From the IMG/VR virus record IMGVR_UViG_3300032007_000055, positions 1 to 64,000 of that record: a stretch of 64,000 nucleotides of DNA, one strand, 5' to 3'. The notes under the pieces are model-generated. The model did not search any database, was not told the DNA's origin, and saw only the letters and a list, made by a program, of their open reading frames with translations. Positions 1 to 64,000 of the stretch are shown one piece after another. Numbering within the stretch: the first letter of the stretch is position 1; each line of letters begins with the position of its first letter. Origin of the DNA: a virus. Taxonomy: Duplodnaviria > Caudoviricetes. A program made the position numbers and the translations under genes.

Positions 1-113
1 TGAATAGCATTATACATTACAGATTGTCTAGTACTACTTAATAAAGAATCCATACATTCTTCTAAATATTGTTCATCATTGTATACTGCTATTAATATAG
101 ATAATTTATACAT
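1..113 (-). CDS. Family 2 glycosyltransferase, N-terminus only (runs off window start; not in ORF track)
   Basis: Manual translation MYKLSILIAVYNDEQYLEECMDSLLSS matches the GT2 start pattern SIIIPVYN-x-E-x-YL-x-ECLDSLL; AAGGAG SD upstream. Confidence 0.7.
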   Translation of the reverse strand, partial: MYKLSILIAVYNDEQYLEECMDSLLSSTRQSVMYNAI

Positions 114-134
114 TATTAGAACTCCTTTATGATA

Positions 135-146
135 TATTCTAATGTG
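135..146 (-). promoter_or_regulatory. Putative late promoter CACA-TTAGAA-TA
   Basis: NACA-N6-TA motif 22 nt before GT2 start. Confidence 0.45.
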
Positions 147-224
147 GTATTTTACAAATTTACTCCATAAATTTAATACAGCTTTATGAAAAACGGCATA
201 TAATTTATTTTATCTTTAACCTTC

Positions 225-236
225 GACATTTTAATA
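225..236 (+). promoter_or_regulatory. Putative late promoter GACA-TTTTAA-TA
   Basis: NACA-N6-TA motif 24 nt before the vRNAP beta start. Confidence 0.55.
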
Positions 237-259
237 TACTTATTATAAGGATAAATATT

Positions 260-3200
260 ATGAATAATATACTTAGCGAAGAAGCAAAATCATTCAAAAT
301 ATTAAGACCTGTCACTGGTAAAAATCAACGTAAACCAATGATCACATATACTAAAAAACTAATGGAATGTGTTTATTTGAACTTGGCTAGGACACAAGAA
401 GAGTTAGTTAAAGGTTTATATTCTCTTTTTGGTCCAAATGGAATTCGTAAATCGTTCAAACGTTTATATTTTCCAAAACGTTTTATTTGGACATCAACTC
501 TTTATGTTAAACCTCGTATTCAAGAAGCAATAAATGAAAAAGAAACAGGTGATTCATTCAAAAAACTTTGTCCGGATTTCGTCGGAATGTATAAAAACCG
601 TATAATGGATAAAAGAAATCTTATTGTAGATTTCACCAAAATATTCGATTTAGTCATCCCTGACGATCCAGCAGTAATGATTAAACAAACTGTTTTTGAC
701 TATATCGAAAGTGTTTGGCCAGAATTGCTTTGTTATGTTCTTCTTCACAATGATAAACACAATAAAGATAATGATATAGAAACGTCAGACGAAGCTCTAT
801 TGGAAAAACCTGAAGATGCTAAAAATTATATAGCTTCTATCGGTGAACTTCTTAAAGAATACGACAAAGAACTTAATGGTGATACAGAAACAAAAGATCG
901 TAGAGTTCTCATTAAAAATGGTGAACAACCTGGAGTAAATGATCCATATTCAGTAGAAGATTTCTTAAGAAACACAAATTCTTCTATAGATAATCCTTTA
1001 AATGAAATGAGCGATGAAGAATGGAAATATGTAGTAGATATCATTACTCGTTCTATTGAATCGTTTGAAGAAAAACTCTTAGGCAAAACACAAGTATTTG
1101 CTATGGGTGGACCTGCTTTTGGTCTTTCTGCCGCAGGTTTTGATAAATTTATTGTTTCTATTCCATACACATTGAAATCAAATAAATTTGTTAATCTCCA
1201 GATAATTGAATCAAGATTGCCTATTCCTAGAAACATCAAACGTAATCCTACCCTTATTTACCAAATCAATTTTATGCAATTGCTGTATAAAATTTATGAA
1301 GGATATTATACTGGTCATTCAAACAATCCATTTATAAACGAAATGCTTAAATACGATTTCTCTTTCCACATCTATGCTGAAAATGGTGTAGGTTTTGTAA
1401 TGAATATGAGAGAAATTGTTACATATTTTAAATATAAACCCAATCAAGTATCTCGTTTACTTTACAATCGTTTCAGAATGTTGACCATGTGCAACACAGG
1501 CGTTATCAATGATCAAGATTTGGATAAAATCGAAGAAGAGAATATTTCTAAAGAGATTGATGGATATTTCTCAAAAAATGCTGATGTTTTTAAAGATTCT
1601 GACGATGACGCTAAAAAGAAATTACAAAAAGACTTAGAGCCAATTATTAAAGAAGATATGGCTCTTAAAACAATCATTAAAGCTAAACAAGATCAAACAG
1701 ATCAAGTTGAAGTCATAGATAAAGTAGAAGAAACTACGGATGAAAAGATTTCTCACATGATTCTTTCTAAAAACATTGTTGCGGAATCTAAAAAATCTAT
1801 GGACTTGCTTTCTGCCTTACACAACAAATTTTCTAAAGCGTCAACTACAAAGATCGTTTCGGATAATCAAGACGAAGCAGAAGATGTTACATTGACATCT
1901 CAAGATTATGACGACATCCTTAATTCTAATAGTGGAGATTCTTCAGATGAGGAAGAAGTCGTAGACGAATATGACGAAAACTCAGATAAGTATGTAGCAA
2001 ATGATGCTTCAGAAAATGCAGATACATCAGAATTAGATTTCGATGTAAAAGAAGAAGGTGAACTCGATGACGCTACAGCATTTGAAGAAGAATATGAATT
2101 TGAAGATAATGATACTGTAGAAGAAGTTGAAGAAGCAGATTATGTGGAACTTAAACCCACAACTAAAGGCCCCGTAAAACTTTCAAATTCTACTTCTAAA
2201 AAACCTGTAAGAACTCCTGCTGAAGAGAAGAGAATTAATCTTCTTAAAGAAAAATATAAGTCTATAAAACTTGAAGGAAAAACAATTGAAGAAATCATTG
2301 GTAATTCTTCTAAGATTGATATAGATACCGGTGAGACAAAAATCGATGAAAAGAGCGCCGACACCACAATTGGTAACTTTAATATCGATGATTTGCAGCG
2401 TTCATACATAAAGAATAACTATCAATCCGATATCATTAATGCTGTTCGTTCGTTGAGTATGAACAAAGAAACACCTTTGTACATTACAGATGTGAAAGTA
2501 GAAGATGCTTCTAATCAAATGAACGATAAATATACATATACGTTCAAACTTGAAGATGAAAATAAACATAAACACACATTGAAATTTGATGTGCCTAAAT
2601 TGAATGATACTGGCACAACTAAAATGAACGGTAACTCTGTATTCTTAAAGAAACAGTTAATTAAGAAACCGATCGTTAAGATTGGACCGGATAAAGTTTA
2701 TGTTACTACAGAATTGAACTCATATCAGATTATGCGTTCTGGTATTTTGTTGAATAAGGGTTCTGAAGTTATTCGAAAACTTTTCAATGAATATTTGGGA
2801 AAATATCCGAATGTTGCTGTAGAACGTGGTAACTGTAAAGAAGATAACAAAGATTATCTCACAACTCTTGAATATGATATTCTTGCAAACAATTATTTCT
2901 TCGTCAGAATAAATGATGAAAATAGTAAGTTTGGTGAGCATGTTGAGATTTTCTTCTCACAGAGTGCAATACGTGAACGTATAAAGAAGTTGAATATTTC
3001 TACAGGTTTTGAAAACAACATCATTCCTGATAACATTCTTCCGTTGGCTATCAACTATACAACAAACACTTTGATTTCTATCGATATGACCAAGAACAGT
3101 AGTGTTAACAGTACAATTCTTGGTTTATTACACGATACATTGAAAGATGATGAATTATTTGCTTATGTTAAAACAATCAAAACACCAAAACGTAGAATTT

Positions 3201-5395
3201 CTACAAAGATTGAGATTCAGTCATTTACTGTACCGTTGATCGTGTTCTTGAATTATCTTTTTGGATGGGATAGAGTTGCTTCTTATTTCCCTGAAAACGA
3301 GATAGAATTCTCTGAAAAACCAATTCAAGGAACAAATAAACTAAGCATTAAATTTTATGACGGATATTTGTATTACAATCCGTATCCTATTAATGGATTG
3401 TTGATGCTCAATGGTTTGACAGAAATCGATACAGAAAATTACAAGTACGAAGATTTGAATAATCAATCTTTGTATATGGATTACGCTTTCAAGAAGTTTA
3501 AAACAAGAAATGTTGCTAAGGGTTGGGTTACAGCTAAAGAAAATATGCTTGATCTCAAAACTCTTCAAATTCTTGAAGCTCTTGGATTACCGACAGATTT
3601 CTTGGAAATATTCTTGTATTGTAATGATCTTCTTGTTGATAACCAAGTTAAATCTGAATCTGATATAAGCAACTATCGTATTCGTTCTAACGAAATTATT
3701 GCTGAATGTTTGTACAAAACGCTGAATAAACACTATATGATCTTTAAGAAAAAGACTGGTAAGAAAACTACCATGTCTATTCCTCAGAACTCAGTAATGG
3801 CAGCAATATTCAATACGAACATATTAGCGAATTATGATTCTATTTCTCCAGTTGGCGAAATTCGTTCTTTGAGTCAAACTACATTCAAAGGACCAGGTGG
3901 AACCAATCTTGAACAAGCATTGACTCTTAAGAAACGCGCTTTCGATTCTTCATTCGTAGGAACGTTTTCGGTATCTACTCCAGATAACTCTAACGCTGGT
4001 GCTGTAAAAGAGTTAACTATAAACTGTAACGTAATAAATACTTTGGGATTTATTGGTGAACCAATTAAAGATCCTAAAGATATGCACTTAACAAATATTT
4101 CATCAATTGGTGAAGCTATAGTTCCATTTGCAAATAAGGTAGATGACCCTACTCGTATTTCTTATGGTTCTACACAGAATGCTCACGTTGGCGGTGTTAT
4201 AAATTCATCTCTACCTCCTATACGAACTGGAGTAGAAAAGAATATTAAATATCACACTAGTGATAGATTTGTTCGCCGGGCTAAAGATAATGGTGTTATC
4301 ACCGATGTTGACGAAGTTGGTAAACGAATATTTGTTACTTATAAATCTGGTGAAAAAGAAGTTGTAGATTACAATAATACAATGTTAAAGAACTCAGATT
4401 CATTCAATCAAGCATCTTTCACTTGTTTTGTAAAACAGAACGAGAAAGTAAAGAAAAATCAAATTCTTGCTGCAGATGCTAGATTCTTCAAGTACGATCC
4501 ATTAACTAAAGAAATCGTTTATACTCAAGCTATCAATGGTATGTTTGGTATTTTTGAAGGTTCATATACAGAAGATGATGCTGATTTGATTACTGCTACA
4601 TTTGCCGGAAAACTCAAAATGGACTTTACAAAGTGCAAGCAAATATCGATTAAACCTATGGATACTCTCATTAGCTATAAAAAAATAGGCGATAGAGTTT
4701 CTCTTGGTGATCCTTTGATTGTATTTGACGAATATGGATCTTTTGAAGAAGCACAAGACGATGACGATGAATCATTGTTTAAATTACTTACTGAAAATCT
4801 TGATCCTGATGTTGTTGCTCAGATGATACACCAAACTCCTAAAGCTCCATTGTCTGGAGTTATTAGTGATATAAAGGTTTACTGGACTGTTCCTGTAAAT
4901 CAAATGAGTAAATCTATAGGCAAATTCGTTAATGAATACTCTACAAAGATTAAGAAAGAAATAATTGAAGAAGAAAAATTTACAGGTAAGAAGTCTGCAA
5001 GACGTCCTGAAGTTGAAGTTACATCTTTAGGAGACACTATCCATGGTCGTATTAACGGAGCTGAAGTTGGTGATGAAGGTGGAATTGTTATAGAATATTA
5101 TATCTCCAATGATGATGTAATGTCTACAGGAGATAAGATAGCCCTTAACTCTTCATTGAAGTCTATCAATTCGTATGTCGTAGATAAAAAACTTGAACCT
5201 TATACCGAATCTGGTCAAAAACTTGATGGTATTTTCAGTTTGATTTCTATCAATGCTCGTATGGTTAACTCTGTTTGGTATAATGGTTGGATTGGTAAAA
5301 TCCTATATACTATAAGTAAACGATGGGCTAAGAATTTCTTACAAGAAATAGGCGAGACTATACCTGAAAATGAACGTGAAATTATAATAAAATAA
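260..5395 (+). CDS. rpoB: Virion RNA polymerase beta-like subunit, large N-terminal piece (phiKZ gp178-like)
   Basis: Degenerate RpoB motifs in order: TFKGPGG..RAFDSSFVG (fork loop), DDPTRISYGSTQ (DDxNRALMGxNMQ), EGSYTEDDADLI (GYNxEDS), GDKIALNSSLKS (GDKxxxRHGxKG), LDGIFSLISINARM (DxxxNPxGxPSRM); ends before the beta C-terminal clamp. Confidence 0.85.
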   Translation: MNNILSEEAKSFKILRPVTGKNQRKPMITYTKKLMECVYLNLARTQEELVKGLYSLFGPNGIRKSFKRLYFPKRFIWTSTLYVKPRIQEAINEKETGDSFKKLCPDFVGMYKNRIMDKRNLIVDFTKIFDLVIPDDPAVMIKQTVFDYIESVWPELLCYVLLHNDKHNKDNDIETSDEALLEKPEDAKNYIASIGELLKEYDKELNGDTETKDRRVLIKNGEQPGVNDPYSVEDFLRNTNSSIDNPLNEMSDEEWKYVVDIITRSIESFEEKLLGKTQVFAMGGPAFGLSAAGFDKFIVSIPYTLKSNKFVNLQIIESRLPIPRNIKRNPTLIYQINFMQLLYKIYEGYYTGHSNNPFINEMLKYDFSFHIYAENGVGFVMNMREIVTYFKYKPNQVSRLLYNRFRMLTMCNTGVINDQDLDKIEEENISKEIDGYFSKNADVFKDSDDDAKKKLQKDLEPIIKEDMALKTIIKAKQDQTDQVEVIDKVEETTDEKISHMILSKNIVAESKKSMDLLSALHNKFSKASTTKIVSDNQDEAEDVTLTSQDYDDILNSNSGDSSDEEEVVDEYDENSDKYVANDASENADTSELDFDVKEEGELDDATAFEEEYEFEDNDTVEEVEEADYVELKPTTKGPVKLSNSTSKKPVRTPAEEKRINLLKEKYKSIKLEGKTIEEIIGNSSKIDIDTGETKIDEKSADTTIGNFNIDDLQRSYIKNNYQSDIINAVRSLSMNKETPLYITDVKVEDASNQMNDKYTYTFKLEDENKHKHTLKFDVPKLNDTGTTKMNGNSVFLKKQLIKKPIVKIGPDKVYVTTELNSYQIMRSGILLNKGSEVIRKLFNEYLGKYPNVAVERGNCKEDNKDYLTTLEYDILANNYFFVRINDENSKFGEHVEIFFSQSAIRERIKKLNISTGFENNIIPDNILPLAINYTTNTLISIDMTKNSSVNSTILGLLHDTLKDDELFAYVKTIKTPKRRISTKIEIQSFTVPLIVFLNYLFGWDRVASYFPENEIEFSEKPIQGTNKLSIKFYDGYLYYNPYPINGLLMLNGLTEIDTENYKYEDLNNQSLYMDYAFKKFKTRNVAKGWVTAKENMLDLKTLQILEALGLPTDFLEIFLYCNDLLVDNQVKSESDISNYRIRSNEIIAECLYKTLNKHYMIFKKKTGKKTTMSIPQNSVMAAIFNTNILANYDSISPVGEIRSLSQTTFKGPGGTNLEQALTLKKRAFDSSFVGTFSVSTPDNSNAGAVKELTINCNVINTLGFIGEPIKDPKDMHLTNISSIGEAIVPFANKVDDPTRISYGSTQNAHVGGVINSSLPPIRTGVEKNIKYHTSDRFVRRAKDNGVITDVDEVGKRIFVTYKSGEKEVVDYNNTMLKNSDSFNQASFTCFVKQNEKVKKNQILAADARFFKYDPLTKEIVYTQAINGMFGIFEGSYTEDDADLITATFAGKLKMDFTKCKQISIKPMDTLISYKKIGDRVSLGDPLIVFDEYGSFEEAQDDDDESLFKLLTENLDPDVVAQMIHQTPKAPLSGVISDIKVYWTVPVNQMSKSIGKFVNEYSTKIKKEIIEEEKFTGKKSARRPEVEVTSLGDTIHGRINGAEVGDEGGIVIEYYISNDDVMSTGDKIALNSSLKSINSYVVDKKLEPYTESGQKLDGIFSLISINARMVNSVWYNGWIGKILYTISKRWAKNFLQEIGETIPENEREIIIK

Positions 5396-5400
5396 AAAAA

Positions 5401-5432
5401 AAACTGAGGCACGAAAAATGTGCCTCAGTTTT
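5401..5432. terminator. Bidirectional intrinsic terminator
   Basis: AAACTGAGGCAC/GTGCCTCAGTTT hairpin with A and T tracts between convergent genes. Confidence 0.85.
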
Positions 5433-5438
5433 ATATTT

Positions 5439-6008
5439 TTACTTCAAATGTGTTGGTTTTAGAATAAGAACCATTGAATCATCCCAAGTTGAAATTACTT
5501 TATTATCTTTTAAAAATCTTAAGAATTCATCTGTTACAGAAGTCATTCTATGTTCAGACACAATGTGGGAACTGTCTCCAGATATTGCATAAGCGCGATT
5601 TGTTTCAAATATATGAAATCCTAATAAATAACGTGCTTGTTCATCAAGTGTTATGAATTCTACGGTTGAAGAAACACCCATTTCTTTTTTCTTTTGATAA
5701 CTATAATCATCTGAAATTGGAAGTAAAATTTGTTTAGTGAAATAATGTCTAGTCATTTTTAATACATCGGTAAATTTATATTTCTTTGCTGTTGGAACTG
5801 TTCCGTATATTACGTTTTCGTCACTCCAGTCATATTGGGTCAATTGTTCACGAATTAATGCAAGTATATACACTTTAAATTGATCACTAGAAGCTTCTAA
5901 AAGTGTTTTATCTTTCATTATATTTAATTTCTTTTTAAGCTTATCTTTTTCAATTTTGCAGCGTTTAGCAAAACTCATTTTACTAACGTGTGAGTCTCCT
6001 CTAAACAT
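5439..6008 (-). CDS. Hypothetical protein
   Basis: 189 aa ORF, AGGAGG SD, followed by terminator. Confidence 0.75.
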   Translation of the reverse strand: MFRGDSHVSKMSFAKRCKIEKDKLKKKLNIMKDKTLLEASSDQFKVYILALIREQLTQYDWSDENVIYGTVPTAKKYKFTDVLKMTRHYFTKQILLPISDDYSYQKKKEMGVSSTVEFITLDEQARYLLGFHIFETNRAYAISGDSSHIVSEHRMTSVTDEFLRFLKDNKVISTWDDSMVLILKPTHLK

Positions 6009-6055
6009 AAATAAACCTCCTAAGTATTTCGAATATTATATGTAATTTAAAAGAA

Positions 6056-6080
6056 GGTAAAATTATCTACGATTAAAACA
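6056..6080 (+). repeat. 25-bp outer inverted repeat, left copy
   Basis: GGTAAAATTATCTACGATTAAAACA; 24/25 identical to reverse complement of 7919-7943. Confidence 0.9.
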
Positions 6081-6231
6081 TGAAACGAATTATGGTTTTA
6101 CTGATAATGATTTAAACAACATGACATTAGCTGAACTAGAGATGTTTATTAACAATATGATCGATACCTCGATGAGTTATAAAGATACTAATGGCACGAA
6201 GTATAATGAAAGTGATAAGGTCAGTGGGTTT
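6081..6231 (+). repeat. 151-bp inverted repeat, left copy
   Basis: Base-by-base identical to reverse complement of 7627-7777. Confidence 0.95.
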
Positions 6232-6678
6232 GATGTGTATAATTACGGAACATACGACTCTTTTAAAAGTGCTAAATCTTATTGGAAAACAGAAAAAAGC
6301 AATCGTCAAACAGAATATGATACAGCTGTTGCAAATTATAATACTTTTTATTCTGATTATATGTATTGGCTCGGAAATGAAGCGTATAACCCGTGGTTTG
6401 ACTGGGGTGAAAAACAACAATTAAGTAATCTCGAAACAGTCAAAAATAATGCAAAAACAGCATTAGATAACGCAAAAAGCAATTATGATAAGTGTGATAA
6501 ATTGATGGAATATTATGATGCATTAAAACCAAAAGCTAAAAATATTGCAAATAGTATATTTGGTAATGAGCAATACGGTTTAAAAATAAAGAATATATAC
6601 ACTGTATACCAGACTATATCAGATTCTGCAAAACAAGTGGCTCACAGATTAGAAAAATTATTGGGAACGAAATTATAA
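6121..6678 (+). CDS. Paralog B of putative invertible cassette (possibly silent); probable virion protein
   Basis: Identical N-terminal block MTLAELEMFINNMIDTSMSYKDTNGTKYNESDKVSGF and homologous C-terminal helix shared with 6727-7800; no SD before ATG. Confidence 0.7.
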   Translation: MTLAELEMFINNMIDTSMSYKDTNGTKYNESDKVSGFDVYNYGTYDSFKSAKSYWKTEKSNRQTEYDTAVANYNTFYSDYMYWLGNEAYNPWFDWGEKQQLSNLETVKNNAKTALDNAKSNYDKCDKLMEYYDALKPKAKNIANSIFGNEQYGLKIKNIYTVYQTISDSAKQVAHRLEKLLGTKL

Positions 6679-6693
6679 AAAAAAAACAATATT

Positions 6694-6725
6694 AAAATGT
6701 GGGCATTATAGCCCACATTTTTTTT
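6694..6725. terminator. Bidirectional intrinsic terminator inside the cassette
   Basis: AAAATGTGGGC/GCCCACATTTT hairpin between the convergent paralogs. Confidence 0.85.
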
Positions 6726-6726
6726 A

Positions 6727-7800
6727 TTAAATTCTGTTACCTAATAAACGTTCTAATGCTTTAGCTTTGACTACAGCATTATTGTGTTCTTGTGTTATTA
6801 TATTGTGTAATTTTTGTATTTTGCGACCAAATGATTCGTTTCCGTTTATACTACTTGCTATTTGTATAGCTTTATTTTTTAGTGGTTCAAATGTCGTACT
6901 TAACTCTTTCTTGAGTGTACCCATAAACGAATGTTTTTCGACTATTACGAGGTATAACGATTTCGCCCACTCATATAGCCAGTCGTTATATTCTGGAGCG
7001 ATAGCAGATTCCGCAATTGGATATAAATCAACATTCCATGGGGTATTATTCTTATAGTTTATAATACTTAATTTGTCGATTTTTGCAACATTGTTTTGGA
7101 GTTTTGATCTAAAATTAGCGACACTAGAGCCGTTATCATCACTACCATAAACCCTGTTCCAATACTCTTTTCCATTTCTATCCCCTCCTATAGAAGAGTA
7201 GTCGCGATCAAAAGTCCAATATGGTCCATTATGATAAAGAGTATATCTAAAGTCCCAATTACTTGCCCAATAACTATCCCATCGAGCTGGATATTCATAA
7301 CCATTATACTCTTCCCAATGTGCAAAACCTTGACCACCATAAGTTTGCCAACGATATCCTCTAGTGCCACTTACCGTTAAGTCCGATATATCGTTAAAAT
7401 AAGCATTGATATATACCTTTAGTTTATGAATCGTCATTATTGTATATGCAGAAGGCATCACATGTTCTTCTATGATACCATCTTTGTAGCGTAATGACCA
7501 TTCGAAACTATTGCCCCAAAAATCTTTTTCTAATTCACAATAAGTTACTCTACTATTTGGTCCAAAATATTTATCATATATATAGTTATATGTGCTATTA
7601 TCCATAGAATTTGAAGTAATTTTATTAAACCCACTGACCTTATCACTTTCATTATACTTCGTGCCATTAGTATCTTTATAACTCATCGAGGTATCGATCA
7701 TATTGTTAATAAACATCTCTAGTTCAGCTAATGTCATGTTGTTTAAATCATTATCAGTAAAACCATAATTCGTTTCACCTACAGTTATATTACTCTTCAT
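6727..7800 (-). CDS. Paralog A of putative invertible cassette; frame open up to 7938, true start uncertain
   Basis: 357 aa from ATG 7800; 46 more stop-free codons upstream; Tyr/Trp/Gly-rich middle; C-terminus homologous to 6121-6678. Confidence 0.75.
   Translation of the reverse strand: MKSNITVGETNYGFTDNDLNNMTLAELEMFINNMIDTSMSYKDTNGTKYNESDKVSGFNKITSNSMDNSTYNYIYDKYFGPNSRVTYCELEKDFWGNSFEWSLRYKDGIIEEHVMPSAYTIMTIHKLKVYINAYFNDISDLTVSGTRGYRWQTYGGQGFAHWEEYNGYEYPARWDSYWASNWDFRYTLYHNGPYWTFDRDYSSIGGDRNGKEYWNRVYGSDDNGSSVANFRSKLQNNVAKIDKLSIINYKNNTPWNVDLYPIAESAIAPEYNDWLYEWAKSLYLVIVEKHSFMGTLKKELSTTFEPLKNKAIQIASSINGNESFGRKIQKLHNIITQEHNNAVVKAKALERLLGNRI
7627..7777 (-). repeat. 151-bp inverted repeat, right copy
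   Basis: Identical to 6081-6231 in opposite orientation. Confidence 0.95.
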
Positions 7801-7918
7801 CGGGTCGGTTATTATGTTTTGTAATTTATATAGACTCTTATTTACAGTATTCTTAATATTATTATCATAATTAGTTTTATTACCACCAGTTAATTCAGAA
7901 GATCTATCTATGTATTTT

Positions 7919-7943
7919 TGTTTTAATCGTAGACAATTTTACC
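7919..7943 (-). repeat. 25-bp outer inverted repeat, right copy (overlaps ATG at 7945-7943)
   Basis: GGTAAAATTGTCTACGATTAAAACA on minus strand. Confidence 0.9.
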
Positions 7944-7984
7944 ATTTTATAAAATACGTTAATTTCTACTATATATTGTTTTTC

Positions 7985-7996
7985 GACATCATAATA
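7985..7996 (+). promoter_or_regulatory. Putative late promoter GACA-TCATAA-TA
   Basis: Same TTCGACAT..TAATATAC context as the motif before 260. Confidence 0.55.
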
Positions 7997-8036
7997 TACA
8001 TATTTTTCTAATAAATTATCCATAAGGAGTCTATTT

Positions 8037-10931
8037 ATGGTTACAAATGATAGAATGAAAGGCCAGCATTATAGAGCGTTTTTAACAAGATTGGCCTCAA
8101 AAAGAAATGTTGAAAACATAATTTCTGAATTAACAGAATATTACAATAACATAAACAAAAACATCGACAAATTGTTTCAAAGTATTACTGAACGTCGTAC
8201 ACAGATGCTTGATGGTTTGGCAGCTATTTATGAAAAAACAAAACATTTCGAATACGTTTTGAATCACTTCAAATTGGAAGTAGATGCTCATATTCTAGAG
8301 AAATTTAACAAAGCTATTGAATCTTTCGAAAACGGCGTTGGTGTTTATGTAATCCCGTATGAGAAAAATCTTTTCAATCACAGAACGTCCACAGATCAAA
8401 AGATTTCTGATGTAGATCGTATAAATACTTTAAACGAATGGGAACGTGCTATAAACATTGTGCCGTCATCTCTTGGTATTCAGTGGTATGGTGGAAAGAT
8501 TAAAGACCGAACTATTGTTAATATTCTCAAGAATACACTTCGTATTGTCAAAGTGAATACTTCTGCTGGAAGCAAGAATGAAGATTACATAAATAGCAAT
8601 CTTATTCTTGAGATTTTTATATACAGTGCATCTGGTGGAATTGTTTGGTTGCAACTTGGCCAAAATGCTACTTTTGGTTTTAGTATCATTGTTAAGTATC
8701 AATCTGAGTTGTCTAAGTATAACATGAAGATCAATACAGAATCATACAATACCATAAAAGAATTCGATTTGAACACATTCGATTTCGATATGGTTCTCAA
8801 TACAATGATCGAGCAAGAAGATGTTAAAAACGGAAACGTTTACATCAAGATCAAAACAAACATTCCTGCAAGCAATGAATCTGGCAAAGATCATTACTTG
8901 TTAACTCGTGATGGTGGAGACACTGATCCGAGAAACATGAAAAAATACAATGCTAAGCGAGCCATAAATCAATTGGCTAATAAACTTGTTTATCAAGACA
9001 ACAAAGATGTTGCTTTCTATAAACATAGAGATGAAGATCTTAGTACACTTTACAATAACAGTAATCATTTGACAGCTGACAAAACTCCAAACTTGTTGAA
9101 CGCTCAGGATGGCGTATATGATTACGATATCCTCAACAATGCTGAATTAGATGAAAAATTGTTTACTGTTGAATTGAACTGTAAGAATAAACAGATCAGC
9201 CAAATTATCAAAAATCCATTTGAAGAATCAATGAATACATTGTCAGATATAGTTTCTGGTTATGTTATTGCTAATTCAGATATGTTCTCTTCTAAGAACT
9301 TCTTCGAAGCTGAACCGGATTTCAATGTTAAATTCTCAGAGAATGGAGAAATTAAATATTATCAAGGTCAGCAAGTTATTGATTTATCTGACGAAACACG
9401 TGTTGGTGAATTGTCTCCATTGTTGAAAAACGAAACAATGTACGATGTTACAAACATTGACTCTGTAGAAAAAACATTCGTTGTTCCTTCTGAAACATCA
9501 TATGGTAAAGAGTGTAATGATACAACAGTTAAAAACAACATTTCTAATAATGTAAACTTCGAGAACATGTTGTCTACAGATAGCAAGAATGAACAGCTTA
9601 AACAAACTGGAGAATTGCTCAATAATGATAAATCGGATCCTCTAACAATTTATTGTGTTAAAAAGATTTCTGATGATTGTACTATCATCTCTACTTCGGC
9701 CGGTGTTTATCGCTACAATTTCAATACTACAGATCCTGAGAAATTTAAAACTAGAATCAATTTGGCACTTGGTGCCGAATCTCAAGCCACAAAAGTGTAC
9801 GATATTGTAGTTGAACCAAAGAATAATTATATTTTCTTCGGTACAGATTGTGGTATTCAGCGATATGACAAAGACATAAATAAAACATATGGTCAAGGCG
9901 ATCCTAACAATTTCACAACTGGAACACCAACAGGTCATTTTACAACATTATTTGTCGAACCGAATGGTTTAGTAATAGCGATGCGCGATCCTACGCTTGA
10001 ACCAACTAATGGTCTGGCTATAATCGACGGTTTAAAATATCCTAGATTATTCAACGTTAACCAAACACGTTCAAATCAACCAAATAAATTTGTTTCAGTT
10101 TCAACATATTTTGGCGAAAATCAACCGAAGTATTATACAGCAACTGAAGAGATCGTAAAATGTTTGAATGGCGTTCGAACAAATGGAATGTATAAACCAT
10201 TGACTGATATTGATTATGAACGAATAAATGATCATAATTACAACGTAGTCGTAGATCAAATAAGCAAAAAAATATTCTTCTACATTAAGAATGGTAAACT
10301 ATTAGTTGCTAGTGCTTTCCCTGAGGACACCGATGAGAATGCATTTACGTTTACGAATTTCCAATTTGTCGAAGGTTTAAAGAATCGTTTCATAAATTCT
10401 GTAGTTAAAGTCAATCGTAAATTGTACATTGGTACCGATGACGTTTGTTATTGTTACGATATTGATACTGAAGCTCTTGAAGAATTGCAGTTCGATTATT
10501 CTACAGAAGTTAACCACAGAATGGAAACAAGAAAGATTTATTTCTTGGAAACAATCGATAATATATTCGATGCCGACATGGCAGATCGTCATCCGACAAA
10601 TTGTTTAATCTATTATTGCAACAACAATTTATTTGTAATTCCTAAAGATTCTTGGGATACAGAAGTTGTAGCTATCGCATATGTAAACAATATGTATTAC
10701 GTTCTTACAACTTCTGGCGACGTTTATAAATACAATTCAAAATTCGAACCCAATGGTATCATTACCACAATCTCTATACCTCGAGACATATCTTATGTAG
10801 ACAACGTTCTTCTTTTGTCTTATGACGATATGTTAACAACAGACTTCACTACAAGAAACCAATACAACGGTTTCGCGGTAAATACTGTTGCTAAAGATGG
10901 TGTAATTACTCAAAACATTTTGAATCGTTAA
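8037..10931 (+). CDS. Probable virion (tail/baseplate) protein with beta-propeller-like C-terminal half
   Basis: 964 aa, AAGGAG SD, late-type motif; recurring short strands such as YIFFGTDCGI, KLYIGTDD, YYVLTTSGDVY. Confidence 0.5.
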   Translation: MVTNDRMKGQHYRAFLTRLASKRNVENIISELTEYYNNINKNIDKLFQSITERRTQMLDGLAAIYEKTKHFEYVLNHFKLEVDAHILEKFNKAIESFENGVGVYVIPYEKNLFNHRTSTDQKISDVDRINTLNEWERAINIVPSSLGIQWYGGKIKDRTIVNILKNTLRIVKVNTSAGSKNEDYINSNLILEIFIYSASGGIVWLQLGQNATFGFSIIVKYQSELSKYNMKINTESYNTIKEFDLNTFDFDMVLNTMIEQEDVKNGNVYIKIKTNIPASNESGKDHYLLTRDGGDTDPRNMKKYNAKRAINQLANKLVYQDNKDVAFYKHRDEDLSTLYNNSNHLTADKTPNLLNAQDGVYDYDILNNAELDEKLFTVELNCKNKQISQIIKNPFEESMNTLSDIVSGYVIANSDMFSSKNFFEAEPDFNVKFSENGEIKYYQGQQVIDLSDETRVGELSPLLKNETMYDVTNIDSVEKTFVVPSETSYGKECNDTTVKNNISNNVNFENMLSTDSKNEQLKQTGELLNNDKSDPLTIYCVKKISDDCTIISTSAGVYRYNFNTTDPEKFKTRINLALGAESQATKVYDIVVEPKNNYIFFGTDCGIQRYDKDINKTYGQGDPNNFTTGTPTGHFTTLFVEPNGLVIAMRDPTLEPTNGLAIIDGLKYPRLFNVNQTRSNQPNKFVSVSTYFGENQPKYYTATEEIVKCLNGVRTNGMYKPLTDIDYERINDHNYNVVVDQISKKIFFYIKNGKLLVASAFPEDTDENAFTFTNFQFVEGLKNRFINSVVKVNRKLYIGTDDVCYCYDIDTEALEELQFDYSTEVNHRMETRKIYFLETIDNIFDADMADRHPTNCLIYYCNNNLFVIPKDSWDTEVVAIAYVNNMYYVLTTSGDVYKYNSKFEPNGIITTISIPRDISYVDNVLLLSYDDMLTTDFTTRNQYNGFAVNTVAKDGVITQNILNR

Positions 10932-10970
10932 AAAAATAACTCAGGTGTCCACAACGGACACCTGAGCATT
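10932..10970. terminator. Bidirectional intrinsic terminator
   Basis: CTCAGGTGTCC/GGACACCTGAG hairpin between convergent genes. Confidence 0.8.
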
Positions 10971-12922
10971 TACTGTTTACAAATACGCATGAATTCGTCG
11001 AATCCGACTATTTTCACACCATATTTATTTGCTTTGACAACTTTGGAAGTATTTGTTTCGTTAGTCACAAGATATTCTGTCGCAGTAGTTACATCTTTAA
11101 CATATTTGTATTTGCTATCGATTTCACTAATAGCTGCGGCAAATGTATTTTTATTCCCATATTGATCTGGAACTTCACCAGAGATACAATACAAATGTGT
11201 ATCAGAAGATATTTCTTCTTCTGTTTTGAAGAACGGACGAAGTAAATCTATACACATTTTCATATCGTTTCTACCGAGGCTATTCTTTTTCCACCAGTTA
11301 AACAGAGTAGAATCAAATACACTTTCAAGCAATGGTTTAGTTTCAAGATCATTTACATAATCTTCCATTTGTTTAAGAGTTCTGATATTGTGCTCTGCTA
11401 AAGATGTTTCTCCAATATGCGGAATATTGAAACAGCCTAACAATCTAGATTCCGTCAATTTATTGTTGAAGAAATCAAACATTGTTTCTTTAAATTTCTT
11501 TGGTCTAACTCCACCATTGAAGATATCTTCAATAATGTTTTCAAAACGATAAGAACCATTCGATAACGGTATAAAGTTTGCAAAGAAATCGAACAAAGTG
11601 TTAAATTCCGATTCATGATGACGCATCAAAGCTCTGCTTATTTCATGAATCAATGAATCTCCAATTCCCAGTATTTCAAATTTATTGATAATATAGGATA
11701 TTTTTGACTCATAAATTGCCAGACATTTGAATTCATTAGGACACATTACATCTTGATACACTTGAATAAGTTTAGATCCACAAGATGGACAATGTGTAAC
11801 ATCGATGTATTTTATATTTTTCGACGGATTGTTATAGAAATTGTATACTTTCGGTATAACATCATTTGAACGTTTAACCAAAACTGTTGTACCAATTCCT
11901 ATTTTGTTTTTCACCATATTTGTATAGTTATCCAATGTTGCATTATGTACTACAACATTCAACAACTGAACCGGTTTCAATTCTGCAACAAATGAAACTT
12001 TCTGACGATTGACTTTGATTTTTATGTCTGTAATTTCTGATTCTGCAAAGTTTGCTGGAGGTTTTACAGCCATATTGTAACGATTGAATGTTGTAATCTT
12101 ATAACGTGAATTGATCATATCATAAGTAGACTGATCACCATTTACCGTCATTATTATTCCGTCAGTTTCCCATTCCCATTTGTCACGCAATTCATTGACG
12201 TATTTTTCGTACATCGCTTTAACATCAAATGTTTTCTCAATAGGAATGATATCAAACTCAATGTTTCCACATTTAATCAATTCGTCACGAATTCGTTCGA
12301 TTTTATTTCCCCGAGTTGAAAATTCAAACGGTTTATCATATGTGTGTACGTCGTATATTACGAATGACAAATATTTCAAATCTTCGCTAGGTTCTTTTCT
12401 TTTCAGAATACCAGAACACATATTTCTTAATGAAGTATTGAAATGGCTCTGCCATTTTTTCTTTATAATAAACTCACCACGAAGTTCTGAATTAGGCAAA
12501 AATTTCTTCGGAATATTTATACTATCTGCAAAACGAATCTTTGCTCCAACAAATCCATCACCTCGTGTAGAAGCATATTGAAAGTTTCCATCTTTATCAT
12601 AAACTAACTTACCAGAAATTCCATCAAGTTTCGGATCTATCCAAACACATCCAAATCTAAACGCTAATGAATTGAACCATTTAACAGCATCTTCTGCGGT
12701 TTGTACTTTCTGCATTGACAACATCGGAATGATGTGTTCAACTTCTTCATCATCTTTATTTATCTTTGCTCCAACTTGTTCAAAATATGAATTCGTTGGA
12801 TCTAATTGTCTTAATTTATTTTCATAATAATCAAATTCTTCATCATTGACGTTTGAAGAATCGTTATAATATTTCTTTCGAAGATCGTTAAGTTTATTTA
12901 CCAATTCTTCTATTTCTTTCAT
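10970..12922 (-). CDS. ligA: NAD-dependent DNA ligase
   Basis: KLDG adenylation motif, STRGDG, LRGE, TDGII, CPSCG..C..C zinc finger, C-terminal BRCT-like domain. Confidence 0.95.
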   Translation of the reverse strand: MKEIEELVNKLNDLRKKYYNDSSNVNDEEFDYYENKLRQLDPTNSYFEQVGAKINKDDEEVEHIIPMLSMQKVQTAEDAVKWFNSLAFRFGCVWIDPKLDGISGKLVYDKDGNFQYASTRGDGFVGAKIRFADSINIPKKFLPNSELRGEFIIKKKWQSHFNTSLRNMCSGILKRKEPSEDLKYLSFVIYDVHTYDKPFEFSTRGNKIERIRDELIKCGNIEFDIIPIEKTFDVKAMYEKYVNELRDKWEWETDGIIMTVNGDQSTYDMINSRYKITTFNRYNMAVKPPANFAESEITDIKIKVNRQKVSFVAELKPVQLLNVVVHNATLDNYTNMVKNKIGIGTTVLVKRSNDVIPKVYNFYNNPSKNIKYIDVTHCPSCGSKLIQVYQDVMCPNEFKCLAIYESKISYIINKFEILGIGDSLIHEISRALMRHHESEFNTLFDFFANFIPLSNGSYRFENIIEDIFNGGVRPKKFKETMFDFFNNKLTESRLLGCFNIPHIGETSLAEHNIRTLKQMEDYVNDLETKPLLESVFDSTLFNWWKKNSLGRNDMKMCIDLLRPFFKTEEEISSDTHLYCISGEVPDQYGNKNTFAAAISEIDSKYKYVKDVTTATEYLVTNETNTSKVVKANKYGVKIVGFDEFMRICKQ

Positions 12923-12960
12923 AAGAAATCTCCTTTTTACTTTAAAGATAATATATAACT

Positions 12961-13001
12961 AAAAAAAAGAATAAGTACAGAGATTATCTGTACTTATTTT
13001 T
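12961..13001 (-). terminator. Intrinsic terminator
   Basis: AATAAGTACAGA/TCTGTACTTATT hairpin with flanking A/T tracts. Confidence 0.75.
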
Positions 13002-13003
13002 AA

Positions 13004-13348
13004 TCAAAGTCTTACTAAAACATTGTATAATCTTATGAATTTTACATTTAATGTTTTCAAATATGAATATGCTGAAGTATATTTGAAAAACATCTTTGCT
13101 ATGAATTTCAAACATACTAAAGACAAACACCGATGCGTTGGGTATTCTAAGATATTAGTCAACGACTGTTTTCTGCACATCAATTTGTTTGTCTTGTAAA
13201 ATGTACCAGTAAGATACATCATGTATTGTGATTCTTGATGTAAGAAGTTTAATTCATTGAAAACTACATTGTAACACTTTCTACGTTTTAATGCAAATTC
13301 AATATATTTAAAAGCAATATGAGTCTGAACTCGTTCAATAGCATTCAC
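13004..13348 (-). CDS. Hypothetical protein
   Basis: 114 aa ORF overlapping upstream stop, last gene before terminator. Confidence 0.55.
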   Translation of the reverse strand: MNAIERVQTHIAFKYIEFALKRRKCYNVVFNELNFLHQESQYMMYLTGTFYKTNKLMCRKQSLTNILEYPTHRCLSLVCLKFIAKMFFKYTSAYSYLKTLNVKFIRLYNVLVRL

Positions 13349-13787
13349 TGGATTTCTCCGTTTCTGCTATTGTACGAGAGATAATACACATCTTTTCCAT
13401 AGTGTCGCTCATAACATGTTTTAAAGCAAATCGGGTTACGATGTTTACTATGTATTTCACAGCCAAATTTACAATGAAATTTCTTATTTTCCAAATATAT
13501 GATTTACCATAATTAATAGCAATTTCGAAATTAGGATTAGGTTCTTTTAAAATTTGTTGAGTTTGTAATCGATGTTTCACAGTATTGAACTGTTTTCGAC
13601 TAAACCCTTTCTTACCATTTGTTATCTTAAGACTTCGCAATTTCTTGTCGACAATCCATAGCGAAATCTTAAGACATATTTTTTCAAATATCGACATTTC
13701 TTGTTCCTTATAATCTTTAGATTTAATAACGATAACATCGTCGTTTGGATAGGTTAATTGACGTAAAAGTTTTCTAGTAGAAGCCAT
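13335..13787 (-). CDS. Hypothetical basic protein
   Basis: 150 aa, start overlaps upstream stop. Confidence 0.7.
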   Translation of the reverse strand: MASTRKLLRQLTYPNDDVIVIKSKDYKEQEMSIFEKICLKISLWIVDKKLRSLKITNGKKGFSRKQFNTVKHRLQTQQILKEPNPNFEIAINYGKSYIWKIRNFIVNLAVKYIVNIVTRFALKHVMSDTMEKMCIISRTIAETEKSSECY

Positions 13788-15382
13788 TATATCACCATTT
13801 TCTTGTAAAGCTGTATCACATCTCCAATGATTTTATCTTCAGAGAACTGAATAGGTTGTCCATTCATTTCTTTGTTTCCAAATTCATTGTATGTGTAATT
13901 GTTGTGAATCAAACTCACAATCATATCTTTGATAGGATTGTTTACATCTGATGATGTGGTTTTGATTTCAAATACAGACTGAATATATTTGTACTTCATT
14001 TCGACCAATTGGATATAGTCGATGTTGTTTTTAAGGTTTTTAAGAATTGATGCTGATGGAATATTTGTGAAAGTATAGCTCTCACGTTTTCCAGTCACAT
14101 AGTGAGGAAGATACTTAATGTTAAGATCTTCCATTTTCTTGATAAGAACTATCATCAACTTTATCATTTGCTGGAACGTACAAGACTTTACATTATTACT
14201 TCCTGAGAAGAATCGTGCAAAGACCATAGTTACAACTTTAATAGTAAAGTTATGCAATTGATAATTCTTGAGATACCATTCGTATTCTTCATCCGAAATG
14301 ACGATATTGTTTCTTCGACAAATCGTTTCAATAGCATCATCGTTACCATAACGGTTGAGAATCAAAATGCTTTCATCAATGTTCTTGTAGAACATATCGA
14401 AAATATCCGATTCTGACAATGCATCTTCATCATCGTTTGAGTTATCGTTATCGTTGATACGGTAACAATCGAACGGATTGTTCGCTTTAATCTTGTATTT
14501 CAAAATACTTTCACGAGATACTACAGTAATCAAGTTGATGATCGATTGATTCAAATCAAACTTAGGAACGATAGTTGTAACAATCTTAACAACAAAATCG
14601 TCAATTACTGATTCTCTTGTATCGTTGTACATCGGGAAATTTTGCCAAATCAATTTGTTTGATGGTTCTGTTTTACGTACGATTTTATCAACGTACTTGT
14701 AGAGTTTATTCATCAAACTCTTACAATCTGTACCAACAACTACGATTCTAAAAATTGCATCGAAAACAGTGTACATGAAGGAGAAAACTTCAATGTTTTT
14801 ATCACTGTTCACATAAATGTAATGAGTAGCCAACGGTATGGCAAACTTTGTCAATATAGAAATAACATAGAATAGTTTAAACTGCTCGTTTGTGAAAGTA
14901 GAACCAGGTTCATATTTTTCGCTTTCTTTCTCATCAACAAAGATTTTGTAATGTGCTTCAACATACTGTTTAACCAAGTTTATAAAAGCTGGAGTAAACA
15001 ATGTTGAAATCATGAAGTTGATGAAAGCTTCATACTTACCAAAATCTCGTTTCGCATCAGCTCCATACTTAGATAGATCTTTTTCATCATCTATTTTTGC
15101 AAAGAGTTTGTTATCGATTGACTTTTTGATACTGAAATAAGATAGTATTACTTGTTGGGCGATTTGCGGATCCAAAGACAATATTTTGTTATTATCTTTA
15201 ACCATAGTGTTTGCAAACATTGCATAAACACGCTTTTTACCAATAGCGAGTTTAAACGTATTATATACTGCTAGTTTTTCATCATTGAAAATCTGATCGA
15301 AATTTATGACTATGTTTTTGAATTTCTCTGTGAAATAATTCACGTTCTGTTTCTTTTTAATTTGTGCTGTTTTTGTAGACAT
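13787..15382 (-). CDS. Candidate promoter-specificity (sigma-like) subunit of non-virion RNAP (AR9 gp226/phiKZ gp68-like)
   Basis: 531 aa helical protein two genes downstream of nvRNAP beta N; size and IVPKF..IIN..(acidic linker)SxxDxF pattern resemble my recollection of this family; not searched. Confidence 0.5.
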   Translation of the reverse strand: MSTKTAQIKKKQNVNYFTEKFKNIVINFDQIFNDEKLAVYNTFKLAIGKKRVYAMFANTMVKDNNKILSLDPQIAQQVILSYFSIKKSIDNKLFAKIDDEKDLSKYGADAKRDFGKYEAFINFMISTLFTPAFINLVKQYVEAHYKIFVDEKESEKYEPGSTFTNEQFKLFYVISILTKFAIPLATHYIYVNSDKNIEVFSFMYTVFDAIFRIVVVGTDCKSLMNKLYKYVDKIVRKTEPSNKLIWQNFPMYNDTRESVIDDFVVKIVTTIVPKFDLNQSIINLITVVSRESILKYKIKANNPFDCYRINDNDNSNDDEDALSESDIFDMFYKNIDESILILNRYGNDDAIETICRRNNIVISDEEYEWYLKNYQLHNFTIKVVTMVFARFFSGSNNVKSCTFQQMIKLMIVLIKKMEDLNIKYLPHYVTGKRESYTFTNIPSASILKNLKNNIDYIQLVEMKYKYIQSVFEIKTTSSDVNNPIKDMIVSLIHNNYTYNEFGNKEMNGQPIQFSEDKIIGDVIQLYKKMVI

Positions 15383-15457
15383 TTATTTCGAAACCTCCTT
15401 AATCTTTTTCGAGTTAAAATGCTGGTTAGAGCAAACATCCAACCAGCTTTTTAAATA

Positions 15458-15703
15458 TTATTTCAGCAAGTACTTAACCAATCGCATCCATATTAAACCA
15501 GAGAATGTGGACGCTGATCCAAATATGACTGCGAATGATAATATGTATAGAATGAATTTTGCTTTACCATTATTGATGAATTTTTCGATCGTGAAAGAGA
15601 AAGCTATTGCCATGATTGCTCCCATTGCAACAGATATTACTCCTGTGATCGCTATTGCTAAAAACAAAGCTAATACTTTTATAAGAATCAAAACTGTGGT
15701 CAT
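15458..15703 (-). CDS. Small membrane protein
   Basis: 81 aa, two long hydrophobic segments, GGGAGG SD. Confidence 0.75.
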   Translation of the reverse strand: MTTVLILIKVLALFLAIAITGVISVAMGAIMAIAFSFTIEKFINNGKAKFILYILSFAVIFGSASTFSGLIWMRLVKYLLK

Positions 15704-15724
15704 TTCTAAAACCTCCCACCCTTT

Positions 15725-17233
15725 TTATTTCTTAATCAAAACTGGATCGATGTTGAAAATCTTTTTGTCTTTATCGAACGTATCGTTCAATGGACAAATA
15801 TAGTGTGACATACCAGGAGCACCAGCAGATTGTCCTTCAACAAGACAAACATTTCCAAGATAATCAATCGGGAATTGTCGCAATTGCATACTTACTCGTT
15901 TTGATTTCTCAGATGGTGATCCAGGACCAGTTTTGGTAGCCATAAGCAATGTATTAGCCAATGCGTCATCGTTAGGTTCATTGGAATATTTTGCAATAGT
16001 CATTCCTGTTTTTTCTGTTGATATTTTACCAATAATACTATTTAGAATTAGAGTTGATTTGATTTTAAATACATCACAAAGTCCATCAAGTGTCTTATAT
16101 TTTTCAGGGGTGTTAATAAAACGATAAATTTTTTCTGTAAACATCTTGATGAAAGGTGAGATTAGATATTCAGACAAACGAATACGTTTATTCTGAAGTC
16201 CATCATCTTTTGAAGTCAAGGTTGCGTAGTTTGTAAAAATCCATCTAGTTACAGCGAAAATATTATTTCTTTCTGTACCAGGAACTAATTGTTTGATAAG
16301 ATCTCTTGTGTGATAATCAAGTGAGCTGTTAAAAGTCTTTAACAACGCCATACCTTTTTCCAAAGATTTTTGAATAGAAAGTGTTTCGCCAAGTAATGAA
16401 ATCCATTTTACCGGATTGCGAATGTAATTCATATTCATTGTGCGTTTTTGTGTTGCTAAGATAGTTGCCACGAACTGTCTAAGAACGCTGTTTGTATTAA
16501 ATGGTTGTTGTTTAACTGCTAAGAATACTGAACCAAACTTAAAGATGTATTTATCTTTAGGAATGTTCGAACCAATGTCTCCACTATATAGTGAGATATA
16601 TTCATCTACACCAAAGTATTTCAATGTCTTGTAGAAACCATAGCATGCAAAGTAATACAATAGTACAGGAACAGCTTTCTTTGCTGTGCTATAAATCATA
16701 ATCTTTGATGTCGTGTATCTCTGTCCATAAATATCTGTAATAACAGCTTTTTCTCTCAAGAACTTAATAGCTCTTGTGATTGTTTTCAAAACAAGAGTGT
16801 TTTTCTTGGTAAATGTGATAGCATCGATAATCTGTAACGGACAAGAATACTTGTTACCTCTAATAAGGTAGTGCGAGTTGTCATACAGCATCGGTACCCA
16901 AATTGAGAAACTCTGTTTAACAGTTTGACCACCAAAAGAGCATTCGAAATCGAATATTGCTTCTTTGGCATATGTATTGTTTACATTAATTCTTATTTCG
17001 TTTTTCTTTGTGTTTGTAGTATCATCAGACTTATTCAATTCAATCATTTTTGAACGAATGTTCTGATAATGATAGCCCATGTATTTTACATATTCTGGAG
17101 CAAGCTGGACGACAGCTTTACATGCTTCATCGATGTATTTGGCCATCTCATCATTTTTTCGAATACCGTAGATTAGATCATCATTAAATTTCCCATCGTT
17201 CATTTTCGAGAAATTCGCAATCAAATCGAGCAT
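15725..17233 (-). CDS. rpoB: Non-virion RNA polymerase beta-like subunit, N-terminal piece (phiKZ gp123/AR9 gp105-like)
   Basis: YLIRGNKYSCPLQ (FIINGxERVxxxQ), KRIRLSEYL, GPGS..RQFPIDYLGNVCLVEGQSAGAPGM (GPGG..RxVHxSHYGRICPIETPEGxNxGL); ends after fork loop. Confidence 0.8.
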   Translation of the reverse strand: MLDLIANFSKMNDGKFNDDLIYGIRKNDEMAKYIDEACKAVVQLAPEYVKYMGYHYQNIRSKMIELNKSDDTTNTKKNEIRINVNNTYAKEAIFDFECSFGGQTVKQSFSIWVPMLYDNSHYLIRGNKYSCPLQIIDAITFTKKNTLVLKTITRAIKFLREKAVITDIYGQRYTTSKIMIYSTAKKAVPVLLYYFACYGFYKTLKYFGVDEYISLYSGDIGSNIPKDKYIFKFGSVFLAVKQQPFNTNSVLRQFVATILATQKRTMNMNYIRNPVKWISLLGETLSIQKSLEKGMALLKTFNSSLDYHTRDLIKQLVPGTERNNIFAVTRWIFTNYATLTSKDDGLQNKRIRLSEYLISPFIKMFTEKIYRFINTPEKYKTLDGLCDVFKIKSTLILNSIIGKISTEKTGMTIAKYSNEPNDDALANTLLMATKTGPGSPSEKSKRVSMQLRQFPIDYLGNVCLVEGQSAGAPGMSHYICPLNDTFDKDKKIFNIDPVLIKK

Positions 17234-17443
17234 TTATCTCACCACCTTTTTTCTTTTTTTAGCATTTAATCTTTTTCTTTGAGCACTGCTAAGATGCTTC
17301 ATTTTATCATAAGTGCCTGGTGCACCTTTCATTTTTAATTTTTCGAACGAACTGCTCTTTGGATAATTACCACTACCGAATTCCGGTAATCCTCCAGTAA
17401 GCATAGTCATTGCAGCAAGAGCACTTGCAACTCTTTTGTTCAT
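17234..17443 (-). CDS. Small basic hypothetical protein
   Basis: 69 aa, GGAGGAG SD, Lys/Arg-rich tail. Confidence 0.7.
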   Translation of the reverse strand: MNKRVASALAAMTMLTGGLPEFGSGNYPKSSSFEKLKMKGAPGTYDKMKHLSSAQRKRLNAKKRKKVVR

Positions 17444-17465
17444 TTATTCTCCTCCCGACTTTATT

Positions 17466-17918
17466 TTAAATACACCACATTTCAGGATGCTTTTTATTTA
17501 CGAATTCGTCATAATTCTTTTTGTCCATTACTATAATTGCTTTCCATACAGCAACAATGTAAACATCGTCTGTAGGTACATTACGAATGTTGTAATCGAT
17601 AAAATTATCATTTGATTCCCAAATAGGATGAGATGCTTCAGGATTTATTCTTGAAGCGTCCATAAATGTTGAAGCGGAATGTTGCGCTTCGAAAATATTT
17701 CTGAACGATTTGTAATCTCTTACATAACCATTCTCAGTCGGCGGTGGAGATTCAAAAAGTGTATTGAATGTGAGTTCATGCTCACCGTATGTGTTAGTGA
17801 TATGGTTTAGTCTATCGACTAAGAAAACTATCAACTGTGAGCGGTAATCATCGTCTTTCTTATTGAAGTGTAATACTTCCAAATCAACTACTACTGTTTG
17901 ATGAATCAGATCTATCAT
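17466..17918 (-). CDS. Hypothetical protein
   Basis: 150 aa, ATGA overlap with upstream gene. Confidence 0.75.
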   Translation of the reverse strand: MIDLIHQTVVVDLEVLHFNKKDDDYRSQLIVFLVDRLNHITNTYGEHELTFNTLFESPPPTENGYVRDYKSFRNIFEAQHSASTFMDASRINPEASHPIWESNDNFIDYNIRNVPTDDVYIVAVWKAIIVMDKKNYDEFVNKKHPEMWCI

Positions 17919-18382
17919 TTAGCTCTCCTTTTCTTTGTGGTTCTTCTTTTATTAGAAACTTTCTTAGGATGTTCTATTTGCTCAGCAGTCAATTGTTCGT
18001 CTCTAGACGCTAGCGTCTTAGCGGCATGTCTACTCATTATAGCACGTTGTCTATTCATAATGCGATGACGTACATCACGTGGAGTTTCTTCTGCCAAAGC
18101 ACAAACTTCTGGTTGTTCTTCGGTTTCTTCATAAATTTCATTGATGTTTTCTTTCAAATACTTTTGAAGTAATAAATAACCCTTAGTGTTTGTTTTCTCA
18201 GAAAAACCACGGAATGTGCTTCTACGAGGTATAGCTTCAATGTTTCCATTGTCATCAGATTCAATAACGATAACCCAGCCGAACGCATGTAAAATCATGT
18301 TGATAAACCATAAAAGTTTTGCCTTTCTAAACTCTTCCCATTGGATCCGAGCAAATTTTGACATCATACTTTTTACCTCCAA
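17915..18382 (-). CDS. Hypothetical protein (true start probably ATG at 18367)
   Basis: GGAGG SD, early-type motif at 18408-18418. Confidence 0.75.
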   Translation of the reverse strand: MEVKSMMSKFARIQWEEFRKAKLLWFINMILHAFGWVIVIESDDNGNIEAIPRRSTFRGFSEKTNTKGYLLLQKYLKENINEIYEETEEQPEVCALAEETPRDVRHRIMNRQRAIMSRHAAKTLASRDEQLTAEQIEHPKKVSNKRRTTKKRRAK

Positions 18383-18477
18383 AAATAAATCGACATAAAC
18401 AAACGAAATAATATATAATATTTGTAAATGTCAATATCAAAATATACAAATGAAATCGTTTTTAAATAAAAAAAAAT

Positions 18478-18505
18478 ACTGAGGACATTTCTGCCCTCAG
18501 TTTTA
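18478..18505 (-). terminator. Intrinsic terminator
   Basis: ACTGAGG..CCTCAGT hairpin with flanking tracts downstream of RNase H. Confidence 0.7.
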
Positions 18506-18511
18506 AAGTGT

Positions 18512-19126
18512 TTATTTTTTAACAACAACGATGTTGTTATCGCGAATGTAATCATCCATGAGTTTTCGACATTCGATGTCGACTCGTTCATTTCCTTCTT
18601 CTCCGGAATGCCCTTGTACTTTCTCATAGAAGATTTTACGCTGCTGGTTTAAAGCCTTTAACTCTTTCCATAAATCGAGATTTTTAATCTCACTCTCATT
18701 TCCTTGAGCGTCTTTCTTCACCCATCCATTGGCTTCCCATTTCTTAGACCAGAAAAGTATTCCAAAACGAACATAATCAGAATCCAATACAATAGTACAC
18801 CATTTGTCTTTGGGGATACCCAATTTATCGAGATATTTTATGGCATTGATGACAGCTGTAAGCTCCATCATATTGTTTGTGGCGTTATCTGCAGCTTCGC
18901 CGTAAATTTCATTGGAAGTTTGGTCATAAAATGCCCAAGCTCCAATGTATCGTTTTTGTTTTTCAGTTTGGAGAATCCTTGAACCCCCATCGGTGTAAAT
19001 TCGTTTTACACACTCCGGAGGTTTAAACATTCTCTTCGGTTTGTCAAAGTCGCTTTTAGAATCGGATTCTTTGAATTCGGAAGGAGACCATTGAATTTCT
19101 CCTTCCGAATATTCAACTTCTTTCAT
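18512..19126 (-). CDS. rnhA: Ribonuclease HI
   Basis: IYTDGGS, TNNMMEL, DSDYV, WEANGW, KNLDLW, KVQGHSG..GNERVD: full RNase HI signature. Confidence 0.95.
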   Translation of the reverse strand: MKEVEYSEGEIQWSPSEFKESDSKSDFDKPKRMFKPPECVKRIYTDGGSRILQTEKQKRYIGAWAFYDQTSNEIYGEAADNATNNMMELTAVINAIKYLDKLGIPKDKWCTIVLDSDYVRFGILFWSKKWEANGWVKKDAQGNESEIKNLDLWKELKALNQQRKIFYEKVQGHSGEEGNERVDIECRKLMDDYIRDNNIVVVKK

Positions 19127-19237
19127 CTGTTTTGTAGCGTTCCTCAGGCTTTGTTTCAGTTGTCTTTTTCATTCCGGACGCTATTTTATCAGAATCCGGA
19201 ATTCCAAATATCGATTTAATTATCGATATCAACAACT

Positions 19238-19747
19238 TCATTTCTTGCCACCCTTACCCTTCGCAGGAAGCGGTTTCTTTTTTGTGTCTGAGGATGAGGA
19301 CGACTTTGACTTGCTTGGCATTTTGTCGATCTTGTTGATAAGCTTCGAAGCAGTGTAGCCAATTGCACGACCGAAACTTACTGAAAGCGACATTGTGCAG
19401 AAAGTATCGATCCAAGTGTCAACATCTGCTACGGTGTGACCAAGAGCTTTCCAATAATGCTTTCCCATCTTTGCCTTCACACGTTTGTTAACCGCTTTGA
19501 GTTTAAGTGTGAGTTCGGCTTTTTGCTTCTTGGTCAGCCAGCGATTTTTGAACTTCATGGCGATAGAATGGATTTCGTTGAGGTCAGCTTCGATAGATTT
19601 ATCGCAATTCATATTGACCTTGATGTATTTTTCAATACGATTGCAAATTTTGTTACCAAGGTCATATCCAAGATATCCACCAATTGCACAAGAAGAAGTA
19701 TAAGCAACTCCTTTCACAACGCCTTTCAAAACTGTTTTCTTGTCCAT
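19238..19747 (-). CDS. Putative membrane-associated protein (1 of 3 tandem look-alikes)
   Basis: Gly-rich hydrophobic helix, charged helix, second Gly-rich helix; GGAGG SD. Confidence 0.7.
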   Translation of the reverse strand: MDKKTVLKGVVKGVAYTSSCAIGGYLGYDLGNKICNRIEKYIKVNMNCDKSIEADLNEIHSIAMKFKNRWLTKKQKAELTLKLKAVNKRVKAKMGKHYWKALGHTVADVDTWIDTFCTMSLSVSFGRAIGYTASKLINKIDKMPSKSKSSSSSDTKKKPLPAKGKGGKK

Positions 19748-19758
19748 AATTTTCCTCC

Positions 19759-20181
19759 TTATTTGCTGGACTTTTCAGATTTTTTGATATTTTCGATAAC
19801 ACGGTTAGCAAGCTCTTGCGTACCAGATGAAATTGCTCCAGCGATAACACCACGACCGAAGCATGTCAAACCATAAATGACACGCGCTCCAATTTTGTGA
19901 GCTTTTTCATGTTTCTTGATTTTTTCGGCGAGTTGATCCATGATGTTCTGCTCGTCTTCCGAAAGCGGCTTAATCTTTGACATATGTTCCCAATGAGCAT
20001 ATTCTTTCTTCAGTATTTCGAATTTTGAATCGTATCGAGCAACACGGTTCTTCATTTCGTCGGTAGACGGATCGAGGTAGCAGCTACCAAATGCCCAGCC
20101 GTAAATACCAACTTGACAAACCCCGTTCCAAAATTTGATTGCTCGAATTTTATTTTGAGCATCGCTTTTCTTTTCAGCCAT
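19759..20181 (-). CDS. Putative membrane-associated protein (2 of 3); start refined to MAEKK
   Basis: AGGAGG SD before 20181; same architecture. Confidence 0.7.
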   Translation of the reverse strand: MAEKKSDAQNKIRAIKFWNGVCQVGIYGWAFGSCYLDPSTDEMKNRVARYDSKFEILKKEYAHWEHMSKIKPLSEDEQNIMDQLAEKIKKHEKAHKIGARVIYGLTCFGRGVIAGAISSGTQELANRVIENIKKSEKSSK

Positions 20182-20182
20182 T

Positions 20183-20587
20183 TTATTCCTCCTTTGTGGC
20201 TTTATTATCTTTAGGTTCAGATAATTTGTCCAAACCTTTACATAATCCATAAGATGCAACGCCTGTCAACCAACACTTTCCACCAGTCATCACACGTCCG
20301 AGTATTGTGTATCGTCTGTCTGTAGATTCAACTTTCTTTTTCATCTCCAACATTCGATCAACATCCTCTTCAGAAAGCGATGATTCTGATGGTGTTTTGT
20401 GTTTTAGTACAAGCGTAACATATTCTTCACGCATAGCAAGATATTTTTTATCTTTACGCACAAAGAATGATTTATCTTTTTCTGTTCTCAATGTGAACCA
20501 AGACATTAAACCAAGTGAAGCCAACCCAATGACTCCTTGGCCAATTCTTGCAGTTCGCTTTGAAATTAATGGATCTTTTTTATCCAT
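20183..20587 (-). CDS. Putative membrane-associated protein (3 of 3); start refined to MDKKD
   Basis: GGAGG SD before 20587, early motif at 20607-20617; same architecture. Confidence 0.7.
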   Translation of the reverse strand: MDKKDPLISKRTARIGQGVIGLASLGLMSWFTLRTEKDKSFFVRKDKKYLAMREEYVTLVLKHKTPSESSLSEEDVDRMLEMKKKVESTDRRYTILGRVMTGGKCWLTGVASYGLCKGLDKLSEPKDNKATKEE

Positions 20588-20606
20588 ATGTGATACCTCC
20601 ATTATT

Positions 20607-20617
20607 ATAATATGTAA
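20607..20617 (-). promoter_or_regulatory. Putative early promoter TTACATATTAT
   Basis: Recurrent TTA(C/T)ATATTAT motif just upstream of SD. Confidence 0.6.
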
Positions 20618-20618
20618 C

Positions 20619-21179
20619 CTATTCAGTTTCTTCTTCAGATTCAAAACCCAATTGGTCAGAATTAATTTTCTGAATTTTCTTTTCAATATCGGGGTCCGAA
20701 GGTTTCTCCAAATCATCACTGAACACGATTATCTTGTATTTCAATCCTAACTTTTCAAGAATAGTTCTGAAACGACCGATGGACAACTGACCATTAGGCG
20801 ACTTTTCTATTGCACGGCGCATGTTGTTCATATCACTATCGTTGTCGAACAAACTTCTGAACATTGTTTTTGTAAAACCTTTTAACAATTCCTTTACTAT
20901 GATTAACGGGGCATCGTCACCAGGATGTACTTCCAAATCCAATTCGTCGGATTCATCAGCAATCTTCACGGGCTTTTCGATTGTTTTGAGTCGATTCAAT
21001 TTGTTTAAATCCACTCTACGGATATACAAGTATTCGTCAATAACATAGAGACAATTCGTGTTTGGAACTTCTTTCATTGTTTTGACTTTTCCTATATATT
21101 TATAACATCCGATGTCTAATCTCAAGTAATCATTTTTGCTTATTACTATATCGTTTGTCTCTGGTATGTATTCAACCAT
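20619..21179 (-). CDS. Hypothetical protein with possible C-terminal HTH domain
   Basis: MNNMRRAIEKSPNGQLSIGRFRTILEKLGLKY resembles a Cro/XRE-like helix bundle. Confidence 0.45.
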   Translation of the reverse strand: MVEYIPETNDIVISKNDYLRLDIGCYKYIGKVKTMKEVPNTNCLYVIDEYLYIRRVDLNKLNRLKTIEKPVKIADESDELDLEVHPGDDAPLIIVKELLKGFTKTMFRSLFDNDSDMNNMRRAIEKSPNGQLSIGRFRTILEKLGLKYKIIVFSDDLEKPSDPDIEKKIQKINSDQLGFESEEETE

Positions 21180-21182
21180 TTC

Positions 21183-21854
21183 TTAATTAGACCTCCTTTC
21201 TAATAGTTCAGTTAATATGTGATGATTAATTAATTCCAAACTCGACTTGTACAAGTCATTCAATACTGAAAGTAAAACTGAACAAAATGATTTGTATTCT
21301 GTTATTGTACAACAACCAATAGTTCCAGTCAACGTTTTCAAAACAATTCCTGGATAACCCATTCTTGTCTTGAAATCATTTATAACTGCTGGTTGTATTG
21401 TTAAATAGCTCCGCTTCATTCCAATTCTCGGATACATTATTGCATGCAAACTTCTGTATTTATCCGAAATCTTATATGGATTTTTGTTTTCATATTCAAA
21501 TAAATTATTTTTAATTTCTGAATCTTCAAACCAATTTAAAGATTCTCTTACAACCCTTTTAACTTCCCCAATATCTTCATATGATAGATAAACATTATTT
21601 TTGACTTTTGGTGAATCTTTATTTTCAAAGTCCACAGTTTCAATGATTATCATATCATTCGTTGTTCTGAAGCTAAATGACGGGAAGCCTATCACACCAC
21701 CTTTACTTCGTTTTGAAGTGAATTCGTGTTTGTATGGCTTATTTTTATTGGTTTTTGGGTCATTTGAGTACAAAACTACACGATGTTTGATACTTATTGA
21801 CCCAAAATAACCTATGTTTTTGTAAATACTGTCGATACAATCGATTTTACCCAT
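21183..21854 (-). CDS. Hypothetical protein
   Basis: 223 aa ORF in helicase operon. Confidence 0.75.
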   Translation of the reverse strand: MGKIDCIDSIYKNIGYFGSISIKHRVVLYSNDPKTNKNKPYKHEFTSKRSKGGVIGFPSFSFRTTNDMIIIETVDFENKDSPKVKNNVYLSYEDIGEVKRVVRESLNWFEDSEIKNNLFEYENKNPYKISDKYRSLHAIMYPRIGMKRSYLTIQPAVINDFKTRMGYPGIVLKTLTGTIGCCTITEYKSFCSVLLSVLNDLYKSSLELINHHILTELLERRSN

Positions 21855-21874
21855 AACTCATTTCCACCGCTTTT

Positions 21875-23431
21875 TTACAATATATTATTTAAATAATTGT
21901 TGACCTCTTCATAAGTTACTTCCTTACGATTTATCTGCTTAGATTTTATCTTAAGAGTTTGCATTCTCATGAATCTTTGTCTATCCATAGATTTGAATCC
22001 GAGATCCACAAAGTCATAATAATACAATTCTACTCCTTCGATGAAACGCAAGCGTCCAATCATCTGTGATGCAGTGATGTTAGAAGAATAAGGAACTAAG
22101 CATAATACAGCTTTAAGGTTTTCCAAATCCAAACCAACTCCACCGCTCTGAACAGTTGTAAATATCAAACGATTGCGTAATTGACCAAGTCGCTCTTTCT
22201 TTTTACCACTAGCAGTAGTATAATTACCAATATTCAAAGATTTGTTTTCTTTTTCGTACAGAGCTTCAAGCTGTTGTTTAAAAACTGTTATGTGCTCAAG
22301 TTTTGCAAGGTACACTAGGATTTTATAGTCACTATCTTCATCCAATAACGGATCAAGGAGCATCTTTGTTAATCCAAGCATATACATTTGCTTATTAGGA
22401 TTGGAGAATATGTAGTTCCAATAAAGAACTGCTGACAAACCCTTCGATGTATAGCATCCAGCTTTTTCTTCTTCAGAAGGATATGTATTGTAATCTACCA
22501 ATCTCAAATTAGCATAATTATTAACACTTATTGTTTTCGTACCATAGACACAAATGTCTTTGGTCATTTTATCAAAAACACGTTTCTCATTTCGAGTAGT
22601 TCTCGATGGTGTAGCTGTAAGTCTCCAAATGTTTTGAACTTGAACATCGGATTCAATGTTTACATTCTGTGCCCAGTTCATATGATATTCGTCAAAACAT
22701 AGAATACCAATACCTAAATGGTCGAATAAAGGATTCAGTGTTCCGTATTTTTCTATATAGGATGACAATGTTGCTGATGTAGAAATAATAAAAGCATACT
22801 TGATGTTTTCTCTTCGCTTGTTAAGTAACATGTGTAGATTATCTACACCTTTGCGAATAATTACACCATGATTTTCTTTTGTGCAATCTGTGTATTCTTC
22901 GATTTTGTCTAACCATTGATCACACAATGTTTCTGAAACAATAAACATTGGCTGTTTTAACTTATATGCTCCAAAAATACTACAGATAGTTTTACCAATA
23001 CCTGTAGACAATGCAAGAAGTTTATTATAACCAAGTTTATCAGAAATCAAGAAATCCACGGCTTCGACTTGAAATTGATTTCTTAAATTGTATTCTTCAG
23101 ACAAAGTGTAATTTACAACCCGTGGAGTTATAACTTTGTCAGTCATATCAACAATCTTGTAAATCACATTATTTTCGTAAAGTTTTTCAGTTATTGCTTC
23201 TAACGTAAAACCTACTGGAAGAGTCAATGTTTTATTTTTCTTGTTGTATCTATGCAAAAAATCTTTTTTGTTTACATGACCACGAAACTCTTCAAAAACA
23301 TGATACATATTATCCAATTTAGGACAAGTGCCTTCGACAGTTCGAGTTTCTTTATTCCAACGAGATTTATAATACGGAAACAGTTTAAAACAACTATGGT
23401 ATTTATAGATTGTTACGTTCTTATCATCCAT
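21875..23431 (-). CDS. SF2 DExH helicase (UvsW-like)
   Basis: Q motif LRNQFQ, Walker A LSTGIGKT, FDEYH, LTATP, GVGLDL, QMIGRLR. Confidence 0.9.
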   Translation of the reverse strand: MDDKNVTIYKYHSCFKLFPYYKSRWNKETRTVEGTCPKLDNMYHVFEEFRGHVNKKDFLHRYNKKNKTLTLPVGFTLEAITEKLYENNVIYKIVDMTDKVITPRVVNYTLSEEYNLRNQFQVEAVDFLISDKLGYNKLLALSTGIGKTICSIFGAYKLKQPMFIVSETLCDQWLDKIEEYTDCTKENHGVIIRKGVDNLHMLLNKRRENIKYAFIISTSATLSSYIEKYGTLNPLFDHLGIGILCFDEYHMNWAQNVNIESDVQVQNIWRLTATPSRTTRNEKRVFDKMTKDICVYGTKTISVNNYANLRLVDYNTYPSEEEKAGCYTSKGLSAVLYWNYIFSNPNKQMYMLGLTKMLLDPLLDEDSDYKILVYLAKLEHITVFKQQLEALYEKENKSLNIGNYTTASGKKKERLGQLRNRLIFTTVQSGGVGLDLENLKAVLCLVPYSSNITASQMIGRLRFIEGVELYYYDFVDLGFKSMDRQRFMRMQTLKIKSKQINRKEVTYEEVNNYLNNIL

Positions 23432-23433
23432 GG

Positions 23434-24003
23434 TTATTTATCACCTTTGTAGCCAACGACGTACCCAAACAAATTCAAAGTTGTATAAATTTCGTTGTCT
23501 TTTGTACGAGTTATCATTACTGAACCAGGACGTAAACGCAATGTGACAGATTCATAGTCATAGCCAAATTTATGAACTTTCCAATATTTTGGCAAACATT
23601 GTCGTTTGGCAACATTGACGTTTTTAAAGAACTTATTGCGGAGTGAATCATATACATCTCTGCTCAATTGACGCACATCATCTTCTCGACGCACGATACC
23701 TGATAACCATTCAGTTTGTACTTTGCTTTTAATATGAGGTTGCATCATATAAATGAATTGATCGATGTTATCGTATCTATTATCTATCCAGACTGCCGCA
23801 GTACTTTGAAATTTATATTGTGGAAACGTGTCATCAAAATTTTTCACAATTTTAAACGTATATCGATTATCTTTTAAATATTTGTAATTTTTCGTGGTAA
23901 GTAGATTTGTAATGACTTTTAAAAATTCATTAGCAAGTTTATCGACTAGGCGATTATAAATTTGCTGTTTTTCTTTTTCGCTTTTAAATACACGTGTTCC
24001 CAT
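23434..24003 (-). CDS. Hypothetical protein (paralog of 24018-24533)
   Basis: IYNRLVDKLANEFLKVI vs IYRLVANIMADEFIKYI. Confidence 0.7.
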   Translation of the reverse strand: MGTRVFKSEKEKQQIYNRLVDKLANEFLKVITNLLTTKNYKYLKDNRYTFKIVKNFDDTFPQYKFQSTAAVWIDNRYDNIDQFIYMMQPHIKSKVQTEWLSGIVRREDDVRQLSRDVYDSLRNKFFKNVNVAKRQCLPKYWKVHKFGYDYESVTLRLRPGSVMITRTKDNEIYTTLNLFGYVVGYKGDK

Positions 24004-24017
24004 AGTAAACCTCCTAA

Positions 24018-24533
24018 TTATATGCGATTTCCATATATTCGAATAACCATTCGAATTTTGTTTTCGGAACGAATGTTTTGAAAATCTATTTCGCTAAACG
24101 TCATTAAAAATCGTTTCTTTTTATTTTTATCGTACTTCAATTTGAAAGTACAATCGTCATTTTCAAAATATTTATTTATTCGTTCTTTTAGAACTGAGTT
24201 AAAAATCTTTTTGAATGTTGAATCTGTAATGTCGACATAATCGTTCGGTTCGACATTAGCCATCAAATCGTAAACAGAATCGAAATCTTTCATAAGATAT
24301 ATGACCACGATTGATTTATCTACAGAACCAAATTTATGAATACAATAATCGACAGTACATTTCATATCTTTACGGTTAATAAAATTATTATGTTTTGAAA
24401 AATCAATAATATATTTGATAAACTCATCAGCCATTATATTTGCAACTAATCTATATATTACTTCATCGCCGTAGTTTTTGGACATTGAAGCGGCACCTTC
24501 TAATTCTTTCAACATGTTTTTCTTCTGTTTCAT
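24018..24533 (-). CDS. Hypothetical protein (paralog of 23434-24003)
   Basis: AGGAG SD; shared N-terminal helix. Confidence 0.7.
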   Translation of the reverse strand: MKQKKNMLKELEGAASMSKNYGDEVIYRLVANIMADEFIKYIIDFSKHNNFINRKDMKCTVDYCIHKFGSVDKSIVVIYLMKDFDSVYDLMANVEPNDYVDITDSTFKKIFNSVLKERINKYFENDDCTFKLKYDKNKKKRFLMTFSEIDFQNIRSENKIRMVIRIYGNRI

Positions 24534-24613
24534 AGTACTAAACTCCTTTTGAACGGGGCATTATAATTTCCCCCTGTACTATATAAATATATAAATATAA
24601 AAATAATAAATTA

Positions 24614-24642
24614 TAAAAGCAGGAGACGAACTCCTGCTTTTA
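24614..24642 (-). terminator. Intrinsic terminator
   Basis: AAAAGCAGGAG/CTCCTGCTTTT hairpin. Confidence 0.8.
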
Positions 24643-24644
24643 GT

Positions 24645-25991
24645 TTATTTCTTTCCTTCCATTTCGTTCCACTTAGCGATAATTTCTTTAATAACAGCTT
24701 TAATGTTGTCAGGGAATGTAATATAAGACGGTGTAGATCCAACCCAATAATTGTTATCGGGACCGTACCACACATCACTCAAAGAAACATCGAGTGTAGA
24801 CTTAGATTTCTGGAGTTTATTCTTAACAAAATTGTTCTTTACGAATTCACGTACATACTTGCGAAGCTTAGGAACAGCTGCGCTTTCGTCATATGTATAG
24901 CAACCATCTTCGTCTTCAGCATACATATCTGCAGCTGAGATTTCGAATCCTAATACACACGGAGCGAATAACACGATTTTATCATCGTCAACGTTAATGT
25001 TGCGACGAGCCATTTCGTAAGAAGCGTTAAGGACAGTAGTGTCATCGACATATTTCTTGAAGAAATCTGCAAAATATGGCAAAATATTTTCTTTGCCGAT
25101 AATCTTCTTCGCACCATCAGAATATTTTTTGCCCATTTCAATGAAATCTTTCTTAACATTCATCAAGAAATCATTGATTATTCCAATGTCTTTATTGCTC
25201 ACGCATTCTTTTATGAATTTCAAGAATTTTTTGCGTTCGACAACACCAACAATCACACAAATTATCCACCAAAGAATAGCTACAGCAATAGTAACACCGG
25301 TGACGATCGTTACTAAATCTTCTTTAGAGTTAGAATCTTTTGCAGGAATGTTTTCGACGATTCCATGTTCAGCAATATTATCGATGTTTGAAACTTGATC
25401 ACCATTCACAAGAGCATTCTCTTCAGCTGTGAATTCGCGAGTTTGCTTTACGTTCAATGTGAAGTATTCAAACTTGTTTCCACTTTCAGGAGCAACAGCA
25501 GAAGCAATATCAGCTTCAACCGTGAATCCATTCTGCTCAGTAGTTTCATTAAGCTTGTTTACAACCAAATCAACAATCGATTTGAAATCTTTTATGCGTT
25601 CTTCCATAGGAATATCATCATTGCTAAGACGTTCGCGACGATTATCGTTGATGTAACACTTGAAGCTTATCGGCAGATGATAAGTGATCTTGTCACCAAC
25701 CTTTACTGTGTTATCATGATTCTGAAGAAGAATCGATTTGAACAACCAAACACAATACTCTTCTTTTTCAGCATCTGTAAGTTTGTCAAGAAGGTCAAAC
25801 GGAGACGGAGTTACAAATTTGAGCAACAAGGGTGAAAATTGATCTGTAATCTTGACGGATCCCGTCATAGAATTACAGAAGTTACAATATTTCTCCCAAG
25901 GATCAGAATAGCATTTTACAATGGCTTCTGTGTTCTGCTCAACAAATTTCTCGAGAAAATCTTCTCTACTATTTATAATTTTGAATTGCAT
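24645..25991 (-). CDS. Probable virion (head) protein with internal hydrophobic helix
   Basis: 448 aa, late motif at 26013-26024, TM-like VTIVTGVTIAVAILWWIICVIVGVV after an acidic segment with AxE sites. Confidence 0.5.
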   Translation of the reverse strand: MQFKIINSREDFLEKFVEQNTEAIVKCYSDPWEKYCNFCNSMTGSVKITDQFSPLLLKFVTPSPFDLLDKLTDAEKEEYCVWLFKSILLQNHDNTVKVGDKITYHLPISFKCYINDNRRERLSNDDIPMEERIKDFKSIVDLVVNKLNETTEQNGFTVEADIASAVAPESGNKFEYFTLNVKQTREFTAEENALVNGDQVSNIDNIAEHGIVENIPAKDSNSKEDLVTIVTGVTIAVAILWWIICVIVGVVERKKFLKFIKECVSNKDIGIINDFLMNVKKDFIEMGKKYSDGAKKIIGKENILPYFADFFKKYVDDTTVLNASYEMARRNINVDDDKIVLFAPCVLGFEISAADMYAEDEDGCYTYDESAAVPKLRKYVREFVKNNFVKNKLQKSKSTLDVSLSDVWYGPDNNYWVGSTPSYITFPDNIKAVIKEIIAKWNEMEGKK

Positions 25992-26014
25992 AACATTACC
26001 TCAATTAAAGTATA

Positions 26015-26746
26015 TTATTTTGTCATGTGCAACCATTCGATATTTGTATAGATAATGTTATAAACACATATAAAATGCTTAAAAATATACTCAAAAACCT
26101 TGTTATAGAGATTCATAATGGTATTTGTTTCACCAAAAATCATTTCTTCATTGTTGAAAAGTTTTATAGAATTCTTGAGATCGTATACGTCATCAAAATA
26201 ATATCTCTTAAGAGTGTCAGGTTTAGCATTACCAATATCTTTCTTATCGATAAGAGTCAACGATTTATTGATGTGTATCCAACCACTATTGTGGATAAGT
26301 GTTTTCAATGTCATCACATCAGAACGAATATGCATCGATGTCCAACTATAATGGTTCAACATATCACGAATTTTACAAAATGTGTCATCCGTTATTTTTT
26401 TATCTTTGATTACTTCAAGCTTGCTGAATGTACTGCTAACGTAGTTTATATATTCATCGAATTGGAAAATCATATCTTTTAATAAAGACAATGTATTTTC
26501 TATATCTGGAAGTTTCAAGAACAATTGCTTAATTAAATTGAATTGCTTATGGAAATCGTTTTTGCTTATCTTACTAGAAGATCCAGTTCCAAACAATAAA
26601 GTTTTTATGATGCTGACTACATTGTCATCTATAAGATTCGGAGAAACTCCGTTTTCTTTCATCTTTGTTTTGAAAAATGTTTCGAATCTATCTCTGATAT
26701 TCGTGGATTTTGTCAGAATATCGTCGTATATATTTTTCTCTTTCAT
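26015..26746 (-). CDS. Hypothetical helical protein; start refined to MKEKN
   Basis: GGGGG SD before 26746. Confidence 0.7.
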   Translation of the reverse strand: MKEKNIYDDILTKSTNIRDRFETFFKTKMKENGVSPNLIDDNVVSIIKTLLFGTGSSSKISKNDFHKQFNLIKQLFLKLPDIENTLSLLKDMIFQFDEYINYVSSTFSKLEVIKDKKITDDTFCKIRDMLNHYSWTSMHIRSDVMTLKTLIHNSGWIHINKSLTLIDKKDIGNAKPDTLKRYYFDDVYDLKNSIKLFNNEEMIFGETNTIMNLYNKVFEYIFKHFICVYNIIYTNIEWLHMTK

Positions 26747-26814
26747 TAATATTCCCCCACAAAAAAAAAACAAAAAAGAGACGCAGTTGTTTTGAACAAC
26801 CACGTCTCTTTTAA

Positions 26815-26967
26815 TTACAAGTACGACGAATAATCGTTTACGTCGTAGATCTGTCCCGATTCAAATCCATCGGGGCATTCGTAGTCGGCGTCCACATGGG
26901 ACACATCCATGTTCGACACCGGTTCATCGAAATCAGTTATACGAAAATTCGTATTCTCTGTTTCCAT
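26815..26967 (-). CDS. 50-aa highly acidic early protein (not in ORF track)
   Basis: METENTNFRITDFDEPVSNMDVSHVDADYECPDGFESGQIYDVNDYSSYL; AGGAGG SD, early motif 26988-26998, terminator downstream. Confidence 0.8.
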   Translation of the reverse strand: METENTNFRITDFDEPVSNMDVSHVDADYECPDGFESGQIYDVNDYSSYL

Positions 26968-27021
26968 AGTTTCCTCCTGTCATGATTATAATATGTAATC
27001 ACGATAAGAAGGTTAAATAAC

Positions 27022-29097
27022 TTAACGTTGCATGTAAGCAGCACCGGTTTCTAACTGACGTCTCTGGATTTCCTCAACGTCGATATTTGGTGAGAACAAT
27101 GTGATCATGTTACCAACATTAATCAAATCGCTTACTGTTTCAGTAATGATGTTCAACAAGCACTTGTCAGTGTTTCTAGGAACGATCAAAGTTGTACACT
27201 TTTCTGAATCCAAGCAATTAAACGGTTCCATCTGATTACTCATGATGTTGTAAATTACCGGAGATTCGGAAGTAATACACTCTTCCCATTTCTTGAAAGC
27301 CTTTGTAGAATCACGATACATATTGTACAACGCATAGCGATATGCATTACCAAATGCAAATTCAATAGCTTCAAGAATCACTTCAACAATGTGCTTAAGG
27401 TTATCAAAGTTTTCAGCGGCTGTAATGTTGATTTTGATCTTGTAAATATCATCAAGAACACGGTCTGTCAAATCATAGAAATTATTGTAAATATAGTGAC
27501 AGATAGCCATATTACCACCGATAGATACACCGCCACTCTTAATGGCAGCAGCTACAGCGGCAGCAGCATCTTCTACTACAAGACGTCTTGAAAGTTTTGT
27601 CTTTTCTGAACGTCCGCCACAATAATAGAATGTTGTACGAGCCTGAAGATTATCGATTCTTCCAAACAAGTCATCTGCGGTATAATCTGTTCTGTGATGC
27701 TTAATTCTCTTAAGCTTTTCAGCCTGAGATTTCAAATCTTTGATCAATGCATCAAATTCTTCTGTATCAGGTTTACAACCAATGAAGTTTGTTTCTGCCT
27801 TTCCAGAAGATATGTGATCACAAGTACCAAGCATGTTTTCAAGCTGTTGTTTTCTAACATTCTTGTCAGGAGACAATTCTGTCATCTTTGTGAGTTCTGT
27901 GCTGAAGGGATGTGACTTAGTCATAAGACGGAGATCACTAAACCTGAACTGCTCTTCGATTTCCTTATTCTTAAGAATAATTGCACAAATGTTTAACTTG
28001 TGAGGTTTAGCAGCAGGATTTGCTTTAGGATCAGCAATGTCTTCACCAAGTTCATTATAACGAGTACCTTCAATACATTCACGAAGATATTGAGCAATGT
28101 TGTAATTGTATGAACTAGCAACAAGGAGCAATGGTTGTTTAAAATCAAATGCTACAGATTCAACAATTTGCTTCAAAGCAGGAAGATCTGTTTCAAGAAG
28201 CATACCATCAAACATAGCAACCAAAGGTTTATCTGCTTCCCATGTGAAATGATCAGCAGAATTATTCATTCGAGATTCATCCAACGGACCAACAGGAACG
28301 ATAAACGCGTTTGTACCTTCAGAATATTCTTCTTCAGTCTTTGACATTGTAACAATTACGTTTCCTCGTCCATCCAACTTATCACGATACAATTCGGCAA
28401 TCTTTTGACCTGTAACATAGTCATTATTTGCAGAAATAGTCGCTACCTTTGTGAGCCATTTAATAATATCGTCTTCGTCTTCTTTTGAATACGTTCCGTC
28501 AGCATTCGGTTCAGGGAATTTCTTCTGGTAAGCTTTATTGTCGGTAATTCCTTCAATAATATTCTTTACACAAATGTTTGTGATATTCTTGATACCTACC
28601 GGAGAGAATGTCCATTTGCCTTGTTTTGTGTCATTGAAAATTTCGATATACTTCTTAAGAAGAGCATGTTGAATCGGAATTCCAGATGATGTAGAATCGC
28701 CAACTTCAGACTGCATATACTCAGAAGCTTCACGAATAATCTTAAAAATTCCATTAGGAATCGGTTGTGTGAATTTCATGTTCTGGAGAATAGTGAAACC
28801 ATCACGAGTATAATAAACAGGAACATTGCGATCGGGTTGTGTCTGGATCAATGTACCATCAGCATAAGGTCCAATTGTATGACCAATAGCTGTTTCTGCA
28901 GCAGCAGAAATGTTTAGAATCTCGTCGACCACAGCATCATTCTTCAAAATATTCGGTTTAGAAGTTTTGTATTCATTCTTACCGAAACCAATGTCGGAAA
29001 TAGCCATATCAGAGAAATCGCCAGTGAACTTAGAAACCACGTTAACATTTTCGGGATTCTTTTTCATATTCTCGAATTCTTCTTCTATTTTTTCCAT
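27022..29097 (-). CDS. groEL: Phage-encoded group I-like chaperonin
   Basis: TIGPY (TLGPK), TRDGFTI (TKDGVTV), VGDSTSS (AGDGTTT), SANND, VEDAAAAVAAAIKSGGVSIGG (VEDALxATRAAVEEGxVxGGG). Confidence 0.9.
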   Translation of the reverse strand: MEKIEEEFENMKKNPENVNVVSKFTGDFSDMAISDIGFGKNEYKTSKPNILKNDAVVDEILNISAAAETAIGHTIGPYADGTLIQTQPDRNVPVYYTRDGFTILQNMKFTQPIPNGIFKIIREASEYMQSEVGDSTSSGIPIQHALLKKYIEIFNDTKQGKWTFSPVGIKNITNICVKNIIEGITDNKAYQKKFPEPNADGTYSKEDEDDIIKWLTKVATISANNDYVTGQKIAELYRDKLDGRGNVIVTMSKTEEEYSEGTNAFIVPVGPLDESRMNNSADHFTWEADKPLVAMFDGMLLETDLPALKQIVESVAFDFKQPLLLVASSYNYNIAQYLRECIEGTRYNELGEDIADPKANPAAKPHKLNICAIILKNKEIEEQFRFSDLRLMTKSHPFSTELTKMTELSPDKNVRKQQLENMLGTCDHISSGKAETNFIGCKPDTEEFDALIKDLKSQAEKLKRIKHHRTDYTADDLFGRIDNLQARTTFYYCGGRSEKTKLSRRLVVEDAAAAVAAAIKSGGVSIGGNMAICHYIYNNFYDLTDRVLDDIYKIKINITAAENFDNLKHIVEVILEAIEFAFGNAYRYALYNMYRDSTKAFKKWEECITSESPVIYNIMSNQMEPFNCLDSEKCTTLIVPRNTDKCLLNIITETVSDLINVGNMITLFSPNIDVEEIQRRQLETGAAYMQR

Positions 29098-29459
29098 TCT
29101 CTTTCCTCCAAAACACCCTTAGTGTTTTTAGTAATAGTGATTGATTTTAGTTTGCCTTTTGAAATATCATAATCGATGTTATTCGTATCACAATATTCCT
29201 TAATGTGTTCCATTTCATCGCGTTTGATGCTGGAATTCAATTCAACGTCAATTTGTTTTGTTTTCTTGTCTTGTACAATTTGATCTATTTTAAAATCATT
29301 AGTCATCTTTCCACAACTTTCTTCAAAATTGTGTAAAGCGATGTAATGATTTGTAAAGTTAACATCATATGGGCTTTCTTGCTTTCCGTTGGGATTGATG
29401 ATAGCATCGGCAATACTTACGATGAAATCAATAAGCGAAAGACCACTTCCTTTCTTCAT
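29085..29459 (-). CDS. Hypothetical protein
   Basis: 124 aa, overlaps chaperonin start; no GroES resemblance. Confidence 0.7.
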   Translation of the reverse strand: MKKGSGLSLIDFIVSIADAIINPNGKQESPYDVNFTNHYIALHNFEESCGKMTNDFKIDQIVQDKKTKQIDVELNSSIKRDEMEHIKEYCDTNNIDYDISKGKLKSITITKNTKGVLEEREWKK

Positions 29460-29510
29460 ATTAAGTATCTACCCTCAATATATTTTTAAATTGAAATAGT
29501 ATTACACCAA

Positions 29511-29960
29511 TTATTGTTTACCGTATTTTCTATTCATTTCTTTTAAGAATCGATCATCTAGCTTTGTTGTTTCGTTTTTGGTATATGCATTTATTGTACC
29601 GTTCTGTTTAAAAGCAGCATATGAACGATCTATGTTTTCAAATTCGTTATTTACTATGTTTTCAAATGTCGGTATATCCAACGTTAATAATTGTTCGAAT
29701 GTAATACGTCCCTCAAGCAATTTTGACGCGTTCAAAATATTTTGCATAATGCGATCTGCTTGTCGATCCATTACTTCGCGTTGTACCTTTTGTTTAACGG
29801 TATTCTTAGCAACCGAAAATAAGTTGTTAGTTACTTTCGGTTCTTCTTCCGGTTCGTCTTCAGCAATAGAATTTTTTATTTTGTTTCGATCGTCGTCTGT
29901 TTTCTTATTTAGCGCAGCAGTTTCACGTTCTTTTATACGAATTCTTGCCGCGCGATCGTA
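29511..29960 (-). CDS. -1 frameshift extension (T part) of tail assembly chaperone G/GT-like pair
   Basis: Frame open for 63 codons upstream of ATG 29771, from the T8 slippery run; no ATG in that frame further upstream before a TGA. Confidence 0.7.
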   Translation of the reverse strand, partial: YDRAARIRIKERETAALNKKTDDDRNKIKNSIAEDEPEEEPKVTNNLFSVAKNTVKQKVQREVMDRQADRIMQNILNASKLLEGRITFEQLLTLDIPTFENIVNNEFENIDRSYAAFKQNGTINAYTKNETTKLDDRFLKEMNRKYGKQ

Positions 29961-31972
29961 AAAAAAAGCGGCTCCGGTTCTACCGGAATATTTCCTATTT
30001 CTGATTCACATGTAGGTTCGGCACATATGCCACCATTGATTGCGTGTCGAATACCAGTTACTCGGATAAGTTTATTCAAGTTCTCATCGTTCAAGAATGT
30101 TCTATAGTCTTCAGGTGAAAGGTTGTAAATGCTATTGATAATAGCAGGTTTTTCTGTAAATTCAACAAAAGAAACCTGAGCTTTGTTGTTTTCTTTATCT
30201 TCACCAATAACTCTAGCAACAATCAATGATTTGATGTAAAGATATGAACGAAGTTCGATAAGTTCCTTAGTCAAACCAAATGAAGAATCGATGTAAACTG
30301 TTTCACCAGATTCAGGATCAGTGTATGAAAGATCTCTATCCTTGAAAGTAACAATCATTTCTTTCATAGTGTTGAGAGCATCAAGTACTGTCGGAATCTT
30401 AAGATCGTAAATGAATGAAGAATTCGGCAAAGTTCTCTTTGTACGGTATGTTGATTTTGCAAGATCAACAATCTTTTCTTTCTGGAATTCTTGATATACT
30501 TTGCTTGATTCACTTGCATCCAAACTAGATCCATGTTCGATGTAATGATTTAATTGATTAATGTTAATGTTATTATTCAACAAGAAGCACAAATCTTTAG
30601 AATTTACTTCGCGCTTGTTAAGAGTTCCACACTTAGGACAAGGAATTTCAAAAGCATAATTCTTGTGGAAACTAGCAACATAAGCAGCAAAGAATAATTG
30701 TTGGAAATCAGGGAATGAAATGATCTTACCGAACAAATCTTCATAAGACGGTTTCATTTCATAACCAGATACACGGATTATATGCTTATAGAACATTTCA
30801 AGTTCTTTTTCTCGTTTCTGAATAAACAACAAATTCTTTTCGTATGTATAATCCTGAGCATTAGGATCGAGATCAGCAAGTTTATCTTCAATAGCACAAA
30901 TGTCACGAACATCTGGCCATGAGAAAGCGCTCATTGTAATAACTGTTCCAGAGATAATAAAAGGTACAACTGCCATAGTAGGCTGTAATGTCGGGAGAAC
31001 AGTCTTTAAATAAATATCTTGTCGTTCTTGTTTTGTTTTTAAATCGATATTCGCAGCTTCGATATTCGTAGTATCTTCAACATTCATATTGCGAAGAACT
31101 TTTGCTGTCTTAGCGCTACGAATCTTAAAAGCATTGATGTTTCCATCGCCACCATAATACTGATAATCTTTCTTCTTAGGTTCTGCAGTAGTTCCATCTT
31201 GTTCAGAAGTAGTTTCAGTTTCTTTTGTTTCTGTTTCAGAAGTTTGAATTTCTGATTCTTTAACAATAGAAACTTCCATCTTTTCAGATGACTTATCTTC
31301 TTCAGTAGGTTTCTTAGCAGATTCATCTTCGTAAGCATTATCGATAGTTTCGTTTATTTCTTTGATATCTAGATTCTGGAATTCTTCTTCAGAATCATCT
31401 GCAACATCGGCTTCGGCATTTTTCATGATAATGTCTTTATTGCTTTGATAAAGTTTTTTATCCAAATCATCAGCAATTTCAACATTTTCTTTTACCGTTA
31501 TCGGTTTGACAGTATTTTTCTTTTCGAGTTCTGTAGCTTCTTTAGGTGTCAAAATTTCAACACCTTTAGATTCTGCAGGTTTCTCTTCAACTTTCGGTTC
31601 TTCCGATTTTGTTTCAACTTCGACCGAAGGCGCAGGTTGTTTTTCAGTTTCATTTATAGATTCTGGTTCTCCAGAATCCTTTGTTTCGATAACTTGCTCT
31701 TGCTTTTCGCTAGCTATGATAGAGTTTTCAAACGAATCATCAATAGGTTTAGCTTCATCCACAGCAGGTTCATTTTCAACAACCTCTTCTTTTGGAGTAG
31801 GTTTATTTTCATAATATTCCTTTTCCTTAAGATTTGTCATAAGCTTATCTCTTTCAATTTCTTCAAGAGATTTCTTTTTTGGTTGCGAACTTGTATTGTC
31901 TGCTGAAGATGTTAATTCTGTAAGAAAATTGTCATTAGCTGTTTCGTTTTCAGGTTTATTTAAATTTTCCAT
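29933..31972 (-). CDS. Tail assembly chaperone / baseplate hub assembly-like protein (G part)
   Basis: 679 aa; acidic low-complexity N-terminal half; CPKCG and C..PTC Cys pairs; slippery T TTT TTT 9 codons before the stop. Confidence 0.6.
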   Translation of the reverse strand: MENLNKPENETANDNFLTELTSSADNTSSQPKKKSLEEIERDKLMTNLKEKEYYENKPTPKEEVVENEPAVDEAKPIDDSFENSIIASEKQEQVIETKDSGEPESINETEKQPAPSVEVETKSEEPKVEEKPAESKGVEILTPKEATELEKKNTVKPITVKENVEIADDLDKKLYQSNKDIIMKNAEADVADDSEEEFQNLDIKEINETIDNAYEDESAKKPTEEDKSSEKMEVSIVKESEIQTSETETKETETTSEQDGTTAEPKKKDYQYYGGDGNINAFKIRSAKTAKVLRNMNVEDTTNIEAANIDLKTKQERQDIYLKTVLPTLQPTMAVVPFIISGTVITMSAFSWPDVRDICAIEDKLADLDPNAQDYTYEKNLLFIQKREKELEMFYKHIIRVSGYEMKPSYEDLFGKIISFPDFQQLFFAAYVASFHKNYAFEIPCPKCGTLNKREVNSKDLCFLLNNNININQLNHYIEHGSSLDASESSKVYQEFQKEKIVDLAKSTYRTKRTLPNSSFIYDLKIPTVLDALNTMKEMIVTFKDRDLSYTDPESGETVYIDSSFGLTKELIELRSYLYIKSLIVARVIGEDKENNKAQVSFVEFTEKPAIINSIYNLSPEDYRTFLNDENLNKLIRVTGIRHAINGGICAEPTCESEIGNIPVEPEPLFFTIARQEFV
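29960..29967 (-). other. Programmed -1 ribosomal frameshift slippery site
   Basis: CTT TTT TTT ACG in frame 0; T TTT TTT heptamer, -1 frame continues TAC GAT CGC. Confidence 0.7.
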
Positions 31973-32046
31973 TTTAAACTAAATCTCCTTAAATAAAAAA
32001 AAATACCAAATGATATTTCACATTTGGTATTTGGATGTATTTTCAA

Positions 32047-32781
32047 TTAGAACGGATCATAAGATTCAGAATTGTATGAATCTCCAGATCCTCCCGAATT
32101 GTTTTGAGAATAAGAAGCAGAATCACCGCCTCTATTTCTATTTCCGCTAAAGCAAGCAGAAATGTATTTTGTAATGCTGTTAACTGCAGCATCCTGGATG
32201 CGATACATAATCGGAACCATCGGATTCTGCAATTCTTTAAGAATGTTAATGAAGTCGAATGCCTGGATGTCAGCATAATCGATTTTGTTAAGCTTGCACT
32301 TAGCTTCAATCTGTCCACTAGGAACACGACTGTTGAAAACAACTTCGATTGTATCATTCTTCTCATAGTCTGTGTAAGAAACACGAACACGAGGAATTCC
32401 ATCAAACATTTCTGTGTCAATTGTCAATAGACCGGTAGATACTTCCTTTCCACCATCACGCATAGAAGTTGTAGGAACTTTGATAACTTCATCGACATCA
32501 TAGTTCTTTCCTTCAGCGAATGCATCACGGCGACGAGCCATCATACCTTCAAGAAGTCTTGACAAGTCAAAAGCTTTGGCATCTGGCAAGTAACAGTTCA
32601 AATCAAGAACATTTTCACTTGTGATTCCACGCTTAAAGTGCAATGTCAAAAGACCATTGTAATAAGAAACGTACATCATAGCGTATGCTTTGTCATCGCC
32701 AGGTTTCTTATAACTAAAATATGTCTTAGACATCTGAACGCTTAAATGATAAGCGTTATACTTCTTCTTTTCTTCAGCCAT
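32047..32781 (-). CDS. Putative single-stranded DNA-binding protein
   Basis: Beta-rich aromatic body plus Gly/Ser/Asp flexible tail ending ESYDPF, like SSB C-tails (DDDIPF). Confidence 0.5.
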   Translation of the reverse strand: MAEEKKKYNAYHLSVQMSKTYFSYKKPGDDKAYAMMYVSYYNGLLTLHFKRGITSENVLDLNCYLPDAKAFDLSRLLEGMMARRRDAFAEGKNYDVDEVIKVPTTSMRDGGKEVSTGLLTIDTEMFDGIPRVRVSYTDYEKNDTIEVVFNSRVPSGQIEAKCKLNKIDYADIQAFDFINILKELQNPMVPIMYRIQDAAVNSITKYISACFSGNRNRGGDSASYSQNNSGGSGDSYNSESYDPF

Positions 32782-32798
32782 TTATTTGCTCCTTTTAT

Positions 32799-33428
32799 TT
32801 ATTTATCGGAAACCCATCCACAGTGCATCGAAGAGAAATCTTTTCCGCACAAACATAATGAATCTTTACGTAAATTCGCATGCAATCTGTCAACAAGAAC
32901 CAACTTGAGTTTTTCTGTCACTGCGTATTCATCGACCAACGCATTGAAATGTCCATTGGGCATATCTTTGAACCGTTCGAAATCACAAGCAATATCAAGA
33001 ATTTCTTTCTGACGTTCCATGTAAGCGTTAATTTTGTTTCTGAGCTTTTCAAGCTCTTCCGGAGTCAACCATTTCTTGTTGGAGTTTATTTCACTGATAG
33101 GTTCATCAGCTTCTTCAGTAAGTTCATCACCGTTTTCATCACGATTTCTTAACCAAGCTAAATCGTTTCTACCAATTCTAAATATATGATTCTTCTTTTC
33201 AGTTGTGAGGTTTTTGAATTCTTTCACAAAATCAGGATATTTTGCAACGAATTGTTCTTGAGCCTTTCTTTTGCATTCACTATAGCGATTTTCTTCACGC
33301 CAAGTGTTCATTGCATTTTCATATTCTTCAAGACGTTGTTTGATGATTTGTTCATCTGTCAAGATAGGTTTAGGTGTTTTCGTTTCTTCGCGTTCGCGAG
33401 GACACGCTTCTTCCATTACATCTTCCAT
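32799..33428 (-). CDS. Hypothetical charged helical protein; start refined to MEDVM
   Basis: AAGGAG SD before 33428. Confidence 0.7.
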   Translation of the reverse strand: MEDVMEEACPREREETKTPKPILTDEQIIKQRLEEYENAMNTWREENRYSECKRKAQEQFVAKYPDFVKEFKNLTTEKKNHIFRIGRNDLAWLRNRDENGDELTEEADEPISEINSNKKWLTPEELEKLRNKINAYMERQKEILDIACDFERFKDMPNGHFNALVDEYAVTEKLKLVLVDRLHANLRKDSLCLCGKDFSSMHCGWVSDK

Positions 33429-33441
33429 GTTTATTGCTCCT

Positions 33442-33600
33442 TTATTTGTTTTCGTGACATTCGCACGATTCACAATTTCCAGTACAAGTGTTGCCTTCGG
33501 CAGACTGTACTTTACGAGGTTCGTTCAATTTTCCATCCATGCTATCACGGATAGATTCATTCGAACGAGCGATCGTTTCATACTCTTTCGGATCTGTCAT
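33442..33600 (-). CDS. 52-aa protein with C-terminal Cys cluster (not in ORF track)
   Basis: MTDPKEYETIARSNESIRDSMDGKLNEPRKVQSAEGNTCTGNCESCECHENK; AGGAGG SD. Confidence 0.75.
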   Translation of the reverse strand: MTDPKEYETIARSNESIRDSMDGKLNEPRKVQSAEGNTCTGNCESCECHENK

Positions 33601-33642
33601 ATAGAACCCTCCTATTTTTATATATCTATATAGTAGATTTTA

Positions 33643-34032
33643 TCATTTTTTACTAAGTAAGCGTTTGTGTTCTTCTTCATAATCTATTGGTGTTAATTTA
33701 TATTGAAATTCTTTTGATAATTTAAAAACCAATTTCTTGATCATATCATAATATTGCATTTCAAAGTATTCCATCTTGTCAATGCTTTTTATTCTTGATG
33801 AAAGATAATATTTTAAAATTAGCTCCAATCGTTTAGGATTGGAGCATTTATAAACGTCTTTTATGTATTTGAGAAATCCAACAGTATCACTATTATTGTA
33901 TTCTCGCATACGTCTCCAGACGTTGTTACTGATACCAAATTTTAATGTGTCTTCTCCTCTGAAGTTGACACAAATCATATAAAAGTATTTTAATTGTTTT
34001 GATTGCTTCGGTATTTTTCTTTTGCGTCCCAT
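33643..34032 (-). CDS. GIY-YIG superfamily (T5orf172-like) nuclease
   Basis: YFYMI..LKFGISNNVWRRMREYN..LE..MEYF pattern. Confidence 0.7.
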   Translation of the reverse strand: MGRKRKIPKQSKQLKYFYMICVNFRGEDTLKFGISNNVWRRMREYNNSDTVGFLKYIKDVYKCSNPKRLELILKYYLSSRIKSIDKMEYFEMQYYDMIKKLVFKLSKEFQYKLTPIDYEEEHKRLLSKK

Positions 34033-34035
34033 ATA

Positions 34036-35343
34036 TTATTTATTTTCTATACATTTTCGATTTTGATTGCTACCAATCATTTCTGTGAGTTTCATCTTAC
34101 TGTCTTCAGCCGACATAATCAAAGACTGTGCTGCACTATCAAGTACTTGAATTGCACTCGATATATCACTAACCATTTGCAATCCAGTTACATTGCTTTC
34201 AATCATGTCTAACATATCAGACTTAGCAAACTCGCTATTTGATTCGATTTCGTTTATGATTTCTTCAGAATCCAAAGCAAATTCACCATATAGTTTATAC
34301 AACGGTTTGACAATTCGAATTTGTTTATTGCCAGCATCAAAGAACGTAATATCTACAATAACTTTCCTCGGATTCAAATACAGAACCATGTAGAAATCTT
34401 CATCTAACGTTTTATGTAAATTCGTAAATGTTTTCACAATATCATTATAAAGAATGTCTACAAAATGATCTTTTGCAAGATTATGGAACGGATAGAATGT
34501 GTTTAATTTTGTAATTCCTAATGGTTTATCAAGTCGTGTATCAAATATAATTTCTGCAGATTCAAATTGTACAAATACCCATTTGTTAAAGAATGATGTA
34601 ATAAATTCATTTACAGAAATCAATCTTTTATCAACACAATATGTTTCTTGTAATTGTCCATTGACTAATGTTGAAACGTCACTGTCAAATACCGAATATT
34701 CTACAGTCGTGTGCGAATCATATAATGTACCAACTGAACATTCTCTCGTTTCATTTTCATATTTAAATGCTTTCGCATCAAAATGATTGTAATATCTTGG
34801 ATTGTAATCGTTCGAATAAACGATTTCTTTAAACACAGGATCACTATGTTTATTATCAGAAAAGTTTATCAAACCATACGTGCTTGACGATGAAAGATTT
34901 ATGTCAACCATTGTTAAACCAAAATCATATAATTTATCCAATTCTGGTTTATTTATATCTTCTTCAACTATACAATGATTATTTGAGAACGCATATGTAG
35001 GAATAATCTTTGCCGACTCAATAAATGGTTTAATATTCTTTTTAATGACTTCAACCGAACAATGTTTAGGAAATTCCACATCGCAGAGGTATGTCGTTTT
35101 ATCATAGACAAATTTACTTGTTTTTCGATTATTGTCAAATGTTTCAATAACCGATTTGTTTGTTATTAAACAACAAATCTTCGTTATGATATTGTTACCA
35201 TCGATATTATAAACATTCTTATTTTCTTTCAAGAAGAAATGTATATTTCGTTCATATTTCTTAAATCCTAGTTCTTTCATCTTTTCTTCATCTGTTGGGC
35301 GATTGTTAAATGCTAAAATGTTGATATTGTTGGTAATGTTCAT
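34036..35343 (-). CDS. Hypothetical protein
   Basis: 435 aa, AGGAG SD. Confidence 0.8.
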   Translation of the reverse strand: MNITNNINILAFNNRPTDEEKMKELGFKKYERNIHFFLKENKNVYNIDGNNIITKICCLITNKSVIETFDNNRKTSKFVYDKTTYLCDVEFPKHCSVEVIKKNIKPFIESAKIIPTYAFSNNHCIVEEDINKPELDKLYDFGLTMVDINLSSSSTYGLINFSDNKHSDPVFKEIVYSNDYNPRYYNHFDAKAFKYENETRECSVGTLYDSHTTVEYSVFDSDVSTLVNGQLQETYCVDKRLISVNEFITSFFNKWVFVQFESAEIIFDTRLDKPLGITKLNTFYPFHNLAKDHFVDILYNDIVKTFTNLHKTLDEDFYMVLYLNPRKVIVDITFFDAGNKQIRIVKPLYKLYGEFALDSEEIINEIESNSEFAKSDMLDMIESNVTGLQMVSDISSAIQVLDSAAQSLIMSAEDSKMKLTEMIGSNQNRKCIENK

Positions 35344-35453
35344 AATATAAAATATTTTCTCCTATTTTAGTATATTCATTATATATAACTTAAAGAAAAA
35401 TTAAAAGTTAATGTAGTACGGATTTTCACCCGTACTACATATGGAATTGATTT

Positions 35454-36347
35454 CTATTTGTTAAATCTTGTCTTATAGCGAATGAAGTTGGGAATCAAAT
35501 ACAAATAACATGTTTTGAAATAATGATTGTAATTCCAAATGTTATTGTTTTTGATCTTATTCATGTTGCGATTATCTTTAACATCATCCAATGGTGTAGT
35601 CCAGTTCTTATTAAGAACTGTGCTTTCATCTTCTTCCCAGCAAATGCGATAAATACAAGAAGTCTTTGCGATATTGCTTTCTTTAATCTTCTCGTCATAA
35701 ACAGGATAATAAATGCTGTTGTCAATTGCTTTTATTGATACGTCGGTTTCCACATTGTAGAAATCAACCAATGGGTATTTGTAAGTTTTCTTCTTGTTGT
35801 CAGTATCATAGAAATGTGTACGGAGTTCGATGTAGTTGATCTTTTGTTTGTCGAATATCGCACGCTTGCATGTTTCTTTGAAAGCAGTTTCAAGATGAAT
35901 AAACAAGAAGTATTGCTTTCTGAGTTTGTCTCTGTAAACTGTTAACAACTCATGATTGTCAACAATGTTATCACTCTTAGTTTTTGTATTTTTTCTGTTT
36001 ACAAACGTTTTAATAATCTTTTTATGTAGTTTCGAAAGCTTAGGATTCATAGACTCCCATGGCTCGAAAACTTTCAAATACATGTTGTTTTTGGTTATAA
36101 TCTTCTGGATCAGTTCAAGATGTCGTTTCTTCAAACCTCCGAACAATCCAAACTCAATAGGTACACGCAAAACAAGATTCTTAAAATCACTGATGACATA
36201 TCGAGTCAAGTTGAACTTTGACAAAAGATTACGCTCTTTTCTCTTACCGTTGTTATTCGGTCGTCGGTTATTGCTCTTATTACGATCCGACTTATAGTTC
36301 CTTGACTGTTCATGGTGATGATGTTTTGTGGTTTTTCTACTTGGCAT
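35454..36347 (-). CDS. Hypothetical basic protein downstream of DNA polymerase
   Basis: 297 aa, Arg/Lys/His-rich N-terminus, AGGAGG SD. Confidence 0.75.
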   Translation of the reverse strand: MPSRKTTKHHHHEQSRNYKSDRNKSNNRRPNNNGKRKERNLLSKFNLTRYVISDFKNLVLRVPIEFGLFGGLKKRHLELIQKIITKNNMYLKVFEPWESMNPKLSKLHKKIIKTFVNRKNTKTKSDNIVDNHELLTVYRDKLRKQYFLFIHLETAFKETCKRAIFDKQKINYIELRTHFYDTDNKKKTYKYPLVDFYNVETDVSIKAIDNSIYYPVYDEKIKESNIAKTSCIYRICWEEDESTVLNKNWTTPLDDVKDNRNMNKIKNNNIWNYNHYFKTCYLYLIPNFIRYKTRFNK

Positions 36348-36373
36348 TTTGATTTACCCTCCTTTAATACCAT

Positions 36374-38467
36374 TTAGAATTTAATTAATGAAGAAATTCC
36401 TAATTTCTTCGTGTTGCTTGTTTCATCAATGTAAGAACATGGTGAAAGTAGCAATGATGGGAAAAGACTTGTTAATGGTTGTAAATGTTTTTCACACATA
36501 GGATCAATCGATATGAATGGAACTATCCACTCTGGTACAGCAAGGGTATCCCCATATGCCGGAATTGCGAATTTTTTCAATCCAAATCGTGAAAAATCCC
36601 AACCATTAGCTTTAGGACGGAATACATATTTACGTATCCGTTCTTTTATATCATTAAACTTTTCTGGAATCCTATCCAAATCAGCTTCTGATATCAATGT
36701 GGTGTCAAATACATAGATTGCATCACCAGGAGATATGTAATCTTCAGGATACAAATCGTTCCATATAATTGACGCTCTAACATTTGAAGTCGTTTCTGGA
36801 TCTTTAATGTTTTCGGCACCATTGAATTTAGCATAAATACCAAACTCTTTATTTCCAGAACGAAGTTCTTGTTTAATATGATCTTGCAGTTTTACTACAT
36901 CTGAGAACACAGTTATCGGATTATATTTTTCTGCATGAAGCACATCATCTTGAATAATTCGCAATGTTTCTGACGCAACATACTCGTTTAAACTAGCAGA
37001 ACCTAATGCTCTACCTGTAATCGCAAGTTGTTTTTCTTTAGGAAGAAGTTTTCCCTCCTGAATTGTTTGAATACCAATATAATTCTTTTTGACGTTGAAT
37101 AGAAGTACAATTGGGAAGAAGAATTCATTTTTCATATACATGTAGAACTTTTCTCCTTCGTTGTATTGATTACATGACTTAACGAAATTCATACAACATT
37201 TATCCATAAGATCAGATACCAATGTAAAGTACACCATAACCATACGGATTTTTGTTGAATCATCTTTCATCAAATCTTCACGATTGAATACTTTGAACGT
37301 TCTTCGTACTATATCAGACATTGAAGGCATTGTTGAATCTGTATCACCAATTACACATACCTTTCGTCTTCTATTTTCATACTTGATAGTTCTATTTGCA
37401 ACGATAATCGGATCCATTACAAACGCAGCTATAAGTTTTCTATACAAGAATAGTGTTTCATAGAATTCTGTTATATCTTCAGCGATATCTTTTGTCTTTT
37501 CATTCTCCTGGAAGAATTTCAAAACATCATCGTGCGTAAATTCAGGTTTAATCTTTTCGAACATATATGGATTAATGAAATCTATATTTGATGTGATTAA
37601 TGCTTTAGCAACTTCTGCAACTTTTGGATTCAACGAAACTAATGAAATTATATCGTTTGCATAGAAGAATAGAATACGTTTCCAATCTTCCATCATTTCA
37701 AACATCAAGAAACATGATTTGTTCATGTCTGAAATATTTTTGCGAATAAACTTAACATCTTTTGTAACATAAATAAACTTACGTCTACAGTCATCTGGAG
37801 TCGGAATATAATCAATGTATCGATTAACCAAATCATTAAATTCTGGTGTAGGTTGTTTTGATTTAAACAACATATCCAACCAACAGAATATTTCGTTTAT
37901 ATTTTCAAATGTGAAATTACTTCCTAAGAAACGTTCAATATTCCATACCATTTCAGAAATAAAGTTACGTGCTTGTGAAGTAATAGCTCCAGCCATATCG
38001 ATATTTGAAATGAATCCGGAACCCATAGTTGAAGCACCATAAATTGAGTTTGTGTTTGCTTTAACCTTATTCTGCATGTTATTGTAGTAGAATTCTTTTT
38101 CCGAATCACCTGCAGCTTTTGCTTCAAGCATCTTCTTTTTGTATTTAGCACGAGAATCCATCCAATCATTGATAACGATGTAGTTGATTGGAAGTTTATT
38201 CTCTGTAAAAAGTCCATTTGCTAATATATTCAAATGACCACTTGCAATATCTCGTAGTACTTCATTTACTTCGATTTCAGAATGATAATTGTATTGATAA
38301 AGATTTCTTATATGTGCTTTAAGTTGCACATTTTCTGCAGGTTTACAGATTTTTTCAATGTAAGAATTTATATAATTCTCACTAACCTGACCATTGTAAG
38401 TATTTGTAAGAATATCTCTTACTTTAGATTTATATAATGTTAGAAATGAGTTTGTGTTTTCAAACAT
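36374..38467 (-). CDS. Family B DNA polymerase, palm/fingers/thumb piece of a split enzyme (phiKZ-type)
   Basis: Motif B KVKANTNSIYG, motif C VIGDTDS, KKNYIG; no exonuclease motifs or DxxSLYP motif A in this ORF. Confidence 0.85.
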   Translation of the reverse strand: MFENTNSFLTLYKSKVRDILTNTYNGQVSENYINSYIEKICKPAENVQLKAHIRNLYQYNYHSEIEVNEVLRDIASGHLNILANGLFTENKLPINYIVINDWMDSRAKYKKKMLEAKAAGDSEKEFYYNNMQNKVKANTNSIYGASTMGSGFISNIDMAGAITSQARNFISEMVWNIERFLGSNFTFENINEIFCWLDMLFKSKQPTPEFNDLVNRYIDYIPTPDDCRRKFIYVTKDVKFIRKNISDMNKSCFLMFEMMEDWKRILFFYANDIISLVSLNPKVAEVAKALITSNIDFINPYMFEKIKPEFTHDDVLKFFQENEKTKDIAEDITEFYETLFLYRKLIAAFVMDPIIVANRTIKYENRRRKVCVIGDTDSTMPSMSDIVRRTFKVFNREDLMKDDSTKIRMVMVYFTLVSDLMDKCCMNFVKSCNQYNEGEKFYMYMKNEFFFPIVLLFNVKKNYIGIQTIQEGKLLPKEKQLAITGRALGSASLNEYVASETLRIIQDDVLHAEKYNPITVFSDVVKLQDHIKQELRSGNKEFGIYAKFNGAENIKDPETTSNVRASIIWNDLYPEDYISPGDAIYVFDTTLISEADLDRIPEKFNDIKERIRKYVFRPKANGWDFSRFGLKKFAIPAYGDTLAVPEWIVPFISIDPMCEKHLQPLTSLFPSLLLSPCSYIDETSNTKKLGISSLIKF

Positions 38468-38614
38468 TATAAACGACCTCCAATTGTGTATACATAATAT
38501 AGTTGTCTATAAAATAAAACTTTACTTTAAAGTCATATATAAACTATATAATTAAAGAAAAAATAGAAAAAAAAACGTGGTGTATAAAACACCACGTTTT
38601 AAAGTTTTGGAACC

Positions 38615-39478
38615 TTACGACACTTTCTTGAAAAAATCCTTAAAGACTTTTTGACGAGCGATATCCTCGGACGATTGGTGGTCATACACAGAAATTTTCA
38701 AGAACTTTCTACCAAGATTAGCCAAGTGATCTATTTCGATATTGTGGGCTATTCTAAGCTGGTTTAAGTTCTCTTTTCCGTATATACAGAACATCCAATT
38801 AAGAACGTGCTGAAATCTTCTGTACTTTGTTCCGAGAACAAGGTCTATCGGGAAGGTGAAATCTCCAAACCATTTGGGAAGGATGACTTCGTTATACCCG
38901 ATGATGTCAGCGTTGATCTCTCTGTCAATGCATTCTTGGACTTCCATTCTGTCACCGGTATGAGCGATTTCGTCAGGAAGATCCAACTGATGGATCGGAT
39001 CGTCGTTAATACAATGCCCGATTTCATGAGATATTGTGAAATACTTAACGTACTTAAGAAATTCGTACTTTTCACAATAATCGTAAACATCGGAATTGAT
39101 TACGATGTAGTAACTGAGTGTTTCGGTTTCTTTATTTTTGTCACGCGTCCTTATGCATATTGAAAATGCCCCGGTTGTATCTTTAAACTCATTAATAAAG
39201 TCGACATTTTCACATATCAACATCATTTCATGAAATGATGTTTCGAGCATATAGATATCGTGCCCTTCATTTGATTTGAAAGGTGTTTTCTTTGCCAGAT
39301 CGTAAATGAAATCTATTGTCGAAATTTTATTGAATTTGAAGAATCCGCTACACCCTTCATCCTTCATGACCTTTTTGTCTCTAGCCTTAAAATCTTTTGA
39401 CAAAAAGTTATAGAGAACACCAGGTGTTCTCTTAGGGTCGTAATATTTGTTCCAAAATTGTTTAATGGCTTTATCCAT
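38615..39478 (-). CDS. Putative zinc metallopeptidase (HExxH)
   Basis: ISHEIGHC followed by EINADIIG third-ligand motif; early motif 39496-39506. Confidence 0.65.
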   Translation of the reverse strand: MDKAIKQFWNKYYDPKRTPGVLYNFLSKDFKARDKKVMKDEGCSGFFKFNKISTIDFIYDLAKKTPFKSNEGHDIYMLETSFHEMMLICENVDFINEFKDTTGAFSICIRTRDKNKETETLSYYIVINSDVYDYCEKYEFLKYVKYFTISHEIGHCINDDPIHQLDLPDEIAHTGDRMEVQECIDREINADIIGYNEVILPKWFGDFTFPIDLVLGTKYRRFQHVLNWMFCIYGKENLNQLRIAHNIEIDHLANLGRKFLKISVYDHQSSEDIARQKVFKDFFKKVS

Positions 39479-39563
39479 TATATACCTCCATTAATATAAT
39501 ATGTAAATATATTCAAGATAAAAAAAGAAGGAGTTAAAAACTCCTTCTTTTAATGTGTAGGCA

Positions 39564-40262
39564 TTATTGTTTAATAATGTCTTTCCAAGGTCGGACATCC
39601 TTATTTGAAGGATCAAGACCGATCTCAGAGCACATTTTTTCCATAATGGCCAGTGGTGGAACAGCCAGTGGTGTCAATTTCAGATTGTCGAATTTATTAC
39701 CGACATACTCACATTCTAAATAAATGAGTCTATTAACTGAAACCAACTCATAATGATACTTTGGATCGTCCTGGTCAAAAACAACATTTACTGCAGTTTT
39801 TATTTTTCTGAAATACGGTTTGTGGCCTAATCCAGAAAAACAATCGTAAATATTGTCATAAACATCATCCGCGATTTCGGTTTCGTATTCGTCGTTAATC
39901 TCATTGCCATCAACAACACGTTTAATTTTACGTGTTAAATAGAAATGCAAATCAAAGTCGCTGTAAATGTCCGAATGCTTCAGGTCAACCCCATAATTAC
40001 TGGTCGTGAACTGTTTGATGAACAAATCACGACGTGCGTCAAATGTTTCTGGTAAGATAACATTATGGTGCACCGCGTCTTTCCTAAGTCTGATGACTTT
40101 ACCATCGTTAGTAAAATCATTAGCGCTTGAGAAATATGCATCGCGCTTGAAAGTGATGTCGTTCATTCTCACGAACTTCGGATTACTTTCAATTTTCCCC
40201 AACACATTATTACCAAAATTTTCCAAAGAAATTGGAATTTTGAATTCAACTTCTTTTCCCAT
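39564..40262 (-). CDS. CYTH / triphosphate tunnel metalloenzyme (class IV adenylate cyclase-like)
   Basis: EVEFK (ExExK), DAYF, IRLR, EYET, RKIKT, LECE; start refined to MGKEV. Confidence 0.75.
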   Translation of the reverse strand: MGKEVEFKIPISLENFGNNVLGKIESNPKFVRMNDITFKRDAYFSSANDFTNDGKVIRLRKDAVHHNVILPETFDARRDLFIKQFTTSNYGVDLKHSDIYSDFDLHFYLTRKIKRVVDGNEINDEYETEIADDVYDNIYDCFSGLGHKPYFRKIKTAVNVVFDQDDPKYHYELVSVNRLIYLECEYVGNKFDNLKLTPLAVPPLAIMEKMCSEIGLDPSNKDVRPWKDIIKQ

Positions 40263-40311
40263 AGGTACCTCCATTAATATAATATATAAGTCTTTTTTTT
40301 GTAGAATAACA

Positions 40312-40340
40312 AAAAAAAAAGAAAGCCCGAAAAAGCTTTC
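40312..40340 (-). terminator. Intrinsic terminator closing the putative ncRNA
   Basis: GAAAGC..GCTTTC hairpin followed by a long T run on minus strand. Confidence 0.7.
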
Positions 40341-40578
40341 TTTTTCCCACCCTTAATTGTTTCGTATATACAGTCAACCGTGTCGCAGTGTGCAACATCA
40401 AAATGGACTAAGATAACTCCACCCTATTAGGCGAAGCACTCGTTCATCAGAAGAGACAGGTTAGTCTAAGCACCGTAACCGCGCAGCACGGAATGACTGT
40501 CAAATCAAGGATAGTTCAGTTTTGAAAACTGCTATGGACTTGTCCCAACAGGCCTTATTTGTGATTCGTCCACTTTCA
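40321..40578 (-). ncRNA. Putative structured non-coding RNA, about 260 nt
   Basis: No credible ORF, GC-enriched, nested helices, own early motif (40584-40594) and terminator. Confidence 0.7.
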
Positions 40579-40583
40579 GTATT

Positions 40584-40594
40584 ACAATATGTAA
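40584..40594 (-). promoter_or_regulatory. Putative early promoter TTACATATTGT
   Basis: One-mismatch copy of the early motif, not followed by an SD. Confidence 0.55.
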
Positions 40595-40618
40595 TTCACT
40601 TTTTTTCTAACAAATATA

Positions 40619-40648
40619 GAATAGTGCTAACGTGAGTAGCACTATTCT
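40619..40648 (-). terminator. Intrinsic terminator
   Basis: GAATAGTGCTA/TAGCACTATTC hairpin insulating the ncRNA from the upstream operon. Confidence 0.75.
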
Positions 40649-40656
40649 ACAAATTA

Positions 40657-40896
40657 TTACTTCTTAAAAGTCTTGTATGTCATATTATTAAGTTTGCGTA
40701 AAAGTATCTTTAAAGAACGTCTAGCATCACTCTTTTCTTTAATGAATTTTTTAGAATCATTAGCGCGGTACATATCAGCAATATCATCAACTACCACACC
40801 AAGTACTTCTGCAAAATCCATATTTTCTGGACTTACATCTTCCAAAGCTTTTACAGATTCTTTGAATTTTTCATTATCGAATGTTTTTTCGCTCAT
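40657..40896 (-). CDS. Small hypothetical protein; start refined to MSEKT
   Basis: GGGAG SD, early motif 40947-40957. Confidence 0.7.
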   Translation of the reverse strand: MSEKTFDNEKFKESVKALEDVSPENMDFAEVLGVVVDDIADMYRANDSKKFIKEKSDARRSLKILLRKLNNMTYKTFKK

Positions 40897-40967
40897 ATTG
40901 ACTATCTCCCAAGAAAATAAACCAAACATGTTTGTTTTCTTCTTATATAATATATAAAAATGTTAAA

Positions 40968-41375
40968 TTAAAACAAAGTGGCAGTGCACCCAGTCATTTT
41001 TCCATAACGATAACGACGTTTGTATTTAAGGGGAGACATATTAAGCACTTCATATTCGCGCAACAACATATTTCCATCAGTCATACTATCTCGAATTTCA
41101 ACATACTTGATTTTTCCAAGTTTTCCATTTTTATTATATTCGTCAATCATTAAAGAAATCATCTTTATTTTTGTTCGATAATCTCCACAATCAGCTACAA
41201 ATTTAACTGCAGAAATTCCTGATCCTATTGGAACTCTGGTGTATGTTGGCGAGGGCATTTTATAAGTCACATAGTTGTCATGTTCGCCAAAGAGATAAAC
41301 TTTTACTGGTATTGAAGATGGAGGTACATAACTACCACCATCTCGTTGATCTTCTTTTCTTATAACCACTGGCAT
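40968..41375 (-). CDS. Hypothetical protein
   Basis: 135 aa, GGAGG SD. Confidence 0.75.
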   Translation of the reverse strand: MPVVIRKEDQRDGGSYVPPSSIPVKVYLFGEHDNYVTYKMPSPTYTRVPIGSGISAVKFVADCGDYRTKIKMISLMIDEYNKNGKLGKIKYVEIRDSMTDGNMLLREYEVLNMSPLKYKRRYRYGKMTGCTATLF

Positions 41376-41378
41376 ATT

Positions 41379-41615
41379 TTATTTTTCCTCCTTCAATTTC
41401 ATTTCATGAGTGAGATAATCTAGTTGTAATTCATGTGCTTGTTTTAATTTTTCTTCAACATCTTTATTTTCTTGTATCGTTGCAGGATGTTTACACTCTC
41501 CAAACATTGGATTTTGCACTTTTTTCTCGTTATAAGTTTCGATCATCTTTTTGGTAAAGTAATGTTGTGGAATTGTTATAGAAGAGTTTGGAAATATAAG
41601 TGTCGAATGCATCAT
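41379..41615 (-). CDS. Small hypothetical protein; start refined to MMHST
   Basis: AGGAGG SD before 41615. Confidence 0.7.
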   Translation of the reverse strand: MMHSTLIFPNSSITIPQHYFTKKMIETYNEKKVQNPMFGECKHPATIQENKDVEEKLKQAHELQLDYLTHEMKLKEEK

Positions 41616-41631
41616 TTTTGACAACCTCCTT

Positions 41632-41826
41632 TTATTTGTGCTCGTTTTTTCCACTTACCGCATATAAATTATTTATTCTACGAAATACATCAAATGCATC
41701 TTCTGGTGTAGATTCAATATTATAAAAAACTGTCTTGAAATTCCTTCTAGCGTCAAGGATTTTGCGAACTGTTTCTACCGTGAGCATAGATTTGTGCTGT
41801 GATGGCAAATATGGTGATTTGTTCAT
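41632..41826 (-). CDS. Small hypothetical protein
   Basis: 64 aa, AGGAGG SD. Confidence 0.7.
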   Translation of the reverse strand: MNKSPYLPSQHKSMLTVETVRKILDARRNFKTVFYNIESTPEDAFDVFRRINNLYAVSGKNEHK

Positions 41827-41944
41827 TGATTAATTCCTCCTGTATAGTATGAATATAATATATAACTATAAAAGAAATACAAAATTCTTTACAGTAATAT
41901 ATTATATTAATGATAGTAGTAAATCATTCAAAGGAGGTATCTAT

Positions 41945-42076
41945 ATGAATGAAAACGAAAACACAACTACTGAATTTTCTCAACAGAAACAAAAACCTTG
42001 CATCGTTCCCGCCGGGATGCGTCGCATGATGGAAAAGCTTAATGCTCTTCCTAACGATGAAGAAAATTCAAAGTAA
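41945..42076 (+). CDS. 43-aa protein (MNENENTT..)
   Basis: AAGGAGG SD before ATG 41945, TATATTAT motif upstream, ends at bidirectional terminator. Confidence 0.7.
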   Translation: MNENENTTTEFSQQKQKPCIVPAGMRRMMEKLNALPNDEENSK

Positions 42077-42111
42077 AAAGAAGGGAGCTTTAAGCTCCCT
42101 TCTTTTTTTTT
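42076..42111. terminator. Bidirectional intrinsic terminator
   Basis: AAGAAGGGAGC/GCTCCCTTCTT hairpin. Confidence 0.85.
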
Positions 42112-42119
42112 ATAATTTG

Positions 42120-43091
42120 TTATTTCTTAGCAGGTTTCTTTTCTTCGGCAGCAGGAGCAGCACCTTTAGTTTCCTTAAGAGTCTGAGCCATTTTTTCGTT
42201 GGCTTTGTTAACGAGATCAAGAAGCTCGGTGTCGTCTTTAATCTGTTTGTCGACAGAAGCTATTGTCTCATTAGCATTGGCAACATCTTCTTTGACAAGC
42301 TTTAACATCTTTTCGCGAATCTGCTTTCTTGTGTTATCCGTCAAGAACTTTTGAGCACCGACAAGAACTGACTTGTCGACTTCGATAGGAGCATTGTTTT
42401 TAACAAAATCAGTATCAACAAATTTCTGATCAATAACAGCATTCTTGTCAGCAGTTCCATTTTTCTTACAAATAGCCAAAGCCAATTTGAAGAACTTAAG
42501 AAGACCCATCATATACTGACGATCGATTTCTTGCTGTTTCTGAAGCATGTTAAGAGCAGTTTTCTTTTCTTCTGTAATTTCGCCGGCACCATTGAGACCG
42601 CCGATAAGAGCATTCATATAAAGGTGAGACTGCTGCAACCAAGCTTTGATCTGTTCGGCGACTTCGCCCTTATACTGAGCAGCTACGATTTTGATACCGA
42701 TGTTCTTGAAGAACTCAGCGATCTTCTCGAAGATCTCAATGAACTTGGCCTTGATCTTGGCAGCAACAGCCTTAACGTCTACGCCTTCAAGAGACATAGC
42801 ATTGTTGCAGAAAGACTCAACACTGTTAGCAACATTGGCATTACCAATCGTCTTAACATTGTAGGCTGTAGAGATCTTCTTGATCATCTTCAACTTCTCA
42901 GCAGAGTGAAGAGACTGCAACTTGTCATATGTATCAACAAAATGGAGCTGCTCAGAAGTGCGAGCCAAGTCCATATCTACACCATCATTATATCCGTCAA
43001 ACGGAACACCATTGATCTTAGATTCCTTGCTTTCGGGTGAAGCCAAGCCAGTACCAACAGCCATCAAAGATTCGAAACTCATTTCATTCAT
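42120..43091 (-). CDS. Probable internal head protein with cleavable propeptide
   Basis: SFE, SVE, SLE|G sites then amphipathic KIKAKFIEIFEKIAEFF helix typical of phiKZ-like head protein families. Confidence 0.6.
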   Translation of the reverse strand: MNEMSFESLMAVGTGLASPESKESKINGVPFDGYNDGVDMDLARTSEQLHFVDTYDKLQSLHSAEKLKMIKKISTAYNVKTIGNANVANSVESFCNNAMSLEGVDVKAVAAKIKAKFIEIFEKIAEFFKNIGIKIVAAQYKGEVAEQIKAWLQQSHLYMNALIGGLNGAGEITEEKKTALNMLQKQQEIDRQYMMGLLKFFKLALAICKKNGTADKNAVIDQKFVDTDFVKNNAPIEVDKSVLVGAQKFLTDNTRKQIREKMLKLVKEDVANANETIASVDKQIKDDTELLDLVNKANEKMAQTLKETKGAAPAAEEKKPAKK

Positions 43092-43314
43092 AATTTTTCT
43101 CCTTAAATATGAGTTAAAAAAAATTTTTTGTATATATTCTAAAAATGAACTTATTGAAAAAATATTTAAAGTTCATTTGTTGTCGTGTCAAAAACATTTC
43201 TAAATTCTAGGTTTCAATTCCATTATATTTGTAAACTGTTGTTTTTCTTAAGTAAATATGAAAACACACATGTTATAACAAACGATAATGAAATAAACTT
43301 TAATCTAAAAACGT

Positions 43315-44580
43315 TTAGCGCATTTGCCTATTCAAGTCTTTTGCAGTATTATTTAAATTGCGATATTGTTGACGTTTTTCTGCTGTAGTACGTCTTCTTG
43401 TATCTCCATCATAGTCATCAGCATAGCGATTGTCTTTAGATCGCTTATGAGCAACATTAAGAGAACTATCGTACTTCTTATCACGAGCAGCATTTTCAAC
43501 ATCAAGCATTTCATTTATCGCTTTAACTGCAAGTTTATCGATACGAAGAATCATATCGAAGTAGATATTAATACAATCGATTAAGTAAACTTTTTTATCC
43601 AAAAGTTCCTTGCATGACGCATTAATACCTTCCCAAATGGAATCGATGATTTTGCCTTCATCTTTTTTATTATCCATAGGGGTTTGTTTAAATTTAGCAA
43701 TAGCCATCTGCTTACTTGTTTTTATGTCATTCAAAACCTTATTATTTACAGTTTTTTCCATGACAGCAGCGACCATATTACTAACATTAAACACGTCTTG
43801 TTTATTTGAATCTGCCAAAATATCAAAACTATCAGCAGATTTGAAAATATCTGTAACACTTTGCTCAACAGGACGTTCTTCTGGATTAGAAACAAATAAT
43901 GTTACAATAAGATGGTTTGGTTTAGGAAATCCTTTTAAAACCATATTCTTAGATGTGTAACCATAAATTCCAGTTTCACGGTGACTGAGCAAAATCTTAG
44001 CAATTTTGAATTTTGTTGCATTAAGTATTTTATCTTTCCAAGATAATTTATCTTGGTTAACATTTGAACCATTTATATTTTGAGTCAATGCATCTTTACA
44101 ATAACCTGCAACGACAGCTATTGCTTGATCAGCTGTCATTTTGGTTTCCAAACTTTTGGACATCTGTACGACTGTTTGATAAAGTTTATTTATATCAGAA
44201 ACTATAGATCGTATATACGTTTGAGCAGGTCCTGTTAAAATAGTTACAGGATCATCAATCATCTGATTTTCGACAACTCTAGCTTGACCAGCATAGCGGT
44301 CATACAAACCTGATTTTATACGATCTAGATATTTACGATAAAACATTAAATTTTTACCTTGTCTAGCCCACAATTGAAATTTCTTACTAATTGTGTTAGC
44401 TTTACCAGGTATTTCTTTTATTTTATCAAAAATAGTTTGTTTCTTTTCATCATTAGCTTCAACCATATGCTTTGAATTGGAAGGAGGTGGTTTGGAAGCT
44501 GCGTTATTTACAGGTGGTTTTTCTTGTGAATTTACATCTGCCTCCACAGATCGACACAAATCAAAATAACTTACATCCAT
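43315..44580 (-). CDS. Probable internal head protein
   Basis: SVE|A near N-terminus then TIFDKIKE helix; late motif 44609-44620. Confidence 0.55.
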   Translation of the reverse strand: MDVSYFDLCRSVEADVNSQEKPPVNNAASKPPPSNSKHMVEANDEKKQTIFDKIKEIPGKANTISKKFQLWARQGKNLMFYRKYLDRIKSGLYDRYAGQARVVENQMIDDPVTILTGPAQTYIRSIVSDINKLYQTVVQMSKSLETKMTADQAIAVVAGYCKDALTQNINGSNVNQDKLSWKDKILNATKFKIAKILLSHRETGIYGYTSKNMVLKGFPKPNHLIVTLFVSNPEERPVEQSVTDIFKSADSFDILADSNKQDVFNVSNMVAAVMEKTVNNKVLNDIKTSKQMAIAKFKQTPMDNKKDEGKIIDSIWEGINASCKELLDKKVYLIDCINIYFDMILRIDKLAVKAINEMLDVENAARDKKYDSSLNVAHKRSKDNRYADDYDGDTRRRTTAEKRQQYRNLNNTAKDLNRQMR

Positions 44581-44680
44581 AATTCTTTTCTACTTATATG
44601 TAAAATTATATTATTATGTTCGTTTTTATACTATATATAGAATAAATATAAAAAAGAGAGCAAAAACGCTCTCTTTTTAA

Positions 44681-45478
44681 TTAATCGACTTTGACAACTT
44701 GTTCAGGAAATAGTCCAATTTCACAATTATTTGGTCTAGGAAGATTGCGATATTTGTAAAACATATCGTATAATTCATCATCTATACCATTATGAGCATC
44801 TGGACCAATGATAGTTATCTTCTGGAGGTTATTTTTTATAACAAAATCCAATGTAGAAACAACATTTGGCGTAACAATACTGTTATAATTAGCATCTTTT
44901 AACAGATTATTGAAACCAACTTTGTCTTCACTAGCATAATGGAATTTGACTTTGTTTTGAGATACGCTTGATGGAAAGAATACCTTTTCAAAATCGCATC
45001 GTAGCATTTCACAATTCGGGAATTTATACGGAAAATAGAATCCAATAGACGAAAAATAATTAGACATTTTAGTTAATCCAATGAAAAGAGATGACTTAAA
45101 TGATAATTGCATTATTTTCCAATAAAATTGCTGCTTTATTTTATTTATAGTCTCTTTTGCCACAGTATTTTTAAATATTTCATAAACGTATTTAATACCA
45201 ATATCGTATTCATTCGATCGTGTAAAAAAACGTTCTAGATCGACTTTATAGTTACCTTCAAACAAAGAATTCATTACTTCAATCAAACCAATTGAAGTAA
45301 ATTGACATATATCGTCCCAATACACAAGACAATTTATTGGTTCTTGTCGGCGATTATTGTATATTTCTTTTAACTCACCATAAGTTATTGTATTTTTACC
45401 CATTTGTATTTGTGTATCGTCTTTAAGATTAGGATCAGTATGCATTTCTAGTTCAGGTATATCTTCTCTAATATCCAT
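44681..45478 (-). CDS. Hypothetical protein, possible HAD-like fold
   Basis: 265 aa; CLVYWDDICQFT resembles a degenerate HAD motif I. Confidence 0.35.
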   Translation of the reverse strand: MDIREDIPELEMHTDPNLKDDTQIQMGKNTITYGELKEIYNNRRQEPINCLVYWDDICQFTSIGLIEVMNSLFEGNYKVDLERFFTRSNEYDIGIKYVYEIFKNTVAKETINKIKQQFYWKIMQLSFKSSLFIGLTKMSNYFSSIGFYFPYKFPNCEMLRCDFEKVFFPSSVSQNKVKFHYASEDKVGFNNLLKDANYNSIVTPNVVSTLDFVIKNNLQKITIIGPDAHNGIDDELYDMFYKYRNLPRPNNCEIGLFPEQVVKVD

Positions 45479-45559
45479 AATATTTAAACCTCATATATTT
45501 TTATGTGTGGGAATTAATAATGAATTAAAAACCTGGAGCCATCATCGACTCCAGATGTT

Positions 45560-64000: not shown

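What the first reader, a model, noticed from the sequence alone, without database searches (positions are those of the whole stretch)
6056..7945. Candidate invertible phase-variation cassette: two convergent paralogs sharing a perfect 151-bp inverted repeat
Seen: 6081-6231 is identical to the reverse complement of 7627-7777; a second 25-bp inverted repeat (6056-6080 / 7919-7943, one mismatch) flanks it. The genes share an identical N-terminal block and homologous C-termini (LKPKAKNIANSIFGNEQYG..LEKLLG vs LKNKAIQIASSINGNESFG..LERLLG), with unrelated middles, and a bidirectional terminator separates them. The left copy equals the right copy with an exact in-frame 141-nt deletion between the two repeats, and has AAG where the right copy has ATG. 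Inference: the right end is the expression site and the left a silent alternative; recombination between either repeat pair would fuse the other variable domain in frame, as in Mu G / P1 C tail-fibre inversion. No recombinase is in the window, so host or phage homologous recombination or a trans-acting invertase would be needed. The cassette sits beside a likely tail/baseplate gene (8037-10931). I do not know of such a switch in phiKZ/AR9-like phages.
Basis: partly seen in the sequence, partly recalled or inferred. Interest (0 to 1): 0.88.

Follow-up and report, generated by a model that had tools for sequence, protein, structure and literature searches.

The report
Swappable end-cassettes of a giant phage protein
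The perfect 151-base inverted repeat is real and marks a pair of reserve gene cassettes that related giant phages shuffle, by recombination across that repeat, onto the end of a roughly 3,400-residue protein, a Mu/P1-like logic not reported for this kind of phage; live switching within one phage population could not be tested.

Summary
The IR 6081-6231 / 7627-7777 is exact and is the only long repeat in the 90-kb contig, which is a jumbo-phage fragment (IMG/VR) that CheckV rates 32% complete.

The two convergent genes belong to a tiny family. Each member has a conserved N block, an unrelated variable body and a conserved C block.

In close relatives the same modules form the in-frame C-terminus of a 3,242-3,435-aa giant protein. 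The "141-nt insert" (7778-7918) is the tail of that giant gene. Over 224 nt it is 100% identical to a giant gene on two JGI contigs.

Evidence for recombination:
- Arms are 100% identical in four of five complete pairs and 99% in the fifth. Between phages they are 91-94% identical.
- Relative to a 282-kb relative, the flanks are collinear but the inter-repeat segment is inverted.
- One body (P0009, identical protein) sits in both slots in two metagenomes.
- Body types move between stand-alone and giant-fused positions.
- A roughly 20-kb inversion with its ends in the cassettes separates two genome arrangements.

Neither cassette in the window has a Shine-Dalgarno site, and both start modules are broken. 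The giant gene has a strong one. No invertase was found.

Best reading: reserve cassettes of a shufflon-like switch driven by homologous recombination.

The parts
5439..6008 (-). 189-aa flanking gene of unknown function. It marks the '189-side' slot and is not a detectable recombinase.
   Evidence: It has a strong SD. It has no Pfam, PHROG, NCBIfam or PDB match. Orthologues flank cassettes in L001, L010, L012 and L013.
6042..6080 (+). Vestigial start module of the left cassette (MVKLSTIKT-type). The ATG is mutated to AAG (6054-6056), and a 5-nt deletion breaks the frame before the N block.
   Evidence: The same slot carries ATG in L001 and ACG in L012 and L013, and the module is deleted in L010.
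6081..6234 (+). Left arm of the inverted repeat. This is the conserved N block of the module (ETNYGFTD...KVSGF) and the likely crossover zone.
   Evidence: 151 nt are exact and 154 nt match with one mismatch. The arms are 100% identical within this phage and 91-94% identical to relatives. N-block dN/dS is 0.06-0.39.
6235..6678 (+). Left variable body (type a) plus the conserved C block and stop. The conventional ORF is 6121-6678 (185 aa) and has no SD.
   Evidence: The body is 72-74% identical in protein to the C-terminus of the 3,242-aa giant protein of the 282-kb relative. The AF2 model is an all-helical bundle with pLDDT 82.
6694..6721 (.). Bidirectional intrinsic terminator between the convergent cassettes. 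It lies inside the invertible segment.
   Evidence: An equivalent hairpin is present in L001 and L002.
6727..7623 (-). Right variable body (type b) plus the conserved C block.
   Evidence: Its orthologue P0002 (59-64% identical overall, 51% in the body) sits in the opposite slot, next to the 195-aa gene, in the 282-kb relative.
7624..7777 (-). Right arm of the inverted repeat (N block).
7778..7918 (-). 'Linker': a remnant of the 3' constant part of the giant gene (QKYIDRSSEL...KLQNIITDPMKSNITVG). It stays open in the module's frame. It also holds the ATG at 7800, which has no SD.
   Evidence: The same peptide joins the giant protein to its module in P0011, P0015 and the 282-kb giant. Window 7921-7698 is 100% identical over 224 nt to L007/L008 18988-19211, inside the 3,435-aa gene.
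7919..7957 (-). Start module of the right cassette. The ATG at 7945 reads MVKLSTIKTKIHR and then stops, +1 out of frame with the linker and module. It has no SD.
   Evidence: The same out-of-frame junction is present in L002 (P0008).
8037..10931 (+). 964-aa flanking gene of unknown function. It marks the '964-side' slot.
   Evidence: Orthologues flank cassettes in L002 and L010.

Best explanation
Region 6042-7957 holds two reserve cassettes of a multi-cassette recombination system. That system varies the C-terminal 200-400 residues of a giant phage protein of about 3,400 aa.

Each cassette has three parts: a conserved N block, an unrelated variable body and a conserved C block. The N block is the 151-nt repeat.

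Cassettes lie in alternating orientation in fixed slots: next to the 964-aa gene, next to the 189-aa gene, next to a 298-aa gene, and fused in frame to the giant gene.

Homologous recombination between the identical, in-frame N blocks, and between the linker plus N block shared with the giant gene, inverts the DNA in between. That moves bodies from slot to slot without breaking the reading frame. Flips within a pair span 1.4-2.1 kb, and inversions between pairs span about 20 kb.

Only the giant gene has a proper ribosome-binding site. The two window cassettes have decayed starts and most likely serve as silent or weakly expressed donors.

Shown: the anatomy, the fusion to the giant protein in relatives, the homogenisation of the arms, and both orientations and slot exchanges among natural relatives.

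Inferred: that exchange is frequent enough to act as a switch, that it runs on homologous recombination rather than an unseen invertase, that the window copies are silent, and that the variable domain serves host recognition.
For: - Family anatomy and rarity: there are 10 representatives among 1.8 billion proteins, all with the same N and C blocks and unrelated middles.
- Fusion to the giant protein: modules are fused in frame to giant proteins P0011 (3,432 aa), P0015 (3,435 aa) and the 3,242-aa gene of the 282-kb contig. The joint is the same linker peptide that the window's 141 nt encode.
- Shared sequence with a giant gene: 224 nt are 100% identical between the window (7921-7698) and the giant gene in L007/L008.
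- Homogenised arms: arms are 100% identical in four of the five complete pairs (window, L001, L002, L010) and 99% in L005. Between phages they are 91-94% identical.
- Inversion relative to L001: the flanks are collinear (5335-6234 at 86%, 7627-7921 at 93%), while 6081-7778 is inverted.
- Same body in both slots: P0009, with identical protein sequence, is on the 964 side in ERZ919334 and on the 189 side in ERZ1029111. The IR there is only 94 nt.
- Slot exchange: body types a, b, c, e and f each occupy different slots in different phages, including stand-alone versus giant-fused positions.
- Large inversion: the gene order of the 282-kb phage equals that of the window/L010/L005 type after one inversion between the 964-side cassette and the giant gene.
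- Translation signals: the giant gene has AAGGAG seven bases before its ATG. No stand-alone cassette has an SD, although 48 of 65 long ORFs in the contig do.
- Decayed starts: the start modules of most stand-alone copies are broken in different ways, while every giant junction is in frame.
- Selection: N and C blocks have dN/dS of 0.06-0.39 and bodies 0.5-1.05, so the modules are functional at least at times.
- Frame preservation: an in-silico flip keeps both ORFs open, at 336 and 206 aa.
- No site-specific enzyme: no serine or tyrosine recombinase, RecA or reverse transcriptase is found in the contig. No recombinase Pfam hit appears among the genes within 10 kb of four related pairs.
Against: - There is no read-level evidence that both orientations coexist in one population.
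- Long contigs of 90, 248 and 282 kb run straight through the repeats. One orientation therefore dominated in each of those samples.
- Repeats of 151-207 nt exceed common k-mer and read lengths. An assembler could have chosen the orientation of the middle segment wrongly in some contigs. The 94-nt pair (L010 versus ERZ1029111) is the least exposed to this, but the second contig's DNA could not be read.
- Only 32% of this genome is in hand, and the complete relatives could not be searched. An invertase elsewhere is not excluded.
- Both window ORFs are intact from a conserved internal Met (MTLAELEMF), so independent weak expression is possible.
- The giant protein and the modules have no recognisable family or fold. 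Host recognition is a guess from the pattern of variability.
- That L007/L008 belong to the same phage as the window rests on 224 identical bases only.
Confidence: 0.6

Rival explanations
1. The genes are ordinary paralogues. Both cassettes are independent genes translated from internal starts (ATG 6121 and ATG 7800). The perfect repeat results from occasional gene conversion. The inversions seen among relatives are rare evolutionary accidents at dispersed repeats, not a functional switch.
For: Both ORFs are intact and their N and C blocks are under purifying selection. A conserved Met (MTLAELEMF) begins many gene calls in relatives. Long contigs cross the repeats, which suggests one dominant orientation per sample. 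Some stand-alone copies (P0003, P0004, P0006, and the 436-aa gene in L005) keep an in-frame MVKLSTIK start.
Against: No stand-alone copy has an SD in a genome where about three quarters of long ORFs do, whereas the giant gene has one. The start modules decay in several independent ways. Arm identity in all five pairs (100% in four, 99% in one), against 6-9% divergence between phages, needs frequent exchange. An identical body is found in both slots in two samples. The alternating orientation and the in-frame arms are what a shuffling system needs.
Confidence: 0.25
2. One reading: a self-contained two-state invertible cassette in which the right end is the expression site and the left copy is silent. 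It is flipped by a trans-acting site-specific invertase acting on the repeats, and it switches a tail-fibre specificity as in Mu G or P1 C.
For: The two nested inverted repeats, the convergent layout and the AAG-for-ATG change are real. The logic of alternative variable 3' parts is upheld by relatives.
Against: The right ATG (7945) is out of frame and stops after 13 codons, and ATG 7800 has no SD. The extra 141 nt is a remnant of the giant gene, not a dedicated leader. No invertase is present in the contig or near four related pairs. The 25-39-nt outer repeat has no dyad symmetry and is missing from the giant-side arm of the pairs in L001 and L005, which nevertheless have perfect arms. IR length varies from 94 to 207 nt. 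There is no similarity to tail-fibre families.
Confidence: 0.08
3. The repeat is an assembly artefact. It is close to a 151-nt read length, and either the repeat or the orientation of the middle segment was created by the assembler.
For: The 151 nt match a common read length. De Bruijn graphs cannot orient a segment between inverted repeats longer than k without read pairs.
Against: The repeat ends at a real indel on one side and, on the other, at a single mismatch followed by divergence. The same architecture, with repeats of 94, 152, 205, 207 and at least 135 nt, occurs in five other assemblies from different studies. The flanking homologous C blocks and the outer repeat are not identical, as expected of true paralogues.
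Confidence: 0.03
4. Programmed +1 ribosomal frameshift: translation starts at ATG 7945 (MVKLSTIK), slips +1 on AAA-A, and continues through the linker into the module. That would make the right gene a full-length expressed protein.
For: A +1 slip of tRNA-Lys on ATT AAA ACA re-pairs perfectly and opens a 403-codon frame. The same junction is conserved in the 282-kb relative. The linker frame is open for 47 codons, with a chance of about 0.07.
Against: The open linker frame is explained by its origin as giant-gene coding sequence that is kept identical by conversion. ATG 7945 has no SD. Other copies break the frame differently: -1 in P0005, and a deletion in L010 that puts the linker out of frame. 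No stimulatory stop or rare codon lies at the slip site.
Confidence: 0.04

Closest known systems
Invertible tail-fibre segments of temperate phages and plasmids: Mu G (Gin), P1 C (Cin), e14 P (Pin), and above all the p15B Min multiple-inversion system
   Same: A constant 5' part of a large gene is joined to alternative variable 3' parts that lie in inverted orientation. The crossover lies inside coding sequence, so every product stays in frame. The non-joined variable parts are silent. In p15B several cassettes give many isomers.
   Different: No Din-family serine invertase and no 26-bp dyad-symmetric crossover site were found. The repeats are 94-207 nt, variable in length and perfectly homogenised, which points to homologous recombination. 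The cassettes are spread over about 20 kb that includes an RNA polymerase beta subunit gene. The host gene is a 3,400-aa protein with no similarity to tail fibres. The phage is a jumbo phage with its own multisubunit RNA polymerase. [quoted passage not shown]
R64-type shufflon (Rci tyrosine recombinase, sfx sites, PilV C-termini)
   Same: Several cassettes in alternating orientation supply alternative C-terminal ends to one expressed gene through nested inversions.
   Different: No tyrosine recombinase and no short sfx-like sites were found. Here the repeats are long coding blocks.
Recombination-driven flip-flop isomerisation across long inverted repeats in phage genomes (Burkholderia jumbo phage Matilda terminal segments; the ~30-kb invertible region of Anabaena cyanophages)
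   Same: Inversion of a segment between long identical inverted repeats without a dedicated invertase. Both isomers are viable.
   Different: As described in those reports, the repeats flank whole gene blocks, and no change to a coding sequence is described. Here the crossover is inside a gene and changes the protein that is made.
Silent-cassette antigenic variation (Neisseria pilE/pilS, Borrelia vlsE)
   Same: There is one locus with proper expression signals, and there are several start-less copies with conserved flanking blocks and variable middles. Homologous recombination is the driver.
   Different: Those systems use non-reciprocal gene conversion of small segments in bacteria. Here whole bodies appear to move by reciprocal inversion, in a virus.
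Gene-altering programmed inversions catalogued in bacteria (Milman et al. 2023, PMC9881135)
   Same: Inverted repeats lie inside paralogous coding sequences and yield alternative alleles. Specificity-determining genes are the usual targets, and a few loci lack a nearby recombinase.
   Different: That survey covered bacterial genomes, with prophage tail fibres among the targets, and named viruses as future work. It does not list this family or its giant-protein context.

Membership tests
Din-type invertible segments (Gin/Cin/Pin/Hin/Min) | A serine invertase gene lies next to, or inside, the invertible segment. | tested here: not met
   PF00239 and PF07508 have no match at E<=1 in the 90-kb contig. 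The adjacent 189-aa protein has no Pfam, NCBIfam or PDB match. No recombinase Pfam hit appears in the gene tables within 10 kb of four related pairs. Only 32% of the genome is in hand.
Din-type invertible segments (Gin/Cin/Pin/Hin/Min) | Short (about 26 bp) dyad-symmetric crossover sites of fixed position lie at the repeat boundary. | tested here: not met
   By inspection, the outer 25-39-nt repeat has no dyad symmetry. It is absent from the giant-side arms in L001 and L005. The repeat boundaries differ between pairs, at 94, 151, 152, 205 and 207 nt.
Din-type invertible segments (Gin/Cin/Pin/Hin/Min) | A constant 5' gene part is joined in frame to alternative variable 3' parts in inverted orientation. 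| tested here: met
   Giant::module fusions convergent with a stand-alone module occur in L001 and L005. In the window only a 141-nt remnant of the constant part is present.
Din-type invertible segments (Gin/Cin/Pin/Hin/Min) | The switched gene is a tail fibre (homology to the Mu S / P1 S / T4 gp37 class). | tested here: not met
   The modules, the giant protein and the 964-aa neighbour have no significant Pfam, PHROG, NCBIfam or PDB sequence match, and the module model and Atlas look-up gave no usable fold match.
Din-type invertible segments (Gin/Cin/Pin/Hin/Min) | Both orientations coexist in one clonal population. | not testable with these tools
Both orientations are seen only between samples and relatives.
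R64-type shufflon | An Rci-like tyrosine recombinase is present. | tested here: not met
   PF00589 has no match at E<=1 in the contig.
Homologous-recombination flip-flop across inverted repeats | Long, identical inverted repeats are homogenised within a genome. | tested here: met
   Arms are 100% identical in four of five pairs and 99% in the fifth, against 91-94% between phages.
Homologous-recombination flip-flop across inverted repeats | Both isomers of the segment are found in nature, with collinear flanks. | tested here: met
   Window versus L001. P0009 in both slots. Arrangements A and B differ by one inversion of about 20 kb. Caveat: the orientation chosen by an assembler could be wrong for repeats longer than the reads.
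Homologous-recombination flip-flop across inverted repeats | A recombination system (phage or host) is available. | tested here: inconclusive
   No RecA-family match in the 90-kb fragment. The rest of the genome and the host are unknown.
Silent-cassette systems (pilE/pilS type) | One copy has expression signals and the others lack them. | tested here: met
   The giant gene has a strong SD. No stand-alone copy has an SD, and most have broken starts. Expression itself was not measured.
Diversity-generating retroelement | A reverse transcriptase with a template/variable repeat pair that differs at adenines. | tested here: not met
   PF00078 has no match. The bodies are unrelated sequences, not point-mutated copies.

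The most novel reading that the evidence does not exclude
A clade of lytic, RNA-polymerase-encoding jumbo phages from rumen and gut samples carries a shufflon-like store of silent cassettes. Ordinary homologous recombination across in-frame repeats keeps re-tipping a 3,400-aa virion protein with unrelated domains. As a side effect it flips about 20 kb of the genome, essential genes included. This would be a programmed specificity switch without a dedicated invertase, a kind not described for lytic phages.
Probability: 0.4. Interest if true: 0.85.

Novelty: new variant of a known kind. Interest (0 to 1): 0.72.

Why it matters
Inversion switches that change a coding sequence are known in phages from temperate ones (Mu, P1, p15B), where a dedicated invertase drives them.

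If this locus works as proposed, giant phages with their own transcription machinery vary the end of a huge protein in a different way. They would draw on a store of at least ten unrelated domains and use only long in-frame repeats and general recombination.

That would give a concrete handle on three things:
- how uncultivated jumbo phages change specificity;
- why their genomes differ by large inversions with ends in these genes;
- why assemblies of such phages break at these loci.

It also flags a dark-matter giant protein and its variable tip as the likely interface with the host.

Tried and rejected
- **Annotated phage genomes:** blastn of the locus found nothing.
- **IMG/VR scans:** scans with the right protein, with P0015 and with the 24-nt N-block anchor found nothing beyond the window's own record.
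- **Whole-record search of the 282-kb relative for recombinases:** the record is not held.
- **Own-genome look-ups of the exact window proteins:** these are withheld.
- **Structure of the right protein:** AF2 without an alignment gave pLDDT 34, and the Atlas model is equally poor with no usable neighbours.
- **Structure of the left-type module:** it folds as a long helical bundle (pLDDT 82). Foldseek against PDB and BFVD gave only generic coiled-coil matches with E above 0.1.
- **Atlas search of the giant protein:** it failed.
- **Giant protein and its neighbours (2,672, 298, 273, 528, 512 aa):** no significant family was found; the only rows are chance-level (PHROG E 0.007, PDB E 0.004 or worse).
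- **189-aa neighbour as a Hin-sized invertase:** rejected, because no resolvase signal appears in any search.
- **DGR:** rejected.
- **AR9-type late-promoter motif:** absent upstream of all stand-alone cassettes and present once upstream of the giant gene. It is too frequent, at 165 hits in the contig, to weigh much.
- **Programmed frameshift:** considered, and kept only as a low-odds rival.
Full report
**1.

The window contains an exact 151-nt inverted repeat, 6081-6231 / 7627-7777. It extends to 154 nt with one mismatch.

It is the only repeat longer than 26 nt in the whole 90,043-nt contig. The contig is a linear IMG/VR virus record of 33.6% G+C that CheckV rates 32% complete. It carries a 1,711-aa phage RNA polymerase beta subunit just upstream, so it is a fragment of a jumbo phage.

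- A second repeat, 6042-6080 / 7919-7957 (39 nt, 87%), lies outside the first.
- The right copy has exactly 141 nt (7778-7918) between the two repeats, and the left copy has none.
- AAG at 6054-6056 faces ATG at 7945-7943.
- A bidirectional terminator lies at 6694-6721.
- The two proteins share 50 of 51 residues at the N block and 37% over 59 residues at the C end, with unrelated middles.

**2. The starts are not what they seem**

The ATG at 7945 reads MVKLSTIKTKIHR and then stops. It is +1 out of frame with the main ORF.

The longest conventional ORFs start at ATG 7800 (357 aa) and ATG 6121 (185 aa). Neither has a Shine-Dalgarno site, while 48 of 65 long ORFs in the contig have a strong one.

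**3. A tiny family with conserved ends and unrelated middles**

An exhaustive search of 1.8 billion representatives found ten proteins. The word-indexed search found nine.

All share the N block (ETNYGFTD...EMFINNM...KVSGF) and the C block (..GNExYG..LEKLL..). Their middles cannot be aligned. At least ten body types are seen.

No Pfam, PHROG or NCBIfam family matches.

**4. The modules are the exchangeable end of a giant protein**

One hit, P0011, is a 3,432-aa protein on a 247.8-kb scaffold. Its last ~395 residues are a complete module.

The 3,242-aa gene of a 282-kb relative ends in a module of the window's left type. The whole module is 78.5% identical by tblastn and the body 72-74%.

P0015 (3,435 aa, JGI contigs L007/L008) ends in a module of a third type.

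In all three, the joint between the giant protein and the module reads ...QKYIDRSSEL...KLQNI.TDPMK.NITVGETNYGF. This is the peptide encoded by the window's 141-nt 'insert'.

At the DNA level, window 7921-7698 is 100% identical over 224 nt to L007/L008 18988-19211, inside the giant gene.

The 141 nt are therefore a decapitated piece of the giant gene's 3' constant part. They are joined out of frame to a small start module. The giant gene itself is not in the 90-kb contig.

**5. The architecture recurs and the arms are kept identical**

Convergent pairs with a terminator between them occur in several relatives:

| Locus | Pair | Repeat |
|---|---|---|
| L001 | P0002 with giant::module | 152 nt, 100% |
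| L002 | P0008 with P0005 | 207 nt, 100% |
| L005 | giant::module with a 436-aa gene | 205 nt, 99% |
| L010 | P0009 with a 185-aa gene | 94 nt, 100% |
| L003 | P0004 with a cut partner | at least 135 nt, cut by the contig end |

Over the first 150 nt, the two arms of a pair are identical in every complete pair tested. The same arm type differs by 6-9% between phages, and the two arm types are only 64-67% alike.

Independent evolution would have left about ten differences per pair. The arms are therefore being homogenised by recombination faster than they diverge.

**6. Both orientations and slot exchanges exist in nature**

- *Inversion relative to L001.* The window's flanks are collinear with L001 (5335-6234 at 86%, 7627-7921 at 93%), while everything between the arms is inverted. 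In that phage the right-type body sits next to the 195-aa gene, and the left-type body is fused to the giant gene.
- *Cassette replacement.* L010 is about 95% identical to the window over 16 kb of flanks and has the same gene order, but it carries a third body (P0009) on the 964 side.
- *The same body in both slots.* The identical P0009 protein occurs in another metagenome (ERZ1029111) on the 189 side, with the same 42-nt spacing to its convergent partner. That is the flipped state, and there the repeat is only 94 nt.
- *Movement between slots.* Body types a, b, c, e and f are each found in different slots in different phages, including stand-alone versus giant-fused.
- *A large inversion.* The gene order of the 282-kb phage is: ligase, 964, F, F, 298, 273 ... 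RNAP, 195, F, giant. It equals the order of the window/L010/L005 type (ligase, 964, F, F, 189, RNAP, GT680, 522 ... 273, 298, F, giant) after one inversion of about 20 kb between the 964-side cassette and the giant gene.

**7. Which copies are expressed**

The giant gene has AAGGAG seven bases before its ATG. It also has one AR9-type motif upstream, but that is weak evidence because the motif occurs 165 times in the contig.

No stand-alone cassette has either signal. Their start modules are broken in different ways:
- ATG changed to AAG or ACG;
- a 5-nt deletion;
- +1 and -1 junctions;
- outright deletions in L010.

Every giant junction is in frame. From the Met of MTLAELEMF onwards, all copies are intact.

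N and C blocks are under purifying selection (dN/dS 0.06-0.39). The bodies run at 0.5-1.05 (small samples).

This pattern fits donors that are selected when they are joined to the giant gene. It does not exclude weak independent expression.

**8. Mechanism**

- No serine or tyrosine recombinase, RecA or reverse transcriptase is detectable in the contig.
- No recombinase family appears among the genes within 10 kb of four related pairs.
- The neighbouring 189-aa protein, which is Hin-sized, shows no resolvase signal.
- The repeats vary in length and boundary and are long and perfect.
- The outer short repeat has no dyad symmetry and is missing from giant-side arms.

I therefore favour homologous recombination by phage or host enzymes. 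An in-silico flip keeps both frames open, at 336 and 206 aa.

**9. Function**

This is the weak point. The left-type module is predicted with confidence (pLDDT 82) as a long helical bundle. It has no significant structural neighbour. The right protein could not be modelled.

The giant protein has no family. A more distant homologue (35% identity) lacks the module.

A role in host recognition is inferred only from the pattern: conserved scaffold, wholesale-variable domain, and cassette exchange.

**10. Caveats**

- Read-level data could not be obtained.
- Long contigs cross the repeats, so one orientation dominates per sample.
- For repeats longer than the reads, an assembler's choice of orientation could be wrong.
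- Only a third of the genome is available.

**11. Comparison with known systems**

The logic is that of Mu G, P1 C and above all p15B Min, and of the R64 shufflon. The defining enzymes and sites of those families were looked for and not found.

Recombination-driven flip-flop across repeats is known in phage genomes. As described in those reports, no change to a coding sequence is involved.

[quoted passage not shown] The bacterial survey of gene-altering inversions named viruses as future work.

I rate this a new variant of a known kind.

Noticed in passing
window 1-141; L008 21873-22009; L010 17502-19544: The contig's left end holds the 5' end of a 680-aa glycosyltransferase gene that runs off the contig, as L010 shows. 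A 141-nt stretch there is 96.5% identical to the end of the giant-gene contig L008, probably the start of a paralogous glycosyltransferase. Both contigs end at that same point.
   Followed up: partly
L008 1813-9831 (-) and 10001-20308 (+); L005 1-5832 and 6001-16299: Two divergently transcribed giant genes (about 2,670 aa and about 3,435 aa) share a 170-nt conserved intergenic region. Neither has any significant Pfam, PHROG or PDB sequence match.
   Followed up: partly
L001 3314-3928: The 282-kb relative has a 204-aa gene with PHROG matches, including a weak HNH endonuclease hit, just upstream of the RNA polymerase beta gene. In L010, a close relative of the window, that position is taken by the glycosyltransferase gene instead. 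It is possibly a homing endonuclease insertion.
   Followed up: no
L003/L004 1-5713: In these contigs the RNA polymerase beta gene is followed directly by an intact cassette (P0004, in-frame MVKLSTIKT start). The 189-aa gene present in the window is absent.
   Followed up: no
window 5400-5432: A second bidirectional terminator (13-14 bp stem, T runs on both strands) lies between the RNA polymerase beta gene and the 189-aa gene.
   Followed up: no
L006 8001-17413: A distant relative (35% identity) has a 2,711-aa giant protein without the module. An unrelated 423-aa gene follows it five bases after the stop, and the RNA polymerase beta gene comes next. The cassette system therefore seems confined to the closer clade.
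   Followed up: partly
L003, L009, L011, L012, L013 and the ERZ1029111 contig: Many short contigs of this phage clade end inside or right beside the cassette repeats. That is what an assembly graph does at a repeat or at a structural polymorphism.
   Followed up: no

What the first reader, a model, noticed from the sequence alone, without database searches (positions are those of the whole stretch)
40321..40594. Insulated ~260-nt structured ncRNA, possibly a 6S-like promoter mimic
Seen (minus strand): upstream terminator, early promoter, no SD or ORF, GC-enriched, then terminator. Nested helices found by eye: 40503-13/40348-58 (11 bp), 40494-500/40370-76 (ACAGUCA/UGACUGU), 40487-91/40378-82, 40478-83/40384-89 (CGCGGU/ACUGCG), 40461-66/40406-11, plus terminal hairpins GCUUCGCC/GGUGGAGU and CUCUUC/GAACGAG, and two 5-prime hairpins, giving a long rod with an A-rich bulge (AUAUACGAAA). 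From memory, the CGCGGUU / ACUGCGA pairing also occurs in E. coli 6S RNA. Inference: a phage RNA that sequesters host sigma-RNAP would suit a phage with its own RNAPs; otherwise a new RNA class.
Basis: partly seen in the sequence, partly recalled or inferred. Interest (0 to 1): 0.78.

Follow-up and report, generated by a model that had tools for sequence, protein, structure and literature searches.

The report
Orphan structured RNA gene, jumbo phage
An uncultured giant phage from rumen metagenomes carries a self-contained gene for a folded RNA of about 265 bases that encodes no protein, is kept in at least five related phages and matches no catalogued RNA family; the suggested likeness to bacterial 6S RNA is not supported, and its job remains unknown.

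Summary
On the minus strand, 40599-40305 is an insulated unit with an upstream terminator, a conserved promoter block, about 265 nt with no conserved ORF, and a strong terminator. The promoter is TACATATTGT-6N-G, with +1 at 40577. It is a one-base variant of the phage's abundant motif, which has the architecture of the AR9 early (virion RNA polymerase) promoter.

The same RNA occurs at 92-96% identity in five other metagenomic phage contigs, although the genes beside it come and go. Outside a variable mid-rod, only 6-12% of columns vary, against 57% of four-fold sites in the neighbouring gene.

Transitions in stems almost always keep pairing. With only five close sequences, formal covariation is not significant.

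No Rfam family matches, 6S included. The CGCGGU/ACUGCG helix does exist in E. coli 6S, but here it is the least conserved part.

Verdict: a real stand-alone structured ncRNA gene of a new family, probably made early in infection. The mechanism is unproven; a protein-binding decoy or scaffold is my best guess. The scan has noted comparable cassettes in other rumen jumbo phages, on unrelated DNA.

The parts
40615..40651 (-). Intrinsic terminator of the upstream 79-aa gene. It insulates the unit from upstream transcription. It is absent in relatives L009 and L027, which lack that gene.
   Evidence: 15-bp stem, T-rich tail; alignments
40578..40599 (-). Conserved promoter block TGAATT-TACATATTGT-AATACT. 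It is a one-base variant (G at motif position 9) of the phage's repeated TAYATATTAT-(6N)-R motif.
   Evidence: 22 minus-strand copies; G or A follows the 6N spacer at nearly all intergenic copies; conserved in all 7 homologous sequences while DNA further upstream diverges; AR9 early consensus AAATATATATTAT-(6N)-G+1 in PMC5312081
40577..40577 (-). Predicted transcription start (a G six bases after the motif).
   Evidence: inference; not measured
40534..40573 (-). 5' hairpin 1: a GUGGAC/GUCCAU stem with an inner helix and a 10-nt loop holding the palindrome AGGCCU. Nearly invariant.
   Evidence: helices 1-2, 100% of cells paired, 2 wobble-type changes
40517..40531 (-). 5' hairpin 2 (CAGUUU-UCA-AAACUG).
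   Evidence: helix 3; A-U to G-U in L027
40503..40514 (-). 5' strand of the 12-bp closing helix P1 of the rod.
40470..40500 (-). 5' strand of the variable mid-rod (four short helices separated by small loops). It contains the CGCGGU segment.
   Evidence: 24 of 60 mid-rod columns vary; transitions keep pairing
40394..40469 (-). Sequence-conserved apical domain: a small AGAC/GUCU hairpin, a 12-nt single strand, a 10-bp hairpin (40412-40441) and an 18-nt single strand.
   Evidence: 10 of 85 columns vary; three G-U to A-U changes in the hairpin of L009
40370..40393 (-). 3' strand of the mid-rod.
40359..40369 (-). 11-nt A-rich asymmetric internal loop (AUAUACGAAAC), opposite 2 nt on the 5' side.
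40347..40358 (-). 3' strand of closing helix P1 (AAUUAAGGGUGG).
40305..40348 (-). Intrinsic terminator of the RNA (14-16 bp stem, 4-nt loop, U10 tail).
   Evidence: helix 10
40272..40288 (-). Separate consensus early-type promoter (TATATATTAT-6N-G) of the downstream gene (start codon at 40262). It shows that the downstream gene does not depend on read-through.

Best explanation
This is a real, independently transcribed gene for a structured non-coding RNA of about 265 nt, and it belongs to a previously uncatalogued family. The family is found in a narrow clade of uncultured rumen jumbo phages that encode their own multisubunit RNA polymerases.

Shown:
- The unit has promoter-motif-to-terminator architecture.
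- It has no conserved ORF.
- It is conserved across relatives despite turnover of the flanking genes.
- The fold is specific to the minus strand: two 5' hairpins, then a rod closed by a 12-bp helix. The rod's middle varies in sequence but keeps pairing, and its apical domain and 5' hairpins are nearly invariant.

Inferred:
- It is transcribed early by the injected virion RNA polymerase from an AR9-type early promoter variant.
- It accumulates as a stable RNA.
- It works through its invariant single-stranded and hairpin surfaces as a binding platform (decoy or scaffold) for a host or phage protein during take-over. The mid-rod serves only as a spacer.
For: Architecture:
- Two terminators are present, and the motif copy count far exceeds chance.
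- The motif matches the experimentally defined AR9 early consensus and its 6N-G start (PMC5312081).

Phage context:
- The record encodes an RNA polymerase beta-like protein and a divergent PolB. The nearest isolates are PBS1/AR9 at 25% aa identity.

Homologs:
- L004 is 95.6% identical, L009 and L010 93.7%, L027 92.9% and L013 90%, with partial copies in L008 and L005.
- The 79-aa gene is missing in L009 and L027, and the 232-aa gene is missing in L004 and L027.

Constraint:
- The RNA is 92-96% identical, against 65-90% identity at four-fold sites of the flanking genes.
- Variable columns make up 9% of the 5' domain, 8% of P1, 12% of the apical domain, 6% of the terminator and 40% of the mid-rod. 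The p135 gene shows 57% at four-fold sites across the same five genomes.

Fold:
- Four of the five homologs, each folded alone, recover 54-61 of the 64 consensus pairs.
- Of single transitions away from Watson-Crick consensus pairs, 11 give G-U and 1 gives a mismatch.
- G-to-A and U-to-C changes fall at G-U pairs or are compensated in 7 of 8 cases, against about 23% expected.
- There is one GC-GU-AU series.
- The structure shows 17 further pair types, against 2-6 when partners are slid.
- 98.5% of cells pair in sense, against 83.9% in antisense.

No family: Rfam gathering and E <= 10 searches find nothing on the body of the RNA.
Against:
- The promoter carries a G where every other intergenic copy has A. 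AR9 virion polymerase is reported to be sensitive to single deviations.
- All homologs are at least 90% identical. The column-shuffle control shows no significant covariation and only one double compensatory pair.
- Five transversions and one transition break pairs.
- The folding z-score is modest and is lost in L027.
- PolB four-fold sites are 87-90% identical, so part of the conservation could reflect a young recombination block.
- Nothing identifies a binding partner. The neighbouring proteins have no informative domains.
Confidence: 0.6

Rival explanations
1. 6S-like RNA polymerase decoy. The rod plus the large apical loop would mimic an open promoter and sequester host sigma-A/sigma-70 holoenzyme (or one of the phage polymerases) early in infection.
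For: - A phage with its own polymerases would gain from silencing host RNAP.
- The early-promoter architecture fits a take-over role.
- If the weak 4-bp hairpin is ignored, the apex is a loop of about 28 x 18 nt, invariant in sequence, between a long irregular stem and a 10-bp terminal hairpin.
- The window's CGCGGU/ACUGCG helix is identical to one in E. coli 6S.
Against: - No 6S model hit at E <= 10.
- The ends do not form the closing stem: 65 nt of 5' hairpins and a terminator lie outside the rod.
- The largest internal loop is 2 x 11 nt and asymmetric.
- The terminal stem is only 10 bp.
- The shared helix is the least conserved part of the RNA in relatives.
Confidence: 0.1
2. Trans-acting base-pairing small RNA. 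One of the invariant single strands (12 nt and 18 nt in the apical domain, or the 11-nt internal loop) acts as a seed against host or phage mRNAs. The terminator hairpin with its U-tail serves as a chaperone handle.
For: - The unit has the promoter-to-Rho-independent-terminator layout typical of bacterial sRNAs.
- It has long invariant unpaired stretches.
Against: - In the 90 kb of phage genome held, the longest perfect complementarity is 12-13 nt, within the range of shuffled controls.
- At 265 nt with an extended rod it is large for a seed-type sRNA.
- The host is unknown, so host targets could not be searched.
Confidence: 0.15
3. Not an RNA gene. The stretch would be a DNA-level element (regulatory or replication-associated region upstream of the polymerase module) or the decayed remnant of a gene. 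Its conservation would then reflect recent recombination, and its fold would be largely fortuitous.
For: - The genomes are mosaic: PolB is 95-97% nt identical while the neighbouring p287 is 79-88%.
- Covariation is not statistically significant.
- The z-score for L027 is not significant.
- The promoter deviates from the consensus.
- It lies just upstream of the DNA polymerase module.
Against: - Conservation is patchy within the element. The mid-rod is about as variable as third-codon positions, while the rest is 4-9 times less variable than four-fold sites. A single young block would not look like this.
- G-U-dependent pairing holds only on the transcribed strand.
- Transitions preserve pairs.
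- A dedicated terminator and promoter block are kept in all relatives.
Confidence: 0.1
4. Self-assembling 'ornate' RNA. Palindromic unpaired motifs (AGGCCU in the loop of hairpin 1, GUAUAC in the internal loop) would mediate kissing dimers or higher oligomers, as reported for some large orphan bacterial and phage RNAs.
For: - Both palindromes are retained in all homologs.
- Earlier scan notes on other rumen jumbo-phage RNAs raised self-pairing. These are untested leads, not evidence.
Against: - One or two 6-nt palindromes are expected by chance in about 108 unpaired positions.
- There is no covariation.
- No structural data exist.
Confidence: 0.05

Closest known systems
6S RNA (Rfam RF00013 and related 6S models)
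   Same: - A non-coding RNA built around a long irregular helix.
- A plausible role in transcriptional take-over.
- One 6-7 bp helix (CGCGGU(U)/(A)ACUGCG) is identical in sequence to a helix of E. coli 6S.
   Different: - No covariance-model match.
- It is longer (about 265 nt against about 185 nt).
- The ends are not paired to each other.
- There is no central bubble between two long helices.
- The shared helix is not conserved among the phage homologs.
- RNAP binding and pRNA synthesis are untested.
Early (virion-RNAP) transcription units of Bacillus phage AR9 (Lavysh et al. 2017, PMC5312081)
   Same: - The promoter architecture is TATATATTAT-like, followed by 6N and a purine start.
- The phage belongs to the same broad group. 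It encodes multisubunit RNAP, and its PolB is closest to PBS1/AR9.
   Different: - AR9 early units described there precede protein genes. This one has no ORF.
- The promoter carries one non-consensus base.
- This phage is only distantly related (25% PolB identity).
Non-coding RNAs reported for phiKZ-like jumbo phages (mentioned in PMC13282480)
   Same: They are phage-encoded non-coding transcripts of unknown function in phages that bring their own RNA polymerases.
   Different: - There is no sequence or model similarity.
- Search of the phage isolate collection found nothing.
- The phiKZ RNAs have expression data and this one has none.
Orphan structured phage and bacterial RNAs in Rfam (e.g. 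ROOL, GOLLD, raiA, manA motifs)
   Same: They are conserved folded RNAs without an assigned function, several of them phage-borne and separately transcribed.
   Different: - None of their models matches.
- This RNA is smaller than ROOL and GOLLD.
- Its predicted fold is a simple rod with a branched tip.
- It is known so far from only six near-identical sources.

Membership tests
6S RNA | Match to a 6S covariance model (RF00013, RF01685 and relatives). | tested here: not met
   cmscan at gathering threshold and at E <= 10 on 40200-40700. No 6S hit appears; the only hits are terminator-like noise at 40248-40353 and 40587-40668.
6S RNA | 5' and 3' ends pair to form a closing stem, so the whole RNA is one rod. 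| tested here: not met
   In some searches, the first ~65 nt form two separate hairpins and the last ~35 nt form the terminator. Only the internal ~170 nt form a rod. Processing to a rod cannot be excluded.
6S RNA | A large central bubble flanked on both sides by long irregular helices (open-promoter mimic). | tested here: inconclusive
   The internal loops are 2x11, 2x1, 4x2 and 4x0 nt. The only large loop is apical and is followed by a hairpin of just 10 bp. This is not the canonical layout, and secondary-structure prediction alone cannot settle it.
6S RNA | Binds RNAP holoenzyme and templates product RNA. | not testable with these tools
   This needs biochemistry.
   The helix exists in E. 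coli ssrS, where nt 72-78 pair with 113-119. In the phage relatives, L009, L027 and L008 have a 2-nt deletion and L013 has GC-to-GG/CU-type breaks.
AR9-type early (virion RNAP) promoter | AT-rich consensus ...TATATATTAT followed by 6 nt and a G start. | tested here: met
   TACATATTGT-AATACT-G lies at 40593-40577. The genome-wide motif is TAYATATTAT-6N-R, with 13 G and 8 A at the start position. The consensus comes from PMC5312081. There is one deviation (G for A at motif position 9), conserved in all homologs.
AR9-type early (virion RNAP) promoter | Transcript appears early and independently of protein synthesis. | not testable with these tools
Rho-independent terminator | GC-containing stem-loop followed by a U-run. 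| tested here: met
   (40348-40313, 16 pairs, T10 tail). The stem is invariant in relatives apart from loop-proximal changes (helix 10).
Hammerhead ribozyme | Invariant core CUGANGA ... GAAA with three flanking stems. | tested here: not met
   CUGAUGA and CGAAAC occur in the window. L013 has CUGGUGA, and L004, L027 and L013 have CGCAAC. The required stems are absent and there is no Rfam hit.
T-box leader | T-box sequence AGGGUGGNACCGCG within an antiterminator that competes with the terminator. | tested here: not met
   Only AAGGGUGG resembles it. It is AAUGGUGG in L027. No complementary CCCU lies downstream, and there is no Rfam T-box hit.

The most novel reading that the evidence does not exclude
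The RNA is an early-expressed, phage-encoded decoy that captures a central host machine in the first minutes of infection. That target could be host RNA polymerase holoenzyme in a 6S-like but structurally independent way, or a host RNA-sensing defence or RNA-processing protein. This would be a non-protein host take-over factor in a phage that transcribes itself with its own polymerases.
Probability: 0.15. Interest if true: 0.85.

Novelty: new variant of a known kind. Interest (0 to 1): 0.45.

Why it matters
Jumbo phages with their own RNA polymerases are a model for viral independence from the host. Almost nothing is known about their non-coding RNAs.

This gene is dedicated, insulated, probably early, and kept while the neighbouring protein genes are swapped. 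That suggests the RNA itself is useful to the phage. If it proves to be a decoy for host polymerase or for a defence sensor, it would add an RNA-based take-over mechanism to phage biology.

As it stands, it is a well-delimited candidate for a new RNA family, with a ready covariance model (R1) and clear experiments to run.

Tried and rejected
- **Rfam.** Searches at gathering threshold and at E <= 10 found nothing on the RNA body.
- **tRNA/tmRNA.** ARAGORN found none here.
- **Isolate phage genomes.** blastn of the unit and tblastn of the 232-aa neighbour found no match.
- **IMG/VR.** Peptide searches with p232, p135, PolB, the p135 alignment and the p79 alignment, plus three RNA patterns, found no relatives. 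The 13 pattern hits were chance matches.
- **GTDB genomes.** An RNA 20-mer and the p135 alignment found nothing.
- **JGI/NCBI metagenome scan.** Only L027 turned up.
- **More distant relatives.**
  - L002 carries the 232-aa gene in another context, without the RNA in the part held.
  - L006, L007 and L011 end before the RNA site.
  - L012 has other genes after p135.
  - L028 has only 58 nt upstream of the p287 homolog.
  - The distribution beyond the ~77%-aa-identity clade is therefore unknown.
- **Paralogs in the 90-kb record.** Model R1 gave only weak hits to promoter/terminator-like intergenic spots.
- **Antisense targets in the phage genome.** Nothing exceeded the shuffled controls.
- **Coding potential.** No conserved ORF on either strand.
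- **Hammerhead and T-box resemblances.** Their key bases mutate in relatives.
- **Riboswitch or attenuator of the downstream gene.** This was rejected for four reasons:
  - The gene has its own consensus promoter after the terminator.
  - The gene differs between relatives.
  - P1 abuts the terminator rather than competing with it.
  - No aptamer model matches.
- **Neighbour proteins.** Pfam and PHROGs gave no informative domains.

Full report
**What the window is.** The window is the first 64 kb of a 90-kb IMG/VR virus record estimated to be about 32% complete. It encodes a 1711-aa RNA polymerase beta-like protein and a divergent family-B DNA polymerase. The nearest isolate relatives of that polymerase are the Bacillus jumbo phages PBS1 and AR9, at only 25% identity. 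Contigs carrying near-identical or related DNA come from rumen-type metagenome assemblies.

**The observation.** The minus-strand gap between the 79-aa gene (stop at 40657) and the next gene (start at 40262) contains the following:
- a 15-bp terminator at 40651-40615;
- a stretch at 44-45% GC in a genome of about 33% GC;
- a 16-bp terminator with a T10 tail at 40348-40313.

Without the terminator the core gives z = -2.4 in sense but only -0.2 for the opposite strand.

- two 5' hairpins (40573-40534 and 40531-40517);
- a 12-bp closing helix (40514-40503 with 40358-40347);
- an 11-nt A-rich loop opposite 2 nt;
- a series of short helices;
- the GCUUCGCC/GGUGGAGU hairpin.

There is no conserved ORF. 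The only sense frame starts at TTG without an SD and runs through the terminator. It changes residue at almost every substitution, and it ends differently as the T-run length changes.

**Promoter.** TATATATTATAT occurs 16 times in the window with at most 1 mismatch, against 2 expected. Across the 90-kb record, TAYATATT[A/G]T occurs 22 times on the gene strand and 4 times on the other. The gene-strand copies lie mostly just upstream of start codons, a tRNA-like gene and an RNA cluster. The base after a 6-nt spacer is G in 13 copies and A in 8. This is the architecture determined experimentally for AR9 early promoters, AAATATATATTAT-(6N)-G+1, which are read by the injected virion polymerase (PMC5312081).

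The RNA is preceded by TACATATTGT-AATACT-G, which puts the start at G 40577. This copy has G where every other intergenic copy has A. The block TGAATT...ACTG is nevertheless identical or nearly so in all homologs, while the sequence further upstream is unrelated between them. The downstream gene has its own perfect copy of the motif after the terminator (40288-40279). The unit is therefore insulated on both sides. Early, virion-polymerase transcription is an inference by analogy and has not been measured.

**Homologs.** Isolate phage genomes, IMG/VR and GTDB genomes gave nothing. Relatives of the neighbouring 135-aa protein (68-90% aa identity) led to contigs that carry the RNA:

| Locus | Identity to the window RNA |
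|---|---|
| L004 | 95.6% |
| L009 and L010 | 93.7% |
| L027 | 92.9% |
| L013 | 90% including a promoter-proximal insertion |
| L008, L005 | partial copies |

The surroundings differ between contigs. L009 and L027 lack the 79-aa gene and its terminator. L004 and L027 lack the 232-aa gene, so the RNA sits directly before the 283/287-aa gene. In L002 the 232-aa gene lies elsewhere, without the RNA. The RNA cassette is thus the stable element of a locus whose protein genes turn over. Contigs of the more distant relatives end before the site, so the wider distribution is unknown.

**Constraint.** Pairwise, the RNA is 92-96% identical, while four-fold degenerate sites are less conserved:

| Flanking gene | Four-fold site identity |
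|---|---|
| p287 | 65-72% |
| p135 | 69-83% |
| p79 | 78-83% |
| PolB | 87-90% |

Across the same five genomes, 57% of four-fold sites and 42% of third positions of p135 vary. In the RNA, 17% of columns vary overall, and the variation is very uneven:

| RNA region | Variable columns |
|---|---|
| 5' hairpins | 9% |
| P1 | 8% |
| Apical domain | 12% |
| Terminator | 6% |
| Mid-rod | 40% |

The mid-rod serves as an internal control. It shows that the lineages are old enough to have diverged, so the near-invariance of the other parts, paired and unpaired alike, reflects purifying selection rather than one young recombination block. The mosaic nature of these genomes still calls for some caution.

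**Structure support.**
- Folded alone, four of the five full-length homologs recover 54-61 of 64 consensus pairs. L004 recovers 40, differing only in the apex.
- Among single transitions away from a Watson-Crick consensus pair, 11 give G-U and one gives A-C. Under strand-symmetric mutation a 1:1 ratio is expected, so the binomial p is about 0.003.
- G-to-A and U-to-C changes would break a Watson-Crick pair. In 7 of 8 cases they fall on G-U pairs or are compensated, although only about 23% of paired G and U bases are in G-U pairs.
- One pair shows the series G-C, G-U, A-U.
- The structure has 17 further pair types, against 2-6 when partners are slid by 1-3 columns.
- 98.5% of cells pair in the sense reading, against 83.9% in antisense. 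This fits an RNA of the minus strand and not a DNA cruciform.

Against this:
- The column-shuffle control is not significant.
- There is only one double change.
- Five transversions and one transition break pairs.
- L027's z-score is only -0.8.

With five sequences at 90% identity or more, formal covariation cannot be established. The fold is well supported as a model but not proven.

**The 6S idea.** No 6S model, and no other model, matches the RNA body even at E <= 10. I fetched E. coli ssrS. In the phage family, however, this helix lies in the variable mid-rod. Three relatives carry a 2-nt deletion and other changes in it, and L013 breaks two of its pairs. The identity with E. coli is therefore fortuitous.

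The layout also differs from 6S. The ends do not pair with each other, the largest internal loop is 2 x 11 nt, and the only large loop is apical and followed by a 10-bp hairpin. Membership in the 6S family is rejected. A functional analogy remains possible but has no positive evidence.

**Other resemblances checked.**
- The window has CUGAUGA and CGAAAC, which recall a hammerhead core. It also has AAGGGUGG, which recalls the T-box sequence. All three mutate at positions essential for those families in relatives, and the required helices are missing.
- A riboswitch or attenuator reading fails for three reasons. The downstream gene has its own promoter, that gene differs between relatives, and P1 abuts the terminator rather than competing with it.
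- Complementarity to the 90 kb of phage genome held is no better than for shuffled RNA.
- The neighbouring proteins give no functional hint.

**Most likely mechanism.** Sequence, not just pairing, is conserved in the 5' hairpins and in the apical domain, including 12-nt and 18-nt single strands. The connecting rod is free to vary as long as it stays paired. This pattern is typical of an RNA whose ends are recognition surfaces held apart by a spacer. My best guess is that it is an abundant early RNA that binds a host or phage protein as a decoy or scaffold. I put the RNA gene being real at about 0.8, and the whole statement including this mechanism at about 0.6 or lower. A base-pairing sRNA, a 6S-like decoy, a self-assembling RNA and a non-RNA element are the rivals.

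**Relation to earlier notes of this scan.**
- The same stretch was flagged once more from an overlapping window (e1-5854891).
- Other notes describe stand-alone structured RNA cassettes in other rumen jumbo phages. None shares sequence words with this one, so they are parallel cases on other DNA, not evidence for this one.

**Verdict.** This is a real, cleanly delimited, conserved non-coding RNA gene of a new family in a small clade of rumen jumbo phages. It is not a 6S RNA, and its function is unknown. The interest is moderate.

Noticed in passing
G000 positions 67980-68706, minus strand (4-4.7 kb beyond the window end; L033:3980-4706): About 700 nt of GC-rich sequence without a convincing ORF follows a consensus early-type promoter at 68706, whose start region (TAATACTGGAACAGTGG) resembles that of the RNA studied here. 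Only a tRNA-Leu(UAA) is recognised in it (L033 4415-4501). The rest looks like a cluster of further unclassified structured RNAs.
   Followed up: partly
window 63624-63695, minus strand: A tRNA-like gene scores 55 bits with the Rfam tRNA model, but ARAGORN cannot assign an anticodon ('tRNA-???'). It is preceded by an early-type motif at 63726.
   Followed up: partly
window 53519-53629 and 44636-44729, minus strand: Model R1 hits these intergenic spots weakly. Both have a terminator followed directly by the shared sequence TATTTATTCTAT. This may be a second promoter class (middle or late) of this phage.
   Followed up: no
window 40657-40896, minus strand (79-aa protein): This small protein belongs to a widespread family (37 representative clusters at E <= 1e-3). 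The same ~70-aa module is repeated 4-11 times in proteins of 590-2845 aa. It has no Pfam domain.
   Followed up: partly
window 38615-39478, minus strand (287-aa protein): It contains an HEIGH (HExxH-type) motif, which suggests a zinc metallopeptidase. The only Pfam hit is a sub-threshold one to Peptidase_M3. It evolves fast (75-88% aa identity) next to a 98-99.6% identical PolB.
   Followed up: no
L006:5085-5256, L007:2520-2648, L011:1700-1838: Three Logan contigs from different samples all end at exactly the same base. The break is a few codons into the homolog of the 79/90-aa gene (MFDLFSLEND...). This suggests a repeat or a hypervariable junction that breaks assemblies just before the RNA site.
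   Followed up: no
L012:448-1527: A more distant relative carries two tandem copies of the 135-aa gene family, separated by a 94-aa gene.
   Followed up: no
window 61997-62581, 29097-29933 and 33473-34036: These are further intergenic gaps of 560-840 nt. The first gave a weak R1 hit at 62083-62158. They were not examined for additional non-coding units.
   Followed up: no
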